This document shows positions 1 through 64,000 of a stretch of DNA of 64,000 nt, in pieces. The notes under the pieces are model-generated. The model was not told where the DNA came from, searched no databases, and worked only from the letters and a program-made list of their open reading frames with translations. Source of the stretch: an uncultured Bacteroidota bacterium (GTDB lineage: Bacteria > Bacteroidota > Ignavibacteria > Kryptoniales > JAKASW01); NCBI GenBank assembly GCA_963806435.1, contig CAWEBD010000157.1:26809-90808 (forward strand), given 5' to 3'. A program made the translations under genes and the position numbers. Every line of letters begins with the position of its first letter. The first letter of the stretch is position 1.

Positions 1-792
1 GGTGATAAGATCGGCACGTTCCTTCAGTTCCCAAACCGCGTTCTTCATCGCAACACCTGTCCCGGCGCGCTTGAACGCCTCCAGATCGTTTTTGAAATCT
101 CCGAGGACCGCGACTTCATCCTTGCCGACCCGGAAATACTTCTCGAGATGGGCGAGCCCGGTAGCCTTCGAATAATTCTTGTTCTTGATTTCCAGATACC
201 ATCTGTCGCCGTGCTGCGAGCTGCGGTACACGTTAACGGTGACGCGCGAGAAGAGACCGATGGCCTTGCGCGCAATCGACTTTATCACAGCTTTGGAATC
301 CGCGCCGACGATTACCTGGATCGTCCTGTCAGCATATGGAGCGAGATCCTCCACGACGATTGTGTCGAGCTCGAGGCTGTCGATATAACTCGGGAGCATG
401 GTGTCCGATTCCAGCCGCATCATCTTGTTGTCGACGAAGAGTGCCACGCTCGAGAACCTCTTCTCGGCCTCCGAGATTACCGTTCTGACCACCTTCGGCT
501 TTATGTAGCTGGCGAAGATATTCTGGTCGCTGTGCGGTAGTCGGACGAGTCCGCCGTCGAGGGAAATAATGGGAGATTTCATATCAAGCTCGTCGGCGAT
601 GCGTTCGGCTGATGAATGGGCGCGCGCCGTCATGATCGCGACCCGCATTCCGAGTCCTCTCAGCTTCCACACGCTCTCCCTCGTAACATCTGAAATCTGC
701 CCTTGATTGTTGAGCAGTGTTCCGTCGAGGTCCGTTGCAATGAGTTTGATTTGCTTGAGTTTTCTGATGAATTTCGGAGAAAGATTATCCAT
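1..792 (-). CDS. HAD-IIB (Cof-type) phosphatase family hydrolase, C-terminal end beyond window edge
   Basis: Absent from the ORF track because it runs off the edge. My minus-strand translation from ATG at 792 gives MDNLSPKFIRKLKQIKLIATDLDGTLLNNQG... (DxDGT motif I) and ...AVLGDFKNDLEAFKRAGTGVAM (GDxxND motif). The frame stays open to base 1. Confidence 0.75.
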   Translation of the reverse strand, partial: MDNLSPKFIRKLKQIKLIATDLDGTLLNNQGQISDVTRESVWKLRGLGMRVAIMTARAHSSAERIADELDMKSPIISLDGGLVRLPHSDQNIFASYIKPKVVRTVISEAEKRFSSVALFVDNKMMRLESDTMLPSYIDSLELDTIVVEDLAPYADRTIQVIVGADSKAVIKSIARKAIGLFSRVTVNVYRSSQHGDRWYLEIKNKNYSKATGLAHLEKYFRVGKDEVAVLGDFKNDLEAFKRAGTGVAMKNAVWELKERADLIT

Positions 793-875
793 TACCGTTT
801 GAATCGCTAGTTGTACTGATGATTACGCAAATCCTGTTAAAAATACAATGTTAGTGCGTCATCTTCTACGGTTCT

Positions 876-904
876 TTGCATTTTCCCGCCGCAAATGCTA
901 AATT
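876..904 (+). promoter_or_regulatory. candidate sigma70-type promoter of pfkA (TTGCAT-17 nt-TAAATT)
   Basis: Hexamers read directly at 876-881 and 899-904, about 24 nt upstream of the pfkA ATG, which has an AGGAG ribosome-binding site. Confidence 0.3.
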
Positions 905-927
905 TGAAGGGTTTTTCATAGGAGATT

Positions 928-1899
928 ATGAGTAAGATTAAGAAAATTGGAATTTACACGAGCGGCGGTGATGCGCCGGGAATGAATGCGGCTTTAAGAG
1001 CGATTGTAAGAACTGCTGTCTATCATAATATTGAAGTGGTTGGGATTCAACACGGCTACAACGGGATGATAAAAGGCGACTTCGTCCCCATGGGGCCTCG
1101 TTCCGTATCGAATATCATTCAGCGGGGCGGTACGCTCCTCAAAACGGCCCGTTCAGCGGAGTTTATGACCCGCGAGGGACGTGCGAAAGCGGCGGCCAAC
1201 CTGAGTTCACAGGGTGTCGACGGCCTCGTCGCCATCGGCGGCAACGGGACTTTCCAGGGTGCGACTCTCCTCTACGACGAACATATGATCCCGACGGTCG
1301 GGGTCCCGGGAACCATCGATAATGATCTGTACGGTACGGATTTCACCGTGGGTTACGACACGGCAATAAACACAGCTGTTGAAGCCATAGACAAGATTCG
1401 AGATACCGCGGACGCCCACGACAGAGTATTCTACGTGGAGGTGATGGGGCGCGACGCGGGCTTCATTGCCTTGGACGTCGGTATCGCCGGCGGCGCAGAG
1501 TATATCGCGATCCCCGAAATCGAGGAAAACTTCGAGGCGATACGCCAGAAGCTTACCACCGGCGGGAGGCAAAGGAGCAGCATCGTGGTCATCGCGGAAG
1601 GATGTTTCAACGGCGGCGCCGTCGACCTCGCGAGAAGGATGAGCGAGTTCGTCCACCTGCACTACCGCGTCACAGTACTTGGCCATATTCAACGGGGCGG
1701 CAGCCCTACCGCGCGCGACAGGGTGCTCGCCGCGAAACTCGGTTCGGCTGCGGTTGCAGGGTTACTGCACGGCGAGCTCAACGTGATGGCAGGCGAGATA
1801 AACAACAAGGTGGTTCTCACCCCCATGCGCGATACGTGGGAGAAAAAGAAGGCCATCGACAACAGCCTCGTTGAACTGTCCCAAATACTTTCCATCTGA
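928..1899 (+). CDS. pfkA: ATP-dependent 6-phosphofructokinase
   Basis: 323 aa with the motifs GGDAPGMNAA, GVPGTIDNDL and VEVMGRDAG. Confidence 0.9.
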   Translation: MSKIKKIGIYTSGGDAPGMNAALRAIVRTAVYHNIEVVGIQHGYNGMIKGDFVPMGPRSVSNIIQRGGTLLKTARSAEFMTREGRAKAAANLSSQGVDGLVAIGGNGTFQGATLLYDEHMIPTVGVPGTIDNDLYGTDFTVGYDTAINTAVEAIDKIRDTADAHDRVFYVEVMGRDAGFIALDVGIAGGAEYIAIPEIEENFEAIRQKLTTGGRQRSSIVVIAEGCFNGGAVDLARRMSEFVHLHYRVTVLGHIQRGGSPTARDRVLAAKLGSAAVAGLLHGELNVMAGEINNKVVLTPMRDTWEKKKAIDNSLVELSQILSI

Positions 1900-1957
1900 A
1901 GGGAAGTCGCCGGCAGTCTTTTCCATGCCGTCGGTAAACGACCGGAGAGAATAATTA

Positions 1958-2839
1958 ATGATCAGTCCGAAGAAAATCCTTGTATCGGCCGCGCTCTCGG
2001 CAGCCATGGTCTTTTCCGCCCAGGGCTGCAGCATCACACAGCTTACGATAGGCGCGACAAGCGGCATTATCGACGGCGGCTTCAAGGCGCTTAACAGGGA
2101 GACGGATCTCCAGATTGCCGCGCAGGCGATTCCGGCGGATCTGAAACTTCTCGACGGTCTGATTATCGAGGCCCCGGATAATGAGAAGCTCCTTCTCCTG
2201 GGGGCTCAGGGATACACCAGTTATGCCCTCGGCTTCGTGCAAGATTCTTCAAGGGAGCGCGCCAATCTGTTCTACCTCCGCGCGAGGGACTACGGCCTCA
2301 GGATACTGTTCGAGAACAGTGACTTCAAGGAACATTTTAAGGGCGACCTGACGGATTTCCAGAAAGCTCTGGACGAGTTCGGCGAGAGCGACGTTCCGGC
2401 CGTTTTCTGGACCGCGAACGCCTGGGGGAACTACGTGAACCTCAATCGTGACAACGTCGACGCGCTCGCCCAGCTCCCGAAGGTAGAGGCAATGATGAAA
2501 TTTGTCCTTCAGCACGATCCCTCGTATTTCTACGGCGGCGCGCACCTGTTCTTCGGGACTATTCTGGGAAGTCTCCCGGCGATGTTCGGCGGCGATACCA
2601 CTGCGGCCAGGGAACATTTTGAGAAGGCTATTCAGTTTGCGGACGGGAAATTTCTGATGGGATATTTCTACTATGCGCAATCATACGCCGTCATGACTCA
2701 GAACAAGGAGTTATTTGAATCCCTTCTTAATAAAGTGATCGACGCTCCCGCTAACCTCCTTCCCGATGAGAATCTCGCCAATGAGATCGCGAAACAAAAA
2801 GCCAAAGAGTTGTTGAAACATGAAAGCGACTATTTCTGA
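1958..2839 (+). CDS. TRAP transporter TatT-component family lipoprotein (TPR-like)
   Basis: Lipoprotein signal ...VFSAQGC. The segment LNRETDLQIAAQAIPADLKLLDGL...YLRARDYGLRIL resembles the TatT family. Sits directly upstream of dctP/Q/M-type genes. Confidence 0.7.
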   Translation: MISPKKILVSAALSAAMVFSAQGCSITQLTIGATSGIIDGGFKALNRETDLQIAAQAIPADLKLLDGLIIEAPDNEKLLLLGAQGYTSYALGFVQDSSRERANLFYLRARDYGLRILFENSDFKEHFKGDLTDFQKALDEFGESDVPAVFWTANAWGNYVNLNRDNVDALAQLPKVEAMMKFVLQHDPSYFYGGAHLFFGTILGSLPAMFGGDTTAAREHFEKAIQFADGKFLMGYFYYAQSYAVMTQNKELFESLLNKVIDAPANLLPDENLANEIAKQKAKELLKHESDYF

Positions 2840-2849
2840 AAGGTTGGAC

Positions 2850-3869
2850 ATGTCTAAGATTGCACAGAGGATATTTGTCGTAATGTCGGTTTTGCTGCTG
2901 TCGGGATTATCCGTCCGCGCGCAGCAGTACACTATCAAGTTTGCCACTGTCGCGCCGGAAGGAAGCACGTGGATGAACGTGATGAAGGAGTACGACGCCG
3001 CGGTGCGAAAGGAGAGCGGCGGGAGGCTGGGCTTTAAGTTCTACGCGGGCGGGATCGCGGGCGACGAGAAGGATGTACTCAGGAAGATCAGGATCGGACA
3101 ATACCAAGCCGCCGGATTCACCGGAGTCGGTATGGGCGAAATCGCGCCGGAAGAGCGGATTCTGGATACTCCATTCCTCTTCCACGATACCTCCGAGATC
3201 AATTACATCTATGATAAATTTACCCCCCAGTTCAGCCAGGCGTTCGAGCAGGGAGGTTTCGTATTCCTCGGGTGGGCAGAAGTCGGATTTGTCTACGTCT
3301 TCACTCAGAAGCCAATCTATTCCGTGCAGGACATGAAGAACGTCAAGGCGTGGATGTGGGAAGGCGACCCTATCGCCGAAGTGTCGTTTAAGGTTCTCCA
3401 TCTTTCTCCTATCCCGCTGTCGGTAATGGACGTCAACTCCGCGCTCCAGACCGGGATGATCAATTGCGTCTACTCGCCGCCTCTGGCGATGATCGCACTT
3501 CAATGGTTCACGAAAGTGAAATATATGCTTGATGTCCCTCTCGCGAATTCGTCCGGGGCGGCTCTTATCTCCAGAAGATATTTCGATTCCATGCCGCCGG
3601 ATCTTCAGCAAATTCTTGTCAAGAACGGCCAGATTTACATGAAGAAGCTGACGGAGTTGAGCCGGAAGGACAACGTCAAGGCTATCAAGACCATGGAAGG
3701 GGAAGGCATAACAGTTACTCGCCCTCGCTCGAAAAGCGAACTGGCTTACTATTACCAGACCGGCGAAGAGGCGCGTCAGATGCTCGTCGGGAAATTGTAC
3801 TCGGCCGACCTCCTGCATCAAGTTGAAGCGGCGCTTGACCAGTTTCGCAAGGAGCACCCCGGAAAGTGA
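2850..3869 (+). CDS. TRAP transporter substrate-binding protein (DctP family)
   Basis: Signal peptide MSKIAQRIFVVMSVLLLSGLSVRAQ followed by a DctP-like body. Start moved to the ATG at 2850 inside the 2820 ORF. Confidence 0.85.
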   Translation: MSKIAQRIFVVMSVLLLSGLSVRAQQYTIKFATVAPEGSTWMNVMKEYDAAVRKESGGRLGFKFYAGGIAGDEKDVLRKIRIGQYQAAGFTGVGMGEIAPEERILDTPFLFHDTSEINYIYDKFTPQFSQAFEQGGFVFLGWAEVGFVYVFTQKPIYSVQDMKNVKAWMWEGDPIAEVSFKVLHLSPIPLSVMDVNSALQTGMINCVYSPPLAMIALQWFTKVKYMLDVPLANSSGAALISRRYFDSMPPDLQQILVKNGQIYMKKLTELSRKDNVKAIKTMEGEGITVTRPRSKSELAYYYQTGEEARQMLVGKLYSADLLHQVEAALDQFRKEHPGK

Positions 3870-4378
3870 AAACCATCAGGAAGATAGAGAACATCCTGGG
3901 AATCATCGAGAATTCACTTCTCGTGATATTCCTGACAGTAACTGTGGTGATGGCCTTTCTACAGGTGATACTGAGGGAGTTCTGGTCAACAGGGATTATC
4001 TGGGCCGACGTGTTTCTGCGGCATCTTGTGCTCTGGATCGGATTTCTCGGTGCCGCCCTCGCGGCGAAGGAATCGCGACATTTCTCGATAAACATCATCA
4101 CTAAGCGGTTGCCCAATTTACTTCAGAGAATCGTACAGGTGTTCCTCCATATCAGCGCGACGGTGGTCTGCTACTTCCTGTCCGTTGCCAGCGCGTCTTT
4201 CGTCGCCGACGAGATCAAATACAATAACCAGCCTCTCTTCACGTTCATGGGAAAGAACGTGATGCCGTACTACCTGGAGATGATCATACCGATAGGCTTC
4301 GGGCTGATCGGACTGCATTTCCTCTTCAAGGCAGTCGAGGTCGCGGTTGAGGGCCCCCAGTCGGCCGAAGTCGTTTGA
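3866..4378 (+). CDS. TRAP transporter small permease (DctQ family)
   Basis: 170 aa with 4 hydrophobic segments. GTGA start/stop overlap with the preceding gene. Confidence 0.8.
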   Translation: MKTIRKIENILGIIENSLLVIFLTVTVVMAFLQVILREFWSTGIIWADVFLRHLVLWIGFLGAALAAKESRHFSINIITKRLPNLLQRIVQVFLHISATVVCYFLSVASASFVADEIKYNNQPLFTFMGKNVMPYYLEMIIPIGFGLIGLHFLFKAVEVAVEGPQSAEVV

Positions 4379-4456
4379 GCCCACACTCCCGCCGGAAACG
4401 CAGATTGAATTCATCCACCCTGCTCCACACAGAACTCCCACAGGGATAAAGAAAAA

Positions 4457-5734
4457 ATGTCGTACGTCGTCATTGGCATCGCGATTCTCCTGCTCGTCCT
4501 GCTGGGCGAGCCTGTCTTCATACTCATAGGGGCGGGCGGGCTTCTCCTTTTCAAATCCATCGGCGTTGACACATCAGCCGTGATCGTGGAGCTGTACCGA
4601 CTCGCGAGCCTGCCGGCGCTTATAGCGATACCGCTCTTCACATTCGCCGGATATATACTGGCGGAAAGCAACGCCCCAAAGAGGCTCGTGCGTCTCGCCC
4701 AGGCTTTCTTCGGCTGGATGCCCGGCGGACTTGCCATAGTCTCGATAATATCCACGGCTATCTTCACCGCGTTTACGGGTGCGTCCGGCGTGACCATCGT
4801 TGCACTTGGAGGTTTGCTCTATCCCGTCCTGGTTAAGGAGTCGTATCCGGAAAGATTCGCGACCGGGCTGATGACGACATCAGGAAGCCTCGGACTCCTC
4901 TTTCCGCCGAGCCTGCCGATCATCCTATACGGAATTGTCGCAGGGATAAGCGTCGACAAGCTGTTCGCCGCGGGTGTGATACCCGGCATACTCCTGATTG
5001 TTATGCTATCCGCGTACAGCATTTACACCGGCATTCGTGCGGGGGTGAAACGTCAGGCGTTTTCGTTCCGAGAGGCCTTCGGGGCGCTCAAGGAAGGCGT
5101 CTGGGAGATACCGCTTCCCATCATTATTATCGGTGGCATCTACGCCGGCTATTTCACGGCGACGGAAGCGAGCGCGATCATGGCATTCTACGTCCTCGTC
5201 GTAGAAGTCTTCGTGCTCCGCGACGTCAAGTTCTTCAAGGACCTTCCCGGGATCACCAGGAAGAGCATGATGCTCGTCGGCGCCATCTTCGTCGTGCTGG
5301 GGACCGCGCTCGGTCTGACGAACTATCTCATCGACCAGCAAATCCCGATGCAGATGTTCCAGCTCATCCATCGCTTCGTTTCGAGTCAGCTCGTCTTCCT
5401 CATCCTGCTGAACCTCTTTCTCCTTGTCATAAATATGGTCGAAATATTCTCGGCTATTATAATCGTCGTACCTCTGATAGTGCCGATCGCGATGCAGTAC
5501 GGCATCAATCCTGTTCACCTTGGTGTGATCTTTCTGCTGAACCTGGAAATCGGATACATGCTGCCGCCATTAGGATTGAACTTATTCATATCGAGTTTGC
5601 GTTTTGAAAAAGACATAGTGAAGATATACAGGGCTGTGCTGCCGTTTCTGGCCATAGCGCTGCTCGCGTTGTTTATCGTCACTTATTTGCCGGACCTGAG
5701 CTTATATTTGACAAGAATATTGAAGGTACAATAG
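4457..5734 (+). CDS. TRAP transporter large permease (DctM family)
   Basis: 425 aa polytopic membrane protein of typical DctM length and composition. Last gene of the TRAP unit. Confidence 0.9.
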   Translation: MSYVVIGIAILLLVLLGEPVFILIGAGGLLLFKSIGVDTSAVIVELYRLASLPALIAIPLFTFAGYILAESNAPKRLVRLAQAFFGWMPGGLAIVSIISTAIFTAFTGASGVTIVALGGLLYPVLVKESYPERFATGLMTTSGSLGLLFPPSLPIILYGIVAGISVDKLFAAGVIPGILLIVMLSAYSIYTGIRAGVKRQAFSFREAFGALKEGVWEIPLPIIIIGGIYAGYFTATEASAIMAFYVLVVEVFVLRDVKFFKDLPGITRKSMMLVGAIFVVLGTALGLTNYLIDQQIPMQMFQLIHRFVSSQLVFLILLNLFLLVINMVEIFSAIIIVVPLIVPIAMQYGINPVHLGVIFLLNLEIGYMLPPLGLNLFISSLRFEKDIVKIYRAVLPFLAIALLALFIVTYLPDLSLYLTRILKVQ

Positions 5735-5735
5735 A

Positions 5736-6350
5736 ATGGGTGCTCACCTGTTTGTCGCGTCTCTCTACGACGCCTTGATGGTACCCGCCGACAAGCTCGG
5801 GTTCGAACAGGTGCGCAGGATGGTCGTTAAGAGCGCGAGAGGGAGAGTACTGGAGATAGGAGCCGGAACAGGATTGAACTTCAAACATTTCGAAAACGCG
5901 GACTGCGTTTTAGCTATCGAACCTGATCCGTATATGATTAGTCGCGCGGCGCACAGAGTCAGAGAGTGCGCGGCGCTCGCGCAAGCCCGGGCCGAAGACC
6001 TTCCATTCCCCGACAACTCCTTCGACACGGTCGTCTCCACGCTTACATTCTGCACGATCGGCGAACCTTTGAAAGCGGCTCAGGAGATCCGCCGTGTGCT
6101 CAAAGAAGACGGTTGCTTCTTCTTCGCCGAGCATCCCATCGCGGAGAAGCCGTTCCTCGCGGGCGCCGAGAGGGCAGTGACGCCTCTCTGGAAAAAAATC
6201 GCGGGAGGATGCCACCTTGACAGGGACATCGTCTCCTACTTCAAGGCTGGCGGACTCAACATTGCCGAGATCATCAGGTTGGATTCGTTCTTCGTCGCCG
6301 GAAGAGCCTCCAAGGCCGGCCCATGCACAAAACCAGGCTTTGTATCATGA
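5736..6350 (+). CDS. class I SAM-dependent methyltransferase
   Basis: VLEIGAGTGLN motif I and a Methyltransf_11-like layout. Confidence 0.75.
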   Translation: MGAHLFVASLYDALMVPADKLGFEQVRRMVVKSARGRVLEIGAGTGLNFKHFENADCVLAIEPDPYMISRAAHRVRECAALAQARAEDLPFPDNSFDTVVSTLTFCTIGEPLKAAQEIRRVLKEDGCFFFAEHPIAEKPFLAGAERAVTPLWKKIAGGCHLDRDIVSYFKAGGLNIAEIIRLDSFFVAGRASKAGPCTKPGFVS

Positions 6351-7036
6351 GATACGCGGTTATTTCGGATATCCACTCGAACTTCGAGGCGCTCACAGAA
6401 GTCATGGAAGACATACGGAAAAAGCATGTCGACGAAATCATCTGTCTCGGCGATGTGGTTGGATACGGTGCGAATCCGGACGAAGTGGCGGAGGTTGTCC
6501 GCAGCGAAGTGAAGTATATCGTCAAAGGAAACCACGACGATGCCGTGCACGACGACGAAACATATTCCATGATTAATCCCTACGCCAAGGCGGCCATCGA
6601 TTACACACGCGAAGTGCTTTCCGTGGAGAACAGCGACTGGCTGAAGGAACTCCCGCTTACCTACAAAATCAAGGATGTCCTGTTTGTTCACTCGTCCCCC
6701 TCGGATCCCCACGATTGGAAGTACGTATTATCTGAAGCCGACGCACGTATGGAGCTTTCGTCATTCGAAGAGAAAATCTGTCTGATCGGACACACCCATG
6801 TGCCCGTAATTTTCAGGCGCAAGTTGGGCGATGCGGGAGTGAGGGAACTGATCAACGTCGGAAGCGTCGGACAGCCGCGTGACGGCGACAGCCGTGCGAG
6901 CTATGGCATAATCGATACCGCCAATCTCACCTATGAAAATTTCCGGATCGAATACGATTGCCGGATGGCCGGCAACAAAATAATTGCGGCCGGCCTCCCC
7001 GTTTTTCTTGCCGAGCGGCTTCAAAAAGGAAGATAG
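6347..7036 (+). CDS. metallophosphoesterase family protein
   Basis: Motifs DIHSN, GDVVGYG and GNHD. Start placed at MRYAVISDIH. Confidence 0.8.
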   Translation: MRYAVISDIHSNFEALTEVMEDIRKKHVDEIICLGDVVGYGANPDEVAEVVRSEVKYIVKGNHDDAVHDDETYSMINPYAKAAIDYTREVLSVENSDWLKELPLTYKIKDVLFVHSSPSDPHDWKYVLSEADARMELSSFEEKICLIGHTHVPVIFRRKLGDAGVRELINVGSVGQPRDGDSRASYGIIDTANLTYENFRIEYDCRMAGNKIIAAGLPVFLAERLQKGR

Positions 7037-7112
7037 CAAACCTAATCGTTTCATCTTTGCCGCGATGGAACGACCTCCCGTTCTTCAATGATGCGACCTG
7101 GCGGTGAAAACC

Positions 7113-7137
7113 GCGACCCACTTCGAAAGTGAGTCGC
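7113..7137. terminator. hairpin between convergent genes (11-position stem, one mismatch, 3-nt loop)
   Basis: GCGACCCACTT-cga-AAGTGAGTCGC read directly. Only a weak T tract follows. Confidence 0.3.
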
Positions 7138-7148
7138 AGCTTTGAAAC

Positions 7149-8138
7149 TCAGTGCAGGAAATCCTCGACTGTCTTTATGAACATGTTCGGCTGATCGACG
7201 AACGTCATATGTCCGCTGTGCGGGAATATTACCAGCTTCGATCCCGCAATTTTGGAGTGCATTTCCTCCGAAAGCGAAGGTGCACATTCGTCGTGGTCGC
7301 CGCAGGTGATGAGCGTCGGGACCTTGATGGTTGACAGCTTGTCCACATACTCCACGGACTTGAGATTGCCGTCGATCACGTACTCGCCGTCTGATCCCCA
7401 CATCTCCCGATAAAGCCGCCACGACATATTTCCGCTGGCCACGGGGTCGTAGTTAGGGTCGGGTCTGTTTTGATACAGGTACGGGAAGTAACCTTCTCCC
7501 CACGCGGCTATCATGTAGGCGTTGGTGTACCTGTTCTGCTCGTACGGCAACCCGTGGCCGAACAGTCCGGCCTTTTCCATTTTATCGATGCGGTCGCGCA
7601 GTTCGGGAGACATGTTCTCCTTTATCTTCGCAAGGACCTGGTTCATCTGTGAAGTGCTGGGAAATGTGCTGCACAATATCAGGTGTGTCAGATTCTGCTG
7701 GTATTTCAGCGCGTAAGCCTGGGCCAGTACGCCGCCATAAGAGTGACCGAGCAGGCTCATCTTTCCAAGACCGAGAGCTTTCCGTACAGCTTCGACGTCT
7801 TCGACCATGTTTTCTACGGTGTACTGCGTCGCATCCTCAAGCCTCTGGGATTGTCCGGAACCGCGTTCATCGATGAAGACAAGGCGGTTGTTCTTCGCCA
7901 GGGGAAGGAGATAAGGGAGGAAGTAATCGTGTGACGCGCCCGGACCGCCATGCACGATCATGAGCGGCTCTCCCTTACCGAATTCTTCATAATAGATCAT
8001 TACTCCGTTAGCGTTTACGAAGCCATGTTGAATTTTGTACACATTGTCGGAAGCGGTTGTCTTCGTGGAATTTGTCTGACAACCGAGGAAGATCGAAGCA
8101 AAAACGATCGTCATTACTACGGACTTGAAAGGCCGCAT
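7149..8138 (-). CDS. alpha/beta hydrolase, proline iminopeptidase-like, probable lipoprotein
   Basis: HGGPGASH and a GHSYGG nucleophile elbow. Start set at the ATG at 8138, preceded by AGGAGG, giving MRPFKSVVMTIVFASIFLGC. Confidence 0.8.
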   Translation of the reverse strand: MRPFKSVVMTIVFASIFLGCQTNSTKTTASDNVYKIQHGFVNANGVMIYYEEFGKGEPLMIVHGGPGASHDYFLPYLLPLAKNNRLVFIDERGSGQSQRLEDATQYTVENMVEDVEAVRKALGLGKMSLLGHSYGGVLAQAYALKYQQNLTHLILCSTFPSTSQMNQVLAKIKENMSPELRDRIDKMEKAGLFGHGLPYEQNRYTNAYMIAAWGEGYFPYLYQNRPDPNYDPVASGNMSWRLYREMWGSDGEYVIDGNLKSVEYVDKLSTIKVPTLITCGDHDECAPSLSEEMHSKIAGSKLVIFPHSGHMTFVDQPNMFIKTVEDFLH

Positions 8139-8535
8139 GTGCCACCTCCTCATTTTGGTTATGGTTGGTTTACCTGAAAAATTTCGTGGCCGGACAGCAG
8201 TGAATGCGGAGTGCATCTGCCTCCTTCGCTCAGGGCAGGTTTTCATTGCCGTAATTTGTGAAATGGAGGGAAGAAGTGAAAGCGGAGAAAGAGGTCAAGT
8301 TGGCATGCGATATTCTGACGGGTCGATGATCGAGCACCCGTTTATGCTGGTCTTGTCTCTGCTGCCGGTTAGTCCACGGCTTCTTTGCGGCGCTCACGAC
8401 GGGTAACAGAATAGTATTCGGGCTGAACGTGTCGTTCGTGCCAATCTGGCTGGCGACGAACCTCCGGTAGACCGGAAACGGGGACGATGGCGCCGGTTCA
8501 GCAGTGGAGGGTGCACTGTCCCCGGAGGAGGGGGG

Positions 8536-10356
8536 TTATCCTACAGCGGTCTTCTTTCTCGATTTGTATCTATCGTCGTGGTTGAGAATCCTCTCGCGAA
8601 GCCTGATCGACTTCGGCGTGAACTCGACGTATTCCTCGTCGTTAATCCATTCGATCGCCTTCTCGACGTTCATGAGCACCGGGGGCTCAAGACGGATTGC
8701 CTCGTCGGCACCTGACGCGCGCATGTTGGTAAGATGCTTTGTCTTGCAGACGTTTGCTACGATGGTATCCTCGCGGGCGTTTTCCCCAACGATCATACCG
8801 GCGTAAACCTGTGTGCCGGGCTCTATGAAGAAAGTCATTCTCTCCCCGAGCTTCCACATCGCGTAAGCCACCGCGGTGCCGGTTTCCATCGCGACTACGG
8901 CGCCTTTATTCCGTCCCTCGATATCGCCTTTGAAGGGCTCGTATCCGTGGTAATTGTGATGCAGGATTCCCGTACCTTTGGTCTGTGTCATGAATTCGGT
9001 TCTGAAGCCGATGAGCCCTCTCGCCGGCACAATGAATTCGAGCCTCGTATTTCCGTGGCTGGGCAGAAGGTTTCTCATCTCGCCTTTCCTCCTGCTGAGG
9101 TTGTCTATGACGGTGCCTACGAACTCGTCCGGGACGTCGATGATAACATGCTCGACCGGCTCATGAAGTTCGTGGTTGATGGTCTTGTAGATAACCTTCG
9201 GCTTGCCGACCTGGAACTCGTAGCCTTCTCTGCGCATTGTTTCGATGAGAATCGCCAGGTGAAGCTCGCCTCTTCCGCTTACCGTGAAGACATCAGGCGT
9301 ATCGCCCGGCTCGACGCGCAGGCTAACGTTCGCGCGCAGCTCACGCGCCAGGCGTTCGGCGAGGTTTCTGGTCGTGACATACTTTCCTTCTTTCCCCGCG
9401 AAAGGGGAATTGTTCACGACAAAGTTCATCGAGAGCGTCGGCTCTTCTATGTTCACGAACGGGAGCGGCGTTATGTCCGCCGGGTCGCATATTGTTTCGC
9501 CGATGTCGACGTCTTCCATCCCTGCGAGCGCGATTATTTCTCCGGCGCTTGCTTCCGTCGCTTCGTTCCGCTTCAATCCCTCGAAGGTAAATATCTTAGT
9601 GATCTTTGCGTCCTGGACTTTGAAGTCCTTGTGAACGACGTGCATCGGGGCGCCGTCCCTGATGGTGCCGCGGAAGATTCGTCCAATCCCGAGCCGGCCG
9701 ATGTAATCGTTGTACTCGATGTTCATCACGAGCATCTGGAAAGGGCTCTCGGCATCCACGGGCGGTTCGGGGATCCGCTTCAGTATCGTTTCGAAAAGTG
9801 GAGATAGATCATGGCTTTCCTGATCGAGTGAGTACTGAGCAATGCCCTGCTTCGCAATAGTGTATATGACGGGGAAGTCTATCTGCTCGTCGTTCGCGCC
9901 GAGTGAGATGAAAAGATCGTAGACTTCGTTCAGCACTTCAGCCGGACGCGCATCCTTCCTGTCAATCTTGTTGATGACGACAATCGGCTTGAGATTCAGC
10001 TCGAGCGCCTTGCGAAGGACGAACTTAGTCTGCGGCAGCGGTCCTTCTGCGGCATCAACCAGAAGAAGAACACCATCGACCATCATCAGGGTTCGCTCGA
10101 CTTCGCCGCCGAAATCGGAATGCCCGGGGGTGTCGACGATGTTTATCTTAACGTCCTTGTACCTTACCGACACGTTTTTTGCGAGTATGGTAATTCCTTT
10201 TTCGCGCTCGAGATCGTTCGAATCCAGTATGCGGGTCCCCATGTTCTGGTTATCCCGGAAAGTGCCGGTTTGTTTGAGCATGTGGTCAACCAGCGTTGTC
10301 TTTCCATGGTCAACGTGTGCGATTATGGCTATGTTTCTCAGTTTATAGTCTCTCAT
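8536..10356 (-). CDS. typA: translational GTPase TypA/BipA
   Basis: 606 aa with [24 protein letters not shown] and NKIDR. Confidence 0.95.
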
Positions 10357-10628
10357 TTCAAAAACTCTTCTCCATAAGATCTGAATGGCAGTCGGGTGAT
10401 TTCACCGCGGTGAGTATGTCCTGCAAATCGGGGTTTCGCTTTGCGACAACGCGCCGGGGTGCGACAGCACCTGAGCGCCAAGGTGCTACGTCCGAAGGAC
10501 TCCTTCGGGGGAACTTATTTACGCTCGCATAAGATAACATAAATGGGCCATATAGAAAAGTGTCCCCGTTCCTGGTTCGCCCAACCCATTAGAAAACAGG
10601 GAGTTGCAATGTTTCAGGAGGAAATGCC

Positions 10629-11180
10629 GTGGCCGAGTCTCAACTGACCAAAGTGATATTTACAGTCGGCCATTCTACACGTTCTATCGGGGAATTCATA
10701 TCCCTGCTTCATGAAAACCGGATCCAGCTCCTGGTTGACATCCGCACCATACCGAGATCCCGGCATAATCCTCAATTCGGGAAGGAATCCCTGGCAAACT
10801 CGCTGCAGGCAGCAGGTCTGGATTACACGCACATGCCGTCGCTCGGCGGACTGCGCCACGCCAGAAAAGACTCTCCGAACCTTGGGTGGCGCAACGAAAG
10901 CTTCCGTGGCTTCGCGGATTACATGCAGACCGGGGAATTTGACGAGGCGTTGAGGGAACTGATAGCGGCAGCGGCCGAAACCAGGCTTGCGGTCATGTGT
11001 GCTGAAGCTGTCCCGTGGCGATGCCACCGTTCGCTCGTCGCAGATGCCTTGTCCGCACGGGGAATCGAGGTCTTACACATAATGGGAACCGAGAAACTCA
11101 CTCCCCACAAGATGACCTCATTTGCCAGAGTGGAAGGTAATCGAGTCTGGTATCCACCGGTAATGGAGTCTCTCTTCTAG
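10629..11180 (+). CDS. DUF488 domain protein
   Basis: VIFTVGHSTRSIGEFISLL...LVDIRTIPRSRHNPQF matches the DUF488 signature. GTG start after CAGGAGGA. Confidence 0.7.
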   Translation: MAESQLTKVIFTVGHSTRSIGEFISLLHENRIQLLVDIRTIPRSRHNPQFGKESLANSLQAAGLDYTHMPSLGGLRHARKDSPNLGWRNESFRGFADYMQTGEFDEALRELIAAAAETRLAVMCAEAVPWRCHRSLVADALSARGIEVLHIMGTEKLTPHKMTSFARVEGNRVWYPPVMESLF

Positions 11181-11292
11181 TTCCCGGAAGCTGAACTAAC
11201 TGCAGTCCACTGGTGTTGAGATTCTAAACGCCGGACGGACGAAAAAAGGTGTGTCATAAGATGTATTATATGGTAATCCCGTCCGGCTATTT

Positions 11293-11811
11293 TTATCCGA
11301 CCTCCTTGTGAGCCATTCCGAGAGCGATTGTCTCGATTCTAATCCTTCTCCGGAGCAGAAGCGCGTTGATGAATGTGAATAGCGCCGCGGTTATGTAGCA
11401 GGAGAAGATGAGCGGAATAATTGCGATCTCTGTAATGACCGCGGCATAGTTGGGATGCCGAAGGTATTTGTACGGTCCCCTGGTTATCGGCGGATGATTC
11501 GGCGCCACGATCAGCTTTGTATTCCAATACACCCCCAGCGAACTGATCGCCCAGTAACGCAGAAGCTGGGCCGCCGCAAAGATCACGATCAGGACAATCC
11601 AGTACGGGCTTGGGGAGCGCTTCATCGCTAAACTCTCCAATACCAGCGACACGAAGAAAGCTGCATGCATGGCGACGATCGCGCGGTAACCTGTCGTGTC
11701 GACTTCGACTGCGCCCAGTTTCATCAATATCCTCTCGTGACGCCTGGCAATAACAAGCTCGATGATCCGCTGGATCGACAGGAACAAAAGAAATATATAT
11801 AGCGGGTTCAT
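11293..11811 (-). CDS. isoprenylcysteine carboxyl methyltransferase (ICMT) family membrane methyltransferase
   Basis: 172 aa, polytopic, with GPYKYLRHPNYAAV. ATGA overlap with the upstream PKS gene. Confidence 0.75.
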   Translation of the reverse strand: MNPLYIFLLFLSIQRIIELVIARRHERILMKLGAVEVDTTGYRAIVAMHAAFFVSLVLESLAMKRSPSPYWIVLIVIFAAAQLLRYWAISSLGVYWNTKLIVAPNHPPITRGPYKYLRHPNYAAVITEIAIIPLIFSCYITAALFTFINALLLRRRIRIETIALGMAHKEVG

Positions 11812-12872
11812 TCGGTTTTGAATAGGATTAACTCCGAACTGAACCCCGGTCCGAGAGCTGACATAAGACCAAACTCATTGGAGCCGTAGTCGTTGGTCTC
11901 AAGAAATTCTTTGAGCACATACAGGACTGTCGGGGAAGACATGTTGCCGTGCTCGCTCATGACTTTCCGCGTAAACCGGAGCTCATCGTTGCGCAACCCC
12001 AGCGCTTCCTCGTAAGCTTCGATCACCTTGGGTCCGCCCGGATGAATTACGTAGTGCTTGATGTCAAGCAGGCTCAGTCCGTTGGACGACGCGATCTCTT
12101 CTATGTTTTGCCTGACACTGCCGCGCACGATAGTCGGGATGTCTTTGCTGAAGATCACCTTCAGTCCGCTGTCCTTCACTTCCCACCCCATGACTTCGAG
12201 GGAGGAATCGTAAATCGTGGAGAGGGAGTTGAGGAGAACGATACCCTTGCGCCGGCTCAGCGGATGTTTGTCCCCGGCGATGAGAAGGGCGGCAGCTCCA
12301 TCAGAAAAAAGCGAAGTGCCGATCAGGTTGCTCTTGCTGTAGTCGTCCTTCTGGAATGTGAGTCCGCAGAGTTCGATGGCGATGAGCAGGACCGCGTGTT
12401 CGGGCATTGCGAGCGTGTACTCGAGTGCCCGGCTCAGGCCCACCGCCCCGCCTGCGCAGCCGACACCCCAGATGGGGGTCCGCCTGACATGCGGGCTGAA
12501 ACCGAGTATGTTGTGCAGCCTCGCGTCGATGCTCGGGGTCGAGATGCCTGTGCTCGAAACGAAGATGACATGGTCAAAATCCTTCGGTCCTATTCCGGCT
12601 GCACTCAGGCATTTCCCGGCGCAGGACGCCGACATCCGGACGGCGCTTTCAACGTAGAGCCGGTTCCTTTCAGCGAATCCGTGTTCATTGCCATACCACG
12701 ACTTTTCTTCGGTGAAATGCCGTGTCTGAATGGAAGTGTTGTTGAAGACACCGATCAGGCGGTCAAGATCGTCCCGCCGGCGCGAAAAAACTCCGCGCGC
12801 GAATTCCTTCACTTCCTCCTGCCCGACTCTTGTCGGTGCGTCCTGCGTTGCGATCGAGACTACTTTGGGCAT
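11808..12872 (-). CDS. type III polyketide synthase (chalcone/stilbene synthase family)
   Basis: Catalytic triad contexts are present: GVGCAGGAVG (Cys), VIHPGGPKV (His) and HGNMSSPTV (Asn). Confidence 0.9.
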   Translation of the reverse strand: MPKVVSIATQDAPTRVGQEEVKEFARGVFSRRRDDLDRLIGVFNNTSIQTRHFTEEKSWYGNEHGFAERNRLYVESAVRMSASCAGKCLSAAGIGPKDFDHVIFVSSTGISTPSIDARLHNILGFSPHVRRTPIWGVGCAGGAVGLSRALEYTLAMPEHAVLLIAIELCGLTFQKDDYSKSNLIGTSLFSDGAAALLIAGDKHPLSRRKGIVLLNSLSTIYDSSLEVMGWEVKDSGLKVIFSKDIPTIVRGSVRQNIEEIASSNGLSLLDIKHYVIHPGGPKVIEAYEEALGLRNDELRFTRKVMSEHGNMSSPTVLYVLKEFLETNDYGSNEFGLMSALGPGFSSELILFKTE

Positions 12873-13122
12873 GTGGGATCTCCATTCTGGATAGGGCGAA
12901 TTGTACTACGCCTTGCGTTGCTTTAACAAACGCGGTGATTGGTTCAATAATTTAGTAAAATTGGAATTATTTCCCCGAAAAGCTTTGGAATTCCGCAGCC
13001 TCTTGTTATTTTCTAAGGTTATTCGTGTCTTTAATAGATTATTCGCTGATAACGCCTGTTCTCCCCCGACGAAATTACATGTTTTCCGAGTAAGGAAATA
13101 AGAAGCTTTAAGGTTCGAACAA

Positions 13123-14490
13123 ATGAAGAAATACTTGTGGTTAGGCCCCATTTCAATAGTCCTCTTTCTGTCTCAGCCGGTTTTTGCCCAGTCGGCAAAC
13201 GGACGGGTCACGCACGACAACATACCGGAGGTAACTCAACGGGTAGAGCAGGTTATCACCGTCAACACCGGTGACACGACCTGGATGCTCGTCTCGACCG
13301 CCCTCGTGATGTTGATGACCCCTGGCCTGGCGCTGTTCTACGGCGGGATGGTCCGCCGCAAGAACGTCCTCGGCACGATAATGCAGAGTTTCGTTGCCAT
13401 CGGCGTGGTCACGATACAGTGGGTGCTTTTCGGATATTCGCTCGCATTCGGGCCCGACATAGGGCACGTGATAGGGAGTCTGAAATGGGTGGGGCTCAGC
13501 GGTGTCGGGATGGCTCCCAATCCCGATTATGCGCCTACGATCCCCCACGAGGCTTTCATGATGTTTCAAATGATGTTCGCCATAATTACTCCTGCATTGA
13601 TAACAGGCGCATTCGCCGAGAGGTTCAAGTTCAAGACATACATAGTCTTCCTCCTTATGTGGGCGACGCTTGTGTACGATCCCCTGGCACACTGGGTGTG
13701 GGGAGTCGGAGGTTGGATGAGGAATCTCGGCGCGCTCGACTTTGCCGGCGGACTTGTTGTGCATGTCAGTTCCGGGGTCTCCGCTCTTGTGGCGGCGATG
13801 CTGATCGGCAAGAGGAGAGGCTACGGTCAGGAGCCAATGCCGCCGCATAATCTTACGATGACTTTTATCGGAGCGGCGCTCCTCTGGTTCGGATGGTTCG
13901 GGTTCAACGCGGGAAGCGCGCTTGCTTCCGGTACGCTGGCGACTTCCGCGTTTCTGGCAACGCAGGTTGCCGCCGCCGCCGCTGCTTTATCGTGGATGAC
14001 AGCCGAATGGTACACGCGCGGCAAGCCCACGGCTCTCGGCGCGGCATCCGGCGCGGTCGCGGGACTGGTAGCAATCACGCCCGCATCAGGATTTGTCGGC
14101 CCAATGGCTGCGTTGATGATCGGACTCGTCGGCGGCCTGGTCTGCTTCATGGGAATCAGGCTGAAGGGAAAATTCGGTTATGACGATTCGCTCGACACCG
14201 TCGGCGTCCATGGAGTGGGCGGCGCGTGGGGGGCAGTAGCGACGGGACTGTTCGCCTCAGTTCTTATCAACCCTGCAGGGGCCAACGGTCTTTTTTACGG
14301 CAACATCGGACTCCTCGGCGCTCAGGCGGTGGCGCTTTCCGTCGTGGTGCTCTATGCATTCGGCGTCACATGGGGGATACTGAAGCTTCTCGACAAGACC
14401 ATGGGACTGCGAGTCTCTCCCGAGGATGAGATGGACGGACTGGACCTTGCGCAGCACGGAGAGAGCGGTTACGTCTTCGAAGAATTGTGA
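13123..14490 (+). CDS. amt: ammonium transporter (Amt family) with signal peptide
   Basis: Motifs GAFAERFKF, DFAGGLVVH and DDSLDTVGVHGVGG. No PII (glnK) gene lies next to it. Confidence 0.95.
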   Translation: MKKYLWLGPISIVLFLSQPVFAQSANGRVTHDNIPEVTQRVEQVITVNTGDTTWMLVSTALVMLMTPGLALFYGGMVRRKNVLGTIMQSFVAIGVVTIQWVLFGYSLAFGPDIGHVIGSLKWVGLSGVGMAPNPDYAPTIPHEAFMMFQMMFAIITPALITGAFAERFKFKTYIVFLLMWATLVYDPLAHWVWGVGGWMRNLGALDFAGGLVVHVSSGVSALVAAMLIGKRRGYGQEPMPPHNLTMTFIGAALLWFGWFGFNAGSALASGTLATSAFLATQVAAAAAALSWMTAEWYTRGKPTALGAASGAVAGLVAITPASGFVGPMAALMIGLVGGLVCFMGIRLKGKFGYDDSLDTVGVHGVGGAWGAVATGLFASVLINPAGANGLFYGNIGLLGAQAVALSVVVLYAFGVTWGILKLLDKTMGLRVSPEDEMDGLDLAQHGESGYVFEEL

Positions 14491-14609
14491 GCGGCCAGAG
14501 AAGTCACGGCAACTCAGGAAGGGATTTGACCGGCTACTCTCCCGACCGGGTCCGGCTCACCATTCCGTCTTAATTAATTAAGAAGAACAATAAAAAACTT
14601 AAACGCGTG

Positions 14610-14638
14610 TTGACACCCCTCTGACACGTCAATATATT
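14610..14638 (+). promoter_or_regulatory. near-consensus sigma70 promoter (TTGACA-17 nt-TATATT)
   Basis: Hexamers at 14610-14615 and 14633-14638, 29 nt upstream of the ATG at 14667. Confidence 0.45.
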
Positions 14639-14666
14639 CATTGTGGAAAAGAAAAGGAGAAATCAA

Positions 14667-14843
14667 ATGCTTCATAAGGAGTCTCAGTGGGAAGTTGTAT
14701 GCGATGTCTGCAACGGGACACGGTTTATCGGCGTAACCCAAAATGAAGAAGGGTTTGATTTCATAGAATGCGAGAAGTGTCATGGCACCGGACACGTTTC
14801 GGTGATCCAGTTCGGTTTCGCAAAGGAAGATGACGACGAGTAA
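14667..14843 (+). CDS. small DnaJ-CR-type zinc-finger protein (58 aa)
   Basis: Two CxxCxGxG motifs (CDVCNGTR and CEKCHGTG). ATG at 14667 preceded by AAGGAG. Confidence 0.55.
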   Translation: MLHKESQWEVVCDVCNGTRFIGVTQNEEGFDFIECEKCHGTGHVSVIQFGFAKEDDDE

Positions 14844-15061
14844 GGCTCCGCTATGAGCGGCGGTCCTGCCGTCACGAGCGACCTTCCGGGACCGACAAAG
14901 AATCTTCAACGGGGAAATTTAATCCGCCGGTTTTAATCCTCTTTTCATGATACTTAAAGGGAAGCGGCAGCGTTTTCGCGATTCGATACGCCGCCACTTG
15001 TCCTTTGCAAAGCCGGATTTGCATCTTTGAAGAAATGGGGCGATACTTTGCCTGAGCCGAA

Positions 15062-15493
15062 ATGAAGAGCGATGATGTCATCATAATGACGGGAGTTGTG
15101 GTTCCCGCTTCCGAACTTGAATTCCGCACCTCCAGGAGCGGCGGCCCGGGCGGACAGAACGTCAACAAGGTGGAATCAAAAGTCGAGCTTTTGTTCGACG
15201 TGCCAAAGTCCTCCTCCCTGTCGGATGCACAACGAGCGCGCCTGTTCTCGCGCCTCGGGAACAGGATAGACACCGATGGAGTCTTGCATTTGTCTTCCCA
15301 GGTTTCGCGCAGCCAGTGGGAGAACAAAGAGATCGTGGTATCCGAATTCGCCCGTCTACTGAAGGCGGCGCTGAAGCCCGTTAAGAAGAGAGTAAAGACG
15401 CGCCCCTCCAAGACCTCCAGGGAGAAGAGACTCAAGAGGAAGAAAATCCATTCCGAAAAGAAGAAGTCCCGGAGTGGTTGGGGGATCGACTGA
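15062..15493 (+). CDS. arfB: alternative ribosome rescue factor ArfB (peptidyl-tRNA hydrolase)
   Basis: GGPGGQNVNKVESKVEL (GGQ motif) plus a basic C-terminal tail. Confidence 0.9.
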   Translation: MKSDDVIIMTGVVVPASELEFRTSRSGGPGGQNVNKVESKVELLFDVPKSSSLSDAQRARLFSRLGNRIDTDGVLHLSSQVSRSQWENKEIVVSEFARLLKAALKPVKKRVKTRPSKTSREKRLKRKKIHSEKKKSRSGWGID

Positions 15494-15496
15494 CCG

Positions 15497-16471
15497 CTAC
15501 AAGTAGTCTTCCCGCCGCTGGACGTTTCTGAGAGGTTCTCCCTTCGCAAATCTGTGGAGGTTGTCGAGCGCGGCATCGAGCGCCCTGAGATAGATACCTT
15601 CGGTTAGGTAGGAATTGTGCGGCGAGCCCAGCAGGTTGTCCAGCTCAAAGAAGGGGTAGTGCACTTCAAACTTCGGGTGGTTGAACGGCTCAATCCACCA
15701 TGCTTCGATCCCGGCTTTGAACTGCGGGTTGGCTTTGAGATGCTCGTATAAACTCTTCTCGTCGATTAGGTCGCCGCGGGCGACATTTATGAGAACGGCG
15801 TCGGGTTTCATGAGTCGCAGCTCCCTCTCGCCGATGAGATTTCTTGTTCTCTTGTTTAGCCCTATTGTCAGGAGAAGGAAGTCCGATTCTCGAAGCAATT
15901 TGTCGAGGTCCGATAGCGTTCCGATGAAATCCACGTCACGATCCGTCTTCCCGGTCGAGTTAATCGCCAGTATCTTCATGCCGAAGCCCCGGGCGATCTC
16001 GGCGGTCTTCTTCCCGATTCCTCCGAATCCGATGATTCCGAGTGTCGAGCCTCCGAGCATCTTGTGCGGAGTCTTCTGGTCGAAGGCCCCCTCCCTAAGC
16101 CCGCGGTGAAGAGGGAGGAAGTTCCGTGCGAGCGCCAGCATCATCCCGATTGAGTGCTCGGCTATCGGGTTGCTGTATGCCCCGCCGTTGCTGCAGATGA
16201 CAATGTCCGGCCTCAGCTTGCCGTATGGGATTATATCCGCGCCTGCGAGCGTGATCTGAATAAGTTTTGTCTTTTTCAGGAGCGGGAGTTCTTCTTCCCT
16301 TATGTCCCGCCGGAAGTTCGTCGCGAGGATCACATCCGCCTCCTCGATGAGGCTCTTCCGCCCGTTTTCTCCGGCGTTGGAAAGAAATTGAATCTCGAAA
16401 TCCTTCCCGGCCTTCTTCAGTATAAGGTGGGTCATTTGCTCGTCGAGTTTCTGTGCTACGAGGAGTTTCAT
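15497..16471 (-). CDS. D-2-hydroxyacid dehydrogenase family, NAD-binding
   Basis: GIIGFGGIGKKTAEIARGFG and LINVARGDLID. Start chosen at MKLLVAQ; an upstream ATG at 16498 is an alternative. Confidence 0.85.
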   Translation of the reverse strand: MKLLVAQKLDEQMTHLILKKAGKDFEIQFLSNAGENGRKSLIEEADVILATNFRRDIREEELPLLKKTKLIQITLAGADIIPYGKLRPDIVICSNGGAYSNPIAEHSIGMMLALARNFLPLHRGLREGAFDQKTPHKMLGGSTLGIIGFGGIGKKTAEIARGFGMKILAINSTGKTDRDVDFIGTLSDLDKLLRESDFLLLTIGLNKRTRNLIGERELRLMKPDAVLINVARGDLIDEKSLYEHLKANPQFKAGIEAWWIEPFNHPKFEVHYPFFELDNLLGSPHNSYLTEGIYLRALDAALDNLHRFAKGEPLRNVQRREDYL

Positions 16472-16517
16472 ATCAAGCTTACCCCGTCTTTTGGTCATTA
16501 TAATTCGGTTGCTCGGT

Positions 16518-18509
16518 CTATTCGGGCGGATCCACCGACTGGATCCTGTTCAACAGATGGTTCATGTCGTCCGCACTGCTGATAACAAAAATAAACGTTT
16601 CTATTCTCGCCGGCAAATCGATCTCCAGTCTGACCCGCGCTGTCCGAGCCGCCTGTAATACGCCGTAGCTTGGCGAGTGTTGCCACTCCTCCAGCGTGAA
16701 TGGATGCTGAAACTTCACGAGCGCGAACTCTTCTCCTTCGAGGGCGAGGAAATCCCGTCCCAGGTCGACAACTTTCAATTCCGGAGCGAAATGAAACATC
16801 ATCTCGACGGTGTGCGGCCCCGTTCCCAGAAGATTGTCTTCGACAAGGAAAGTTCTCTGGCGCTTGTTAAAGGTGATCTTACGCCTGTGGGTCACGGGCG
16901 GGTTCAGCCGTTCGTAGGCGTGATGTTGCGCTTCGATGATATCCTGCTCAGGCGTGGAATTCCACTCCAGCAGTTCCGGGGATGTCAAGTCGGCCTTGCC
17001 GGACCAGGGTCCCGCAAACTCGGCTTGTTCCGCTCCATCCACGATGACGGTATTGTGGGAATATGTCGATCGAAGCTTATTTCTGGCGACTGGGTCGGAA
17101 GTGTAGCAGAACGTTCCTCTGTCCACGATGAACGGATTCTTACCCGCTACCGTGAAACTCAGTGTGTCGTTGTGTCCGTGTCCGCCGCGGCCCCGCATCC
17201 AGATGTCGCCGAAATCAAATGAACAAAAGTCCTTCTCGGTTCTCATGAACGCGAAGCCGCCATCTTTATAGATCGAAGAAGAGATTCTGTTTTCCGGCTT
17301 GATGTGCGAGAAATTCTCAAATCCTTCTCCTCCGAGGAGGAGGAGTGCCAGCTCGCTGAATTCCCCCGCCGAGGCTTTCAGGTCGCCCCTGCCGAAAAGC
17401 GCGGCGCCGACTGAAAGAAGGTCGCGGTGGTCGTTGAAATCTATATTTGATTTCATCCTGAATATCCGTCCGTCGTCCCCGTCGCCTATGTTTGGAACCC
17501 TTCCGTCGCGCATGGTTGCGGAGGCCAGAAACGCGAACATCTTCTCGAGTCGCCCGCTGAATTCACCGGAGATCTTGAATTTGTTCAGCTTCAAAAGGAC
17601 ATATGCCGCGGTGAACATTTCCGTCACAAGGCGCTGGTAGCTTGTCGATTTTTCGTAATCTGTTCCGTCTTTGTAGACCCGGTTCGCGATTTCCCGCTCG
17701 AGCTCTTTCCGGGCGAATTCCACCCAGCTTTTTCCCGACCTCGTGTCGTAGAAGAGTAACCCGAGATAGATGAGCCCGACTAGGTTCGACAAAAGATGGT
17801 CGTGGTTCCCGAGCTTTCTTTCGATATTGTGACGGATAAAGACACCGTGTTCGTATAAAGAGCAAAGGAGCTTCATCATAAACTCGTCGTTCATTCTGGT
17901 CGATCCCGTGAAATACAGCAACCCGGTTATCATGTTCATCGCCCTTATTGCCGCTTCCGTCGGCGATGTCCAGTTCACGCCGTATCCGACAGGATTGTTC
18001 TCAATCCAGTCGCTGGCAAGCTCTTTGAATTTGTCCGTGTGGGCTTCACTGCGGCTTAACCAGTATGCCTTGCCGAGCCAGATCGCCTGGTGGAACCGGT
18101 TCACTTCCCATGGGACTTTCACGTCCGAGGAGTTCCCGGATTTGGCGACGTCAATCTCGGAATAGGACCGGCGGTCCCATCTCTTTCCCGATTTGAAATC
18201 GAGGTGCCAATCGACTTTGTCTCCAAATGAGTATAAGTCCGAGCCGAGTGTCTGGAATTTGTTTTCATGCACCAGGTCTGCGTCGTCCATGATGGCGTCG
18301 AAATCGCCGACAGTGGTCATGAGATTTATATAGAACTCTTTCTTGTTCAGATCGCTGAGGAAAAAGCGCTCGCGGAGTCTTTGGTTAAAAACCGGAACGA
18401 ACTGCTTCAGGTCTGAAGCCTCGTGGCCGAACTTCCTCTGCAGTCTGCCGGTTGTGACCGGACAGCGGAAGATTCTTACTCTGAGTTCATAGAAAATACG
18501 TGAAAGCAT
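16518..18509 (-). CDS. heparinase II/III family protein
   Basis: GGHGHNDTLSF and overall heparinase II/III-like length. Start moved to MLSRIFYELRV (18509) so that it does not overlap the divergent larE. Confidence 0.7.
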   Translation of the reverse strand: MLSRIFYELRVRIFRCPVTTGRLQRKFGHEASDLKQFVPVFNQRLRERFFLSDLNKKEFYINLMTTVGDFDAIMDDADLVHENKFQTLGSDLYSFGDKVDWHLDFKSGKRWDRRSYSEIDVAKSGNSSDVKVPWEVNRFHQAIWLGKAYWLSRSEAHTDKFKELASDWIENNPVGYGVNWTSPTEAAIRAMNMITGLLYFTGSTRMNDEFMMKLLCSLYEHGVFIRHNIERKLGNHDHLLSNLVGLIYLGLLFYDTRSGKSWVEFARKELEREIANRVYKDGTDYEKSTSYQRLVTEMFTAAYVLLKLNKFKISGEFSGRLEKMFAFLASATMRDGRVPNIGDGDDGRIFRMKSNIDFNDHRDLLSVGAALFGRGDLKASAGEFSELALLLLGGEGFENFSHIKPENRISSSIYKDGGFAFMRTEKDFCSFDFGDIWMRGRGGHGHNDTLSFTVAGKNPFIVDRGTFCYTSDPVARNKLRSTYSHNTVIVDGAEQAEFAGPWSGKADLTSPELLEWNSTPEQDIIEAQHHAYERLNPPVTHRRKITFNKRQRTFLVEDNLLGTGPHTVEMMFHFAPELKVVDLGRDFLALEGEEFALVKFQHPFTLEEWQHSPSYGVLQAARTARVRLEIDLPARIETFIFVISSADDMNHLLNRIQSVDPPE

Positions 18510-18639
18510 TCTTGAGAAGATAGCCGTTCCTCGTATAAATGTAATCTGAACAAATATAACCCCGCATTCCGCCCGTTTCAATTTACGCCGGGAAACTCCT
18601 TTCCATATGGACGACCGGGATGTTAAATTGATCCACACT

Positions 18640-19518
18640 ATGAATCACTCGAATGGCAGTACAGAAATCGGAATTGTGCCGAACAACCTTCTGGCAAAAT
18701 ACGCCGCGCTGAAGGAGTCTCTCGGCAAGCATACAATCGAAGGCCTGGTCGTGGCCTTTTCAGGCGGCGTGGACAGCGGCTTTCTCCTCTGGGCGGCCGA
18801 AGAGGCAAGAAAGGAATACGGCGGGAAGCTGATGGCGTTGACGACAGACAGCGAGAGCATGCCGAACCACGATAAAGAAGATGTGTCCCGATTTATCGGG
18901 CAAATCGGCGTAAGGCATGTCTGGAAAGAAAGCACCGAGGTTGACAATGCAGACTATCTTAAAAACGACTCTCTCCGGTGTTATCATTGCAAGACCGAAC
19001 TCTTCACGATAGCGAGACAGGTTGCCGCCGAAAACGATTGCAGACACATCGCATACGGCTACAGCTCTTCAGACAAGTCTGATGTTCGTCCGGGGCACAG
19101 GGCAGCACTTGAAAACGATATACTCTATCCGCTTGCGGTGTACGACTTCAGCAAGGAAGAAATAAGAGAATTCATGCGGATGAACGGCTTCGAACTTCAC
19201 GACAAGCCGTCGAGTCCCTGCCTCAGCTCGCGCATAATGAGAGGAGTGCAAATCACGAAACAAGAATTAAAGAACGTCGACGATCTGGAAGACTTGCTCC
19301 GTAAAGGAGGGATGAGGGTGTTCCGCCTGAGAGTTCACGAGATGAGCGATCAATCCAAAGGCTCCGTCAGACATTTCCTGAGACTCGAGACTGCTCCGGA
19401 GGAAATGCTCCTGGCGCTTCAGCTGAAGGACAAGCTGACCGCGGAGGCGAAGAAGCGGGGCTATGTCTGGGTTACACTCGACCTCGAAGGTTACAAGACC
19501 GGCGGCGGAACAGTCTGA
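18640..19518 (+). CDS. larE: PP-loop ATP-dependent sulfur transferase LarE
   Basis: AFSGGVDSGFL PP-loop, plus CYHC and SSPCLSSR cysteines. Adjacent to larB. Confidence 0.8.
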   Translation: MNHSNGSTEIGIVPNNLLAKYAALKESLGKHTIEGLVVAFSGGVDSGFLLWAAEEARKEYGGKLMALTTDSESMPNHDKEDVSRFIGQIGVRHVWKESTEVDNADYLKNDSLRCYHCKTELFTIARQVAAENDCRHIAYGYSSSDKSDVRPGHRAALENDILYPLAVYDFSKEEIREFMRMNGFELHDKPSSPCLSSRIMRGVQITKQELKNVDDLEDLLRKGGMRVFRLRVHEMSDQSKGSVRHFLRLETAPEEMLLALQLKDKLTAEAKKRGYVWVTLDLEGYKTGGGTV

Positions 19519-19535
19519 CACGCAGGATCCTTCGG

Positions 19536-20333
19536 ATGAACCGGGAATTAATCAGGAAAATTCTGGATGACGTTCAAAAGGGAAAGCTGAATGCCGCCGA
19601 AGCGTACGAGAAACTCAAGTACGTCCCGCTCGGCCTGGAGGAGACTGGTTATGCCACGGTCGACCACGGACGCGGCCTGAGGATCGGACTGGGTGAGGTC
19701 ATTTACGGAGAAAGCAAAACAAAAGAGCACATACTCGGCATCGCGGAAAAACTCTCCAGGTCCAGGGATCCTGTGCTGATCACGCGCCTCTCGGATGAGA
19801 AAATGAAGGCGCTGAAAAAGAAATTCCCGAAAGGGAAAGCCAATAAAATTGCCGGCACGTTCACTGTGAACCCGCTAGCTCCCAGGGAGAAGCGAAAGGG
19901 TGAGCCTTACGTCTGCATAATAACTGCCGGGACGAGCGACATTCCGGTAGCCGAGGAAGCCGCCGATGTCTGCTGCGCGATGGGTGTCGCATTCGTGAAT
20001 CTGAACGACATCGGCGTCTCCGGCATACACCGTGTCATGAAGAATATCGACGTTATGGAGAGTGCGTCCGCCCTTGTGGTGATCGCGGGCATGGAAGGCG
20101 CGCTCCCAAGCGTCATAGGCGGACTGGTATCCAAGCCAATTTTTGCGGTGCCCACCGACGTCGGTTACGGCGCCAACTTCAAGGGTGTCACCGCGCTGCT
20201 CAGCATGCTCTCATCGTGCGCGCCGGGGATAGCCGTAACGAATATCAACGCCGGGTTCTCGGCAGCATACGCCGCATGCAGGGTAGTGAATGCTATGAAG
20301 TCGCGGCTTGCCGGGAATGATGGGAACACTTGA
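19536..20333 (+). CDS. larB: nickel-pincer cofactor biosynthesis protein LarB (PurE-like carboxylase/hydrolase)
   Basis: 265 aa with a C-terminal AIR-carboxylase-like domain, ITAGTSDIPVAEEAA. Confidence 0.85.
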   Translation: MNRELIRKILDDVQKGKLNAAEAYEKLKYVPLGLEETGYATVDHGRGLRIGLGEVIYGESKTKEHILGIAEKLSRSRDPVLITRLSDEKMKALKKKFPKGKANKIAGTFTVNPLAPREKRKGEPYVCIITAGTSDIPVAEEAADVCCAMGVAFVNLNDIGVSGIHRVMKNIDVMESASALVVIAGMEGALPSVIGGLVSKPIFAVPTDVGYGANFKGVTALLSMLSSCAPGIAVTNINAGFSAAYAACRVVNAMKSRLAGNDGNT

Positions 20334-20335
20334 CC

Positions 20336-20362
20336 GGGAATACGGATATAATCCGTATTCCC
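20336..20362. terminator. perfect 12-bp hairpin between convergent larB and the orphan gene
   Basis: GGGAATACGGAT-ata-ATCCGTATTCCC read directly. No U tract follows. Confidence 0.45.
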
Positions 20363-20406
20363 AAGTCAAGGCAATCACAAGCTGTGTAGGAAAGCTTTCC
20401 CGATTC

Positions 20407-21096
20407 TTAGTCGACAGCCTCGGTAAAAACCATGATCGGCGCGTCTTCCAGTCTCACCTTGCCGCCGCACGGTAGCGCAAACTCGGCGTGAGAATAGACA
20501 AAGGACATTACATAATCGTCCGCACCGCTGACGCCATGGATTTTCAGGAGTTCTCTCTCGACCGCGCCCAGATATCCGCTCACCACGTGACCGGGCTCGC
20601 TGCTGCGTTGTATGGTCCAGGCCGGCTCGACAATCAGACCGAACCTGGTCTCGTCGGAGAAGTCCCAATGGACGGCTCTGATATCGTACCCGATCCTTAT
20701 GCTGTAACCGTTGCGAACCGTGAAATCGGTGTCGGGTATTATCTTGCAGCAGTTTCGGTAAATCCCGAAATAGTGGCGTCCCCTCATCGTTGCGTCATCG
20801 ACGAGGCCTTCTATTAAAAGCCCCTCCGCAAGCTGAGGCGAGTCTTTCAGAACAAGCTGTGTCTCGGAAAAGCCGTCATCAGCGAATTTCTCCATGCCGA
20901 TTCCGTACCCGAATGCCTGGCCGCCGTAGGTAAACACCGAGCTTTCCGATTTTGAAACCCACTTCTGATACTTGAGACGATCTATATCTACTATCTTGTT
21001 GACCTCTGCCGTCATGAACCGTATTGGCTCCGCTGGCAGATGAACCGGAAAAGCACGATGAAAAATACCGAGAGTGTTACTCTTGTCTTCCATCAT
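20407..21096 (-). CDS. hypothetical protein (229 aa), no recognisable family
   Basis: Clean ORF with a GGAGGG ribosome-binding site before ATGATG. Soluble-looking, no motif I can name. Confidence 0.6.
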   Translation of the reverse strand: MMEDKSNTLGIFHRAFPVHLPAEPIRFMTAEVNKIVDIDRLKYQKWVSKSESSVFTYGGQAFGYGIGMEKFADDGFSETQLVLKDSPQLAEGLLIEGLVDDATMRGRHYFGIYRNCCKIIPDTDFTVRNGYSIRIGYDIRAVHWDFSDETRFGLIVEPAWTIQRSSEPGHVVSGYLGAVERELLKIHGVSGADDYVMSFVYSHAEFALPCGGKVRLEDAPIMVFTEAVD

Positions 21097-21355
21097 AAAC
21101 CCTCCGTTTTATGTCTCTTTAAGTTAACTTTTTTCTTGAAAACTCCTAATCCACGTAATCCGATTCCTCTTTTGTAATGTCCGAATTGGCCTCTTTCGTG
21201 TTTTGTTGAGCTGGTAAGGGTGGCTCAGATCACAGGGACTCGCGGTTTACGGGTGAGGCCGCCCGCGGAGCCTGACCGGACAAGAGTTGCCACCGTTGCG
21301 GGAACGAACTCACGCCGTTCAACCGTTGAGGTGGATGAGCGTCAAAGTATATGAT

Positions 21356-21384
21356 TTGACATTTGTTCTGGTTTTGTTTAAAAT
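21356..21384 (+). promoter_or_regulatory. near-consensus sigma70 promoter (TTGACA-17 nt-TAAAAT)
   Basis: Read directly, about 24 nt upstream of the ATG at 21408, which has a GGAGGAAACG ribosome-binding site. Confidence 0.45.
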
Positions 21385-21407
21385 TTCATCAGAATGCGGA
21401 GGAAACG

Positions 21408-21884
21408 ATGAAGAAAATCGTCGGTTTGTTGGTGTTGATGCTTGTTTTCAGCTCGGTCAGCTATGCCCAGTTCAGGAACCAGCTTTCGGACGGATCCAGC
21501 GTCGAGAGTTCGCTGTTCCGTTCCGGTGATGACGGTGGTTCGCTCTTCGGATTCTTCAACCCTGCCAATTTCTCGATGCGTCAGTCCATCTCGATGAATT
21601 ACATGACGATGGGTGGCCAGGCGATGTCGCTGGCGATGTATACGAACAGCATGAGCTACAGGATCAGCCAGCCGTTGACGCTGAGCGCCGACGTCAGCGT
21701 GATGAATTCTCCGTACAGCACGCTTGGAAACAGTTTCTCGAAGAGCATAAACGGCATTTACCTGACGCGGGCGGAGCTCAACTATCGTCCGACAAAAGAT
21801 TTTTCGATAGATGTCCAGTTTAATCAGAATCCGTTGTATAGATATTACAATCCTTACTACTACTACGGTCCGATGGGATGGTAA
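21408..21884 (+). CDS. secreted or outer-membrane hypothetical protein with Tyr-rich C-terminus
   Basis: Signal peptide MKKIVGLLVLMLVFSSVSYAQ, alternating beta-like pattern, and the end ...YYNPYYYYGPMGW. Confidence 0.6.
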   Translation: MKKIVGLLVLMLVFSSVSYAQFRNQLSDGSSVESSLFRSGDDGGSLFGFFNPANFSMRQSISMNYMTMGGQAMSLAMYTNSMSYRISQPLTLSADVSVMNSPYSTLGNSFSKSINGIYLTRAELNYRPTKDFSIDVQFNQNPLYRYYNPYYYYGPMGW

Positions 21885-22000
21885 GGGCTCGCAACGTAAT
21901 TTGAAGCGGACTCCAGATCTATTAACCGTTTGTTCCGGTCCGGTGGGGCGGACAGGCCTCCGATTTTCAACTCTCTCAATTTTCGCTTTGCCCGCAGTTA

Positions 22001-22489
22001 ATGAAGAGGCGTAGGGGCAACACGAATCTGTCGGCGGGTGCCTCGAGATTAGTGTCGGTATCTGTGCTGGTAGTCGTACTGTTGCTCGCAGGGACACTCA
22101 TCTACTCGATGGTGGATCGTCTGGTTCTGCACCCCACTGCGCAGGCGGAGCGTGCCGACGCGAACTCTCCTACGAAGATCGAAAGGGTCATTCAGATAAG
22201 CGTGCGTAACGAGTGCGGCACCCGAGACGTGGCGATGGATTTCACGAACTTCCTGAGGCGGAGGGGATTCGATGTCGTTGAAACGGCGAACGGCTCCGTG
22301 TTCGACAGGGAGTTCACAACGGTTGTGAACGCATCCGGAGACTACGAGAACGCCCTGCGTGTCGCGGAAGCGCTCGGAGTCAAGAAGGAAAACGTTATCA
22401 CGAAACTCGATCCGCAGAGCTATGTCGATGTGGAAGTGCTCATCGGAAAGGATTACGAAAATCTTAAACCAAGAACGGGCATAGAATAA
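22001..22489 (+). CDS. LytR_C domain membrane-anchored protein
   Basis: N-terminal TM helix followed by IQISVRNECGTRDVAMDFTNFLRRRGFDV...VEVLIGKDY. Confidence 0.7.
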   Translation: MKRRRGNTNLSAGASRLVSVSVLVVVLLLAGTLIYSMVDRLVLHPTAQAERADANSPTKIERVIQISVRNECGTRDVAMDFTNFLRRRGFDVVETANGSVFDREFTTVVNASGDYENALRVAEALGVKKENVITKLDPQSYVDVEVLIGKDYENLKPRTGIE

Positions 22490-22490
22490 T

Positions 22491-22901
22491 ATGACAAAAG
22501 CAAAGACCCTCCAGCGTCAAATAGCCGAACTGGCATTGTCGAAGAAGGCGAAGAACGTGGTCATAATGGACCTGCGCAAGGTGACGACGATGGCCGATTA
22601 CTTCGTCGTGTGCAGCGGGGATTCCGAGACGCAGGTCAAAGCCATCGCCGACGAGATTATAGCAGGTATGTCGAAGCTTGGCGAAAGACCCTGGCATACG
22701 GAGGGATTTCAGAATCTTCAGTGGGCTTTGCTCGATTACGTGGATGTAGTAGTTCACGTTTTCCACAAGGACGCGAGGACCTTCTACGGGCTCGAGAAAC
22801 TGTGGGGCGACGCGAAGATGCAGAAGATTGCCGATACAAAGGATGCATTAGACAGGAAACCGCGCGCCGTGAAAACCACGAGGAAACAGACAGAGAAATG
22901 A
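22491..22901 (+). CDS. rsfS: ribosome silencing factor RsfS
   Basis: ADYFVVCSGDSETQVKAIADEI...LLDYVDVVVHVF. Confidence 0.9.
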   Translation: MTKAKTLQRQIAELALSKKAKNVVIMDLRKVTTMADYFVVCSGDSETQVKAIADEIIAGMSKLGERPWHTEGFQNLQWALLDYVDVVVHVFHKDARTFYGLEKLWGDAKMQKIADTKDALDRKPRAVKTTRKQTEK

Positions 22902-24568
22902 AAGACTATCTTAAGGCGCAATTATTATCCGCGTTGGAGAAGGCCGGATTTTCCGGGGGAACCACCGGAAAAATCCCGGTCGAAATTTCATTTGATAAAC
23001 CCAAAATCGAATCCCACGGCGACCTGTCGACAAATTTCGCACTCCTCGCCGCAAAAGAACTTAAAATGAAACCGCGCGACGTCGCGCAGAAGATCGTTGA
23101 GGCGCTTGACGTCGATCGCAACCTAGTCGAAAAGACCGATGTTGCCGGCCCCGGCTTCATTAATTTCAAATTCACGGACAATTATTTCCTTTCGATCGTC
23201 GACAAGGTACTCGACGCTGGAGCCAATTTTGGCAGATCGAACACAGGAGCGGGGAAGAAGACGCAAGTAGAGTTTGTCAGCGCGAACCCAACCGGCCCGC
23301 TTACCGTCGGGCACGGAAGGAACGCGGTCTTTGGCGACACCGTCGCAAATGTTCTCCAGTGGACCGGGCACGATGTGACGCGCGAATATTATTTCAATAA
23401 TGCCGGCCGGCAGATGCGGGTGCTGGGCGACTCCGTGAGGCTGAGGTACAAAGAAATCCTCGGTGAGAAGATCGATTTTCCTGAGGACCACTACCAGGGA
23501 GAGTATATACGCGAAATCGCGCAACACCTATTCGCCGAACGGGGGACGGATCTCGCCGACGAACCTGCGGAAGGAGCTTTTAAGGAGAGGGCGGAACGGG
23601 AAATTTTCGAAGATATCAAGAAAAGTCTCGGGAGGCTCGGGATTGCGTTCGACGTTTTCTTCAACGAGAATTCGCTGTACGAAACGGGGAAGATCAAGGA
23701 AGTGATCGCTGCTCTCGATTCAACCGGGCTCACCTATGAGAAGGACGGAGCGAAGTGGTTCAAGGCGACGGCGGTCGGCGGGGAACAGGACAAGGTAATC
23801 GTTAAGAGCACCGGCGAGCCGACATACCGCCTCCCCGACATCGCCTACCACATAGAGAAATTCCGCCGCGGCTTCGAGATGGTCATCGACATCTTCGGCT
23901 CGGACCACATCGCGACTTATCCGGACGTCTTATTGGCGCTGAAGTCGCTCGGCTACGATGCCGGCAAAATCACGGTGCTGATTCATCAATTCGTGACCAT
24001 ATTCCAGAACGGCGAAGTTGTGAAGATGTCGACGAGGAAAGCGAACTTCATAACGCTCGACGAGCTTATCGAGTGGGTGGGAGCGGACGCGGTCAGGTTC
24101 TTTTTCCTGATGAGGAACATAGGCACGCATCTGAATTTCGACATTGACCTCGCGAAGAAGCAGAGCGAAGAAAATCCCGTATTCTACCTCCAGTACGCTC
24201 ACGCCCGTATCGCCAGCATTATCAGGTTCGCCGAAGAAGAGGGAGTCCCAGTAAAGGAAATCCTTTCCGGCGGAAAGAGGAATTTTGACATCTCGCTTCT
24301 CAAGGAGAAGGAAGAGATCGAGCTTTCCAAGACGCTCGGAAATTTCCCGGAGGTCGTCGAGGCGGCGGCGCTCACTTTCGAGCCGCACAGGATTATCAGC
24401 TACCTCCAGGAAGTCGCGGAGGCTTTTCACCGGTTCTACCATCTCCACCGGGTCATAATCCCCGACCGGCGGTTGGCGGCGTCGAGGCTTGCACTGTGTC
24501 TTGCCACAAAAACTGTTTTGGCCAACGGATTCAAGATATTGGGAATTTCGGCGCCAGAGAAGATGTAG
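22898..24568 (+). CDS. argS: arginine--tRNA ligase
   Basis: SANPTGPLTVGHGRN (HIGH-like) and VKMSTRK (KMSK-like). True start is the ATG at 22898, which overlaps the rsfS stop as ATGA. Confidence 0.95.
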   Translation: MKDYLKAQLLSALEKAGFSGGTTGKIPVEISFDKPKIESHGDLSTNFALLAAKELKMKPRDVAQKIVEALDVDRNLVEKTDVAGPGFINFKFTDNYFLSIVDKVLDAGANFGRSNTGAGKKTQVEFVSANPTGPLTVGHGRNAVFGDTVANVLQWTGHDVTREYYFNNAGRQMRVLGDSVRLRYKEILGEKIDFPEDHYQGEYIREIAQHLFAERGTDLADEPAEGAFKERAEREIFEDIKKSLGRLGIAFDVFFNENSLYETGKIKEVIAALDSTGLTYEKDGAKWFKATAVGGEQDKVIVKSTGEPTYRLPDIAYHIEKFRRGFEMVIDIFGSDHIATYPDVLLALKSLGYDAGKITVLIHQFVTIFQNGEVVKMSTRKANFITLDELIEWVGADAVRFFFLMRNIGTHLNFDIDLAKKQSEENPVFYLQYAHARIASIIRFAEEEGVPVKEILSGGKRNFDISLLKEKEEIELSKTLGNFPEVVEAAALTFEPHRIISYLQEVAEAFHRFYHLHRVIIPDRRLAASRLALCLATKTVLANGFKILGISAPEKM

Positions 24569-24796
24569 GCTGGGAATTTAGACGGGCGAAGATGCCTCTG
24601 CCCGTCCGGTGACCACGATTCGTCGAAGGAACAAGCCTCCCCAAGCCGCGTTTTGGGCAATGAAACCAGCTTGATGACTCGAAACAGCCCGGTCATCACC
24701 GGGCCCCGAAAATATCCCTTTCACCGCAGGGATTTTTTGCCTAAATTTTTATCCAGTTTAGTTCAAATGCCAAGAATGTCGTAAAAGGGAAATCGC

Positions 24797-25489
24797 ATGC
24801 TCAAACCGAGAAAAAGAATTACGAAGAAAGAACTCAAGCAGGACACGCTCGTCACGACATATTTCAAAGTCGTCGACTTTCTGCGGAACAACAGGAAACT
24901 TGTGAGCGGAACAGTTACCGGGCTGATCATTGCGGCTATAGTCGTCGTCGCGTACATGAACAACAGGCGTTCCGACAACACCAAGGCCGCGACCGAACTT
25001 TCTCAGGTTCTCGACGCGTTCAGCGGAGGGGCATACCAGGTCGCGATCAACGGGGACCCCACCCACAACGTCACCGGGCTGAAAGCCATCGTGCAGAATT
25101 ACGGCGGTTCCGAGACGGGTGAGCAGGCGAAAATATATCTCGCCGATTGTTACTACTATCTCGGCGATTACGACAATGCCATGAAGTATTTCAAGGACTA
25201 TGACGGGAGCGACGAGTTCCTGCAGGCGAGCGCCTACGCGGGGATGGCTGAGGTGTACGAAGTGAGGGGAGACTACGCGAATGCCGCGGAGTATTTCGAA
25301 CGCGCCGCTTCCAGCGACTCGAAAAATTTTCTTGCTGCGCAGTATCTCGTCGGCGCGGCCAGGAACTATATCAAGACCGGCAAAAAGGACAGGGCGATCA
25401 CACTGCTGACAAGGGTGGAGAAGGATTTTCCAAACTCACAGTACGCCGACAACGTGAACTATCTTATGGCACAAGCGAAAGTCGAGTAA
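24797..25489 (+). CDS. membrane-anchored tetratricopeptide repeat protein (YfgM-like architecture)
   Basis: N-terminal TM helix followed by TPR-like repeats (LADCYYYLGDYDNAMKYF, AEVYEVRGDYANAAEYF). Confidence 0.7.
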   Translation: MLKPRKRITKKELKQDTLVTTYFKVVDFLRNNRKLVSGTVTGLIIAAIVVVAYMNNRRSDNTKAATELSQVLDAFSGGAYQVAINGDPTHNVTGLKAIVQNYGGSETGEQAKIYLADCYYYLGDYDNAMKYFKDYDGSDEFLQASAYAGMAEVYEVRGDYANAAEYFERAASSDSKNFLAAQYLVGAARNYIKTGKKDRAITLLTRVEKDFPNSQYADNVNYLMAQAKVE

Positions 25490-25509
25490 ACGTGGAAGTC
25501 CGGAACTGG

Positions 25510-25532
25510 CTCGTCCGGATCATCCGAACGAG
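25510..25532. terminator. hairpin between convergent genes
   Basis: CTCGTCCGGA-tca-TCCGAACGAG, 9 of 10 positions paired. Confidence 0.35.
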
Positions 25533-25554
25533 TCTTCTGTCCTTCCGTTTCACA

Positions 25555-26124
25555 TCAGGATTTGTTACCGGGGCAATCCCCTCTTTTTCCGGTATTCTCT
25601 TCAGACAGGATACATTCTATGTCGCTTAGAATCCTGTCCTGGACCATCTCGATTGCTTCTCTCACCTCCGCCGTCATCGTAGTCGAGAAAGAGAATTGCT
25701 TCCCCACTATTCCGTAGATCAAGATTCTTCCCGGGAGTGAGCCGAGAGTCCGAGCCAGCTCAATAGCTGCCGCGGAATCTATCGCATGCGTTGAAAAAGA
25801 CAGAAACTCCTTCGGTACCGGTTCCTCGCTTGCGTCAACCCTGAAAATAGTCCCGGCAGGTGCCGACGATTGGACCGCATCGACCATAATAACTGCGTCT
25901 GTGGAGCGCATTAACTCAAGGAGATAAGTCTGGTCGCCTGTGAGTTCAAAAGTTCTGGCACCCGCCGGTACACGTTCTTTCAACTGCCTCATGACCATCA
26001 AGCCGACGGCATCATCGCCCCGGAACTCGTTCCCAATCCCCACCACAGTGACCACCGCTCTCTCTGCCGCCGGATCGGCGGCAGGGGCTGGATCGGGTGA
26101 CAACACTCGGCTCGTTTTGGCCAT
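25555..26124 (-). CDS. hydrogenase maturation endopeptidase
   Basis: VVGIGNEFRGDDAVG motif. Last gene of the hydrogenase operon. Confidence 0.85.
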   Translation of the reverse strand: MAKTSRVLSPDPAPAADPAAERAVVTVVGIGNEFRGDDAVGLMVMRQLKERVPAGARTFELTGDQTYLLELMRSTDAVIMVDAVQSSAPAGTIFRVDASEEPVPKEFLSFSTHAIDSAAAIELARTLGSLPGRILIYGIVGKQFSFSTTMTAEVREAIEMVQDRILSDIECILSEENTGKRGDCPGNKS

Positions 26125-26126
26125 AT

Positions 26127-27464
26127 CTACATCACAGGTTCTTCGGAGATATCAAGTTTCAGGAAATGCGTGGCGCAGGAAATACAGGGGTCGTAGTTCC
26201 TGACAAGCTGCTCGCACCGGAGCGTGAGATCCTGCTTCGACATCTGGATATTCGACGTGACAAAATTCCTCAGGTCGGTCTCGATCATTCTCTGGTTCTG
26301 AGATGTCGGTGGGACGATCTTGGCGTCCTTGATGAGGCCGTCCTCGCCGATGAGGTAACGATGGTACAGGATTCCCCTCGGCGCCTCCGTGCATCCGAAT
26401 CCGAAGCCTGGTCTAACCTCGTACTTGACGGCGGCTTCCTCCGGCGGTTCGTAGTTCTCGATGATCCTTATCGCCTCATCGCAGGCGTACAGGGTCTCTA
26501 TCGCGCGCACGGTTATGCTCCTGAAGGGGTTGAGAATGGGCGGTTTCGTGTTCGCCTCTTCCGCCGCTTTTCTTGCGAGAGGAGAAAGCTTATCGAAGTT
26601 CAGGTTGAATCTCGCCAAAGGACCGGTGAGATAAGCACCCCTCCCATCGGTGGCTGCGGTTTGCTGGTCGGCGGGACGGGGGCTCTTGATCGTTGACTGA
26701 AGTGCGTTGGAATAGGGGACATGCCGTTCGTGGAACACGAGCTCGTATTCACGCACGTCGATATTCAATCCCTTGTTGGAGACGATCCTTCCCTCGTTGA
26801 ACGGATATTCGCTCGGATGGCTCAGCGCGACAAACTCGTAGTCATATTCAAAATCAGGAAATGGGAGTGTGGCAGTCCAGAGGACGGTTTCGTAGGATTC
26901 GTCCCTGGCGCGTTTCAGTTTCTCGAGGATCTCGTCGAAATCTCTCCTGCGGGGGAGTTTGTAAAATCCACCCACCTTCACATTGATCGGATGTATTTCT
27001 CTGCCGGCGAGGACCGTAACGAGGTCGTTACCGGTCTTCTTCATACGCAGGCCGCGCTGCACGGCGTCGGGATGATCGCCGGCAAGTTGAATCGCGTCGT
27101 CGTATCCCAGGAAATCAGGCGCGTGGAGCATGTAGACGTGAAGGGCATGGCTCTCGATCCACTCTCCACAGTATAGGAGGCGCCTGAGTTCCCGCAGCTG
27201 CCCTTCGACTTTCGCGTGGAAAACATATTCCATCGCGTGTACTGAACTCATCTGGTACGCAACGGGGCAGATTCCGCAGATGCGGGCTGTTATGTCCGGA
27301 GCCTCGGAATATTTCCTGCCGCGCAAGAAAGCCTCGAAGAACCTGGGGGGCTCGAATATCTTGAACTTCACATCGCTGACTTGCCCGTCTCTGGTCTTGA
27401 CGAGCAACGAACCTTCTCCCTCGACACGCGCGAGGTAATCGACTTTTATGGCTCTGCTATTCAT
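26127..27464 (-). CDS. [NiFe] hydrogenase large (alpha) subunit, group 3b-like
   Basis: N-terminal [10 protein letters not shown] and C-terminal DPCISCATH nickel-binding motifs. Start at [18 protein letters not shown]. Confidence 0.9.
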
Positions 27465-28242
27465 GTGCTTCACTCTCTTTTCTGAACGCGTCCGCATACG
27501 CGTTGAATGTCCTGAAAGCGAGAGTGATATCGAGTTTTGTCTCACCCAGTTCCTTGAATTGAGCGGCGAGCGCGGGGGTATTTGGGAATTCCATCGGCCC
27601 GAAGCAGCCGTAGCAGCCGCGGTTGAAAGCAGGGCAGATCGCGCCGCATCCCGATTGAGTGACCGGACCCAGGCAGGGCACTCCGCGCGCCACCATGACG
27701 CAGGTGTTTCCCTTCAGTTTGCATTCGACACAGACACTGTGTGTAAAAACGTTTGGCTTTCTCTTGTTGAGGAATGCGTTAATGACTTCAATCAGCTGAT
27801 ACTTGTTGATCGGGCAGCCCCTCAGTTCATAGTCGACATGTACGAAGGACCCAACCGGAAGTGACCTGTCGAGGGTTGATATATATTCGGGCGAAGCATA
27901 GACGATGTGGACGAAATTTTTTATATCTTTCCAGTTCCGGAGAGCCTGGATTCCGCCGGCGGTGGCGCAGGCGCCGATCGTTATGAGGGCGGCACACGAT
28001 TTACGGATCTCCCTGATGTGCTCGACGTCGTGCGGAGTTGTGATGCTTCCCTCTACTATGCCGATATCGTAAGGTCCTTTTAGCATCCGGCGGCTTGCCT
28101 CGGGGAAGAAGGCGATGTCTATGGCGTTCGCGACATCCAGGAGCTCTTCTTCAGCGTCCAGCAGGGACAGCTGGCACCCGTCGCACGAAGCGAATTTGAA
28201 GACTGCGACCTTCGGCTTGCCGGGTTTCCTGCGTTCTGGCAT
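27457..28242 (-). CDS. [NiFe] hydrogenase small (delta) subunit
   Basis: [12 protein letters not shown] and [10 protein letters not shown], of the NuoB-like small-subunit type. Confidence 0.85.
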
Positions 28243-28243
28243 T

Positions 28244-29110
28244 CTATATTTCCTTTTTCTCGATCAGGTGATTGATTTGCGGCAGCTTGAATACGGGGCC
28301 GTCCTTACAGATGAACTTCGGTCCGAACTGGCAGTGGCCGCAGAGCCCGATGCCGCATTTCATATTTCTTTCCATTGATATGAAGATCTGTTCCTGTGAA
28401 AGCCCGCGCCGCTGAAGTTCCTCGTAAGTATATTTCATCATCACTTCCGGACCGCAGACCATGGCTATCGTCGACGGGGAATCCATCTTGATGTACGAAA
28501 ACAATCCCGTAACCACGCCTATATGGCCCTTCCAGCTCGAGTCCCCCCTGTCGACGGTCGTGATGACCTCGACGTTTGGAATTTTGCTCCATTGCTCGAG
28601 CTCGACCCGGTAGAGCAGGTCGAGCGGACTTCTCGCGCCGTAGAGGATTATGATTCTGCCAAACTCCTCTCTCCTCTTGATCATCGAGTAGATAACCGGT
28701 CTCAGAGGGGCCAGGCCGATTCCTCCGGCCGCAATGCACACGTCTTTGCCGACAGCCTCCTCGACGGGCCAGGCGGTTCCGAACGGGCCGCGGAGACCTA
28801 TCGTGTCGCCGCGTTTGAGTCTGGAAAGCGCGGATGTCACGGTACCGACACGGTGGATTGTGTGGGCAAGGATGTTCGACTTCGCGGGATCTGAACTGAT
28901 GGAAATCGCCGATTCGCCGGCGCCGAACGCGTAGACCATATTGAACTGTCCCGGCTTGAAAGAAAACGGCCGGCCGTTCATCTGCGGCGGGTCGATGAGG
29001 AGTGTGTAGGTGTCGTCCGTTTCCCATATCACGCGGCGGATCGTTGCCAGCGACGGGACCATCGCGCCAGCTGTTTCTATTTTGCCTTCCTGTACGGGTG
29101 TTTCGATCAT
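28244..29110 (-). CDS. hydrogenase gamma subunit, FAD/NAD(P)-binding with 2Fe-2S (PyrK-like)
   Basis: [15 protein letters not shown] and a C-terminal [10 protein letters not shown]. Confidence 0.85.
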
Positions 29111-29147
29111 TTAAAAAGACTCCAGTATGTTGAGAGCGACGCGGCTT

Positions 29148-29636
29148 CTAATAGTTTTCGCCCCTGTCGTTGACGGCTGAACCGTAGACGTCGAGAAGTT
29201 GCAGGCGTGTTGCCTCCAGGCGCCGTTCGAGGACTTCAGAGAACCTGCGCAGCATTTCGTAACCGAAGTGGCAGTCGGTCTCGCACTTGTTGACCAGGCA
29301 TGTTGCGTCTATGGCGAAGGCGTGGACCTGTTCAAGCGCGTAGGCATCGAAGTGCCAGCGGTACGGAGATATCAGCCACGACCATCCGAGAACTTCGCCG
29401 GCTCCCACGGTCTGCACCCGGATCTGGCCGCGTTCTCCCCCTCCGATCTCAAGTGCCACGCGGCCGCTGCGCAGAAGATAGAAGGTCTTCGCATCCTGAC
29501 CTTCCCGAAAGAGATAGGTCCCTTCGTTGAAGACTACGTTGGACGCGCAAGAAGTGAGTGTCTTTAGCAACTCCTCGTTCATGTTGTTGAGGAACGGGTG
29601 TTTGTGGAGAGATTCTGTTAAATCCTGAGGTTTCAT
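29148..29636 (-). CDS. stand-alone cyclic nucleotide-binding domain protein (no HTH)
   Basis: [22 protein letters not shown]...[11 protein letters not shown]. Only 162 aa, so there is no room for a DNA-binding domain. Confidence 0.8.
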
Positions 29637-29638
29637 CG

Positions 29639-30775
29639 CTACCCTCCCTTTTCTTGTTTGACTTTGGTACTCCTGATTGCTTTGACCTCCGCGGTGAGGT
29701 CAATTCCGACGGGACACCAGGTAATACATCTACCGCAGCCGACGCAGCCCGAGACACCGAACTGTTCAACCCACGACGACAGTTTATGAGTCAGCCACTG
29801 GCGATAACGTGATTTCGGCGAGATGCGGAAGTTGCCACCGGAGACTTTGGCGAAGTCCATTGTAAAACACGAGTCCCACCTTCTCGTCCGTTCGGCTGTT
29901 TGGCCGGAGAGATCGGTTACATCTTCCACCGTCGAACAGAAGCAAGTCGGGCAAACCATCGTGCAGTTTCCGCAGGTGAGGCAACGCTTCGCCACATCGT
30001 CCCAGTGGGGATGTTCCAGGTTATCGGCAAGCAATTTCGGGAGGCCGCGCGTGTCCATCGATGTCGTTATCTGTGCCGCGGTCTCGCGAACAACGTTATC
30101 GGCTTCGGCTATCTCAGTCTCGGTTGCCACGCCTGCGCCGCTCTGCTGCAATACAGAAAGTCCGTCCTCAGTGCCTGCTCTTCCGACGAAATAGTGTTTG
30201 CCATCCCTGATGACTTCCGTCAGGGCAATATCGAAACCGTCTTTCGCTACGGGGCCGGTTTTCATGGAGGTGCAGAAACAATTTTCTCCCGCGCGCGCGC
30301 AATTGACCGTGACAATGAAGACACCCTTCCTCGCCGAAAGGTAACTATCGTCCCTGTAGTAGCCCGACGAAAAGACCTTGTCTTGTATTGCTATGGCACT
30401 GAGCTCGCACGGCCGGACACCGATGAAAGCAAATTTGTGAGCGCCGTCGTTCTCTGCGGTAACTTCGAGCGACTTACCGCTCTTTTTGATCGAGCAGAGT
30501 TTCTTGAAGGGAGGATAGAGGAATCGTTTCCACGATTGAGCAGGGAGCGTGCAACCAAAGTAAGCGCCATCGTCACTCTTCGTGATCCGATATCTTCCGG
30601 GTCCCTGCTCATCTGTCCATCCGATAGGGAAATCGCCGGCGGATGCGATTCTATCATACACGATCGCCTCGTCAGCCACTTTCGGGCCGATCGTTTCGTA
30701 GTCTCTTTTCTGAAGCGACACGATGAGTTGTTGCAGGTTACCGGGATCTATTCTGAACGTGTTGTCCATTCTCAA
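29639..30775 (-). CDS. hydrogenase beta subunit, 4Fe-4S dicluster protein (AsrA/HydB-like)
   Basis: [14 protein letters not shown] and [14 protein letters not shown]. Confidence 0.85.
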
Positions 30776-30805
30776 ATCGCTCTTGTTTGACTCATAGAAA
30801 ATAGT

Positions 30806-30821
30806 TCAACACATGTGCCAC
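30806..30821 (-). promoter_or_regulatory. sigma54-like -24/-12 element (TGGCAC-N5-TTGA)
   Basis: Minus strand reads TGGCACATGTGTTGAA, about 30 nt upstream of the beta-subunit ATG. The -12 element is TTGA rather than TTGC. Confidence 0.25.
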
Positions 30822-31080
30822 TGTGTTCCCTCAAAACAAATGGAAAAGGAAACCCGATTCCGGCATTTCGATTTAAACTGGGACAAAGGGGGCACAAAGT
30901 CCGAAATTGTCTCTGTGGGTTTTCTCTACAACATGGGCGGTCGTGTTGTTGGGGTTTTCAGCGACGGCTGATGTCTGAAGAGGGAAGATTGAAAGCCAAA
31001 TGGGAGATTGAGGTCCCGACTATTTCTTGCGCTATATGTTTCCCGGGACCGGTGTCTTTGGAAAAAGGGGTGTTAGCGTG

Positions 31081-33543
31081 CTAAGGCTTAAACAGGAGTT
31101 CAACATCGAAGAGAACCGGATGTCCATCAGGCTCAAGCTTCACTCCGGAATCCATTCCCCACAGCCACGGAAGCTCTTCGACCAGCTGGGAGATTCTCCC
31201 GAGAAGCTCTACAAGGTCGCTGGATTCATCTAAGCCCGCGTTGTTGATCATCGTTCTCGCGTCCCTATCCGTAAGAGGGGTGATTCTCTGGGAGAGTTGT
31301 TTTCCGAGGGCACTGAGGAAGATCAGCGGACCGAAATGGGGATCGGACTTTATTCTTAGCTGCGCGATTTCACCCGGAGCCTGTCCCTTCTTTGCTTCTT
31401 CCTTCGGTGTGCCGGCGCCCGACGGCACCACTCTGACACCGAAAGACTCTAATATCCCGGCGGCCTCTTTGCCAGAAATCATTACCAGTTCCTGACCCGT
31501 GCGAGACGATTTTCCCTTTTCACTGCGTTCTTCAATGATGGTCGCCAGCTTCTCCCGTGCCGCGCCGAGATCCACGTCCTCAAACCATAAAAGCCGTCCC
31601 TGCGGTTGCCGCCGGTTCTGGGCGTACTCAGTTACTCTGGCAAGTGCGAGCGCGGCCGATTCGGGAAAGCGGTACGAAGGGAACACGGACCGTGCCGAAT
31701 TCTTATCCCCTGACTGAAACGTGGCCGATGTGGCGGTCTGGACCGCCTTCGTCGTGCCCATAAGGCAGAGCACCACCGGCTTCTTCGCGCGGGTGGCACG
31801 TTCGGCGAAGACAACGCCTCTTCGGATAGCTCTGCCGACCGGGTCGGGGTCGCATCCGCCGATGCAGGCGAATATTGCAATAAGCGAATCGATTTCATCT
31901 TTCTCGAGGAGTGCGTTCACGGATCGCTCGTAGTCTTCGGCTGTAGCGAGGGGCCCGAGGTTCACGGCGCTATCCCTGGTGACGGAGAGGCCGTTCGACT
32001 CGCACGCGTCGGCGCAGATGGTGAGAGCACCGCCGGCGTTGCTTAGTATGGCGACCCTCTTGCCGCCGGGCAGCGGCTGGTTGGCTAAGAGCATGGCGGC
32101 GTCGAACATCTCTTCGAGAGTCTCCGCCCTGATCACCCCGGCCTGCTGAAACAGAGCGTCCACTTCGATGTCGCTCTCGCTGCCGTTGCTTCTCACCTGA
32201 GCGGTCTCGCGCCCTGCTTTGCTCCGCGCACTCTTCACGCAGAGAACGGGTTTCTTTGAAGAGATCCTCCTCGCAACCCTGGCGAAGCGCCGGGGGTTTC
32301 CGAAACTCTCGAGATACAGCAGGGCTATGTCAGTAGCTGGATCCTCCTCCCAGTACTCCAGAAGATCGTTCCCCGATACGTCGCCGCGGTTTCCACCGGA
32401 GACGAAAGTGGAAAACCCTATACCTCTTTCCGCGGCGTAGTCGAGGATCACAACGCCGAGTGCGCCGGTGTGGGAAAAGAAACCGACATTACCCGAAGGG
32501 GGCATAATATCGGCAAGGCTCGCGTTCAAACCGGTCTCGTTTCTAGTGTTTATTATTCCGAGACAGTTCGGCCCGATGAGCCGCATGCTGTTGGATCTTA
32601 CCGTTTCCACCAGTTCCGTTTGAAGGCGAGCTCCTTCATCTCCGTCGTCGGCAAACCCGGCGCTCAGGACGATGATACCCTTTGCGCCGACATCCGCCGC
32701 CTCCCTGACGATATCAAGAACGTTTGGTGCCGGAACGGCGACGATGACAAGCTCGGGATGCTCCGGGAGATTCGTGATCGATGAGTATGCCTTTACTCCC
32801 ATGATTGATGTCGCCTGGTTGTTCACCGGGAAGACTGTGCCATTGAAATTCGATTCAAGAATGTGCCTGAAGACTAGACTCCCTGCCGCGGTTTTGTCTC
32901 TCGAAGCGCCCACGACGGCGATCGAGGACGGCTTCAGTAAAGGGTTCAGAGAATTGGCCGATGCGATACGGTCTCTCAATTCCGCGCGCTCGCGGACGGC
33001 AGCATTGCCGGTCACGGGGAACTCGATATGAACAGTGCTTCCTCCGATGGCCTTAACGACTCCGAAACCCGCATCGCTGAAGACGGTCATCATCTTGTCG
33101 TTAGCGGAAAGCATCTCCGCCTCGAATTCCACGAACCCGTTCGCGGCGGCGATCCCCGCCAGTCTTTCGAGAAGGAGAGTCCCGACGCCTTTGCCGTGGT
33201 ACGCGTCGCCGACGAGGAAAGAGACTTCCGCGGCGTTTCTCACGGCCAGGCTCACGTAATTGCCGATGCCTATTATTTTGCCGTTCGCGTCCCCACCGAG
33301 AACAGCAAGAAGGCTGGCGCTGTCGGCCGGGTTGTTCACGCACATAGCGTCGATGACCGATCTTGATACGTAGTTGACTCCCGCCATGAAGCGGAAGTAT
33401 CGGCTTTCTTCGGAGACGCTGGTTATAAGGCTCTCGACGGAACCGGCGTCCTCCGGTGTCGCGAGCCGAAGCGTTATACCCGATCCGTCACGCAACAGTA
33501 CATGCTCGTGATACTCGTGCCATTCCCTAATGATTCTGAACAT
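31081..33543 (-). CDS. GNAT N-acetyltransferase fused to an NDP-forming acyl-CoA synthetase-like region (Pat-type protein acetyltransferase, GNAT N-terminal)
   Basis: N-terminal GNAT (HGKGVGTLLLERL), then a CoA-binding region IAVVGASRDK...LIGPNCLGIIN, then an ATP-grasp-like C-terminal region. Confidence 0.85.
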   Translation of the reverse strand: MFRIIREWHEYHEHVLLRDGSGITLRLATPEDAGSVESLITSVSEESRYFRFMAGVNYVSRSVIDAMCVNNPADSASLLAVLGGDANGKIIGIGNYVSLAVRNAAEVSFLVGDAYHGKGVGTLLLERLAGIAAANGFVEFEAEMLSANDKMMTVFSDAGFGVVKAIGGSTVHIEFPVTGNAAVRERAELRDRIASANSLNPLLKPSSIAVVGASRDKTAAGSLVFRHILESNFNGTVFPVNNQATSIMGVKAYSSITNLPEHPELVIVAVPAPNVLDIVREAADVGAKGIIVLSAGFADDGDEGARLQTELVETVRSNSMRLIGPNCLGIINTRNETGLNASLADIMPPSGNVGFFSHTGALGVVILDYAAERGIGFSTFVSGGNRGDVSGNDLLEYWEEDPATDIALLYLESFGNPRRFARVARRISSKKPVLCVKSARSKAGRETAQVRSNGSESDIEVDALFQQAGVIRAETLEEMFDAAMLLANQPLPGGKRVAILSNAGGALTICADACESNGLSVTRDSAVNLGPLATAEDYERSVNALLEKDEIDSLIAIFACIGGCDPDPVGRAIRRGVVFAERATRAKKPVVLCLMGTTKAVQTATSATFQSGDKNSARSVFPSYRFPESAALALARVTEYAQNRRQPQGRLLWFEDVDLGAAREKLATIIEERSEKGKSSRTGQELVMISGKEAAGILESFGVRVVPSGAGTPKEEAKKGQAPGEIAQLRIKSDPHFGPLIFLSALGKQLSQRITPLTDRDARTMINNAGLDESSDLVELLGRISQLVEELPWLWGMDSGVKLEPDGHPVLFDVELLFKP

Positions 33544-33891
33544 AATACTGCCCTTTCTAACTGCAATTTAGTTCTGAATGATCCACCATGAAAGTCCTGC
33601 CAGCCCAGCGTGTTCATCGTGTCCGGGAGCGCCGTTGTTCGAAGCCGAGGGGATTCTCATAGACTATTCCTTCGATAGGTTTTTTATTTCGAGGCTCGAT
33701 GGAAAACAGCGGGCTATTTGGCCTGATTTCGGGCTCTTCCGGGGTATTTATTCTCCGACTCTTGAAAACTTTATCGAGAATAAATAGGTTTAAATGTATG
33801 TAAGGCGTCCGGGTGATGCACGCAGGGTTTATGTCAATCCGGACAGGAGTCTTCTATCGCCTAACGGCACATTTATAAGGAGGTAAGAACC

Positions 33892-35997
<2,106 letters not shown>

Positions 35998-36030
35998 TAT
36001 ACCGTTGACCGAAATAGCGGCTTGAAACGT

Positions 36031-36071
36031 CCGGCAAGATTCGATGGTCGAGGTCTTGCCGGATTTTTTAT
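36031..36071 (+). terminator. intrinsic terminator of acs
   Basis: CCGGCAAG-16 nt-CTTGCCGG followed by ATTTTTTATT. Confidence 0.7.
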
Positions 36072-36254
36072 TCCGCGAATCGGCTGGCTACGCCCATTGA
36101 ATTTGCATGGTTGAGCGGATGCCCTTAAGTTAAATTTGGACGACATAAGGGCTGCGATCGTTACGCCGTGGCGCGGACCACCGTCGTACCCTCATTTCGT
36201 CTTTGATCCGAATAACTATTCGCAAGAATCGTCCGAGTCGGTTAAGGTGAGAAC

Positions 36255-37736
36255 ATGCAATTGGCGCAGTCAATACCGATTGAGTATTTCCTTCTTATCG
36301 GCTCAATTCTTGTCCTGTTAAGCGTCTTCATAGCGAAGGTGTCGGATAGCCTCGGTCTGCCCGTGCTCATCCTTTTCATGGTCATTGGGATGCTCGCCGG
36401 CTCGGAGGGGATAGGCGGAATCTACTTCGACAATGCGCAGGTCGCGCAATCGATCGGTATCGTCGCGCTCATCTTCATACTTTTTGCAGGAGGTCTGGAT
36501 ACAAAATGGTCCCAGGTCCGCCCGGTTTTCTGGCAGGCAGCGGGGCTTTCTACGGCGGGTGTGTTCTTGACGGCCTTCGCCGTCGGGCTATTTGTGTCTC
36601 GCCTTCTCGGTTACTCGCTCCTGGACGGATTTCTCCTCGGCGCCGTCGTCTCTTCGACCGATGCCGCCGCGGTGTTCGCGGTTCTCAGATCGAAGAAGAT
36701 CAGCTTGAAAGGGCACATCCGTCCGTTGCTTGAACTTGAATCGGGGAGCAACGACCCGATGGCCGTCTTCCTCACCATCGGAACCATTCAGCTAATTATG
36801 TCGGGCCGCGGTTCGCCTCTCGGGATCGTTTCGCTGTTCTTCATTCAGATGGGAATCGGTTTGTTGTTCGGGCTCATCATCGGGAACTTGATGGTAATTG
36901 CTCTGAACCGGCTGAAGATATGGTTTGAGGGTCTGTACCCTGTAATGGTCCTTGCGTTTGTGGCGTTTGCATACGGAGCGACGGCACTCGTCGGAGGAAG
37001 CGGGTTCCTCGCCGTTTACGTGGCGGGTCTTGTGGCAGGTAACAGCGAATTCGTCCAGAAGAAGAGCCTGTTGAGGTTCTTCGACGGTTTCGCCTGGCTC
37101 AGCCAGATAGGGATGTTTCTGACACTGGGGTTGCTGGTGTATCCGTCTCAGTTGACCTCTGTGGTGGGAGTTGGGCTTTTAGTATCTATTTTCTTGATGT
37201 TTGCCGCCCGTCCGCTTGGCGTCTTCCTCACGATGAGTCTTTCCGAAATGGGTTGGCATGAGAAGGCATTCGTCTCATGGGTCGGCTTAAGAGGAGCGGT
37301 TCCAATCGTGCTTGCGACGTTTCCGTTGATCGCAGGACTCCCGGGTGCGAGGATGCTCTTCAATCTCGTCTTCTTCATAGTGCTTACTTCAGCATTGCTG
37401 CAGGGATGGTCGGTCCCTTTTGCAGCGAAGCTTCTCAAGGTGGATGCCCCGATGAAAATCAGACAGCGGCACCCGATAGAGTTTGCTCCCATGGAGGGAA
37501 TCAACGCGGACCTCGTCGATTTTATCGTGCCTTACAACTCTGCGGTGATTGGGAAATCGATCGTCGAACTCGGCCTGCCGCAGGATACCCTTGTTGTGCT
37601 GATCGGGAGAGACGACGAATACATCGTTCCGAGCGGCGGTACCGTGCTGCAGGAAGGAGACACGCTTCTGGTGCTGGCGAGCGCTGAGAATCTCCCTGAA
37701 GTGCGCGCAAGTCTTCAGAGTCTGAAACCTCGTTAA
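36255..37736 (+). CDS. K+/H+ (cation/proton) antiporter, CPA1 NhaP2/CvrA type with C-terminal TrkA_C domain
   Basis: 493 aa: about 12 TM segments followed by a soluble domain DFIVPYNSAVIGKSIVELGLPQDTLVVLIGRDDEYIVPSGGTVLQEGDTLLVL. Confidence 0.85.
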   Translation: MQLAQSIPIEYFLLIGSILVLLSVFIAKVSDSLGLPVLILFMVIGMLAGSEGIGGIYFDNAQVAQSIGIVALIFILFAGGLDTKWSQVRPVFWQAAGLSTAGVFLTAFAVGLFVSRLLGYSLLDGFLLGAVVSSTDAAAVFAVLRSKKISLKGHIRPLLELESGSNDPMAVFLTIGTIQLIMSGRGSPLGIVSLFFIQMGIGLLFGLIIGNLMVIALNRLKIWFEGLYPVMVLAFVAFAYGATALVGGSGFLAVYVAGLVAGNSEFVQKKSLLRFFDGFAWLSQIGMFLTLGLLVYPSQLTSVVGVGLLVSIFLMFAARPLGVFLTMSLSEMGWHEKAFVSWVGLRGAVPIVLATFPLIAGLPGARMLFNLVFFIVLTSALLQGWSVPFAAKLLKVDAPMKIRQRHPIEFAPMEGINADLVDFIVPYNSAVIGKSIVELGLPQDTLVVLIGRDDEYIVPSGGTVLQEGDTLLVLASAENLPEVRASLQSLKPR

Positions 37737-37756
37737 TGGCAGGGAGGGTAAAGCGT

Positions 37757-38383
37757 TTACTTTGTTTTTCTGAATATCAGCACGACTTCACCGGCGACGA
37801 AGAACTGCCTGTCGTCGGGAGGGAAGCTGAGGATCTGGTAGGACTTGTTCGAGGGTTTGAGGTGGACTTTTTCGTTCGCGAGTTCGTAGAACCTGACAAT
37901 CAGCACGCCTGCCGCGCTTCCGAGGACGAGGGAGTTCTGGTCCGGCTGCGGGACGCGTCTGCAGACGACGTAATCTCCCTTAAACAATCCTACGAAGTTC
38001 ATCGCATCGTCGGAGACTTTGACGGCAAATAATTCTCCATCGGGGAGGAGTTTTGAGTCAAAGTGAAGGACATCGACGATATTCGAGAAAATAATCTCCC
38101 GTGATTCGATTCTTGATACGACGGGGATTGTTCGGACTGAAGGAGGAAGGTCGGGGTTATTAAGTTCAGTTCTGGGCAAGTTGATGCCGCGTGAGCGGCC
38201 GGGTTCTCTCTCGATATACCCCTTTCTTTCCAGCGCTTTAAGGAGGTCGCTGACCGCCCTGGTAGAGCTAATTCCCATCTGCCCACCGAGTTCACGGAAT
38301 GTGGGCGGTTTTGAGTGATCTTTCATGTAACGCCTGATGAATTCAAGCGCTTCGCCTTGCCGTTTAGTTAACCCTCTTGCCAT
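37757..38383 (-). CDS. LexA-like repressor with degenerate S24 peptidase domain
   Basis: N-terminal winged HTH: LTKRQGEALEFIRRYMKDHSKPPTFRELGGQMGISSTRAVSDLLKALERKGYIER. The C-terminal domain aligns gaplessly to E. coli LexA but has Ala for Ser119, Arg for Lys156 and Ser-Arg for Ala84-Gly85. Confidence 0.8.
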   Translation of the reverse strand: MARGLTKRQGEALEFIRRYMKDHSKPPTFRELGGQMGISSTRAVSDLLKALERKGYIEREPGRSRGINLPRTELNNPDLPPSVRTIPVVSRIESREIIFSNIVDVLHFDSKLLPDGELFAVKVSDDAMNFVGLFKGDYVVCRRVPQPDQNSLVLGSAAGVLIVRFYELANEKVHLKPSNKSYQILSFPPDDRQFFVAGEVVLIFRKTK

Positions 38384-38500
38384 CTCAAAGTAAATTACAC
38401 AACACAAGTTTAGCTGTCAAGAATTAACCCAAACTTTTGTTTGTTCTGTTTACTACAGAGATTATAACGGCATTGTATGTGAAAAAGAGCGTAAAATTTG

Positions 38501-38540
38501 GTGGAAATTCGGGGATTTGTCAGGTGGGGAAAAAGGGTAA
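38501..38540 (+). promoter_or_regulatory. G-rich direct repeats with 10-bp phasing (candidate distal MraZ boxes)
   Basis: GTGGAAATTC GGGGATTTGT cag GTGGGGAAAA AGGGTAAAAA. Confidence 0.35.
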
Positions 38541-38549
38541 AAATATTGC

Positions 38550-38577
38550 TTGACTTTTGGAGCCGGTTGGTTAAATT
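38550..38577 (+). promoter_or_regulatory. candidate dcw (Pmra-like) promoter, TTGACT-16 nt-TAAATT
   Basis: Hexamers read directly, about 100 nt upstream of mraZ. Confidence 0.3.
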
Positions 38578-38583
38578 TCCAAC

Positions 38584-38606
38584 GTGGTGGGGAAAAGTGG
38601 GGAAGT
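38584..38606 (+). promoter_or_regulatory. tandem GTGGGGAA(A/G)N repeats (candidate MraZ operator)
   Basis: GTG GTGGGGAAAA GTGGGGAAGT lies just downstream of the candidate -10. The GTGGG repeat type is known for MraZ in E. coli. Confidence 0.5.
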
Positions 38607-38673
38607 TTCCTGCTCTTCCCAGTGTTTGCTAAAAAAATGTGTCCGAATGGTTTTCGGAGAAGTTTAGAGGAAG

Positions 38674-39132
38674 ATGTCGTCGTTCAAAGGACGCTACGAA
38701 TACGTTTTAGACTCCAAGGGAAGGCTTAGCATCCCCGCGAAGCTGCGAAAAAGCCTCTCTTCGGAAGCGCATGACACTTTTGTCGTGACTCGTGGCGTCG
38801 AAAAATGCCTTTACGTTTACCCCCTCGATGAATGGCGGCGACTCGAAGAGAAGCTCCGCTCCCTCAACCAATTTCTGGAGAAGCACAGATACTTCATCAG
38901 AACCCTCCTCATGTGGGCTTCGGAAGAATTCCCTCTGGACTCACAATCACGCATCACAATTCCCAAGAATTTGCTCGAATTCGCGGAGATCGAAAAAGAG
39001 GTCGTCATAATCGGCGCCCTCGAGAGAATCGAGATCTGGAATCCCAAGACCTTTAATGAATATTTGAACTCGCAGCCTGAGAACTATGCCTCCGTAGTGG
39101 AACAGATCATGGCCTTTAATGTCAACAAATAA
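38674..39132 (+). CDS. mraZ: transcriptional regulator MraZ
   Basis: Two SpoVT/AbrB-like halves with DSKGRLSIPAKLR and DSQSRITIPKNL. Confidence 0.95.
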   Translation: MSSFKGRYEYVLDSKGRLSIPAKLRKSLSSEAHDTFVVTRGVEKCLYVYPLDEWRRLEEKLRSLNQFLEKHRYFIRTLLMWASEEFPLDSQSRITIPKNLLEFAEIEKEVVIIGALERIEIWNPKTFNEYLNSQPENYASVVEQIMAFNVNK

Positions 39133-40049
39133 TGCCTGTTTATCACGAACCCGTACTGCTAAAGGAGAGTATTGATTTCTTGGTTACCGACTCGAAGGGC
39201 ACATATGTAGACGCGACCTTCGGCGGGGGCGGACACACGCGAGAAATTCTCTCGAGGCTCGCGCCGGCCGGACGGGTAATAGCTTTTGACGTCGACGATA
39301 ACTCGCGCCGTATCGCCGAGGAACTCTCTTCCCAGGATGGGCGCCTGACATTCATCCGTAAAAATTTTTCATATATGGGGGAACTCGGCGAAGAAAACAG
39401 ACGCGAGCCTTTCACCGGTTTTCTCTTCGATCTCGGCGTTTCCTCTTATCAGATAGACAACGAAGAAGGGTTCAGCTACAGGCGTGACAAGAGACTGGAC
39501 ATGAGGCTCGACAAGACGCTGGATACCTCTGCCTACGAAATAATCAACCGGTACGAAGCGGAAGAGCTTGCAAACGTGTTTTTCCGGTACGGTGAGGAGC
39601 CCCGCTCCCGCGCCCTCGCCAGGGCAGTCGTGAAGTCCAGAGGAATGAAAAAAATCGAGACGACCGCCCAGCTCGCAGATGTCGTCTCCCGTGTGTGCGG
39701 AAAATCGGCAAACACTCTCTCCAGGATTTTCCAGGCTCTCAGGATCGAGGTCAACAAGGAACTCGATTCACTGTCATCCGGCCTCGACGCTGCAATCGAT
39801 CTGTTGTCCCGCGGCGGGAGGGTCGCCGTGATATCATATCACTCGCTCGAAGACAGGATCGTGAAAGAGAAATTCAGATACGAGGCGGCAACATGCGTTT
39901 GTCCGCCCGAAGCCATCATCTGTACGTGCGGCAAAACCGCGCGGGTTAAGATACTCACGCGTAAACCGATCGTGCCGGGCGAGAGCGAGATCAGAACCAA
40001 CCGGAGGGCACGAAGCGCGAAGCTCAGAGTCGCGGAGAAGATCATATGA
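39132..40049 (+). CDS. rsmH: 16S rRNA (cytosine1402-N4)-methyltransferase
   Basis: DATFGGGGH, SYHSLEDR. Confidence 0.95.
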   Translation: MPVYHEPVLLKESIDFLVTDSKGTYVDATFGGGGHTREILSRLAPAGRVIAFDVDDNSRRIAEELSSQDGRLTFIRKNFSYMGELGEENRREPFTGFLFDLGVSSYQIDNEEGFSYRRDKRLDMRLDKTLDTSAYEIINRYEAEELANVFFRYGEEPRSRALARAVVKSRGMKKIETTAQLADVVSRVCGKSANTLSRIFQALRIEVNKELDSLSSGLDAAIDLLSRGGRVAVISYHSLEDRIVKEKFRYEAATCVCPPEAIICTCGKTARVKILTRKPIVPGESEIRTNRRARSAKLRVAEKII

Positions 40050-40417
40050 GCGAAGAGGCGAAACAACCCGTCGAGCCGAAAAAACCGACGAAGGGTGCAT
40101 CGCTCTCCGTTTCTAAGTTCATAATCGTTCTGGGGGGAGTCGTCTGCATACTTCTGTTAATCGTGAACAACAGCGTGACGGTCGACGCCCTTGTGGGAGA
40201 CATAGGCTCGCTCGATTCGACTTACGCGCGGGTCAGGTTTCAGAACGATTCTCTCCAGGCGGAATTGAGAAGACTATCGAGTGCGGAAAGAATAACCAGG
40301 ATCGCCTCCGAGAAACTCGGCCTGGTTTACAGCAGCCAGACATTGGAACAGATACAGATCGACAGGGATAAGTTGCAGGAAGCCGAAGAGCAGGATGCGA
40401 GAGACACAACAAAATAA
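40046..40417 (+). CDS. ftsL: FtsL-like cell division protein
   Basis: Position in the dcw cluster, a single TM helix, and a coiled-coil-like tail. Confidence 0.6.
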   Translation: MSEEAKQPVEPKKPTKGASLSVSKFIIVLGGVVCILLLIVNNSVTVDALVGDIGSLDSTYARVRFQNDSLQAELRRLSSAERITRIASEKLGLVYSSQTLEQIQIDRDKLQEAEEQDARDTTK

Positions 40418-42611
40418 TCCGCCCGAAAAGCGCTCGAGAGTGAATTACTCAGGCAGGATAAATTTCCTGCGTGCCGTATTCGCTCTGATATTTGTCGCGG
40501 TCGCCGCGAAGCTGGTCATCATCCAGGGAGTAAGAGGCTTCTACTATCACAGGGTTGCGCAAGACCAGTATGAAAGCCGCGTTGTTCTCCATGCTAACCG
40601 CGGAATGATTTTCGATCGGAACGGCAGTCTGATTGTCTCGAACAGTTACGGCTATTCCTACGCGGCCGATCCTCGGCTTCTCAGCCCGGCAGAAAAGTCG
40701 CAAATCGCGCAGAAATTCGCTGTGGTTTTCAATTTGCCCGTCTCTTATTTCGCCAACAAGCTCGACTCGAAAGCCCGGTTTGTCTGGCTCGCGCGCGATG
40801 TTAATCCCGCCCAGTCAGCTGCCCTCCAGGATTTCAAGATATACGGTCTGATACGTCTCCAGGAGCAACAGAGGCTCTATCCTTACGGCTCTTCCGCGGG
40901 GCAGATACTCGGTTTCACGAACGTCGACGGAAAAGGGGCCAGCGGAGTGGAGCTGGAATTTGACTCCCTTCTCGCCGGCACGAACGGCTACGAGATAATG
41001 CAGCGCGACGGCCTTGGAAGGAAGATGCCTTCGGTTGACTATCCGAAGGTTCCCCCGGTGCCGGGGTGCAACATCCAGCTCACTCTCGATATGAACATAG
41101 AGCAGATCGTCGAGCAGGAGCTCACCGCGGGAATCCAGCGCACCGGCGCGGCGGCCGGTACGGCGGTCTTCATGGATCCCAATAACGGCGCGATACTCGC
41201 GATGGCGAATTACCCGTCGTTCAATCCGGCGGAATACGACAAATACAGTTACGCCGATTCGAGGGACAGGGCAATAACGGACGTCTTCGAGCCCGGCTCG
41301 ACGTTCAAGATCGTCACTGCCTCCGCCGCGCTTGAGGAGGGGATAGAGCAACCCAACGACATGATATTCGCGGAGGACGGGCGGTACACTTTGTACGGGA
41401 GGGTCATTCAGGATTTTGAACGCGCCGGCTGGATAACGTTCAGGCGCGCTGTCGAGTTGTCGAGCAACATCGCTTTCTCAAAAGTAGGCCGAAAAATCGG
41501 TGACGATAAATTCTACAGATATGCAAGAGACTTCGGCTTCGGCGCGCCGACCGGGATAGAACTCCCCGGCGAAGTCCCCGGTGAGCTGGATAAACCTTAT
41601 GAGTGGTCGAAAGTCTCGCTGCCTTTCATGTCGTTCGGCTATGGCGTTCTCGTCACGACTCTACAGATGGCGCAGGCGTACGCCGCGATTGCCAACGGCG
41701 GTACACTGATGAAGCCTTATGTTGTCGACAAGATCACCGATCCCAACGGCGACGTAGTTTTCCAGAACACGCCCATGAAGATCCGCCGGGTCGTGACTCC
41801 GGATGTCGCGCATACGCTTACAGGACTCTTCATCGACGTCGTCGAAAATGGAACCGGCGAAGAAGCCAAGATGAGCAATCTTCTCATCGCGGGCAAGACG
41901 GGCACGGCGCAGAAGCTCGTTGACGGGCAATATTCCAAGAAATATTATCACGCGTCTTTCGCGGCATTCTTTCCGGTCCCCAACCCGCAGATCGTCGGCT
42001 ACATAATGATAGACTCACCGATGAAGGGATACACAGGCGGTGCGGTGGCGGCTCCAATTTTCAAGAGAATTGCGGAACGCATCTACGGCATTATGCAGCG
42101 GAGGACAACCAACCTCACGAACAGCGACATCAGGATGGTCTCCAATACCGGTAAACATGAGAAGACAAATTCGAAGCCTGCCGCGTATGCCCCGGCGGCC
42201 GATGTCAATGCGGGCAGCGCCGGCGGCGTGCGGGTGCCTGATGTTTCGTTTCTCGATTATGCTTCCGCGGCGGCTATACTCAGTAACTTCGGGCTCGACG
42301 CATCGGCGTCCGACCACAGCAACTTCATAGTACTCTCCGAAACGCCGTCTGCCGGGACGGTAGTTGCCAAAGGTTCGACGGTGCAGTTGAAGGTCACCGA
42401 CGCGAGCCATGTCAGCAGGATGCCCAACTTCACGGGCGCGAGTGTAAGGAACGCGACAAGTTTTCTCATGTCTGCCGGAATTCCTTTTCATGTCGTCGGC
42501 AGCGGGAAGATTGTCGGACAGTCCCCGAAAGCAGGACAGCCGGTCAGCAGGAATGTAACCGTAATCATCAACTGTGAAAACAAAGATTTCAACGTATCAG
42601 GGCTCTACTAA
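40395..42611 (+). CDS. ftsI: peptidoglycan D,D-transpeptidase FtsI (class B PBP) with two C-terminal PASTA domains
   Basis: GSTFK, SSN and KTGT motifs. The C-terminal 129 aa form two PASTA-like repeats. Confidence 0.9.
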   Translation: MRETQQNNPPEKRSRVNYSGRINFLRAVFALIFVAVAAKLVIIQGVRGFYYHRVAQDQYESRVVLHANRGMIFDRNGSLIVSNSYGYSYAADPRLLSPAEKSQIAQKFAVVFNLPVSYFANKLDSKARFVWLARDVNPAQSAALQDFKIYGLIRLQEQQRLYPYGSSAGQILGFTNVDGKGASGVELEFDSLLAGTNGYEIMQRDGLGRKMPSVDYPKVPPVPGCNIQLTLDMNIEQIVEQELTAGIQRTGAAAGTAVFMDPNNGAILAMANYPSFNPAEYDKYSYADSRDRAITDVFEPGSTFKIVTASAALEEGIEQPNDMIFAEDGRYTLYGRVIQDFERAGWITFRRAVELSSNIAFSKVGRKIGDDKFYRYARDFGFGAPTGIELPGEVPGELDKPYEWSKVSLPFMSFGYGVLVTTLQMAQAYAAIANGGTLMKPYVVDKITDPNGDVVFQNTPMKIRRVVTPDVAHTLTGLFIDVVENGTGEEAKMSNLLIAGKTGTAQKLVDGQYSKKYYHASFAAFFPVPNPQIVGYIMIDSPMKGYTGGAVAAPIFKRIAERIYGIMQRRTTNLTNSDIRMVSNTGKHEKTNSKPAAYAPAADVNAGSAGGVRVPDVSFLDYASAAAILSNFGLDASASDHSNFIVLSETPSAGTVVAKGSTVQLKVTDASHVSRMPNFTGASVRNATSFLMSAGIPFHVVGSGKIVGQSPKAGQPVSRNVTVIINCENKDFNVSGLY

Positions 42612-44105
42612 ATGATGCTTGGCGAACTCATCAAAAACGTTTCGGTAACGGAAGTCGTCGGTGACGTGGACAGAGAGATTACCGAAATCGTGTATGACTC
42701 CCGCAAGGTTAAGGAGGGTTCGCTGTTCATCGCGCTCAGAGGAGCTCAGTTTGACGGGCATCGCTTCATCGTAGATGCCGTAGGTAGCGGCGCGAGCGCG
42801 GTCGCGGTCGAGGACAATAGTATCGTCAATGACGACTACTTCCTCTCTCACCACACCACTAAACTACTTGTCCCCAGTACCCGCCGCGCTCTTGCGCTTA
42901 TCTCCGCCAATTTCTACAAGCATCCCGCCGAACGCCTCAAGATCGTCGGCATAACCGGCACGAACGGAAAGACGACGAGCACGTACCTTATCAAGGCGGT
43001 CCTGCAATCTGCCGGCGAGAAAGTCCTTCTGGTCGGTACTATCGACTACATGTTCAACGACAAGGTCATCGAAGCCGCAAGCAACACAACTCCGGAATCG
43101 TTCGACCTCCACAGGCTGATGGCTTCATCGATCGAGCGCGAAGCGACCTGCGCAGTAATGGAAGTATCTTCGCACTCACTCGTCATGGATCGGGTTTACG
43201 GCATACCTTTCAAGGCAGCCCTGTTCACGAACCTCACGCAGGACCATCTCGACTTCCACCAAACGATGGAGGAATATTTCAAGGCGAAGAAGATACTGTT
43301 CGACAACCTCCGGCCGGAAAGCTTTGCGGTCGTGAACATAGACGACAGCTACGGCAAACGAATAATTGCCGACACGCGCGCGAGAAAAGCATTATACGGA
43401 TTCGATCCGGCAGCTGATTTCCGTATAGTCGAGTCGGAATTCAGCGCGGCGGGAACCGCCATTACGATTCGTAATGACGGGAGGAATTTCGCCATTGACT
43501 CCAAACTGGTCGGAAAATTCAACGCTTACAATCTTACCGGCGCGTTTGCAGCTGCTGTAAGTCTCGGCTACAGCCCGTCGCTCGCCGCGAAGGCACTGGC
43601 TGGGGTCGAAAATGTGAAGGGACGCTTCGAGCGGATCGATTCGGGAAAAGGGTTTGTCGTCGTGGTCGACTACGCCCACAGCCCGGACTCTCTCCAGAAG
43701 ACACTTCAGGCCGCCAGAGATATACTGACTGCCGCCGACAAAGGGGGGAGACTCATCTCGGTCTTCGGCTGCGGAGGAAACCGCGACCGGACGAAGCGCC
43801 CCAAGATGGGGAGAATATCCGAAGAGCTGAGCGACTTTACGATAGTGACATCCGACAATCCGCGTTTCGAAGATCCGGAAGCAATCGCGGATGAGGTCCT
43901 TGCCGGCACGACCAAAGAAAGCGACAGAGTTATTAAGATCGTCGACAGGCACGAGGCAATTCAGGAGAGCCTGAAAAGAGCCCGGCCGGACGATATAGTC
44001 GTTCTTGCTGGGAAGGGACACGAGGACTACCAGGTTGTGAGAGACGTAAAAATCCATTTCGACGATCGCGAAGAAGTCGAGAAAGCGCTGGGTTTGAAGA
44101 GTTGA
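42612..44105 (+). CDS. murE: UDP-N-acetylmuramoyl-L-alanyl-D-glutamate--2,6-diaminopimelate ligase
   Basis: GITGTNGKTT and the DNPR motif of meso-DAP-adding enzymes. Confidence 0.95.
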   Translation: MMLGELIKNVSVTEVVGDVDREITEIVYDSRKVKEGSLFIALRGAQFDGHRFIVDAVGSGASAVAVEDNSIVNDDYFLSHHTTKLLVPSTRRALALISANFYKHPAERLKIVGITGTNGKTTSTYLIKAVLQSAGEKVLLVGTIDYMFNDKVIEAASNTTPESFDLHRLMASSIEREATCAVMEVSSHSLVMDRVYGIPFKAALFTNLTQDHLDFHQTMEEYFKAKKILFDNLRPESFAVVNIDDSYGKRIIADTRARKALYGFDPAADFRIVESEFSAAGTAITIRNDGRNFAIDSKLVGKFNAYNLTGAFAAAVSLGYSPSLAAKALAGVENVKGRFERIDSGKGFVVVVDYAHSPDSLQKTLQAARDILTAADKGGRLISVFGCGGNRDRTKRPKMGRISEELSDFTIVTSDNPRFEDPEAIADEVLAGTTKESDRVIKIVDRHEAIQESLKRARPDDIVVLAGKGHEDYQVVRDVKIHFDDREEVEKALGLKS

Positions 44106-45496
44106 TAACGATTGACGACATACGCGGTATCAAAGGCGTGGCCTTAATGAACCTGAATTTCAGGAACGCACGCGGAGTGTCGACCGATTCCCGCAGTGTT
44201 TCGCGCGGACAGATATTCTTCGCATTGAGGGGTGAAAGGTTTGACGGGCACTCGTACGTTTCCGATGCGATCGGGAACGGGGCCGTCTGCGCCGTGGTCG
44301 ACAGGAAGTGGCACCGGTCGCTCAGGAATGCTGTCCCACAGCCGCTTGTCGTGGTTGACGACACGACACGGGCGCTTGGAGAGCTTGCCCGGATTTACCG
44401 GAGGAAATTTGACATACCCCTCGTCGCGGTCGGCGGCTCGAACGGCAAAACGACGACCAAAGAAATGGTTGCCGGAGTGCTGTCGAGGAAATATAAAGTC
44501 GCAAAGACTACCGGGAATCACAATAACCAGATCGGCGTCCCGCTTACGATACTCAATTTCAAGAAATCGCATGAGGCGGCGGTGGTCGAGATCGGCACGA
44601 ATCATTTCGGCGAGATCGAACGCCTGTGCGAAATACTGGAGCCAAACGCCGGACTGATCACCAACATAGGCAACGAGCACCTCGAGTTTTTCAAAAGTCT
44701 ATCCGGTGTCGGAAAAGAAGAGGGAAAGCTCTTCAAATACCTGGCAAAGACGAACGGAACGGCATTCGTCAATCTGGACGATAAGCGTCTATTAGGTCTA
44801 TCCGGGTCGACGAAGCACAGGTTTACGTACGGCTTTCAATCCGGACCACGTAGAAACCTGTCCGGGCGTTTATTCGGATTCGATTCGAGAGGCTGCGCCC
44901 TGTTCGAAATAAAATTCGAAGGGAGGACAGAGCTTGTTCATCTGAAAGTCCCCGGAATCCACAACGCGATGAACGCGCTCGCAGCCGCCGCGGTTGGATT
45001 CCGTAACGGCGTCGGCCACGCGGACGTGAAGCGGGCGCTCGAGACCATCAGGTCTTATGAGAAAAGAATGCAGGTATTCAGGAAAGCCGGCGTCACGATT
45101 CTCAACGACACATATAATTCCAATCCGGAGTCTGCGATCGCGGCGCTCAAGTGGATGTCGATGGTGCGATCGAACGGAAAGAGAATCGCCGTATTGGCGG
45201 ACATGCTCGAGCTCGGGGGGGCGTCGAAGCGTGAACATCAGAAAGTCGGTCAAGCAGCTGCCAGGGAAAAGGTTGATTATCTTCTTACGTTCGGAAAGAT
45301 GGCGCGCGAGATTGCCGGCGCCGCGGACCGAAAAGTGGAAACCGAATCTTTCTCCGACAAGCGTCAACTCTCCGGGAAGCTTCTTCAGATTGTTTCATCC
45401 GGCGATGTAGTAATGGTGAAGGGTTCGCGCGGGATGAAAATGGAAGAAGTAGTCGAGGCTCTGATGAACGGACTTGAATCCGGGAGGGCGCGGTAA
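44102..45496 (+). CDS. murF: UDP-N-acetylmuramoyl-tripeptide--D-alanyl-D-alanine ligase
   Basis: GGSNGKTTTKEM, plus dcw position. Confidence 0.9.
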   Translation: MITIDDIRGIKGVALMNLNFRNARGVSTDSRSVSRGQIFFALRGERFDGHSYVSDAIGNGAVCAVVDRKWHRSLRNAVPQPLVVVDDTTRALGELARIYRRKFDIPLVAVGGSNGKTTTKEMVAGVLSRKYKVAKTTGNHNNQIGVPLTILNFKKSHEAAVVEIGTNHFGEIERLCEILEPNAGLITNIGNEHLEFFKSLSGVGKEEGKLFKYLAKTNGTAFVNLDDKRLLGLSGSTKHRFTYGFQSGPRRNLSGRLFGFDSRGCALFEIKFEGRTELVHLKVPGIHNAMNALAAAAVGFRNGVGHADVKRALETIRSYEKRMQVFRKAGVTILNDTYNSNPESAIAALKWMSMVRSNGKRIAVLADMLELGGASKREHQKVGQAAAREKVDYLLTFGKMAREIAGAADRKVETESFSDKRQLSGKLLQIVSSGDVVMVKGSRGMKMEEVVEALMNGLESGRAR

Positions 45497-46605
45497 TGCT
45501 GTATTATTTATTTGACCTGCTTGAGAGACAATTTCATCCGCCGGGCTTCGGCGTCTTCAAGTATATCACCTTCCGGTCCGCGCTCGCGGCGCTGACCGCG
45601 CTGTTTATCAGCTTCGTCATCGGGCCGATGGTAATTAAGAAGCTGCACAAGCACCAGATCGGTGAACAGGCGAAGGTGGAGGGACCGAAATCCCATCTGT
45701 CGAAGGCCGGGACGCCGACGATGGGAGGAATCATTATCCTCGGCTCCGTAATCGTGCCGCTTTTGCTCTGGGGTGATCTGACCAACCCATACGTGCTTCT
45801 TATCCTGCTCATAACATTCTGGCTCGGCGTCCTGGGCTTCACGGACGACTATATGAAGGTTGTGAAGAAGAAACGCAAGGGGTTGATCGCCAGGTACAAG
45901 CTGATCGGGCAGATTACTATAGGCCTTCTCGTGGGAGCGGCGTTATATTTTTCTCCCCAGCTTCACCCATTCAATTCAATAACGACGGTACCTTTCTTCA
46001 AGAATCTGAATTTCGATTACGGGTACTTCTATATACCGGTAGTGATCTTCATTATCACTGCCACGTCGAACGCGGTGAACCTGACGGACGGGCTGGACGG
46101 GCTCGCGATCGGGACGGTTGGCATCACCGCACTGACGCTGGCGCTGATGTGTTACGTGTCCGGGAACATCGAATTTAGCCGGTATTTGAATATTATTTAC
46201 CTGCGCGGCTCGGGGGAGCTAACGGTCTATTGCTTCGCGCTCGTGGGCGCGTCGCTTGGGTTCCTCTGGTACAACACCTATCCGGCACAGGTCTTCATGG
46301 GCGACACCGGCTCGCTCGCGCTCGGAGGAGCGATCGCGGGGATATCCATAATGATCAAGAAGGAATTGGTTCTTCCGATTATCGGCGGGATCTTCGTCGC
46401 CGAGGAGATCTCGGTGATACTCCAGGTACTCTATTTCAGGTACACGAAGAAGAAGTACGGAGAAGGAAGGCGCATTTTCAAAATGGCGCCGTTGCATCAC
46501 CACTTCGAACTCGGCGGCGTATCGGAGCCGAAAATAGTGACAAGATTTTATATCGTGGGGATTCTCCTCGCGATTTTGAGTTTAACGACGTTCAAGGTGA
46601 GATAA
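45496..46605 (+). CDS. mraY: phospho-N-acetylmuramoyl-pentapeptide transferase
   Basis: PTMGG, NAVNLTDGLDGLA. Confidence 0.95.
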   Translation: MLYYLFDLLERQFHPPGFGVFKYITFRSALAALTALFISFVIGPMVIKKLHKHQIGEQAKVEGPKSHLSKAGTPTMGGIIILGSVIVPLLLWGDLTNPYVLLILLITFWLGVLGFTDDYMKVVKKKRKGLIARYKLIGQITIGLLVGAALYFSPQLHPFNSITTVPFFKNLNFDYGYFYIPVVIFIITATSNAVNLTDGLDGLAIGTVGITALTLALMCYVSGNIEFSRYLNIIYLRGSGELTVYCFALVGASLGFLWYNTYPAQVFMGDTGSLALGGAIAGISIMIKKELVLPIIGGIFVAEEISVILQVLYFRYTKKKYGEGRRIFKMAPLHHHFELGGVSEPKIVTRFYIVGILLAILSLTTFKVR

Positions 46606-46606
46606 G

Positions 46607-47962
46607 TTGGGCAAACCCGAAAAAATAAAGTCCGCGAGTGTGTCGGTTCTCGGAGCCGCGAGGAGCGGTATTGCGGTCGCCAAACTCCTGAAGGCCCAGG
46701 GGGCTGGCGTTTTTGTGAGCGACAAGAAACCCCGGGAAGAGGCGGCCCAGCAGATGCAGCTTCTCGACGGAATCGGTGTTGAATACGAATTCGGATCGCA
46801 TTCCGACAGGCTGTTCGACGCGGATTTCATGGTGGTAAGCCCCGGCGTGCCGTCAAATCTCAACCTGGTCCAGCATGCGATGAAGGTCGGACTGAACGTC
46901 TACAGCGAAGTCGAAGTCGCTTCGTGGTTCTGCCGCGCCCCGATCGTCGCCATCACAGGCTCCAATGGGAAGACAACCACGACGACACTGATTGGAAAGA
47001 TATTCGAGAAGTCCGGCCGCAAGACGGTCGTCGCGGGCAACATCGGCTATCCGATCTCGGATTACGTGGCCGAAATGGATGAAGATGCGGTCGCCGTTCT
47101 CGAAGTGTCAAGCTTCCAGCTGGACCATGTGGACACTTTCAAGCCGAAGGTCGCGGTCCTGCTCAACATTACTCCGGACCATCTCGACAGGTACGAGAAT
47201 TACCAGGCGTACATGAATTCCAAGTTCAGAATTTTCATGAACCAGTCGGCTGACGACACGTCGGTGTACAGCCACGACGATGACGCTGTCGATAAGCACT
47301 GCCGGGATCTGCAAACCATCCGGAAGCCGTTCAGCGTCAAAGAGAGAATCGAATGCGGTGGATTCGAGGAGAACGGGAAAGTATACCTTGTCGAGAACGG
47401 CGAGCCCGTTCACCTGATAGACTCGAAGGAGATCAGGATACGTGGAGTGCACAACCTGTATAACTCGATCGCGTCCGCTTTGGCGGCGAGGGCCCTTGGA
47501 GTACCGTCTGAAGTCATCGCCGACACGCTTCGTGAATTCCCGGGCGTTGAGCATCGCCTCGAGCCAGTGCGGGAGCTGGCCGGAGTGAAGTACATCAACG
47601 ATTCCAAGGCGACCAATGTAGACGCGGTCTGGTACGCGCTCGGAAGTTATGAATCGCCGATCGTCCTGATAGCCGGCGGAAAAGACAAAGGCAACGACTA
47701 TTCCCCGCTCTTCGAGCCCGTGAAGAAGAAAGTGCGGGCCATGATACTGATCGGATTGGCGGCCCCGAAGATGCAGAAGGAGTTTGCCGACAAGACAAGA
47801 TGCATAATGGCGGCGTCGATGGAAGACGCGGTCGCAAAAGCCCGGCGCGAAGCAAAGAAGGGCGACGTGGTACTCCTCTCACCGGCATGCGCAAGCTTCG
47901 ACATGTTCCAGGATTACGAACATAGAGGAAGAGAATTCAAAAGACTGGTGATGGAGCTGTGA
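46607..47962 (+). CDS. murD: UDP-N-acetylmuramoylalanine--D-glutamate ligase
   Basis: ITGSNGKTTTT. TTG start. Confidence 0.95.
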   Translation: MGKPEKIKSASVSVLGAARSGIAVAKLLKAQGAGVFVSDKKPREEAAQQMQLLDGIGVEYEFGSHSDRLFDADFMVVSPGVPSNLNLVQHAMKVGLNVYSEVEVASWFCRAPIVAITGSNGKTTTTTLIGKIFEKSGRKTVVAGNIGYPISDYVAEMDEDAVAVLEVSSFQLDHVDTFKPKVAVLLNITPDHLDRYENYQAYMNSKFRIFMNQSADDTSVYSHDDDAVDKHCRDLQTIRKPFSVKERIECGGFEENGKVYLVENGEPVHLIDSKEIRIRGVHNLYNSIASALAARALGVPSEVIADTLREFPGVEHRLEPVRELAGVKYINDSKATNVDAVWYALGSYESPIVLIAGGKDKGNDYSPLFEPVKKKVRAMILIGLAAPKMQKEFADKTRCIMAASMEDAVAKARREAKKGDVVLLSPACASFDMFQDYEHRGREFKRLVMEL

Positions 47963-49185
47963 GGCACACAATCGCAAATACTCAGAACCAGGGACCGGAA
48001 ATTACCGATACCGGCAAGAAGACCGTCAAGCCGGCGGACAAGTGGTTCCTCTTCGCGGTTCTTTCGCTGATGTTCATGAGCCTCGTCGTCGTCTACAGCG
48101 CGAGCGCCTTCTGGTCGGAACTGAAATTCCAGAACCCGGCTTACCTCCTGCGGAGTCATCTCTTCAAAGTACTGATCGGGATGGTACTGATCTTTGTCGT
48201 GGCGAAATTTGATTACCACAAATATGAAAAATACGCCTTTCACCTGGTGGTCATTTCGGCATTTCTGCTCCTGGTGGCGATAGGGCAGCGGGTGATTATA
48301 AAGGGAGCTGCAAGGTGGATACATCTCGGAATCTTCAGCTTTGAGCCTTCTGAGATTGCCAGGATCGCGATTCTCTTCTTCACCGCGGCATATCTCGCGC
48401 AAAATGCCGAAAAATTGCACGATTACAGGAATTTGACGACCCCCATTGTTGCCACGGCCGTCATAGCGGGACTGATCGTCCTGCAGCCAAATTTCAGCAC
48501 AGCTTTGATGATTTTGGCGGTGGTGGGCGTGATGTTTCTGGCAGGAGGCGTCCGAAAGACGCATTTTGCGGCGCTTTTGGGCGCCGCCCTGGCCATCGGC
48601 GCGGTGGTTCTCGTCTTTGAGTCCTACCGGGTTCACAGGATCGAGATGTGGATGCATCACGGTGCCGGGAATTACCAGGTGCGCCAATCGATAATCGGCT
48701 TCGGCAACGGCGGGATATTCGGAGTCGGCCCGGGCAATAGCAGGCAGAGGAATCTTTTCCTTCCTGAGTCGTACGGCGATTTCATCTATTCGATAATCGG
48801 CGAGGAGTATGGCTTGTGGGGATCAGTGTTGGTCCTGTTAATGTTTCTCTTCATCGCGTTCCGTGGGACGGCAATCGCGAAAAGGGCGCCGGACAGGTTC
48901 GGTTACCTTCTCGCCACCGGGATCACGAGCGCGATTTGTTTCTACGCGTTTGTGAACGCAGGCGTCGCGATCGGGCTATTCCCAACAACCGGGTTGCCGA
49001 TGCCGTTTGTCAGCTACGGCGGAACCGCCATGATAATCAACTCGTTCGCCGTCGGGATTTTGCTCAATGTTTCAAAACAGGTTCCGGATTTGCAGGAGAC
49101 ACAGGCGGTTCCCGTCCAACCAAAACAGTCGAAGAAGCTTAAGGTGAGGAGTAGTGAACCTGTCGTTGGGAGGATATACAGCTGA
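47959..49185 (+). CDS. ftsW: SEDS-family peptidoglycan polymerase/cell division protein FtsW
   Basis: Polytopic SEDS-like protein at the dcw position. Confidence 0.9.
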   Translation: MRHTIANTQNQGPEITDTGKKTVKPADKWFLFAVLSLMFMSLVVVYSASAFWSELKFQNPAYLLRSHLFKVLIGMVLIFVVAKFDYHKYEKYAFHLVVISAFLLLVAIGQRVIIKGAARWIHLGIFSFEPSEIARIAILFFTAAYLAQNAEKLHDYRNLTTPIVATAVIAGLIVLQPNFSTALMILAVVGVMFLAGGVRKTHFAALLGAALAIGAVVLVFESYRVHRIEMWMHHGAGNYQVRQSIIGFGNGGIFGVGPGNSRQRNLFLPESYGDFIYSIIGEEYGLWGSVLVLLMFLFIAFRGTAIAKRAPDRFGYLLATGITSAICFYAFVNAGVAIGLFPTTGLPMPFVSYGGTAMIINSFAVGILLNVSKQVPDLQETQAVPVQPKQSKKLKVRSSEPVVGRIYS

Positions 49186-50273
49186 TGATACGTATAGTGT
49201 TCGCGGGCGGTGGAACCGGCGGTCACGTGTTTCCCGCTGTCGCAATAGCGGAAAGGCTGATGACAACGAAAGACGTCGACGTTATGTTTGTCGGAACGAA
49301 AAATAAGATCGAGGCGCGCATCGTACCGCAGCTCGGCTACAAGTTCCGCGCGATATGGATCGGCGGTTTCTCGAGGAAGTTCAGGTTCTCGAACTTCCTG
49401 CTGCCGTTGAAGATCGTGGTGTCGGTGATGCAGTCGCTGAAGCTGCTGCTGACGTACAGACCGCACGTCGTGGTCGGCACGGGCGGCTATGTGTCGGGAC
49501 CGGTGTGTGCGGCGGCGGTGATGACGAGGACGCCGATCGTTTTACAGGAGCACAACAGTTATCCCGGAGCGATGACGAGGTTGTTCGCGCCGTTCGCGCG
49601 CGAGACCCACATTGCATTTGAGTCATCGAGAAGGTATTTTCGTGTGCGCCGCAGTTTGTACCTGACGGGAAGCCCGGTCAGAAAAATGCCGAGAGTGAAG
49701 CGAGAGGAAGCGCTGAGCTTCTTCGGCCTTCGCGCTGAGAGAAGAACACTCCTTGTTACCGGCGGCAGTTTGGGAGCGGTAAAACTCAACAGTGCAGTAT
49801 CAAAAGTCGTTGACGAGTTAATAAGCCGCAAATACCAGTTGATATGGCAGACAGGCTCGGTTGATTACGAGAGAATCAACGAGAGCCAAAAAAATCATCC
49901 GGATTATATCCGGGTTGAGAAATTTGTGGAGCGAATGGATTACGCCTACGCGGCGGCTGACATAGCTGTCTGCAGGGGCGGCGCAACCACTGTCGCTGAA
50001 CTTATCTACTTCAACCTACCCGCACTCATCGTCCCCTATCCTTTCGCGGCGGCGAATCACCAGGTGGAGAATGCGCGCTCGCTCGTGGCGAGCGGAGCGG
50101 CTGTCATGGTGCTGGAATCCGAAGCGGACGCAAAATTCCGGAAAGAACTTCTCGCCCTCCTGGACGACGCGTCGCGGCTCCCGGCAATGCGCGAGAAAAT
50201 CCGCGCACTGTCACATGAAGACGCCGCGGACGTGATCGCCAAATCCGTATTGAGGATCGCCACAAATGCGTAA
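49185..50273 (+). CDS. murG: undecaprenyldiphospho-muramoylpentapeptide beta-N-acetylglucosaminyltransferase
   Basis: GGTGGHVFPA. Confidence 0.95.
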   Translation: MIRIVFAGGGTGGHVFPAVAIAERLMTTKDVDVMFVGTKNKIEARIVPQLGYKFRAIWIGGFSRKFRFSNFLLPLKIVVSVMQSLKLLLTYRPHVVVGTGGYVSGPVCAAAVMTRTPIVLQEHNSYPGAMTRLFAPFARETHIAFESSRRYFRVRRSLYLTGSPVRKMPRVKREEALSFFGLRAERRTLLVTGGSLGAVKLNSAVSKVVDELISRKYQLIWQTGSVDYERINESQKNHPDYIRVEKFVERMDYAYAAADIAVCRGGATTVAELIYFNLPALIVPYPFAAANHQVENARSLVASGAAVMVLESEADAKFRKELLALLDDASRLPAMREKIRALSHEDAADVIAKSVLRIATNA

Positions 50274-50760
50274 ACATTTCAAACGAAGATTCGAATTTTA
50301 CTACCAATCGGTCGCCGTTTACGCGATAGCGCTCATAATATATGCCGTCGTACGAGGGACTTTCGCCGAGAGCGAGTTCAGGCTCGTCTTCAAGGACCCG
50401 ATCGTTTACGCTTTCATAATGGTCCTGGCGTACTCGGTCATAGTCCTTGTCTTCAATATGCTCTACCAGAGGGACATCGTCGTCACCGACGATTCGATAA
50501 TCCTTCAGAACAGGTTCGATAGCAAGGAGATAAAGCTTTCCGAGATCGAATGGGTTCGCGTCGGCAAGGCGAAACGGATGAAGGTTCGCGGCAGCTTCCG
50601 GGTGATCAAACTTAAAATGAAAAACCAGATGCGGGCCGTGCGGATCAACCCTGTCCACTTCCACGACGAAAGGGGAATGACGGAGGCTTTCAAAGAGCTC
50701 AGCCAGAAAGTGGGCTCGCCCGCCGAAACCCGAAGGGTGAAGGAGAGCGGACATGTTTAA
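50266..50760 (+). CDS. hypothetical membrane protein (2 TM plus PH-like soluble domain) embedded in the dcw cluster
   Basis: 164 aa. Overlaps the murG stop by 8 nt and the murC start by 8 nt. Two hydrophobic helices are followed by a basic beta-rich domain. Confidence 0.6.
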   Translation: MRKHFKRRFEFYYQSVAVYAIALIIYAVVRGTFAESEFRLVFKDPIVYAFIMVLAYSVIVLVFNMLYQRDIVVTDDSIILQNRFDSKEIKLSEIEWVRVGKAKRMKVRGSFRVIKLKMKNQMRAVRINPVHFHDERGMTEAFKELSQKVGSPAETRRVKESGHV

Positions 50761-52174
50761 GAGCGTGAGAAAAATACATATGGTCGGGATCGGCGGGATC
50801 GGCATGAGCGGCATAGCCGAGATACTGCTCGACCAGGGTTTTGAGGTGTCGGGTTCCGACCGGCAGTTGAGCGAGATAACGGAACGGCTGACAAAGCTGG
50901 GAGCGAAAGTCTACAAAGGTCACGCGGCGAAGAATCTCGACGAGGCGGATGTCGTCGTCTACTCGTCGGCGGTCCACCAGGACAACCCGGAACTTATCGC
51001 CGCTTCGGAGAAAAAAATTCCCGTGATACGCAGGGCAGAAATGCTCGCGGAACTCATGCGGATGAAATACGGCATCGCGATCGCCGGCACGCACGGCAAG
51101 ACGACGACGACAAGCATGACGAGCCTCGTCCTAATGGAGGGCGGGCTCGACCCGACGGTAATCGTCGGAGGGAAGCTTTCGAGTTTCGGCGGGACCAACG
51201 CGCGGCTTGGACATGGCGAGTATATCGTCGTCGAGGCGGATGAATTCGACCGGTCGTTCCTCCAGCTTACGCCTGTAATAGCCGCGATAACCACGCTCGA
51301 GCGAGAGCACCTCGATATCTACACCGACCTCGAAGATATCAAACGGGCGTTCGTGGAATTCGCGAACAAGGTCCCGTTCTACGGATTTGTAATCCTGTGC
51401 CTGGACGAGCCTTCGATCCAGGAGATACTTCCGCTCATAAGAAAGAAAGTGGTCACATACGGACTCAACGCGCAATCAGACCTGCGGGCCGTGAATATCT
51501 CGTTCCATGAGAGCATGAGCACGTTCAATCTCCTGCGGCACGGCAAAGATCTTGGAGAGATCAGGTTGAAAGTCCCCGGTCTGCATAACATAAAGAACGC
51601 GATGGCGGCCGTCGGCATCGGCCTCGAACTCGGAATAGATTTCCGGGAGATCAAGAAGGCCGTGGAATCTTTCACGGGCGTCTACAGGCGCCTCGAAATA
51701 AAAGCCGACACTAACGGGGTGATGGTGGTCGACGACTACGCGCACCATCCGACCGAGGTGAAAGCCACGCTGTCGGCGTTGAAGTCGGGCTGGCCTCAGA
51801 AGAGGGTGGTCGCGGTATTTCAACCCCACCTCTATTCGAGGACGAGAGATTTTCACGACGAGTTCGGCAGAAGCTTCCTCAACGCGGATGTCCTTATCGT
51901 GACGGAGGTATATGCCGCCCGCGAAGAGCCGATACAGGGAATCACCGGCGAGCTCATAGTGAACGACGCCAGGTCATTCGGGCACAAAGAAGCGTATTAC
52001 GTCCAGGACAAGAAACAACTTCCCGAGTTCCTGGTGAAGACCCTGAAACCGGGCGACATCGTTGTGACTCTCGGCGCCGGCGACATCTCGAAATACGGCG
52101 ACGAGATTATTGGTCTGCTGTCCAAAGGATACGCCGGAAAAGGAAAGAGATCCCATCCAAAGGGCAAGAAATAG
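50753..52174 (+). CDS. murC: UDP-N-acetylmuramate--L-alanine ligase
   Basis: GIGGIGMSGIA, GTHGKTTTTSM. Confidence 0.95.
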   Translation: MFKSVRKIHMVGIGGIGMSGIAEILLDQGFEVSGSDRQLSEITERLTKLGAKVYKGHAAKNLDEADVVVYSSAVHQDNPELIAASEKKIPVIRRAEMLAELMRMKYGIAIAGTHGKTTTTSMTSLVLMEGGLDPTVIVGGKLSSFGGTNARLGHGEYIVVEADEFDRSFLQLTPVIAAITTLEREHLDIYTDLEDIKRAFVEFANKVPFYGFVILCLDEPSIQEILPLIRKKVVTYGLNAQSDLRAVNISFHESMSTFNLLRHGKDLGEIRLKVPGLHNIKNAMAAVGIGLELGIDFREIKKAVESFTGVYRRLEIKADTNGVMVVDDYAHHPTEVKATLSALKSGWPQKRVVAVFQPHLYSRTRDFHDEFGRSFLNADVLIVTEVYAAREEPIQGITGELIVNDARSFGHKEAYYVQDKKQLPEFLVKTLKPGDIVVTLGAGDISKYGDEIIGLLSKGYAGKGKRSHPKGKK

Positions 52175-52178
52175 GAAA

Positions 52179-52952
52179 ATGTTGAAAATCGACCGGACAT
52201 ATCTGAATCTTATACTGGTTGTCAGCGCGCTGACGGCACTCTTTCTTCTGTCCCAGAGCTGGAAGAAGCAGCTTACGGTCCAAAATGTCGAGGTCTATGA
52301 CACGCATATTCTTACAGGCGATGAGGTCAAAGATCTCGCTGATGTCCGGAACGGCAGCCCTCTTTACAAGCTGAGCCTGCTGAAAATCGAACAAAGGGTC
52401 GAGGGAAATCCGTTTGTCGACCGGGCGGTCGTAGCGCGCGCTCTTCCGTACGACGTGACCATCACGGTACAGGAACGCGATCCGATAGCCCTCGTTGCAA
52501 CGCAGACGTCCATGTTTTGTGCCGACGCCAGGGGTATCATCCTTCCGCTTCCCATGAAACGGAAGAACAATATGCCGGTCATCACGAATGTGGAGGGACA
52601 GCTTCAGGTCGGCGATACCGCCAAGGGAACCCTGATGCAGGGAGTGAATTTCATAAGCGACGCGCAGAAGTACGGTTCGGCTCTTAGCGCAAATATTGCC
52701 GAAGTAAGGCTCGACGGGAACAACCTGGTTGCCTACACGACAGCTTCGTCACTTCCCGTTATAATCGGGCATAAAGACTTTGAAAGAAAACTTCTCTATC
52801 TCCAGAAGTTCTTGACAGAGGTTGCCGGCAACGGCAATCCGGATTACAGCTACGTTGATTTGAGATTCGACGGTCAGATTGTGGTCGGTACCGGGTCGGA
52901 CAACGTTCAGAAGCAGATCGCGATGATGAGATCTGAAGGAAAAGAAAATTGA
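52179..52952 (+). CDS. ftsQ: cell division protein FtsQ (POTRA)
   Basis: TM helix followed by a POTRA-like VQNVEVYDTHILTGDEV. Start at the ATG at 52179, after the murC stop. Confidence 0.8.
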   Translation: MLKIDRTYLNLILVVSALTALFLLSQSWKKQLTVQNVEVYDTHILTGDEVKDLADVRNGSPLYKLSLLKIEQRVEGNPFVDRAVVARALPYDVTITVQERDPIALVATQTSMFCADARGIILPLPMKRKNNMPVITNVEGQLQVGDTAKGTLMQGVNFISDAQKYGSALSANIAEVRLDGNNLVAYTTASSLPVIIGHKDFERKLLYLQKFLTEVAGNGNPDYSYVDLRFDGQIVVGTGSDNVQKQIAMMRSEGKEN

Positions 52953-52962
52953 AGGTGTGTAA

Positions 52963-54294
52963 ATGAGCAATAATATGATAGTGGCGCTCGATATCGGCAC
53001 CACAAAAGTCTGCGCGCTGGTCGTCGAAAGTGACCAGAACGGCAAGCTGAACGTTCTGGGGATCGGGACGAGCAAGTCCGGCGGCATGAGCCGCGGCGTC
53101 GTGGCGAACATCGACAGGACGGTCAAGTCGATACAGGAAGCCGTGCAGATTGCCGAATCGAAGCCCGGTACGAAGATAAAGAGCGCGATTGTCGGAATTG
53201 CCGGCGAGCATATAGACAGTTTCAAGACGAACAGCATAATAACCATCAGCAACGCGGAGCATGAGATAACCGAGAGCGATATCGACCGGCTGATAGAAGA
53301 CGCGAAGCGGGTGCATCTCTCGAGAGACAGGGAAATCATTCATATCATCCCGCAGGAATTCATCATCGACGGCCAGACGGTGACGCACGATCCGATCGGC
53401 ATGGCGGGCGTGCGTGTCGAAGCCTCGATGCATGTCGTGACCGGTCTCATCACCGCGGCGCAGAACATACACAAGTGCGTCGAGAGGGCCGGGCTGAAAG
53501 TTCAAGAGCTCGTGCTCCAGCCACTCGCATCGAGTTACTCCGTGTTGACGGAGGACGAGAAGGAAGTCGGCGTCGCGCTGCTGGATATCGGGGGAGGCAC
53601 GACCGACCTCGCGGTGTTTGAAGACCGGACGATCCGCCACACGGCGGTTATCCCCATCGCGGGAGACCACATAACGACGGACATCCGCAAAGGGCTGGGA
53701 ATTCTTCCCGAGCAGGCGGAAGAGCTGAAGGTAAACCACGGCTACGCGATGGTGTCCGAGGTCGTGGACGACGAGCCTATACTTATTCCCGGGATCGGCG
53801 GAAGAAAGCCGATCGAGATCAACAAGAAGCTGCTGGCGCAGATCATCCAGCCGCGCGTTGAGGAGTTGCTCGACATCGTGGCTATGGAGATCAAGCGTTC
53901 CGGGTACTCGCGGCACTTGTCGGCGGGAATAGTCCTGACGGGGGGCGGCGCGCTGCTGAAAGGAATGCCGGAGCTCGTCGAATACGTCCTCGGCGTCCCG
54001 GCGAAGATTGGAATACCGCAGACATTCGACGGCGGTTTCGCGCGCGAGGTCGAGAACCCGATCTATGCTACCGTGGTTGGACTCGTTCGGTACGGGCTAA
54101 AGCGCGGGGCGGGCAAGTCGACGATAGAATTTGCAGAGCGTTCGCAGGTGAGCGATGAGGAAACCGGGAAAGCGTCCCCGAAGAACGGGAAGGACGAAAA
54201 GAATTCGTCACCGCAGAAACACGACCCGTTCGGAATAGGAAAGGGAGTGCAGTTCCTGAAAAAGTTTATTAACAAAAATATCGACAATGTCTAA
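52963..54294 (+). CDS. ftsA: cell division protein FtsA
   Basis: ALDIGTTKVCALV, DIGGGTTD, and a C-terminal amphipathic helix. Confidence 0.95.
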   Translation: MSNNMIVALDIGTTKVCALVVESDQNGKLNVLGIGTSKSGGMSRGVVANIDRTVKSIQEAVQIAESKPGTKIKSAIVGIAGEHIDSFKTNSIITISNAEHEITESDIDRLIEDAKRVHLSRDREIIHIIPQEFIIDGQTVTHDPIGMAGVRVEASMHVVTGLITAAQNIHKCVERAGLKVQELVLQPLASSYSVLTEDEKEVGVALLDIGGGTTDLAVFEDRTIRHTAVIPIAGDHITTDIRKGLGILPEQAEELKVNHGYAMVSEVVDDEPILIPGIGGRKPIEINKKLLAQIIQPRVEELLDIVAMEIKRSGYSRHLSAGIVLTGGGALLKGMPELVEYVLGVPAKIGIPQTFDGGFAREVENPIYATVVGLVRYGLKRGAGKSTIEFAERSQVSDEETGKASPKNGKDEKNSSPQKHDPFGIGKGVQFLKKFINKNIDNV

Positions 54295-54311
54295 AAAGGA
54301 GGCATAACAAC

Positions 54312-55553
54312 GTGTTCGAACTAGACACAGACAAACAGGGCCCGCGGATAAGAGTAGTGGGCATTGGCGGATGCGGCGGGAACGCCATAAACAGCATCGC
54401 CAAGCGAGGTATCCACGGTGTCGATCTGATTTCGATGAACACCGATATGCAAGACCTGGAGAGGAGTGTCGCGCCGAATAAGATCCAGATCGGCAAGAGC
54501 ACGACCCGGGGGCTCGGGGCGGGCGCTAATCCCGAGACCGGGAGGCGTGCCGCCATCGAAGCGCGCGAGGAAATATACCGTGCGCTCAAAGACAGCGACA
54601 TGGTGTTCATAACCGCCGGGATGGGCGGTGGAACCGGCACGGGAGCGGCTCCTATAGTCGCCAGCATCCTGAAGGGCGTAGACCGCGACGAGGTGAAGAA
54701 GGACGGTCAGGAGGAGCAGGCCCCGCTCATTGTAGCCGTCGTCACAAAACCATTTGTGAACGAGGCCAAGGAGCGGATGCGAAACGCGGACGCGGGAATC
54801 GAAGAGCTTAAGAAATACGTCGACGCGTTGATCGTTATCCCGAACGAGAAGCTGCTCACTATATCCGACAAGTCCGCCGGCTACCTGGCGTCGCTGCAGA
54901 AGATTTACGACGTGCTGTACGACGCGATCCGCGGAATATCCGAAATCATAACGAAACCCGGGTTCGTCAATGTCGATTTCGCTGACGTGAGAACCGTCCT
55001 TGCCTCCAGGGGCGACGCGATAATCGGAACCGGGATCGCGGGCGGCGACAGGCGCGCTGCCGAAGCGGCATCGGCCGCCATTTCCAATCCTCTTCTTGAG
55101 GAAGTTTCTCTCGAACGGGTCGAGGGAATCCTGGTCAGCATTACGGCAGGCACAAGCTTCGGCCTGCACGAATACGACGAGATCGTCAAAACGGTCCGTG
55201 GCGTCGCGAAGAACGGTGACGAGGAGACCAAGGTGATCGTCGGCGTGTCAATAGATGAGAAGATGGAGAAAGACGTGATCGTTACGGTCATCGCGGCAGG
55301 ATTGAATTCACGTCCGCAGCCGATGCCTAATCCAACTCCCGACCCGCGGAAGAGGTTTACGCTTAAAGACAAAGAGAAGTCCAAAGACCAGTCGTGGAGC
55401 ATAAAGGACTGGCGTTCGTTCGACGAACCGACATTCGAGCGAAACGGGATAAATATCCACCTCAACAAGCTCGACGATGCGGAAGCGCCGGATGAAGCCC
55501 CCGCTCCCAAACCGGGTGAAAGACCCGCCTTTTTGAGAAAGGTCATGGACTGA
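54312..55553 (+). CDS. ftsZ: cell division protein FtsZ
   Basis: GGGTGTGAAP and the C-terminal peptide ERPAFLRKVMD. GTG start. Confidence 0.95.
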   Translation: MFELDTDKQGPRIRVVGIGGCGGNAINSIAKRGIHGVDLISMNTDMQDLERSVAPNKIQIGKSTTRGLGAGANPETGRRAAIEAREEIYRALKDSDMVFITAGMGGGTGTGAAPIVASILKGVDRDEVKKDGQEEQAPLIVAVVTKPFVNEAKERMRNADAGIEELKKYVDALIVIPNEKLLTISDKSAGYLASLQKIYDVLYDAIRGISEIITKPGFVNVDFADVRTVLASRGDAIIGTGIAGGDRRAAEAASAAISNPLLEEVSLERVEGILVSITAGTSFGLHEYDEIVKTVRGVAKNGDEETKVIVGVSIDEKMEKDVIVTVIAAGLNSRPQPMPNPTPDPRKRFTLKDKEKSKDQSWSIKDWRSFDEPTFERNGINIHLNKLDDAEAPDEAPAPKPGERPAFLRKVMD

Positions 55554-55583
55554 TATACTTAAAAACAGGATTGGATTAATCGA

Positions 55584-56318
55584 ATGGAAGCTTTAAACTC
55601 TGTTACCGACATAAGGAAACTCTTTGCGATGGAAAAGCGTGAGCTCAACATAATGATGGTCGAGGACGACCCGGATATACCGAAACTGGCGCGCCTGTAC
55701 CTCAAACCATACAAAGACGCGGAGTTCAACCTTGTCTGGGTCGAGACCGGTGAGGATGCGCTCAAGTTTCTACAGGACAGCCAGAACCTCGATATCATAC
55801 TGGTCGACTACCAGCTCCCCGGAATGAACGGGCTCGAGACGACTCGCATGATCCGAGACAAAGGTATCAGGATTCCCATCGTATTCCTTACGAACGCTAT
55901 AGACTTCAAAATTGCGATCGAGGCTATGAAGCTCGACGTCGAGGACTATCTGTTGAAGGAAGAAGCGATCACGTCAATACTTCCGAGCATCATTCTGAAC
56001 GTCGTCGAGCGCGTAAGACTCCGCGAGAAACTGGCCGAAGCGGAGATGAACAAGGTCGCTCAGCGCGAGCGGATCGACGGAATAAAGAGCCTCATCGTGA
56101 CGATCTCGCACGAGTTGAACAACCCGCTCGCGGCACTCAAGCTCGCGATCAATGTCCTCCAACGAAAACAGATACCGCCGGATATTTTGAGCTACCTCGC
56201 CATCATGAAGGAAAACACTGAACGGATCGAAGGTGTTGTGGCGAAGCTCAGAGACCTGAAGGGCGACAAGGTCACGGCGTATATCGGCAACATAAAAATG
56301 ATAGATCTGTCTGAATGA
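55584..56318 (+). CDS. response-regulator receiver fused to a HisKA (DHp) domain, no ATPase domain
   Basis: REC (MMVEDDPD...ILVDYQLPGMNG) followed by the H-box ISHELNNPLAAL. The ORF ends about 70 aa after the His, with no HATPase_c motifs. Confidence 0.75.
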   Translation: MEALNSVTDIRKLFAMEKRELNIMMVEDDPDIPKLARLYLKPYKDAEFNLVWVETGEDALKFLQDSQNLDIILVDYQLPGMNGLETTRMIRDKGIRIPIVFLTNAIDFKIAIEAMKLDVEDYLLKEEAITSILPSIILNVVERVRLREKLAEAEMNKVAQRERIDGIKSLIVTISHELNNPLAALKLAINVLQRKQIPPDILSYLAIMKENTERIEGVVAKLRDLKGDKVTAYIGNIKMIDLSE

Positions 56319-56322
56319 ACGA

Positions 56323-57678
56323 ATGGCCGAGATACTGAATGCGCTTGTCGTCGACGATGAAAAAAACGTATCGGACCTTCTAAAGCTCCAGCTTGACGAC
56401 GTAGGATACTCGGTAGACGTAGCCAACGACGGCGCGGTAGGCATCAACAAGATCCAGGCGAAGCGGTACGACGTAATACTGCTCGACCTCAAGATGCCGC
56501 GGATAAACGGGTTAGAAGTCTTAAAATTCGCCAAAGAAAACCAACCGGATGCGCAGGTACTCATACTGACCGGATACGGCGACATCAAGACTGCCGTCGA
56601 CACGATCAAGATGGGCGCCTTCGATTTCATCACCAAGCCGTACAACTTCGACGAGCTCCTCGTTTCCCTGAAGAACGCGATGGAGATGCGCCGTCTTATC
56701 GTGGACAACAAGGTCATGAAGATGCAGCTCGGCGAAGGGAAATTCGAGCTAGTCGGGCAGAGTCCCGCCCTCCAGAAAGTCGTGGAAATCGCGCTGAAGG
56801 TCGCGCCGAGCGACGCGTCGGTTATGATCACCGGCCCGAGCGGATCCGGCAAAGAGCTGATAGCTCACCTGATACACGAGAACAGCGAGCGGGCGAAGAA
56901 GCCGTTCGTCGCTCTCAACTGCGCTTCGATCCCGGACACACTCATCGAGAGCGAGCTGTTCGGACATGAGAAGGGGGCGTTCACTGATGCGCATATACTG
57001 AAGCAGGGCCTTGCCGAGATTGCGGAAGGCGGTACACTCTTCCTCGACGAGGTCGGCGACATCAGTCACCTCGTACAGCCCAAGCTCCTGCGCTTCATAG
57101 AGACGGGAACCTTCCGCCGCGTCGGCGGGACCGTCGAGATGGGCGTGAACGTCCGCATACTCTCCGCGACGAACAAGGACCTCGAGCGTGAAGCGGAAGA
57201 GGGGAAGTTCCGTGAAGATTTACTTTACCGCCTGAACGTCGTCCACGTCGAAGTCCCGCCGCTGGGCCAGCGCAGGGAAGACATACCGCTCCTAGTGGAA
57301 CACTTCCTCCAGAAGAAGCAGCGCACGCACCGGGCGAAGAAGATATCTAAAGAGGCATTGAAGATGCTGACGGAGTACGACTGGCCCGGTAACATACGCG
57401 AGCTCGAGAACGTGATCGAGAGGGCGGCAATACTAGCGACGGGAGACGAGATAACTCCTGAATTCATCGCGCTTACATCGAAATCCAAATCGACCGATCT
57501 CCGCAGGATATCTACGCGCCTTTCGCTCGCGGAGCTCGAGAAGATACACATCGAGAATGTCCTGAAGGCTAACGGCTTCAACCGCAATAAGTCTGCGAAG
57601 GCTTTGGGTATAAGCCTTAAGACGCTTTACCTCAAGATCAAACACTACGATATAGAGACACCCGCCGGTAAGGGTTAA
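56323..57678 (+). CDS. sigma54-dependent response regulator (NtrC family)
   Basis: REC, an AAA+ domain (GPSGSGKE, GAFTDA variant of GAFTGA), and a C-terminal Fis-type HTH. Confidence 0.9.
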   Translation: MAEILNALVVDDEKNVSDLLKLQLDDVGYSVDVANDGAVGINKIQAKRYDVILLDLKMPRINGLEVLKFAKENQPDAQVLILTGYGDIKTAVDTIKMGAFDFITKPYNFDELLVSLKNAMEMRRLIVDNKVMKMQLGEGKFELVGQSPALQKVVEIALKVAPSDASVMITGPSGSGKELIAHLIHENSERAKKPFVALNCASIPDTLIESELFGHEKGAFTDAHILKQGLAEIAEGGTLFLDEVGDISHLVQPKLLRFIETGTFRRVGGTVEMGVNVRILSATNKDLEREAEEGKFREDLLYRLNVVHVEVPPLGQRREDIPLLVEHFLQKKQRTHRAKKISKEALKMLTEYDWPGNIRELENVIERAAILATGDEITPEFIALTSKSKSTDLRRISTRLSLAELEKIHIENVLKANGFNRNKSAKALGISLKTLYLKIKHYDIETPAGKG

Positions 57679-57687
57679 TTCCCCTAT

Positions 57688-58476
57688 CTACCTGAAATAA
57701 ACACTCAGCCCGAACATCACACTAGCTGGATAGAACTGCCAGGTATGTGAGCTGCCATGGCTCGAAGAGGTCGAAGGAACCAGTTTCCCGTTCCTTAGAA
57801 TATCGTAGGCGTAGCCGGAAGTGTAATTTGATTCGCTGTAGGTCAGGTTAAGCCCGTATTGCGCGTGGATTGACACAAACTTCCATACAAAACACTCGAC
57901 CCCTGCCATCGCGGACACGCCTGCGTTCCATGATGTAGAGTTTTGATTCGGACTGCTCGGATAGTCAATATATACTGTGGAGTCAGCCGGGACCGGAAGC
58001 GCAGGCGTATAATTGGTGTTGTACCTCGACCGTGAATAACCGATCGTCGGCCCCGCGCCGATATAGAAATTTACGTCCGCGTCCGGGTTTGGGTAATACA
58101 CGTACTGGAGGTTGACCTGGATGCTGCCGCCGTTAGAGGCACCCGTCTGTGAATTGCCATAAGTCAGTGTATCACCTAGGTTGTATTGAGTTGAACCGCT
58201 GGTGCTCTGATCTGAAAGTGACCCGCCGATGCCGAGTTGGATTGCCTCGTGGCTGTTAAGTTGTCGCTTGATTGACAGGGCAGAGCCCTGAAACGAGGTG
58301 AGCGAAAAGTTATAGCCGATTCCAAACTCCAGGGCCCAGGTGTCGGGCAGGAGAGAATTCCTTGGAGTACCGGAACTGTCCGGCCCGGATTCTCGAGCGA
58401 ATGCACTGCCATGGCTCAGAAAGAATGCGAAAGAGAACGCAAAAACAAAAGCGCAAAAAGACATCATCTTCTTCAT
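57688..58476 (-). CDS. outer-membrane beta-barrel protein
   Basis: Signal peptide MKKMMSFCAFVFAFSFAFFLSHGSAFA, alternating beta pattern, and aromatic-rich C-terminus ...FGLSVYFR. Confidence 0.65.
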   Translation of the reverse strand: MKKMMSFCAFVFAFSFAFFLSHGSAFARESGPDSSGTPRNSLLPDTWALEFGIGYNFSLTSFQGSALSIKRQLNSHEAIQLGIGGSLSDQSTSGSTQYNLGDTLTYGNSQTGASNGGSIQVNLQYVYYPNPDADVNFYIGAGPTIGYSRSRYNTNYTPALPVPADSTVYIDYPSSPNQNSTSWNAGVSAMAGVECFVWKFVSIHAQYGLNLTYSESNYTSGYAYDILRNGKLVPSTSSSHGSSHTWQFYPASVMFGLSVYFR

Positions 58477-58658
58477 ATTATCCCACCTTCCGACCCCGGT
58501 TTCCGTCATTAAGAGATGTTCCTCAGTGCCGGAACACCCGAAGTTCATTGGTTTTACATTATGTCCCCGTGTCAAACGACTTCGTGAATATACATGGGTT
58601 TCGCTGAAAATTCAAAGGTCAGAGGAAAGACTCGAATGGGCGACGGCTCATATCCGGA

Positions 58659-58793
58659 TCAAGGATGTGTTGGAAGCAGAACCGCTTCGCGGAAGTTATC
58701 GACGAAGGTGAGCGTGCGATCATTCTCCAGGCGTCCTATGGAAAGCCTAATCGCGTTCGATCCCACGTCAATAGCGGCTAGTGTTGTTGGCAT
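58659..58793 (-). pseudogene. N-terminal remnant of an exopolyphosphatase (Ppx/GppA family) gene
   Basis: My translation gives MPTTLAAIDVGSNAIRLSIGRLENDRTLTFVDNFREAVLLPTHP*, matching the Ppx/GppA phosphate-1 motif AAIDxGSNsxrL. It stops after 44 codons and no remainder of the gene follows. Confidence 0.5.
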
Positions 58794-58834
58794 CTCAGAA
58801 AAAAATAAGCCCTGCGGTACACTTAGTCAAACGA

Positions 58835-58845
58835 TGCCGCGGATA
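58835..58845. repeat. left copy of flanking direct repeat TGCCGCGGATA
   Basis: An identical 11-mer occurs at 60282-60292, on the other side of the IS. Confidence 0.7.
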
Positions 58846-58846
58846 G

Positions 58847-58875
58847 GCGTAACAATTCTCGGTTGGTAAAATTGG
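58847..58875 (+). repeat. IS left terminal inverted repeat
   Basis: GCGTAACAATTCTCGGTTGGTAAAATTGG versus the reverse complement of the right end, GCGTATCAATCTGCGGTTGGTGATTTTGG. Confidence 0.7.
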
Positions 58876-58942
58876 CATAAGTTGCTGAAATGATTGGAGA
58901 TGCCGAGATTATCCGGTTCACGAACCGGATAACGGAGGCATT

Positions 58943-59224
58943 TTGAAAAGAGAACCGAGAAAGAGACGCCGGATGAGATGTCCAAGTTGTGGAAGTCTTG
59001 AGACGATTCGATATGGAAAGAGGATGATCAGACCTGGGAGCATGGACGGCCACAGCAACCGCGAGGTACAGAAATACTGTTGCAAGAAGTGCAACGGGGT
59101 GTTCAGTCTCCGAGTGGATAAGGGAAAGAAGTGCCGCTCAATTATGATATATGGGAATGCGGCATGGCGCAAGGCGCTCATATGGATTCAATTTCAAGAC
59201 GGAGCTGGTGAAGATGCACGTTGA
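58943..59224 (+). CDS. IS ORF1: zinc-ribbon protein
   Basis: CPSCGS...CCKKCNG. TTG start at 58943 after GGAGG; an ATG at 58973 is an alternative. Confidence 0.6.
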   Translation: MKREPRKRRRMRCPSCGSLETIRYGKRMIRPGSMDGHSNREVQKYCCKKCNGVFSLRVDKGKKCRSIMIYGNAAWRKALIWIQFQDGAGEDAR

Positions 59225-60272
59225 AGAGAGGATGAGCTATCGGGTAATGTCAAAGAGACTGAAGGAGAAATTCGGTCTGAGTATAACGCCATGGTATCTG
59301 TGCAAGATGGTCAACGAGGTGGCACAGATGAGCAAAAGCAGCATCGAGATAACTCGCCAGTTCAACCCGGTCTGGGACGGATTCCTCGCGGTCGACGATA
59401 AGTACATCAGAGTCCGCGGGAAAAGATATCTATGCTTGGTGGCGGTAGACACCACAGGCGATCCGGTTCACCTGGAGCTCATCGAGGAACCGAACCAGGA
59501 GGCATACGATAACTTCTTCAGATATCTGGTGGATCACATCGGCTACAGGGTCCGGGCAATAACAACGGACTTGGATCCTATGCTGGACAATGCAGTGAAA
59601 AGCGTGTTTGGCGGCCAGATTTTGCACCAAAAGTGCATCTGGCACGCCTTGGAGATCGTCAAGGGGCACATAGACTATCAGAAAATCCGTCAGAACTATC
59701 TGCGGCTCAGAAAGAAGTGCGACAATCTCTCCGCCAGCTTGGAAGAAAAGAAGACATACTACCACTCAACCCTTGAGAAGCTTCAGAGTATGAAGTCGGA
59801 CTTGGCACTTCTCGAGGAAGAATATTTGGCGAAGGAAAAAGTCCTCACCGATATCCGTGAGATCTTCAAGAACAACACCAACAGCGAGGTCACTAAGGAG
59901 CTCAAGGTTATCAAAAGACGCTATAGGACCAAGTACCCGAAGGTCGTCTCCTTCCTGACTGACAATCTGGACGGGCTTACCACCTACACCATCAATCAAC
60001 GTATACCGAAAACAAACATCATGGCCGAGAACTTCAACAGGCAACTTCAGAGGAGACTCAAGACCATTGAGGCCTTCCAGACCTTCTCCACAGCTTTCAA
60101 CTATCTCAACATGATCAGAAATTACCTTCGCTTTAAACCCTTCACCGACTGCAAAAGAGAAAGGAGATATCGAAACGGTTTCGCTCCAATCGAGTTGTGC
60201 AAAGTCAAATTGGCCTCTCGCGATTGGATTAAAAACTCCATAAATTTACCAAAATCACCAACCGCAGATTGA
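59151..60272 (+). CDS. IS ORF2: DDE-type transposase
   Basis: HTH-like N-terminus, then AVDDKYIRVRGKRYLCLVAVD...AITTDLDPML...HQKCIWHAL. Lies in the +1 frame relative to ORF1, with a 74-nt overlap. Confidence 0.8.
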   Translation: MGMRHGARRSYGFNFKTELVKMHVEERMSYRVMSKRLKEKFGLSITPWYLCKMVNEVAQMSKSSIEITRQFNPVWDGFLAVDDKYIRVRGKRYLCLVAVDTTGDPVHLELIEEPNQEAYDNFFRYLVDHIGYRVRAITTDLDPMLDNAVKSVFGGQILHQKCIWHALEIVKGHIDYQKIRQNYLRLRKKCDNLSASLEEKKTYYHSTLEKLQSMKSDLALLEEEYLAKEKVLTDIREIFKNNTNSEVTKELKVIKRRYRTKYPKVVSFLTDNLDGLTTYTINQRIPKTNIMAENFNRQLQRRLKTIEAFQTFSTAFNYLNMIRNYLRFKPFTDCKRERRYRNGFAPIELCKVKLASRDWIKNSINLPKSPTAD

Positions 60273-60277
60273 TACGC
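60249..60277 (-). repeat. IS right terminal inverted repeat
   Basis: See the left inverted repeat. Confidence 0.7.
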
Positions 60278-60281
60278 TTAC

Positions 60282-60292
60282 TGCCGCGGATA
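60282..60292. repeat. right copy of flanking direct repeat TGCCGCGGATA
   Basis: Identical to 58835-58845. Also forms half of the hairpin GCCGCGG-atac-CCGCGGC. Confidence 0.7.
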
Positions 60293-60300
60293 CCCGCGGC
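60283..60300 (-). terminator. GC hairpin immediately downstream of the TPR gene
   Basis: GCCGCGG/CCGCGGC 7-bp stem, 3 nt after the stop codon. No clear U tract. Confidence 0.3.
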
Positions 60301-60303
60301 ATG

Positions 60304-61311
60304 TTACCGTATTCCCAACCCGTCGAGACGTTCCCGCGCGCGGTGGACAAGTTCGGGCCGGCTTCCCGCGTTCACAACCCATTGGTATTCCCTTGCGGCA
60401 TTGCGGAAATCGTTTGCCCGCTCGTAGAGCCCCCCGAGCGCGAAGTGTGCCGACACGGAGAGCGGAGGCGTTATATTACGATCGATCATCTCGTTACACG
60501 TCAGAATCGCTTCGTTTAACTTGCCGGATTTCTCGTAACAGGAAGCCAGGCGGAGATAAATCTTTCCGAGGTACATCGAGTCCGCCGGGGTGAGGTGGAG
60601 AATTTCCGACGCCCTGATCGCGTTCCTGCATTCCAGCGCCTCCTGGTCGTAGCATTGCGCATCCATCAATACCCAGGTAAGCTTGTCATAGTAGTGAAGT
60701 GCCGCGTCGGGGAATTCAGAGATTAGCCTGTGATACATGATCCTGACAGAATCGGGCTTGTCCTCTCTCCCGTAGAACTCGCCGAGGATGTCTTCAGCCT
60801 CGTATCTCACGAGAGATCCCTTCTCGCGCACGAGATAGAGATATTCGTACGCCTTCTCCTTCGATCCGCTCTTGCCGAGAATGAAGAGAAGCGGCCTGAG
60901 GTACCACGGGAGGAAGCCGGTGTAGTAGTTGAACAAGGCGAGACTGAAATATGCATCGTAGCGATCAGGGCATAGTTCAAGCAGCTCCTTGTGATATGTA
61001 AGTCCCTTGCTGCCGTCAGACGCGGCCTTGAACTCGTTGCCTTTTGCTGCATCGAGTTTTGCGAGATAACCAAGGGCGAAACCTGTATAGAACAGGGCGA
61101 CAGTGTCTCGTGGATTTTTTGCCAGGATACTCTCACCCCTCTCAATCACTGCCGACAGCGATTCCATGAACCGGCTCTCAACTTCGCGGGCATCGACCAT
61201 CGCGCTGTCCAGGTAGATCATCTCCTGCCAGAGGACGACGGAGCGGAAGAACTCCCACTTGAGTGAGTCCGGCTCTGCTTCGGCGAAACTCGCTAAACTG
61301 TCCATCGCCAC
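60304..61311 (-). CDS. tetratricopeptide repeat protein
   Basis: Repeated TPR-like helices (ALFYTGFALGYLAKLD, AHFALGGLYERANDFRNAAREY). The frame stays open upstream and encodes a signal-peptide-like segment that has no canonical start codon. Confidence 0.75.
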   Translation of the reverse strand: MAMDSLASFAEAEPDSLKWEFFRSVVLWQEMIYLDSAMVDAREVESRFMESLSAVIERGESILAKNPRDTVALFYTGFALGYLAKLDAAKGNEFKAASDGSKGLTYHKELLELCPDRYDAYFSLALFNYYTGFLPWYLRPLLFILGKSGSKEKAYEYLYLVREKGSLVRYEAEDILGEFYGREDKPDSVRIMYHRLISEFPDAALHYYDKLTWVLMDAQCYDQEALECRNAIRASEILHLTPADSMYLGKIYLRLASCYEKSGKLNEAILTCNEMIDRNITPPLSVSAHFALGGLYERANDFRNAAREYQWVVNAGSRPELVHRARERLDGLGIR

Positions 61312-61475
61312 ATGGAACCGGCAGTCATAAGTCAGTCTTACGATTTCTTCCGTGTGGGAACCTGCGAGTCTGGTGCGGTGTGCAAGTGCAGGGGCCGGCA
61401 GGAGGAGCGCCGCGAGAGCGAGGAATGACAGAATCTGCAGCGAGGAGAAGTTGTCACCCCGACCCGTAGCACTGT

Positions 61476-61757
61476 TTAAGATTTCTGGTGTCTCCTGACG
61501 CGGCTCCAGGGGAACGGTATTTCAGATTCGACAACTTTGCCGAAGTCCGCGCAGCAGAAGTCGGTGATTTCCCAGTTTGAATCGTCGTAATCTATGTTTA
61601 CCAGCATTGTTGCGTAAGCGCTGGTCCCGTGGTTAGGGCAGCCAAGCGATGTCAGCGCGCCGTTCAATACATCCCTGAAACGCTCGAACATCGGAGGCTG
61701 CAAACCGGTGTTCGGGTCGACATAATTCTTGCCGTCTTTGAAAATGAGTTTGACCAT
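61476..61757 (-). CDS. small Cys/His protein, paralogue 1 of 3 (93 aa)
   Basis: ATG at 61757 preceded by GGGAGGAGAC. Shares the C40-x2-H43...W62-E63...C68-C69 motif with the two upstream ORFs. Confidence 0.65.
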   Translation of the reverse strand: MVKLIFKDGKNYVDPNTGLQPPMFERFRDVLNGALTSLGCPNHGTSAYATMLVNIDYDDSNWEITDFCCADFGKVVESEIPFPWSRVRRHQKS

Positions 61758-61839
61758 GTCTCCTCCCTGTTTCCTCAATTCGGTCTTTCAAGTTATCTCG
61801 GGGAGTTTAACTTTGAGTTCAGTTCATGTTATTTTCTTG

Positions 61840-62121
61840 CTACGGTAGATCGATGTGTTTTGAGCGATCCAGCGGGTACGGGATGGCTCGCTCAAGCATC
61901 GCGTGGAATACTCCGCAGCATGATGAAATGATTTCCCATGTGAAATCGGAATTATCCGAATTTATGAGGATTGTGGCAGAGAAGTCGCGCGGATGAATCG
62001 CGCAAGATAAGTTCATGACTGCCTTACCGATCCGGTACGCCACCTTCCGGAGCATCGAAGTGTTTGAGAGAGTCTCCGGCTTCAACGTTTCGCTGCCGTT
62101 CCGTAATTCGAGTTTTATCAT
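61840..62121 (-). CDS. small Cys/His protein, paralogue 2 of 3 (93 aa)
   Basis: Gapless alignment to paralogue 1 with the same length and the same invariant residues. Weak ribosome-binding site. Confidence 0.6.
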   Translation of the reverse strand: MIKLELRNGSETLKPETLSNTSMLRKVAYRIGKAVMNLSCAIHPRDFSATILINSDNSDFTWEIISSCCGVFHAMLERAIPYPLDRSKHIDLP

Positions 62122-62332
62122 GATTGCTGGGCATCTCTTTCGATTAAGCGTTTCACATGGGTCTCAGGTTTGCAGTCCCCGCCTGACAAGCTGCCCTTCA
62201 ATCAGGCGGGTCAGCCGGGAGGCATATACACGCGTCCAACGTGCACCCGATCCCGGCAGCGAGCGCCAATAGGGGAAGCACAAATACAAGTTAACGATTT
62301 ACCGTTAAGTCAATCCTTCGGAAGTATTAAAT

Positions 62333-62665
62333 TCATGTGTCCGGTGTTTCATGCTTTCCTGTGTTTGCGGGCGGATCCGTCTCTTGCGGCGCGAAATATT
62401 TCCGGGATTCATTCGCCTGTGGCGGGACCGATGATTCAATCGCGCGTTTGTATTCTCTGCAGCACGCATTGATCACTTCCCATTTATAACCCGAGTAGAA
62501 GCCGGTCAGTAGTATCGTGGCGCTTGAATTGAACTCATGGTTCGGGCAGCGAAGTGAACTTGTGGCGGACTCAATGTCGACTTTCAGTTTAACGAGCACT
62601 GAGACCTGCAGGGGGACGTCGGCGTCTCTACTTTGCTGTGGTACGCGGAAGATGAATGTGATCAC
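62333..62665 (-). CDS. small Cys/His protein, paralogue 3 of 3 (110 aa, Pro/Thr-rich tail)
   Basis: GTG start preceded by AGAGGAGG. Same invariant residues at the same positions. Confidence 0.6.
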   Translation of the reverse strand: MITFIFRVPQQSRDADVPLQVSVLVKLKVDIESATSSLRCPNHEFNSSATILLTGFYSGYKWEVINACCREYKRAIESSVPPQANESRKYFAPQETDPPANTGKHETPDT

Positions 62666-62870
62666 TTAAGTTGTCCTCCTCTGATATCCGTTGACTTTCA
62701 ATTTTCCGCATTAAGATACTATCAGTCTGTTAACCAATGACTACGTGCAGGTTAATTTTTCGGGAGGAGGCATAAAAACTGGTGCCTCGCAAGGTACGAA
62801 ACGCAAAAGTCCGGCAGAAATTGACAGTCTGAGATTAACCCGCCCTTGACGGGTTTATTGTCCTAAGAAC

Positions 62871-63067
62871 TCCTGCGGGGGATGGCTTCCAGGCGGACAG
62901 GCTCCACCGGGAGGCTCATCTCGGGGGATGAAGTCGCGCGGCCTCGCGTCCCGGTTCAATCCATCCTCGTATCGACACTCCGCGGTGATGCGAGATGTGC
63001 CTTGCCCGCGATCAAAGGCCCTACCCCCGCCAGGCGAGGTAAACACCGAACGGGTAGAGCCGCCGGG
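62871..63067. other. GC-rich non-coding block with long-range complementarity (candidate structured RNA, class unknown)
   Basis: No protein-like ORF; the ORFs here are Arg/Pro/Gly-rich. Helices checked by hand: GGGGATGG 62878-62885 with CCATCCTC 62961-62968, and GGCCCTACCC 63017-63026 with GGGTAGAGCC 63052-63061. Confidence 0.25.
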
Positions 63068-63120
63068 AAAACAAAAAGAAACGGAGCCGCAGCCACCTTC
63101 CCGGCAGGCCGCCAGCCCCG
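63068..63120 (-). terminator. intrinsic terminator of pstS
   Basis: On the minus strand, a GC-rich imperfect 13-bp stem (CGGGGCTGGCGGCC...GGTGGCTGCGGCTCCG) is followed by TTTCTTTTTGTTTT, 20 nt after the pstS stop. Confidence 0.6.
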
Positions 63121-63140
63121 CATGCCGATCGAATCTTTCG

Positions 63141-64000
63141 TTACTTCAGAATACTCTTGCCTTCGTATTCCACAGTCTTCAGCTTGGCGATATCGAGCTC
63201 CTGGATCTGTTTCGGAAGTGGTGCGTAGTCAAGGTCTGCGGAATATTTCTGCCCTTCCGTCACTGCCCATTGCATGAATTCAAGCATCGCCTTCGCTTGC
63301 GCATAATTCGTTTGATGCCTGTAAACCAGGAGCCACGTCGCGCTTGAGATCGGGTAAGACTCTTTGCCCGGCGCGTCAACTATGGAGAACCTTAGGTCGG
63401 AAGGAAGCGTCTTTGCCGCGTTGGCGAGCGCCGCTGTAACACCGGGTATGGACGCACACACAAAAACACCGGCGGCATTCTTCAAGTCGGCGAAAGACAT
63501 GTTATTCTGGAGAGCGTAGATGAGTTCGACGTACCCTATCGCACCCGGGGTGCGGGCGACCTGTCCCGAGACTCCATCGTTTCCCTTTCCGCCGATCCCG
63601 ACGGGCCAGTTGAGGCTTGTCGACTTGCCGACCTTTTCACTCCATTCGGAGCTGACTTTGGAAAGGTAGTCTGCAAAAATATATGTTGTGCCGCTCCCGT
63701 CAGCACGGTGGACGACGATGATCCTTGTGCCGGGGAAATCAACTCCTGGATTGAGTGCTTTGATCCTTGGATCGCCCCAAGACGTAATCTTTCCCATATA
63801 GATGTCGGCAATCGTGGTTCCGTCGAATTTCAATGTCTGGCTCACGCCCGGTATGTTGTACACGACGACTACCGCCCCGAGTGTCTCCGGTATGTGGAGA
63901 ACCTCGCCGTGCGCCTTTTTCGCGTCCGCGAGCTGCTCCTCGGTCAGGGGGGCGTCGCTGGCTCCGAAGTCAACCGTTCCAGCGACGAGCTGTCTTATGC
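63141..64000 (-). CDS. pstS: phosphate ABC transporter substrate-binding protein PstS, N-terminal end beyond window edge
   Basis: The frame is open to the window end, with ...GTVDFGASDAPLTEEQ...VVVVYNIPGV... upstream of the track ORF. Confidence 0.9.
   Translation of the reverse strand, partial: IRQLVAGTVDFGASDAPLTEEQLADAKKAHGEVLHIPETLGAVVVVYNIPGVSQTLKFDGTTIADIYMGKITSWGDPRIKALNPGVDFPGTRIIVVHRADGSGTTYIFADYLSKVSSEWSEKVGKSTSLNWPVGIGGKGNDGVSGQVARTPGAIGYVELIYALQNNMSFADLKNAAGVFVCASIPGVTAALANAAKTLPSDLRFSIVDAPGKESYPISSATWLLVYRHQTNYAQAKAMLEFMQWAVTEGQKYSADLDYAPLPKQIQELDIAKLKTVEYEGKSILK

Follow-up and report, generated by a model that had tools for sequence, protein, structure and literature searches.

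In this study, we found that three tandem minus-strand genes, par3, par2 and par1, in a 64,000-nucleotide stretch of DNA (the window) from an uncultured Bacteroidota bacterium are native members of a conserved pstS / ppx-CHAD-sixA-ppk locus of Kryptoniota, and that they encode a rare family of proteins of about 80-100 residues which has neither name nor annotation. All three proteins carry a Cys-x2-His...Cys-Cys signature, which is probably a metal-binding site. We put the chances at about even that the three proteins bind zinc, are under Pho control and have an accessory role in phosphate/polyphosphate homeostasis. If so, they would constitute a new small metal-binding domain, structurally unmatched, in the phosphate/polyphosphate homeostasis of a candidate phylum known only from metagenomes. 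To our knowledge, PPK/PPX switching and the relay of Pst status are incompletely understood even in model bacteria, and a dedicated small metalloprotein encoded at the head of a ppx-ppk operon would offer a candidate regulator that can be tested directly. On a more modest reading, too, the genes make a clean case for a new protein family, with its own motif, recurrent tandem paralogues and a conserved cis-element.

The par paralogues and their family

The first gene of the array, par3 (62333-62665, minus strand), encodes 110 aa from a GTG start, with a CPNH...CC signature and a Pro/Thr-rich tail. The middle gene, par2 (61840-62121, minus strand), and the last gene, par1 (61476-61757, minus strand), each encode 93 aa, with CAIH...CC and CPNH...CC signatures, respectively, and par1 ends in a conserved C-terminal tail. 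The GTG of par3 coincides with the position of the ATG in its orthologues. The par1 reading frame extends mechanically to a TTG at 61778, and the 93 aa are counted from the ATG, which we take as the start because the orthologues all begin with MVKL and the Shine-Dalgarno (SD) sequence GGGAGGAG lies just 5' of it. A previous sequence-only reading of this stretch had described three minus-strand paralogues of ~93 aa that align without gaps, two of them preceded by strong SD sequences. We recovered the same coordinates and a gapless MAFFT alignment across 93 columns, and the SD sequences are strong for par3 (GAGGAGG, 62681-62675) and par1, and weak for par2. Identity to par1 is 30% for par2 and 27% for par3 (27-30% among the three paralogues), close to the earlier hand counts of 29/93 and 24/93, and the invariant residues (M1, A34, L38, C40, H43, A49, T50, L52, W62, E63, C68, C69, E77 and P81) include every one listed at that time. 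Comparison of the paralogues with each other by tblastn gave E values of 1e-8 to 1e-13, and their similarity thus reflects homology rather than chance.

The par genes are real, and purifying selection acts on the family. The dN/dS of par1 is 0.07-0.18 in comparisons with its orthologues of loci L001, L007 and L003. For par3 and par2, pN/pS is 0.38-0.54 and 0.48, respectively, with synonymous sites saturated. Identical public proteins exist for par3 (P0013) and par2 (P0014), and orthologues of par2 with 46-48% identity are found in L023 (P0018) and L024, in each case directly after a par3-type gene. As the sequence-only reading stated, the proteins have no signal peptide: they lack an N-terminal hydrophobic segment, have a negative GRAVY and are predicted to be cytoplasmic. 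Their pI is near-neutral or acidic (5.5-7.8). The C-terminal tail of par1, (I/M)PFPWS..RRHQKS, is highly conserved; among 15 par1 orthologues, conservation is higher in the tail (residues 79-93, 0.89) than in the folded core (0.74), and AlphaFold2 (AF2) models the tail with low confidence.

Among 1.84 billion representative proteins, a profile search returned only 55 relatives, all of them small. Those with a named source come from Kryptoniota/Kryptonia, "Bacteroidota" MAGs and one Flavobacteriaceae isolate, and the family ranges over Kryptoniota and a few other bacteria of the FCB group. A third word-indexed search of proteins, with a broad profile, added almost no further members. Degenerate-pattern scans found only three loci in genome contigs and one in metagenome contigs, since only the N-terminus of par1 is conserved enough for such scans. 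The earlier remark that no known family could be named for these proteins agrees with all our database searches. In Pfam and NCBIfam, the best E values of par1, par2 and par3 are 0.026-0.2, far short of the gathering or curated cut-offs, and a scan of all 57 members gave three scattered single-member matches only (E>=0.002). PADLOC and PHROGs gave nothing consistent across the 57 members (isolated single-member matches, E>=0.0018), two profiles and three single sequences found no match below E 0.19 among PDB sequences, and literature on Kryptonia/Kryptoniota and polyphosphate, or on small proteins in ppx/CHAD operons, contained nothing describing the family. No domain fusion in the family hints at a partner. 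The longer members P0036, P0045 and P0046 were considered as fusions and rejected, their extensions having no Pfam or PDB match and two of them resembling low-complexity read-through. A 93-aa zinc-finger ORF encoded by the neighbouring IS element is likewise unrelated to the par proteins (hhalign probability 0.6%).

The phosphate/polyphosphate locus and the DNA upstream of par3

In relatives, the gene order is pstS - par3 - (par2) - par1 - (TPR) - ppx - CHAD - sixA - ppk. Adjacency of pstS and par3 is seen in five contig lineages (the window and L011; L001; the L007 type, with a pstS remnant; L013; and L023). In L001, L007 and L013, par1 is immediately followed by ppx or by TPR-ppx; in L003 it is flanked by ppk and pstCAB. 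The first gene of a tandem par array is always of the par3 type. In the window, the array is preceded by the 3' part of pstS (63141..64000, minus strand; phosphate-binding protein, Pfam PBP_like_2 E=1.7e-31, 85% identity to L001 PstS), which runs off the window. On the far side, only the first ~40 codons of ppx remain (58674..58793, minus strand; tblastn 77.5% identity over 40 aa to L001 Ppx), and tblastn found no match to CHAD, SixA or PPK anywhere in the window. Between this remnant and the TPR gene, an IS element (58844..60280, plus strand) with a DDE Mutator-type transposase (59151-60272; Pfam DDE_Tnp_IS240, Transposase_mut, MULE) is bounded by 32-nt imperfect terminal inverted repeats at 58844-58875 and 60249-60280. 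An independent assembly, L011, breaks at the edge of this IS. The window and L023 both retain par genes despite the loss of ppx, CHAD, sixA and ppk, which are therefore not needed in cis. Distant members lie in unrelated contexts, P0023 by yidC/dnaA, P0021 by sugar-nucleotide genes and P0057 (Seonamhaeicola) among hypothetical and R-M genes, so the link to phosphate genes does not extend to the whole family.

The gene directly downstream of par1 encodes a secreted TPR protein (60304..61509, minus strand; Pfam TPR_14/TPR_17) that aligns by tblastn with the TPR protein of L007 over 401 aa (61509 to 60313). It overlaps the 3' end of par1 by 34 nt and has no canonical start codon before its signal peptide, with CTG at 61509 vs ATG in the L007 orthologue. 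Its translation contains the signal-like segment ILSFLALAALLLPAPALA, and the orthologues also carry signal peptides. The sequence-only reading was right to place a TPR gene downstream on the same strand, but a role as obligate partner does not fit: the gene is missing from L001, L013, L023, L024 and all distant contexts, in L003 it adjoins ppx and not the small par gene, and its product is secreted while the par proteins are not. The TPR protein was rejected on the same grounds as a binding partner of the par1 tail.

The conserved regulatory DNA of the array is the ~90 nt directly upstream of par3. This putative promoter/operator block (62666..62760, minus strand) is alike in seven upstream regions from different lineages. 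At par3 it consists of TTAACC-N16-GGTTAACA (62755-62728), a gap of 9 nt, the hexamer TATCTT (TAnnTT, 62718-62713) and then the SD sequence. The bipartite pattern TTAAY-N17-TTAAYA has 14 matches in 158 kb of loci vs 1.6 in shuffled sequences, and 11 of these (eight sites, both strands counted) lie just 5' of family genes; the remaining three are in the AT-rich L017, not upstream of its family member. The pattern also precedes members located away from phosphate genes (L015, L018 and L024). A related repeat, TTMAC-N6-TTAAC, is found 5' of pstS (three copies), ppk (two copies), pstC and the phosphate-porin-like gene of L013. PHO boxes have been defined as 11-nt direct repeat units (PMC4415409). 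The TTAAC repeats before pstS, pstC and ppk in relatives are phased by 11 bp and fit this definition, whereas the TTAAC units at par3 are 22 bp apart (2 x 11) rather than 11 and overlap the par3 promoter.

The spacer upstream of par3 is 475 bp long (62666-63140) and includes a stretch of 62-65% GC, in line with the ~470 bp of non-coding DNA with a GC-rich block noticed earlier. It contains a pstS terminator between pstS and the par unit (63072..63121, minus strand), read from the sequence as a hairpin with a T-run, CGGGGCTGGCGGC...GCTGCGGCTCCG TTTCTTTTT, and a comparable hairpin is found after a pstS copy in L013. The terminator aside, the GC-rich block was rejected as a functional element: relatives lack it, no second copy occurs in the window and its folding z is +0.57. 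It is a strain-specific spacer that contains the pstS terminator. An Rfam scan of 57000-64000 gave no match at E<=1.

The Cys/His site, the predicted fold and comparison with known proteins

Across the 57 members, C40 is retained in all, H43 in 51, C68 in 54 and C69 in 55, and a diagnostic motif for the family would be C-[P]-x-H ... D-x-C-C-x-[DE]-[FY]. Two members have Asp in place of H43. In one lineage (P0069/P0070), the motif reads C-P-R-C-G ... C-H, a reciprocal His/Cys swap that keeps the Cys3His set, as would be expected if all four residues bind a single metal. The sequence-only reading had argued from the strictly kept Cys/His set for a metal, Fe-S or redox site, and the retention of this set in distant homologues, including the ligand swap, strengthens that argument. 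A heme-regulatory (Cys-Pro) motif was rejected, considering that Pro41 occurs in only 30/57 members and that such a motif leaves C68 and C69 (54-55 of 57) unexplained.

Two independent AF2 runs (pLDDT 80.4 and 82.1) gave models of like topology, beta-beta-alpha-beta-beta-alpha, which bears out the small alpha+beta fold suspected at the outset. In the models, C40 and G44 form isolated bridges flanking a knuckle-like turn, a hairpin (49-54 / 61-67) is followed by a helix (70-78), and C68-C69 are located in the stretch connecting strand 4 to helix 2. Argued from this topology, C40/H43 and C68/C69 would be placed at one end of the domain. The AlphaFold and Foldseek check proposed with the earlier reading gave no structural match (threshold E<1e-3, TM>0.5): the best PDB hits of the two models had E values of 0.42 and 0.59 with TM<=0.38, and the best BFVD hit of the first model had E 0.34.

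The treble clef is the nearest arrangement. Like a treble clef, the modelled par domain is small and would have a C-P-x-[HC]-G knuckle that supplies ligands 1 and 2, followed by a beta-hairpin and the N-terminal end of a helix with the last two ligands, Cys3His in total. Unlike in a treble clef, ligands 3 and 4 are adjacent (CC) and just before the helix, where a treble clef usually has C-x2-C in the first turn, and an N-terminal beta-hairpin and helix are added, giving a four-stranded alpha+beta domain. Solved zinc fingers have no significant Foldseek or sequence match to the par proteins. Two adjacent Cys on one Zn are unusual.

Several known proteins share single features with the par proteins. 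PhnA/YjdM, a Pho-regulon protein without a known role, is small, cytoplasmic and Cys-rich, contains a zinc ribbon and is encoded amid phosphate-starvation genes. The par proteins are likewise small, cytoplasmic by prediction, Cys-rich and encoded beside phosphate genes, but PhnA/YjdM has two CxxC pairs and a different domain architecture, and no PhnA or zinc-ribbon Pfam model matched at E<=10. PhoU, too, is encoded beside pst genes, and like it a par protein could conceivably modulate Pi signalling. In L003, a 93-aa gene lies directly before pstCAB, and the next called gene after pstB encodes a Peptidase_M1 protein and is not phoU-like. In contrast to the par proteins, PhoU is ~230 aa long and all-helical with E/DxxxD metal motifs, and no PhoU model matched at E<=10. 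CHAD-domain proteins, or phosins, bind polyphosphate and are encoded in ppx-ppk operons (PMC6537752). In Kryptoniota, they share an operon with ppx and ppk as par does, but their domain is large, helical, basic and His-rich. The par proteins differ in their small size, predicted alpha+beta fold and near-neutral to acidic character, except that par1 has a basic RRHQKS tail. The inventory of three Cys and one His recalls the [2Fe-2S] ligands of CDGSH/mitoNEET, and the vicinal Cys pair recalls ArsD-type sites; both differ from par in motif spacing and predicted fold and have no sequence match to it.

Proposed role and alternatives

In the explanation that we consider about evenly balanced, par3, par2 and par1 would be three anciently diverged paralogues, each predicted to fold as a beta-hairpin / helix / beta-hairpin / helix domain. 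The zinc-knuckle-like C-P-x-H(G) turn (C40, H43) and C68/C69 at the start of the last helix would form one Cys3His site, most probably for a structural Zn(II) in a treble-clef-finger-like arrangement. Transcription of the genes would start at a separate promoter immediately downstream of pstS, with the bipartite element built from the TTAAC hexamer common to the Pho-box-like repeats of relatives, and the ancestral operon would run on into (TPR)-ppx-CHAD-sixA-ppk. From the shared TTAAC element and the locus, we infer induction of par with the phosphate-starvation regulon. The proteins may then be small subunits with accessory or regulatory functions in phosphate/polyphosphate homeostasis; two or three paralogues would act together, perhaps as hetero-oligomers, and the par1 tail, which is conserved and probably unstructured, would bind a partner. 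It is unlikely that they go as far as a novel phosphate-signalling component, in which hetero-oligomeric Cys3His metal (or Fe-S/redox) sensors under a Pho-type promoter would directly tune the Pst/PhoR signal or the PPX/PPK balance in Kryptoniota, a role like that of PhoU or of a polyphosphate switch in an unrelated new fold.

The par proteins could instead be general-purpose zinc-finger-like proteins, for example binders of nucleic acids or proteins, with no specific role in phosphate metabolism, and their adjacency to pstS and ppx could be synteny inherited within one phylum. The distant members in unrelated neighbourhoods and the survival of par genes after loss of ppx-ppk fit this reading, the phosphate-linked cases all belong to one clade and are thus not independent, and the occurrence of TTAAY-N17-TTAAYA off phosphate loci means that it could serve a family-specific regulator and not PhoB. 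However, the adjacency outlives rearrangements (by pstCAB/ppk in L003, by pstS in L023 and by the pstS remnant in L007), beyond what passive synteny would lead us to expect, the TTAAC hexamer is also present at bona fide Pho-type genes, and the pI range is atypical of nucleic-acid binders. We regard a general-purpose function as possible but rather improbable. The nature of the metal admits other readings. Vicinal Cys typify clusters and reactive or soft-metal sites more than structural Zn, and polyphosphate is known to be linked to oxidative stress. With three conserved Cys and one His, the site might hold an Fe-S cluster (3Cys-1His [2Fe-2S]/[4Fe-4S], or tandem-Cys as in complex I N2) or act as a thiol/Zn redox switch, coupling oxidative or iron status to polyphosphate metabolism, and the weak Foldseek neighbours include an Fe-S Cas4 protein, albeit at a non-significant E>0.4. 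We judge this unlikely, as the first half-site resembles a classical zinc knuckle (CPxH-G; CPRCG in P0069), the neighbourhoods lack Fe-S assembly or redox genes, and no Fe-S family was matched by sequence.

A vicinal Cys pair with a third Cys is also the classical geometry of an As(III) site, and the par genes adjoin phosphate-uptake genes. The proteins might accordingly be chaperones or buffers of soft metals or metalloids, whose three Cys would coordinate As(III), Sb(III), Hg(II) or Cu(I) in the manner of ArsD/ArsR S3 sites and so protect the cell during arsenate uptake via induced Pst. This is very improbable, because ars, mer and cop genes are absent from every neighbourhood examined, conservation of the His almost equals that of the Cys and its replacements are Cys or Asp, which fits a four-ligand site for a hard or borderline metal, and the proteins do not resemble ArsD or ArsR models. 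Finally, the sequence-only reading had placed the genes in an accessory-looking part of the window, and an IS 1.2 kb downstream, together with a Seonamhaeicola homologue near an HTH/methylase gene pair, might suggest that the genes travel on a mobile element or form a defence or toxin-antitoxin-like module. The possibility is slight in the extreme: the IS, bounded by inverted repeats of its own, has simply inserted into the spacer between TPR and ppx, PADLOC and PHROG matches are inconsistent (single members, E>1e-3), and the par genes keep their synteny with relatives across lineages without the IS, which largely refutes the idea. The accessory look of the region is due to the IS inserted next door, and this corner of the window is not an accessory island.

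Tandem paralogues and their family

The three small genes on the minus strand of the window, par1 (61476-61757, 93 aa from an ATG), par2 (61840-62121, 93 aa), and par3 (62333-62665, 110 aa, GTG start), were found where the sequence-only reading had placed them, and the three-paralogue array is confirmed; its description of the Shine-Dalgarno (SD) sequences, of the upstream spacer (475 bp), and of the TPR gene downstream also holds. In MAFFT the three aligned over 93 columns with no gap, at identities to par1 of 30% for par2 and 27% for par3, and tblastn between the paralogues gave pairwise E values of 1e-8 to 1e-13. M1, A34, L38, C40, H43, A49, T50, L52, W62, E63, C68, C69, E77, and P81 (alignment numbering) are invariant in all three, and every residue previously listed as invariant is among them. 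In the mechanical ORF list par1 was extended to a TTG at 61778; we set its start at the ATG because all orthologues start with MVKL and the SD sequence GGGAGGAG lies just before this ATG. The GTG of par3 aligns exactly with the ATG start of its orthologues.

All three are real genes. The dN/dS of par1 against its orthologues in L001, L007, and L003 (contigs fetched from relatives) is 0.07-0.18. For par3 and par2 against their own orthologues, pN/pS is 0.38-0.54 with synonymous sites saturated, so that the true ratio lies below this range; constraint is much stronger on par1 than on par2 and par3. Furthermore, the same three genes are present in L011, an independent assembly of this locus which differs from the window at 3 of 3749 bases.

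The family is rare and without a name. Pfam and NCBIfam returned only sub-threshold noise for the paralogues, PDB sequences searched with profiles and single sequences gave no match below E 0.19, and PADLOC and PHROGs gave no consistent match; the earlier statement that no family could be named holds, and its proposal of an undescribed Cys/His family is supported. A word-indexed search recovered 16 clusters from 5.8 billion, and an exhaustive HMM search through 1.84 billion representatives yielded 55 relatives at E<1e-3 (25 below 1e-10), 78 to 190 aa in length with nearly all at 80-104 aa. Where the source gives an annotation, it is 'hypothetical protein', and the named hosts are Candidatus Kryptonia/Kryptoniota, 'Bacteroidota' MAGs, and one cultured Flavobacteriaceae (Seonamhaeicola sp. 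ML3).

Cys/His signature and predicted fold

Loss of the Cys/His residues in homologues, which the sequence-only reading had named as evidence against itself, was not what the 57-sequence family alignment revealed: C40 is kept in 57/57, C69 in 55/57, C68 in 54/57, and H43 in 51/57, along with F/Y72 in 55/57, T50 in 48/57, and W62 in 35/57. Asp replaces H43 in two members, and in P0069 and P0070 the first half-site reads C-P-R-C-G and the second C-H, a reciprocal swap by which the Cys3His inventory is retained. Such exceptions would be expected of four residues jointly binding one metal. Degenerate signatures occur only among the weakest matches.

Two AlphaFold2 runs, with input alignments of 17 and 57 sequences, gave identical topology with pLDDT of 80.4 and 82.1. 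Strands 2-8 and 11-13 lead into helix 22-35/36; after a turn with isolated bridges at 40 and 44 come strands 49-54 and 61-67 and the final helix 70-78, and then a low-confidence tail (pLDDT <50 at residues 85-93 of the first model and 90-93 of the second). The C40-x2-H43-G segment resembles a zinc knuckle, after which the models place a beta-hairpin and then C68-C69 immediately before the last helix; that C40, H43, C68, and C69 cluster in space is argued only from this predicted topology. Foldseek found no match for either model in PDB (best E 0.42 and 0.59, TM <=0.38), and none for the first model in BFVD (best E 0.34).

The ligand order in the models, with knuckle, hairpin, and helix-entry cysteines, would be that of the treble-clef finger. 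However, the last two ligands of the latter form C-x2-C, whereas the par proteins have an adjacent Cys pair and an additional N-terminal hairpin and helix, which completes an alpha+beta domain. As modelled, the par proteins come closest to a treble-clef/zinc-knuckle finger in how they would work, although membership in any such family cannot be demonstrated. We regard them as a rare, unannotated, metalloprotein-like type of putative small Cys/His metal-binding domain.

The phosphate/polyphosphate locus

In the window the gene order is pstS-par3-par2-par1-TPR-IS-ppx remnant-OMP-response regulator. Among relatives it is pstS-par3-par1-ppx-CHAD-His_Phos_1 (sixA-like)-ppk in L001, pstS remnant-par3-par1-TPR-ppx-CHAD-sixA-ppk in L007/8/9/14, porin-like-pstS-pstS-par3-par1-ppx-CHAD-sixA-ppk in L013, TPR-ppx-ppk-par1-pstC-pstA-pstB in L003-6 (Kryptonia), pstS-par3-par2-OMP-sigma54 response regulator in L023, and PCC-par3-like-par2-like in L024. 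Two or three orthogroups form the tandem arrays, always with a par3-type gene first. This order in relatives indicates that the par genes are native to the phosphate-uptake/polyphosphate locus of the clade, and the family, with its unmatched predicted fold, is part of the Kryptoniota Pho/polyphosphate locus.

The pstS upstream of par3 is cut to an 80-aa C-terminal remnant at L007 6996-7238 (also in L008, L009, and L014), yet that lineage retains an intact par3 promoter block and par3-par1-TPR-ppx operon. L013, a Kryptoniota MAG, encodes a further family member of greater divergence (MVNLILKEGNRHVDP type) at 1671-1961, its third, 2 kb ahead of the porin-like gene and phosphate cluster; this gene adjoins a radical-SAM gene, and a near-copy of the CATTCGTTAATAGA promoter element lies before it.

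What had appeared to be an accessory region reflects an IS insertion and ppx-ppk decay at the native locus rather than foreign origin. The spacer between TPR and ppx is interrupted by the IS (58844-60280, 1.44 kb) as a simple insertion; the element encodes a Mutator-type DDE transposase (59151-60272) and is bounded by imperfect terminal inverted repeats of 32 nt, and the Logan contig L011 stops at its edge. The ppx remnant (58674-58793, minus strand) retains only the first ~40 codons, and a tblastn search found no CHAD, sixA, or ppk within the 64-kb window. The OMP gene (57688-58575) and the sigma54-type response regulator (56323-57678) are shared in synteny with L023, in which this OMP lies directly beside pstS-par3-par2. 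The remnant, the missing genes, and this synteny point to decay of the polyphosphate operon in the window lineage. A 93-aa zinc-finger ORF of the IS (58943-59224, CPSCG...CCKKC), upstream of and overlapping the transposase, was considered as a par relative and is unrelated (hhalign probability 0.6%).

The proposed accessory system with a TPR partner is not supported, and TPR is no obligate partner: L001, L013, L023, L024, and every distant context lack it, and in L003 it precedes ppx and does not adjoin the small gene. The TPR proteins have N-terminal signal peptides (beginning MRKIMMVVMSCVSLLCL in L003; ILSFLALAALLLPAPALA followed by HRT in the window), and none was found in the small par proteins. 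The TPR open frame (60304-61521, minus strand) keeps this signal peptide in frame and intact. No ATG, GTG, or TTG lies between the stop at 61524-61522 and the signal peptide in the window or L011, and a CTG at 61509 in the window, as in L011, aligns with the ATG of the L007 orthologue. Either the gene has a non-canonical start overlapping par1, or its start is lost, or only a cytoplasmic form is made from the GTG at 61311.

Promoter elements and proposed role

The conserved upstream DNA of par3 is the last ~90 nt before the gene, in which TTAACC-N16-GGTTAACA (62755-62728, minus strand) is followed by 9 nt, TATCTT, and the SD sequence; the TATCTT position reads TAnnTT in 7/7 aligned upstream regions. 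TTAAY-N17-TTAAYA has 14 matches in 158 kb of fetched loci versus 1.6 in shuffles. Eleven of them (eight sites, both strands counted) are just 5' of family genes, the element occurring also before members far from phosphate genes (L015, L018, L024), and the other three are in AT-rich L017, not upstream of its family member.

11-bp-phased TTMAC-N6-TTAAC repeats are found 5' of pstS (L001, both L013 copies) and ppk (L001, L003), and also 5' of pstC (L003) and the L013 porin-like gene, which is described as phosphate-porin-like; the TT(C/A)AC...TTAAC repeats lie at L001 1-27 and 5348-5363, L013 3710-3736 and 6073-6100, and L003 5264-5280 and 8370-8396. By definition a PHO box consists of two 11-nt direct repeat units (PMC4415409), and since the phasing fits this definition, the repeats are good candidate Pho boxes of the clade. 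The par element has the same hexamer at double spacing and overlaps the promoter, from which Pho control of the par genes may reasonably be inferred. We know of no earlier description of candidate Kryptoniota Pho boxes.

Between the pstS terminator read from the sequence (hairpin and T-run 3' of pstS, about 63121-63072) and the par3 promoter is a GC-rich stretch (62860-63140, 62-65% GC), strain-specific to the window and L011 and with no counterpart in relatives; it is not repeated elsewhere in the window, has no match in Rfam, and shows no excess in folding energy (z=+0.57). In the 211-bp spacer upstream of par2, a gene without a strong SD sequence, two TTAAC hexamers 14 nt apart and then TAACTT (62290-62308, minus strand) may be a secondary promoter or operator.

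We give an even chance to the overall reading that the three are cytoplasmic Cys3His metalloproteins with a Pho-type promoter and a joint accessory or regulatory role in phosphate/polyphosphate homeostasis. The metal would most likely be structural Zn; they would be expressed from a promoter of their own that heads the polyphosphate operon; and the proteins would act jointly as small accessory or regulatory subunits, with Pst/PhoR, PPX, PPK, or polyP itself as candidate targets. Joint action and partner binding are suggested because the recurrent arrays keep a fixed orthogroup order, because par1 is the most constrained, and because its tail, (I/M)PFPW(S/N)..RRHQKS, receives low confidence in the models but exceeds the folded core in conservation (top-residue frequency 0.89 vs 0.74), as would be typical of a short linear motif docking onto another protein.

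Some family members lie far from phosphate genes, and a housekeeping role unrelated to phosphate, with the adjacency being clade-specific synteny, is unlikely. We consider it rather more doubtful that the same residues build an Fe-S or redox-switch site. Binding of soft metals or As(III) at a vicinal-Cys S3 site would draw on the adjacent C68-C69 and is improbable. Mobile or defence cargo is the least credible, very improbable indeed.

In its genomic role the par family resembles PhnA/YjdM and PhoU, metal-binding proteins of small size or accessory function whose genes accompany Pho genes, but it has neither sequence nor architecture in common with them. The L003 contig is suggestive: there the 93-aa par1 gene lies ahead of pstCAB, and pstB is followed, as the next called gene, by one for a peptidase rather than a phoU-like gene.
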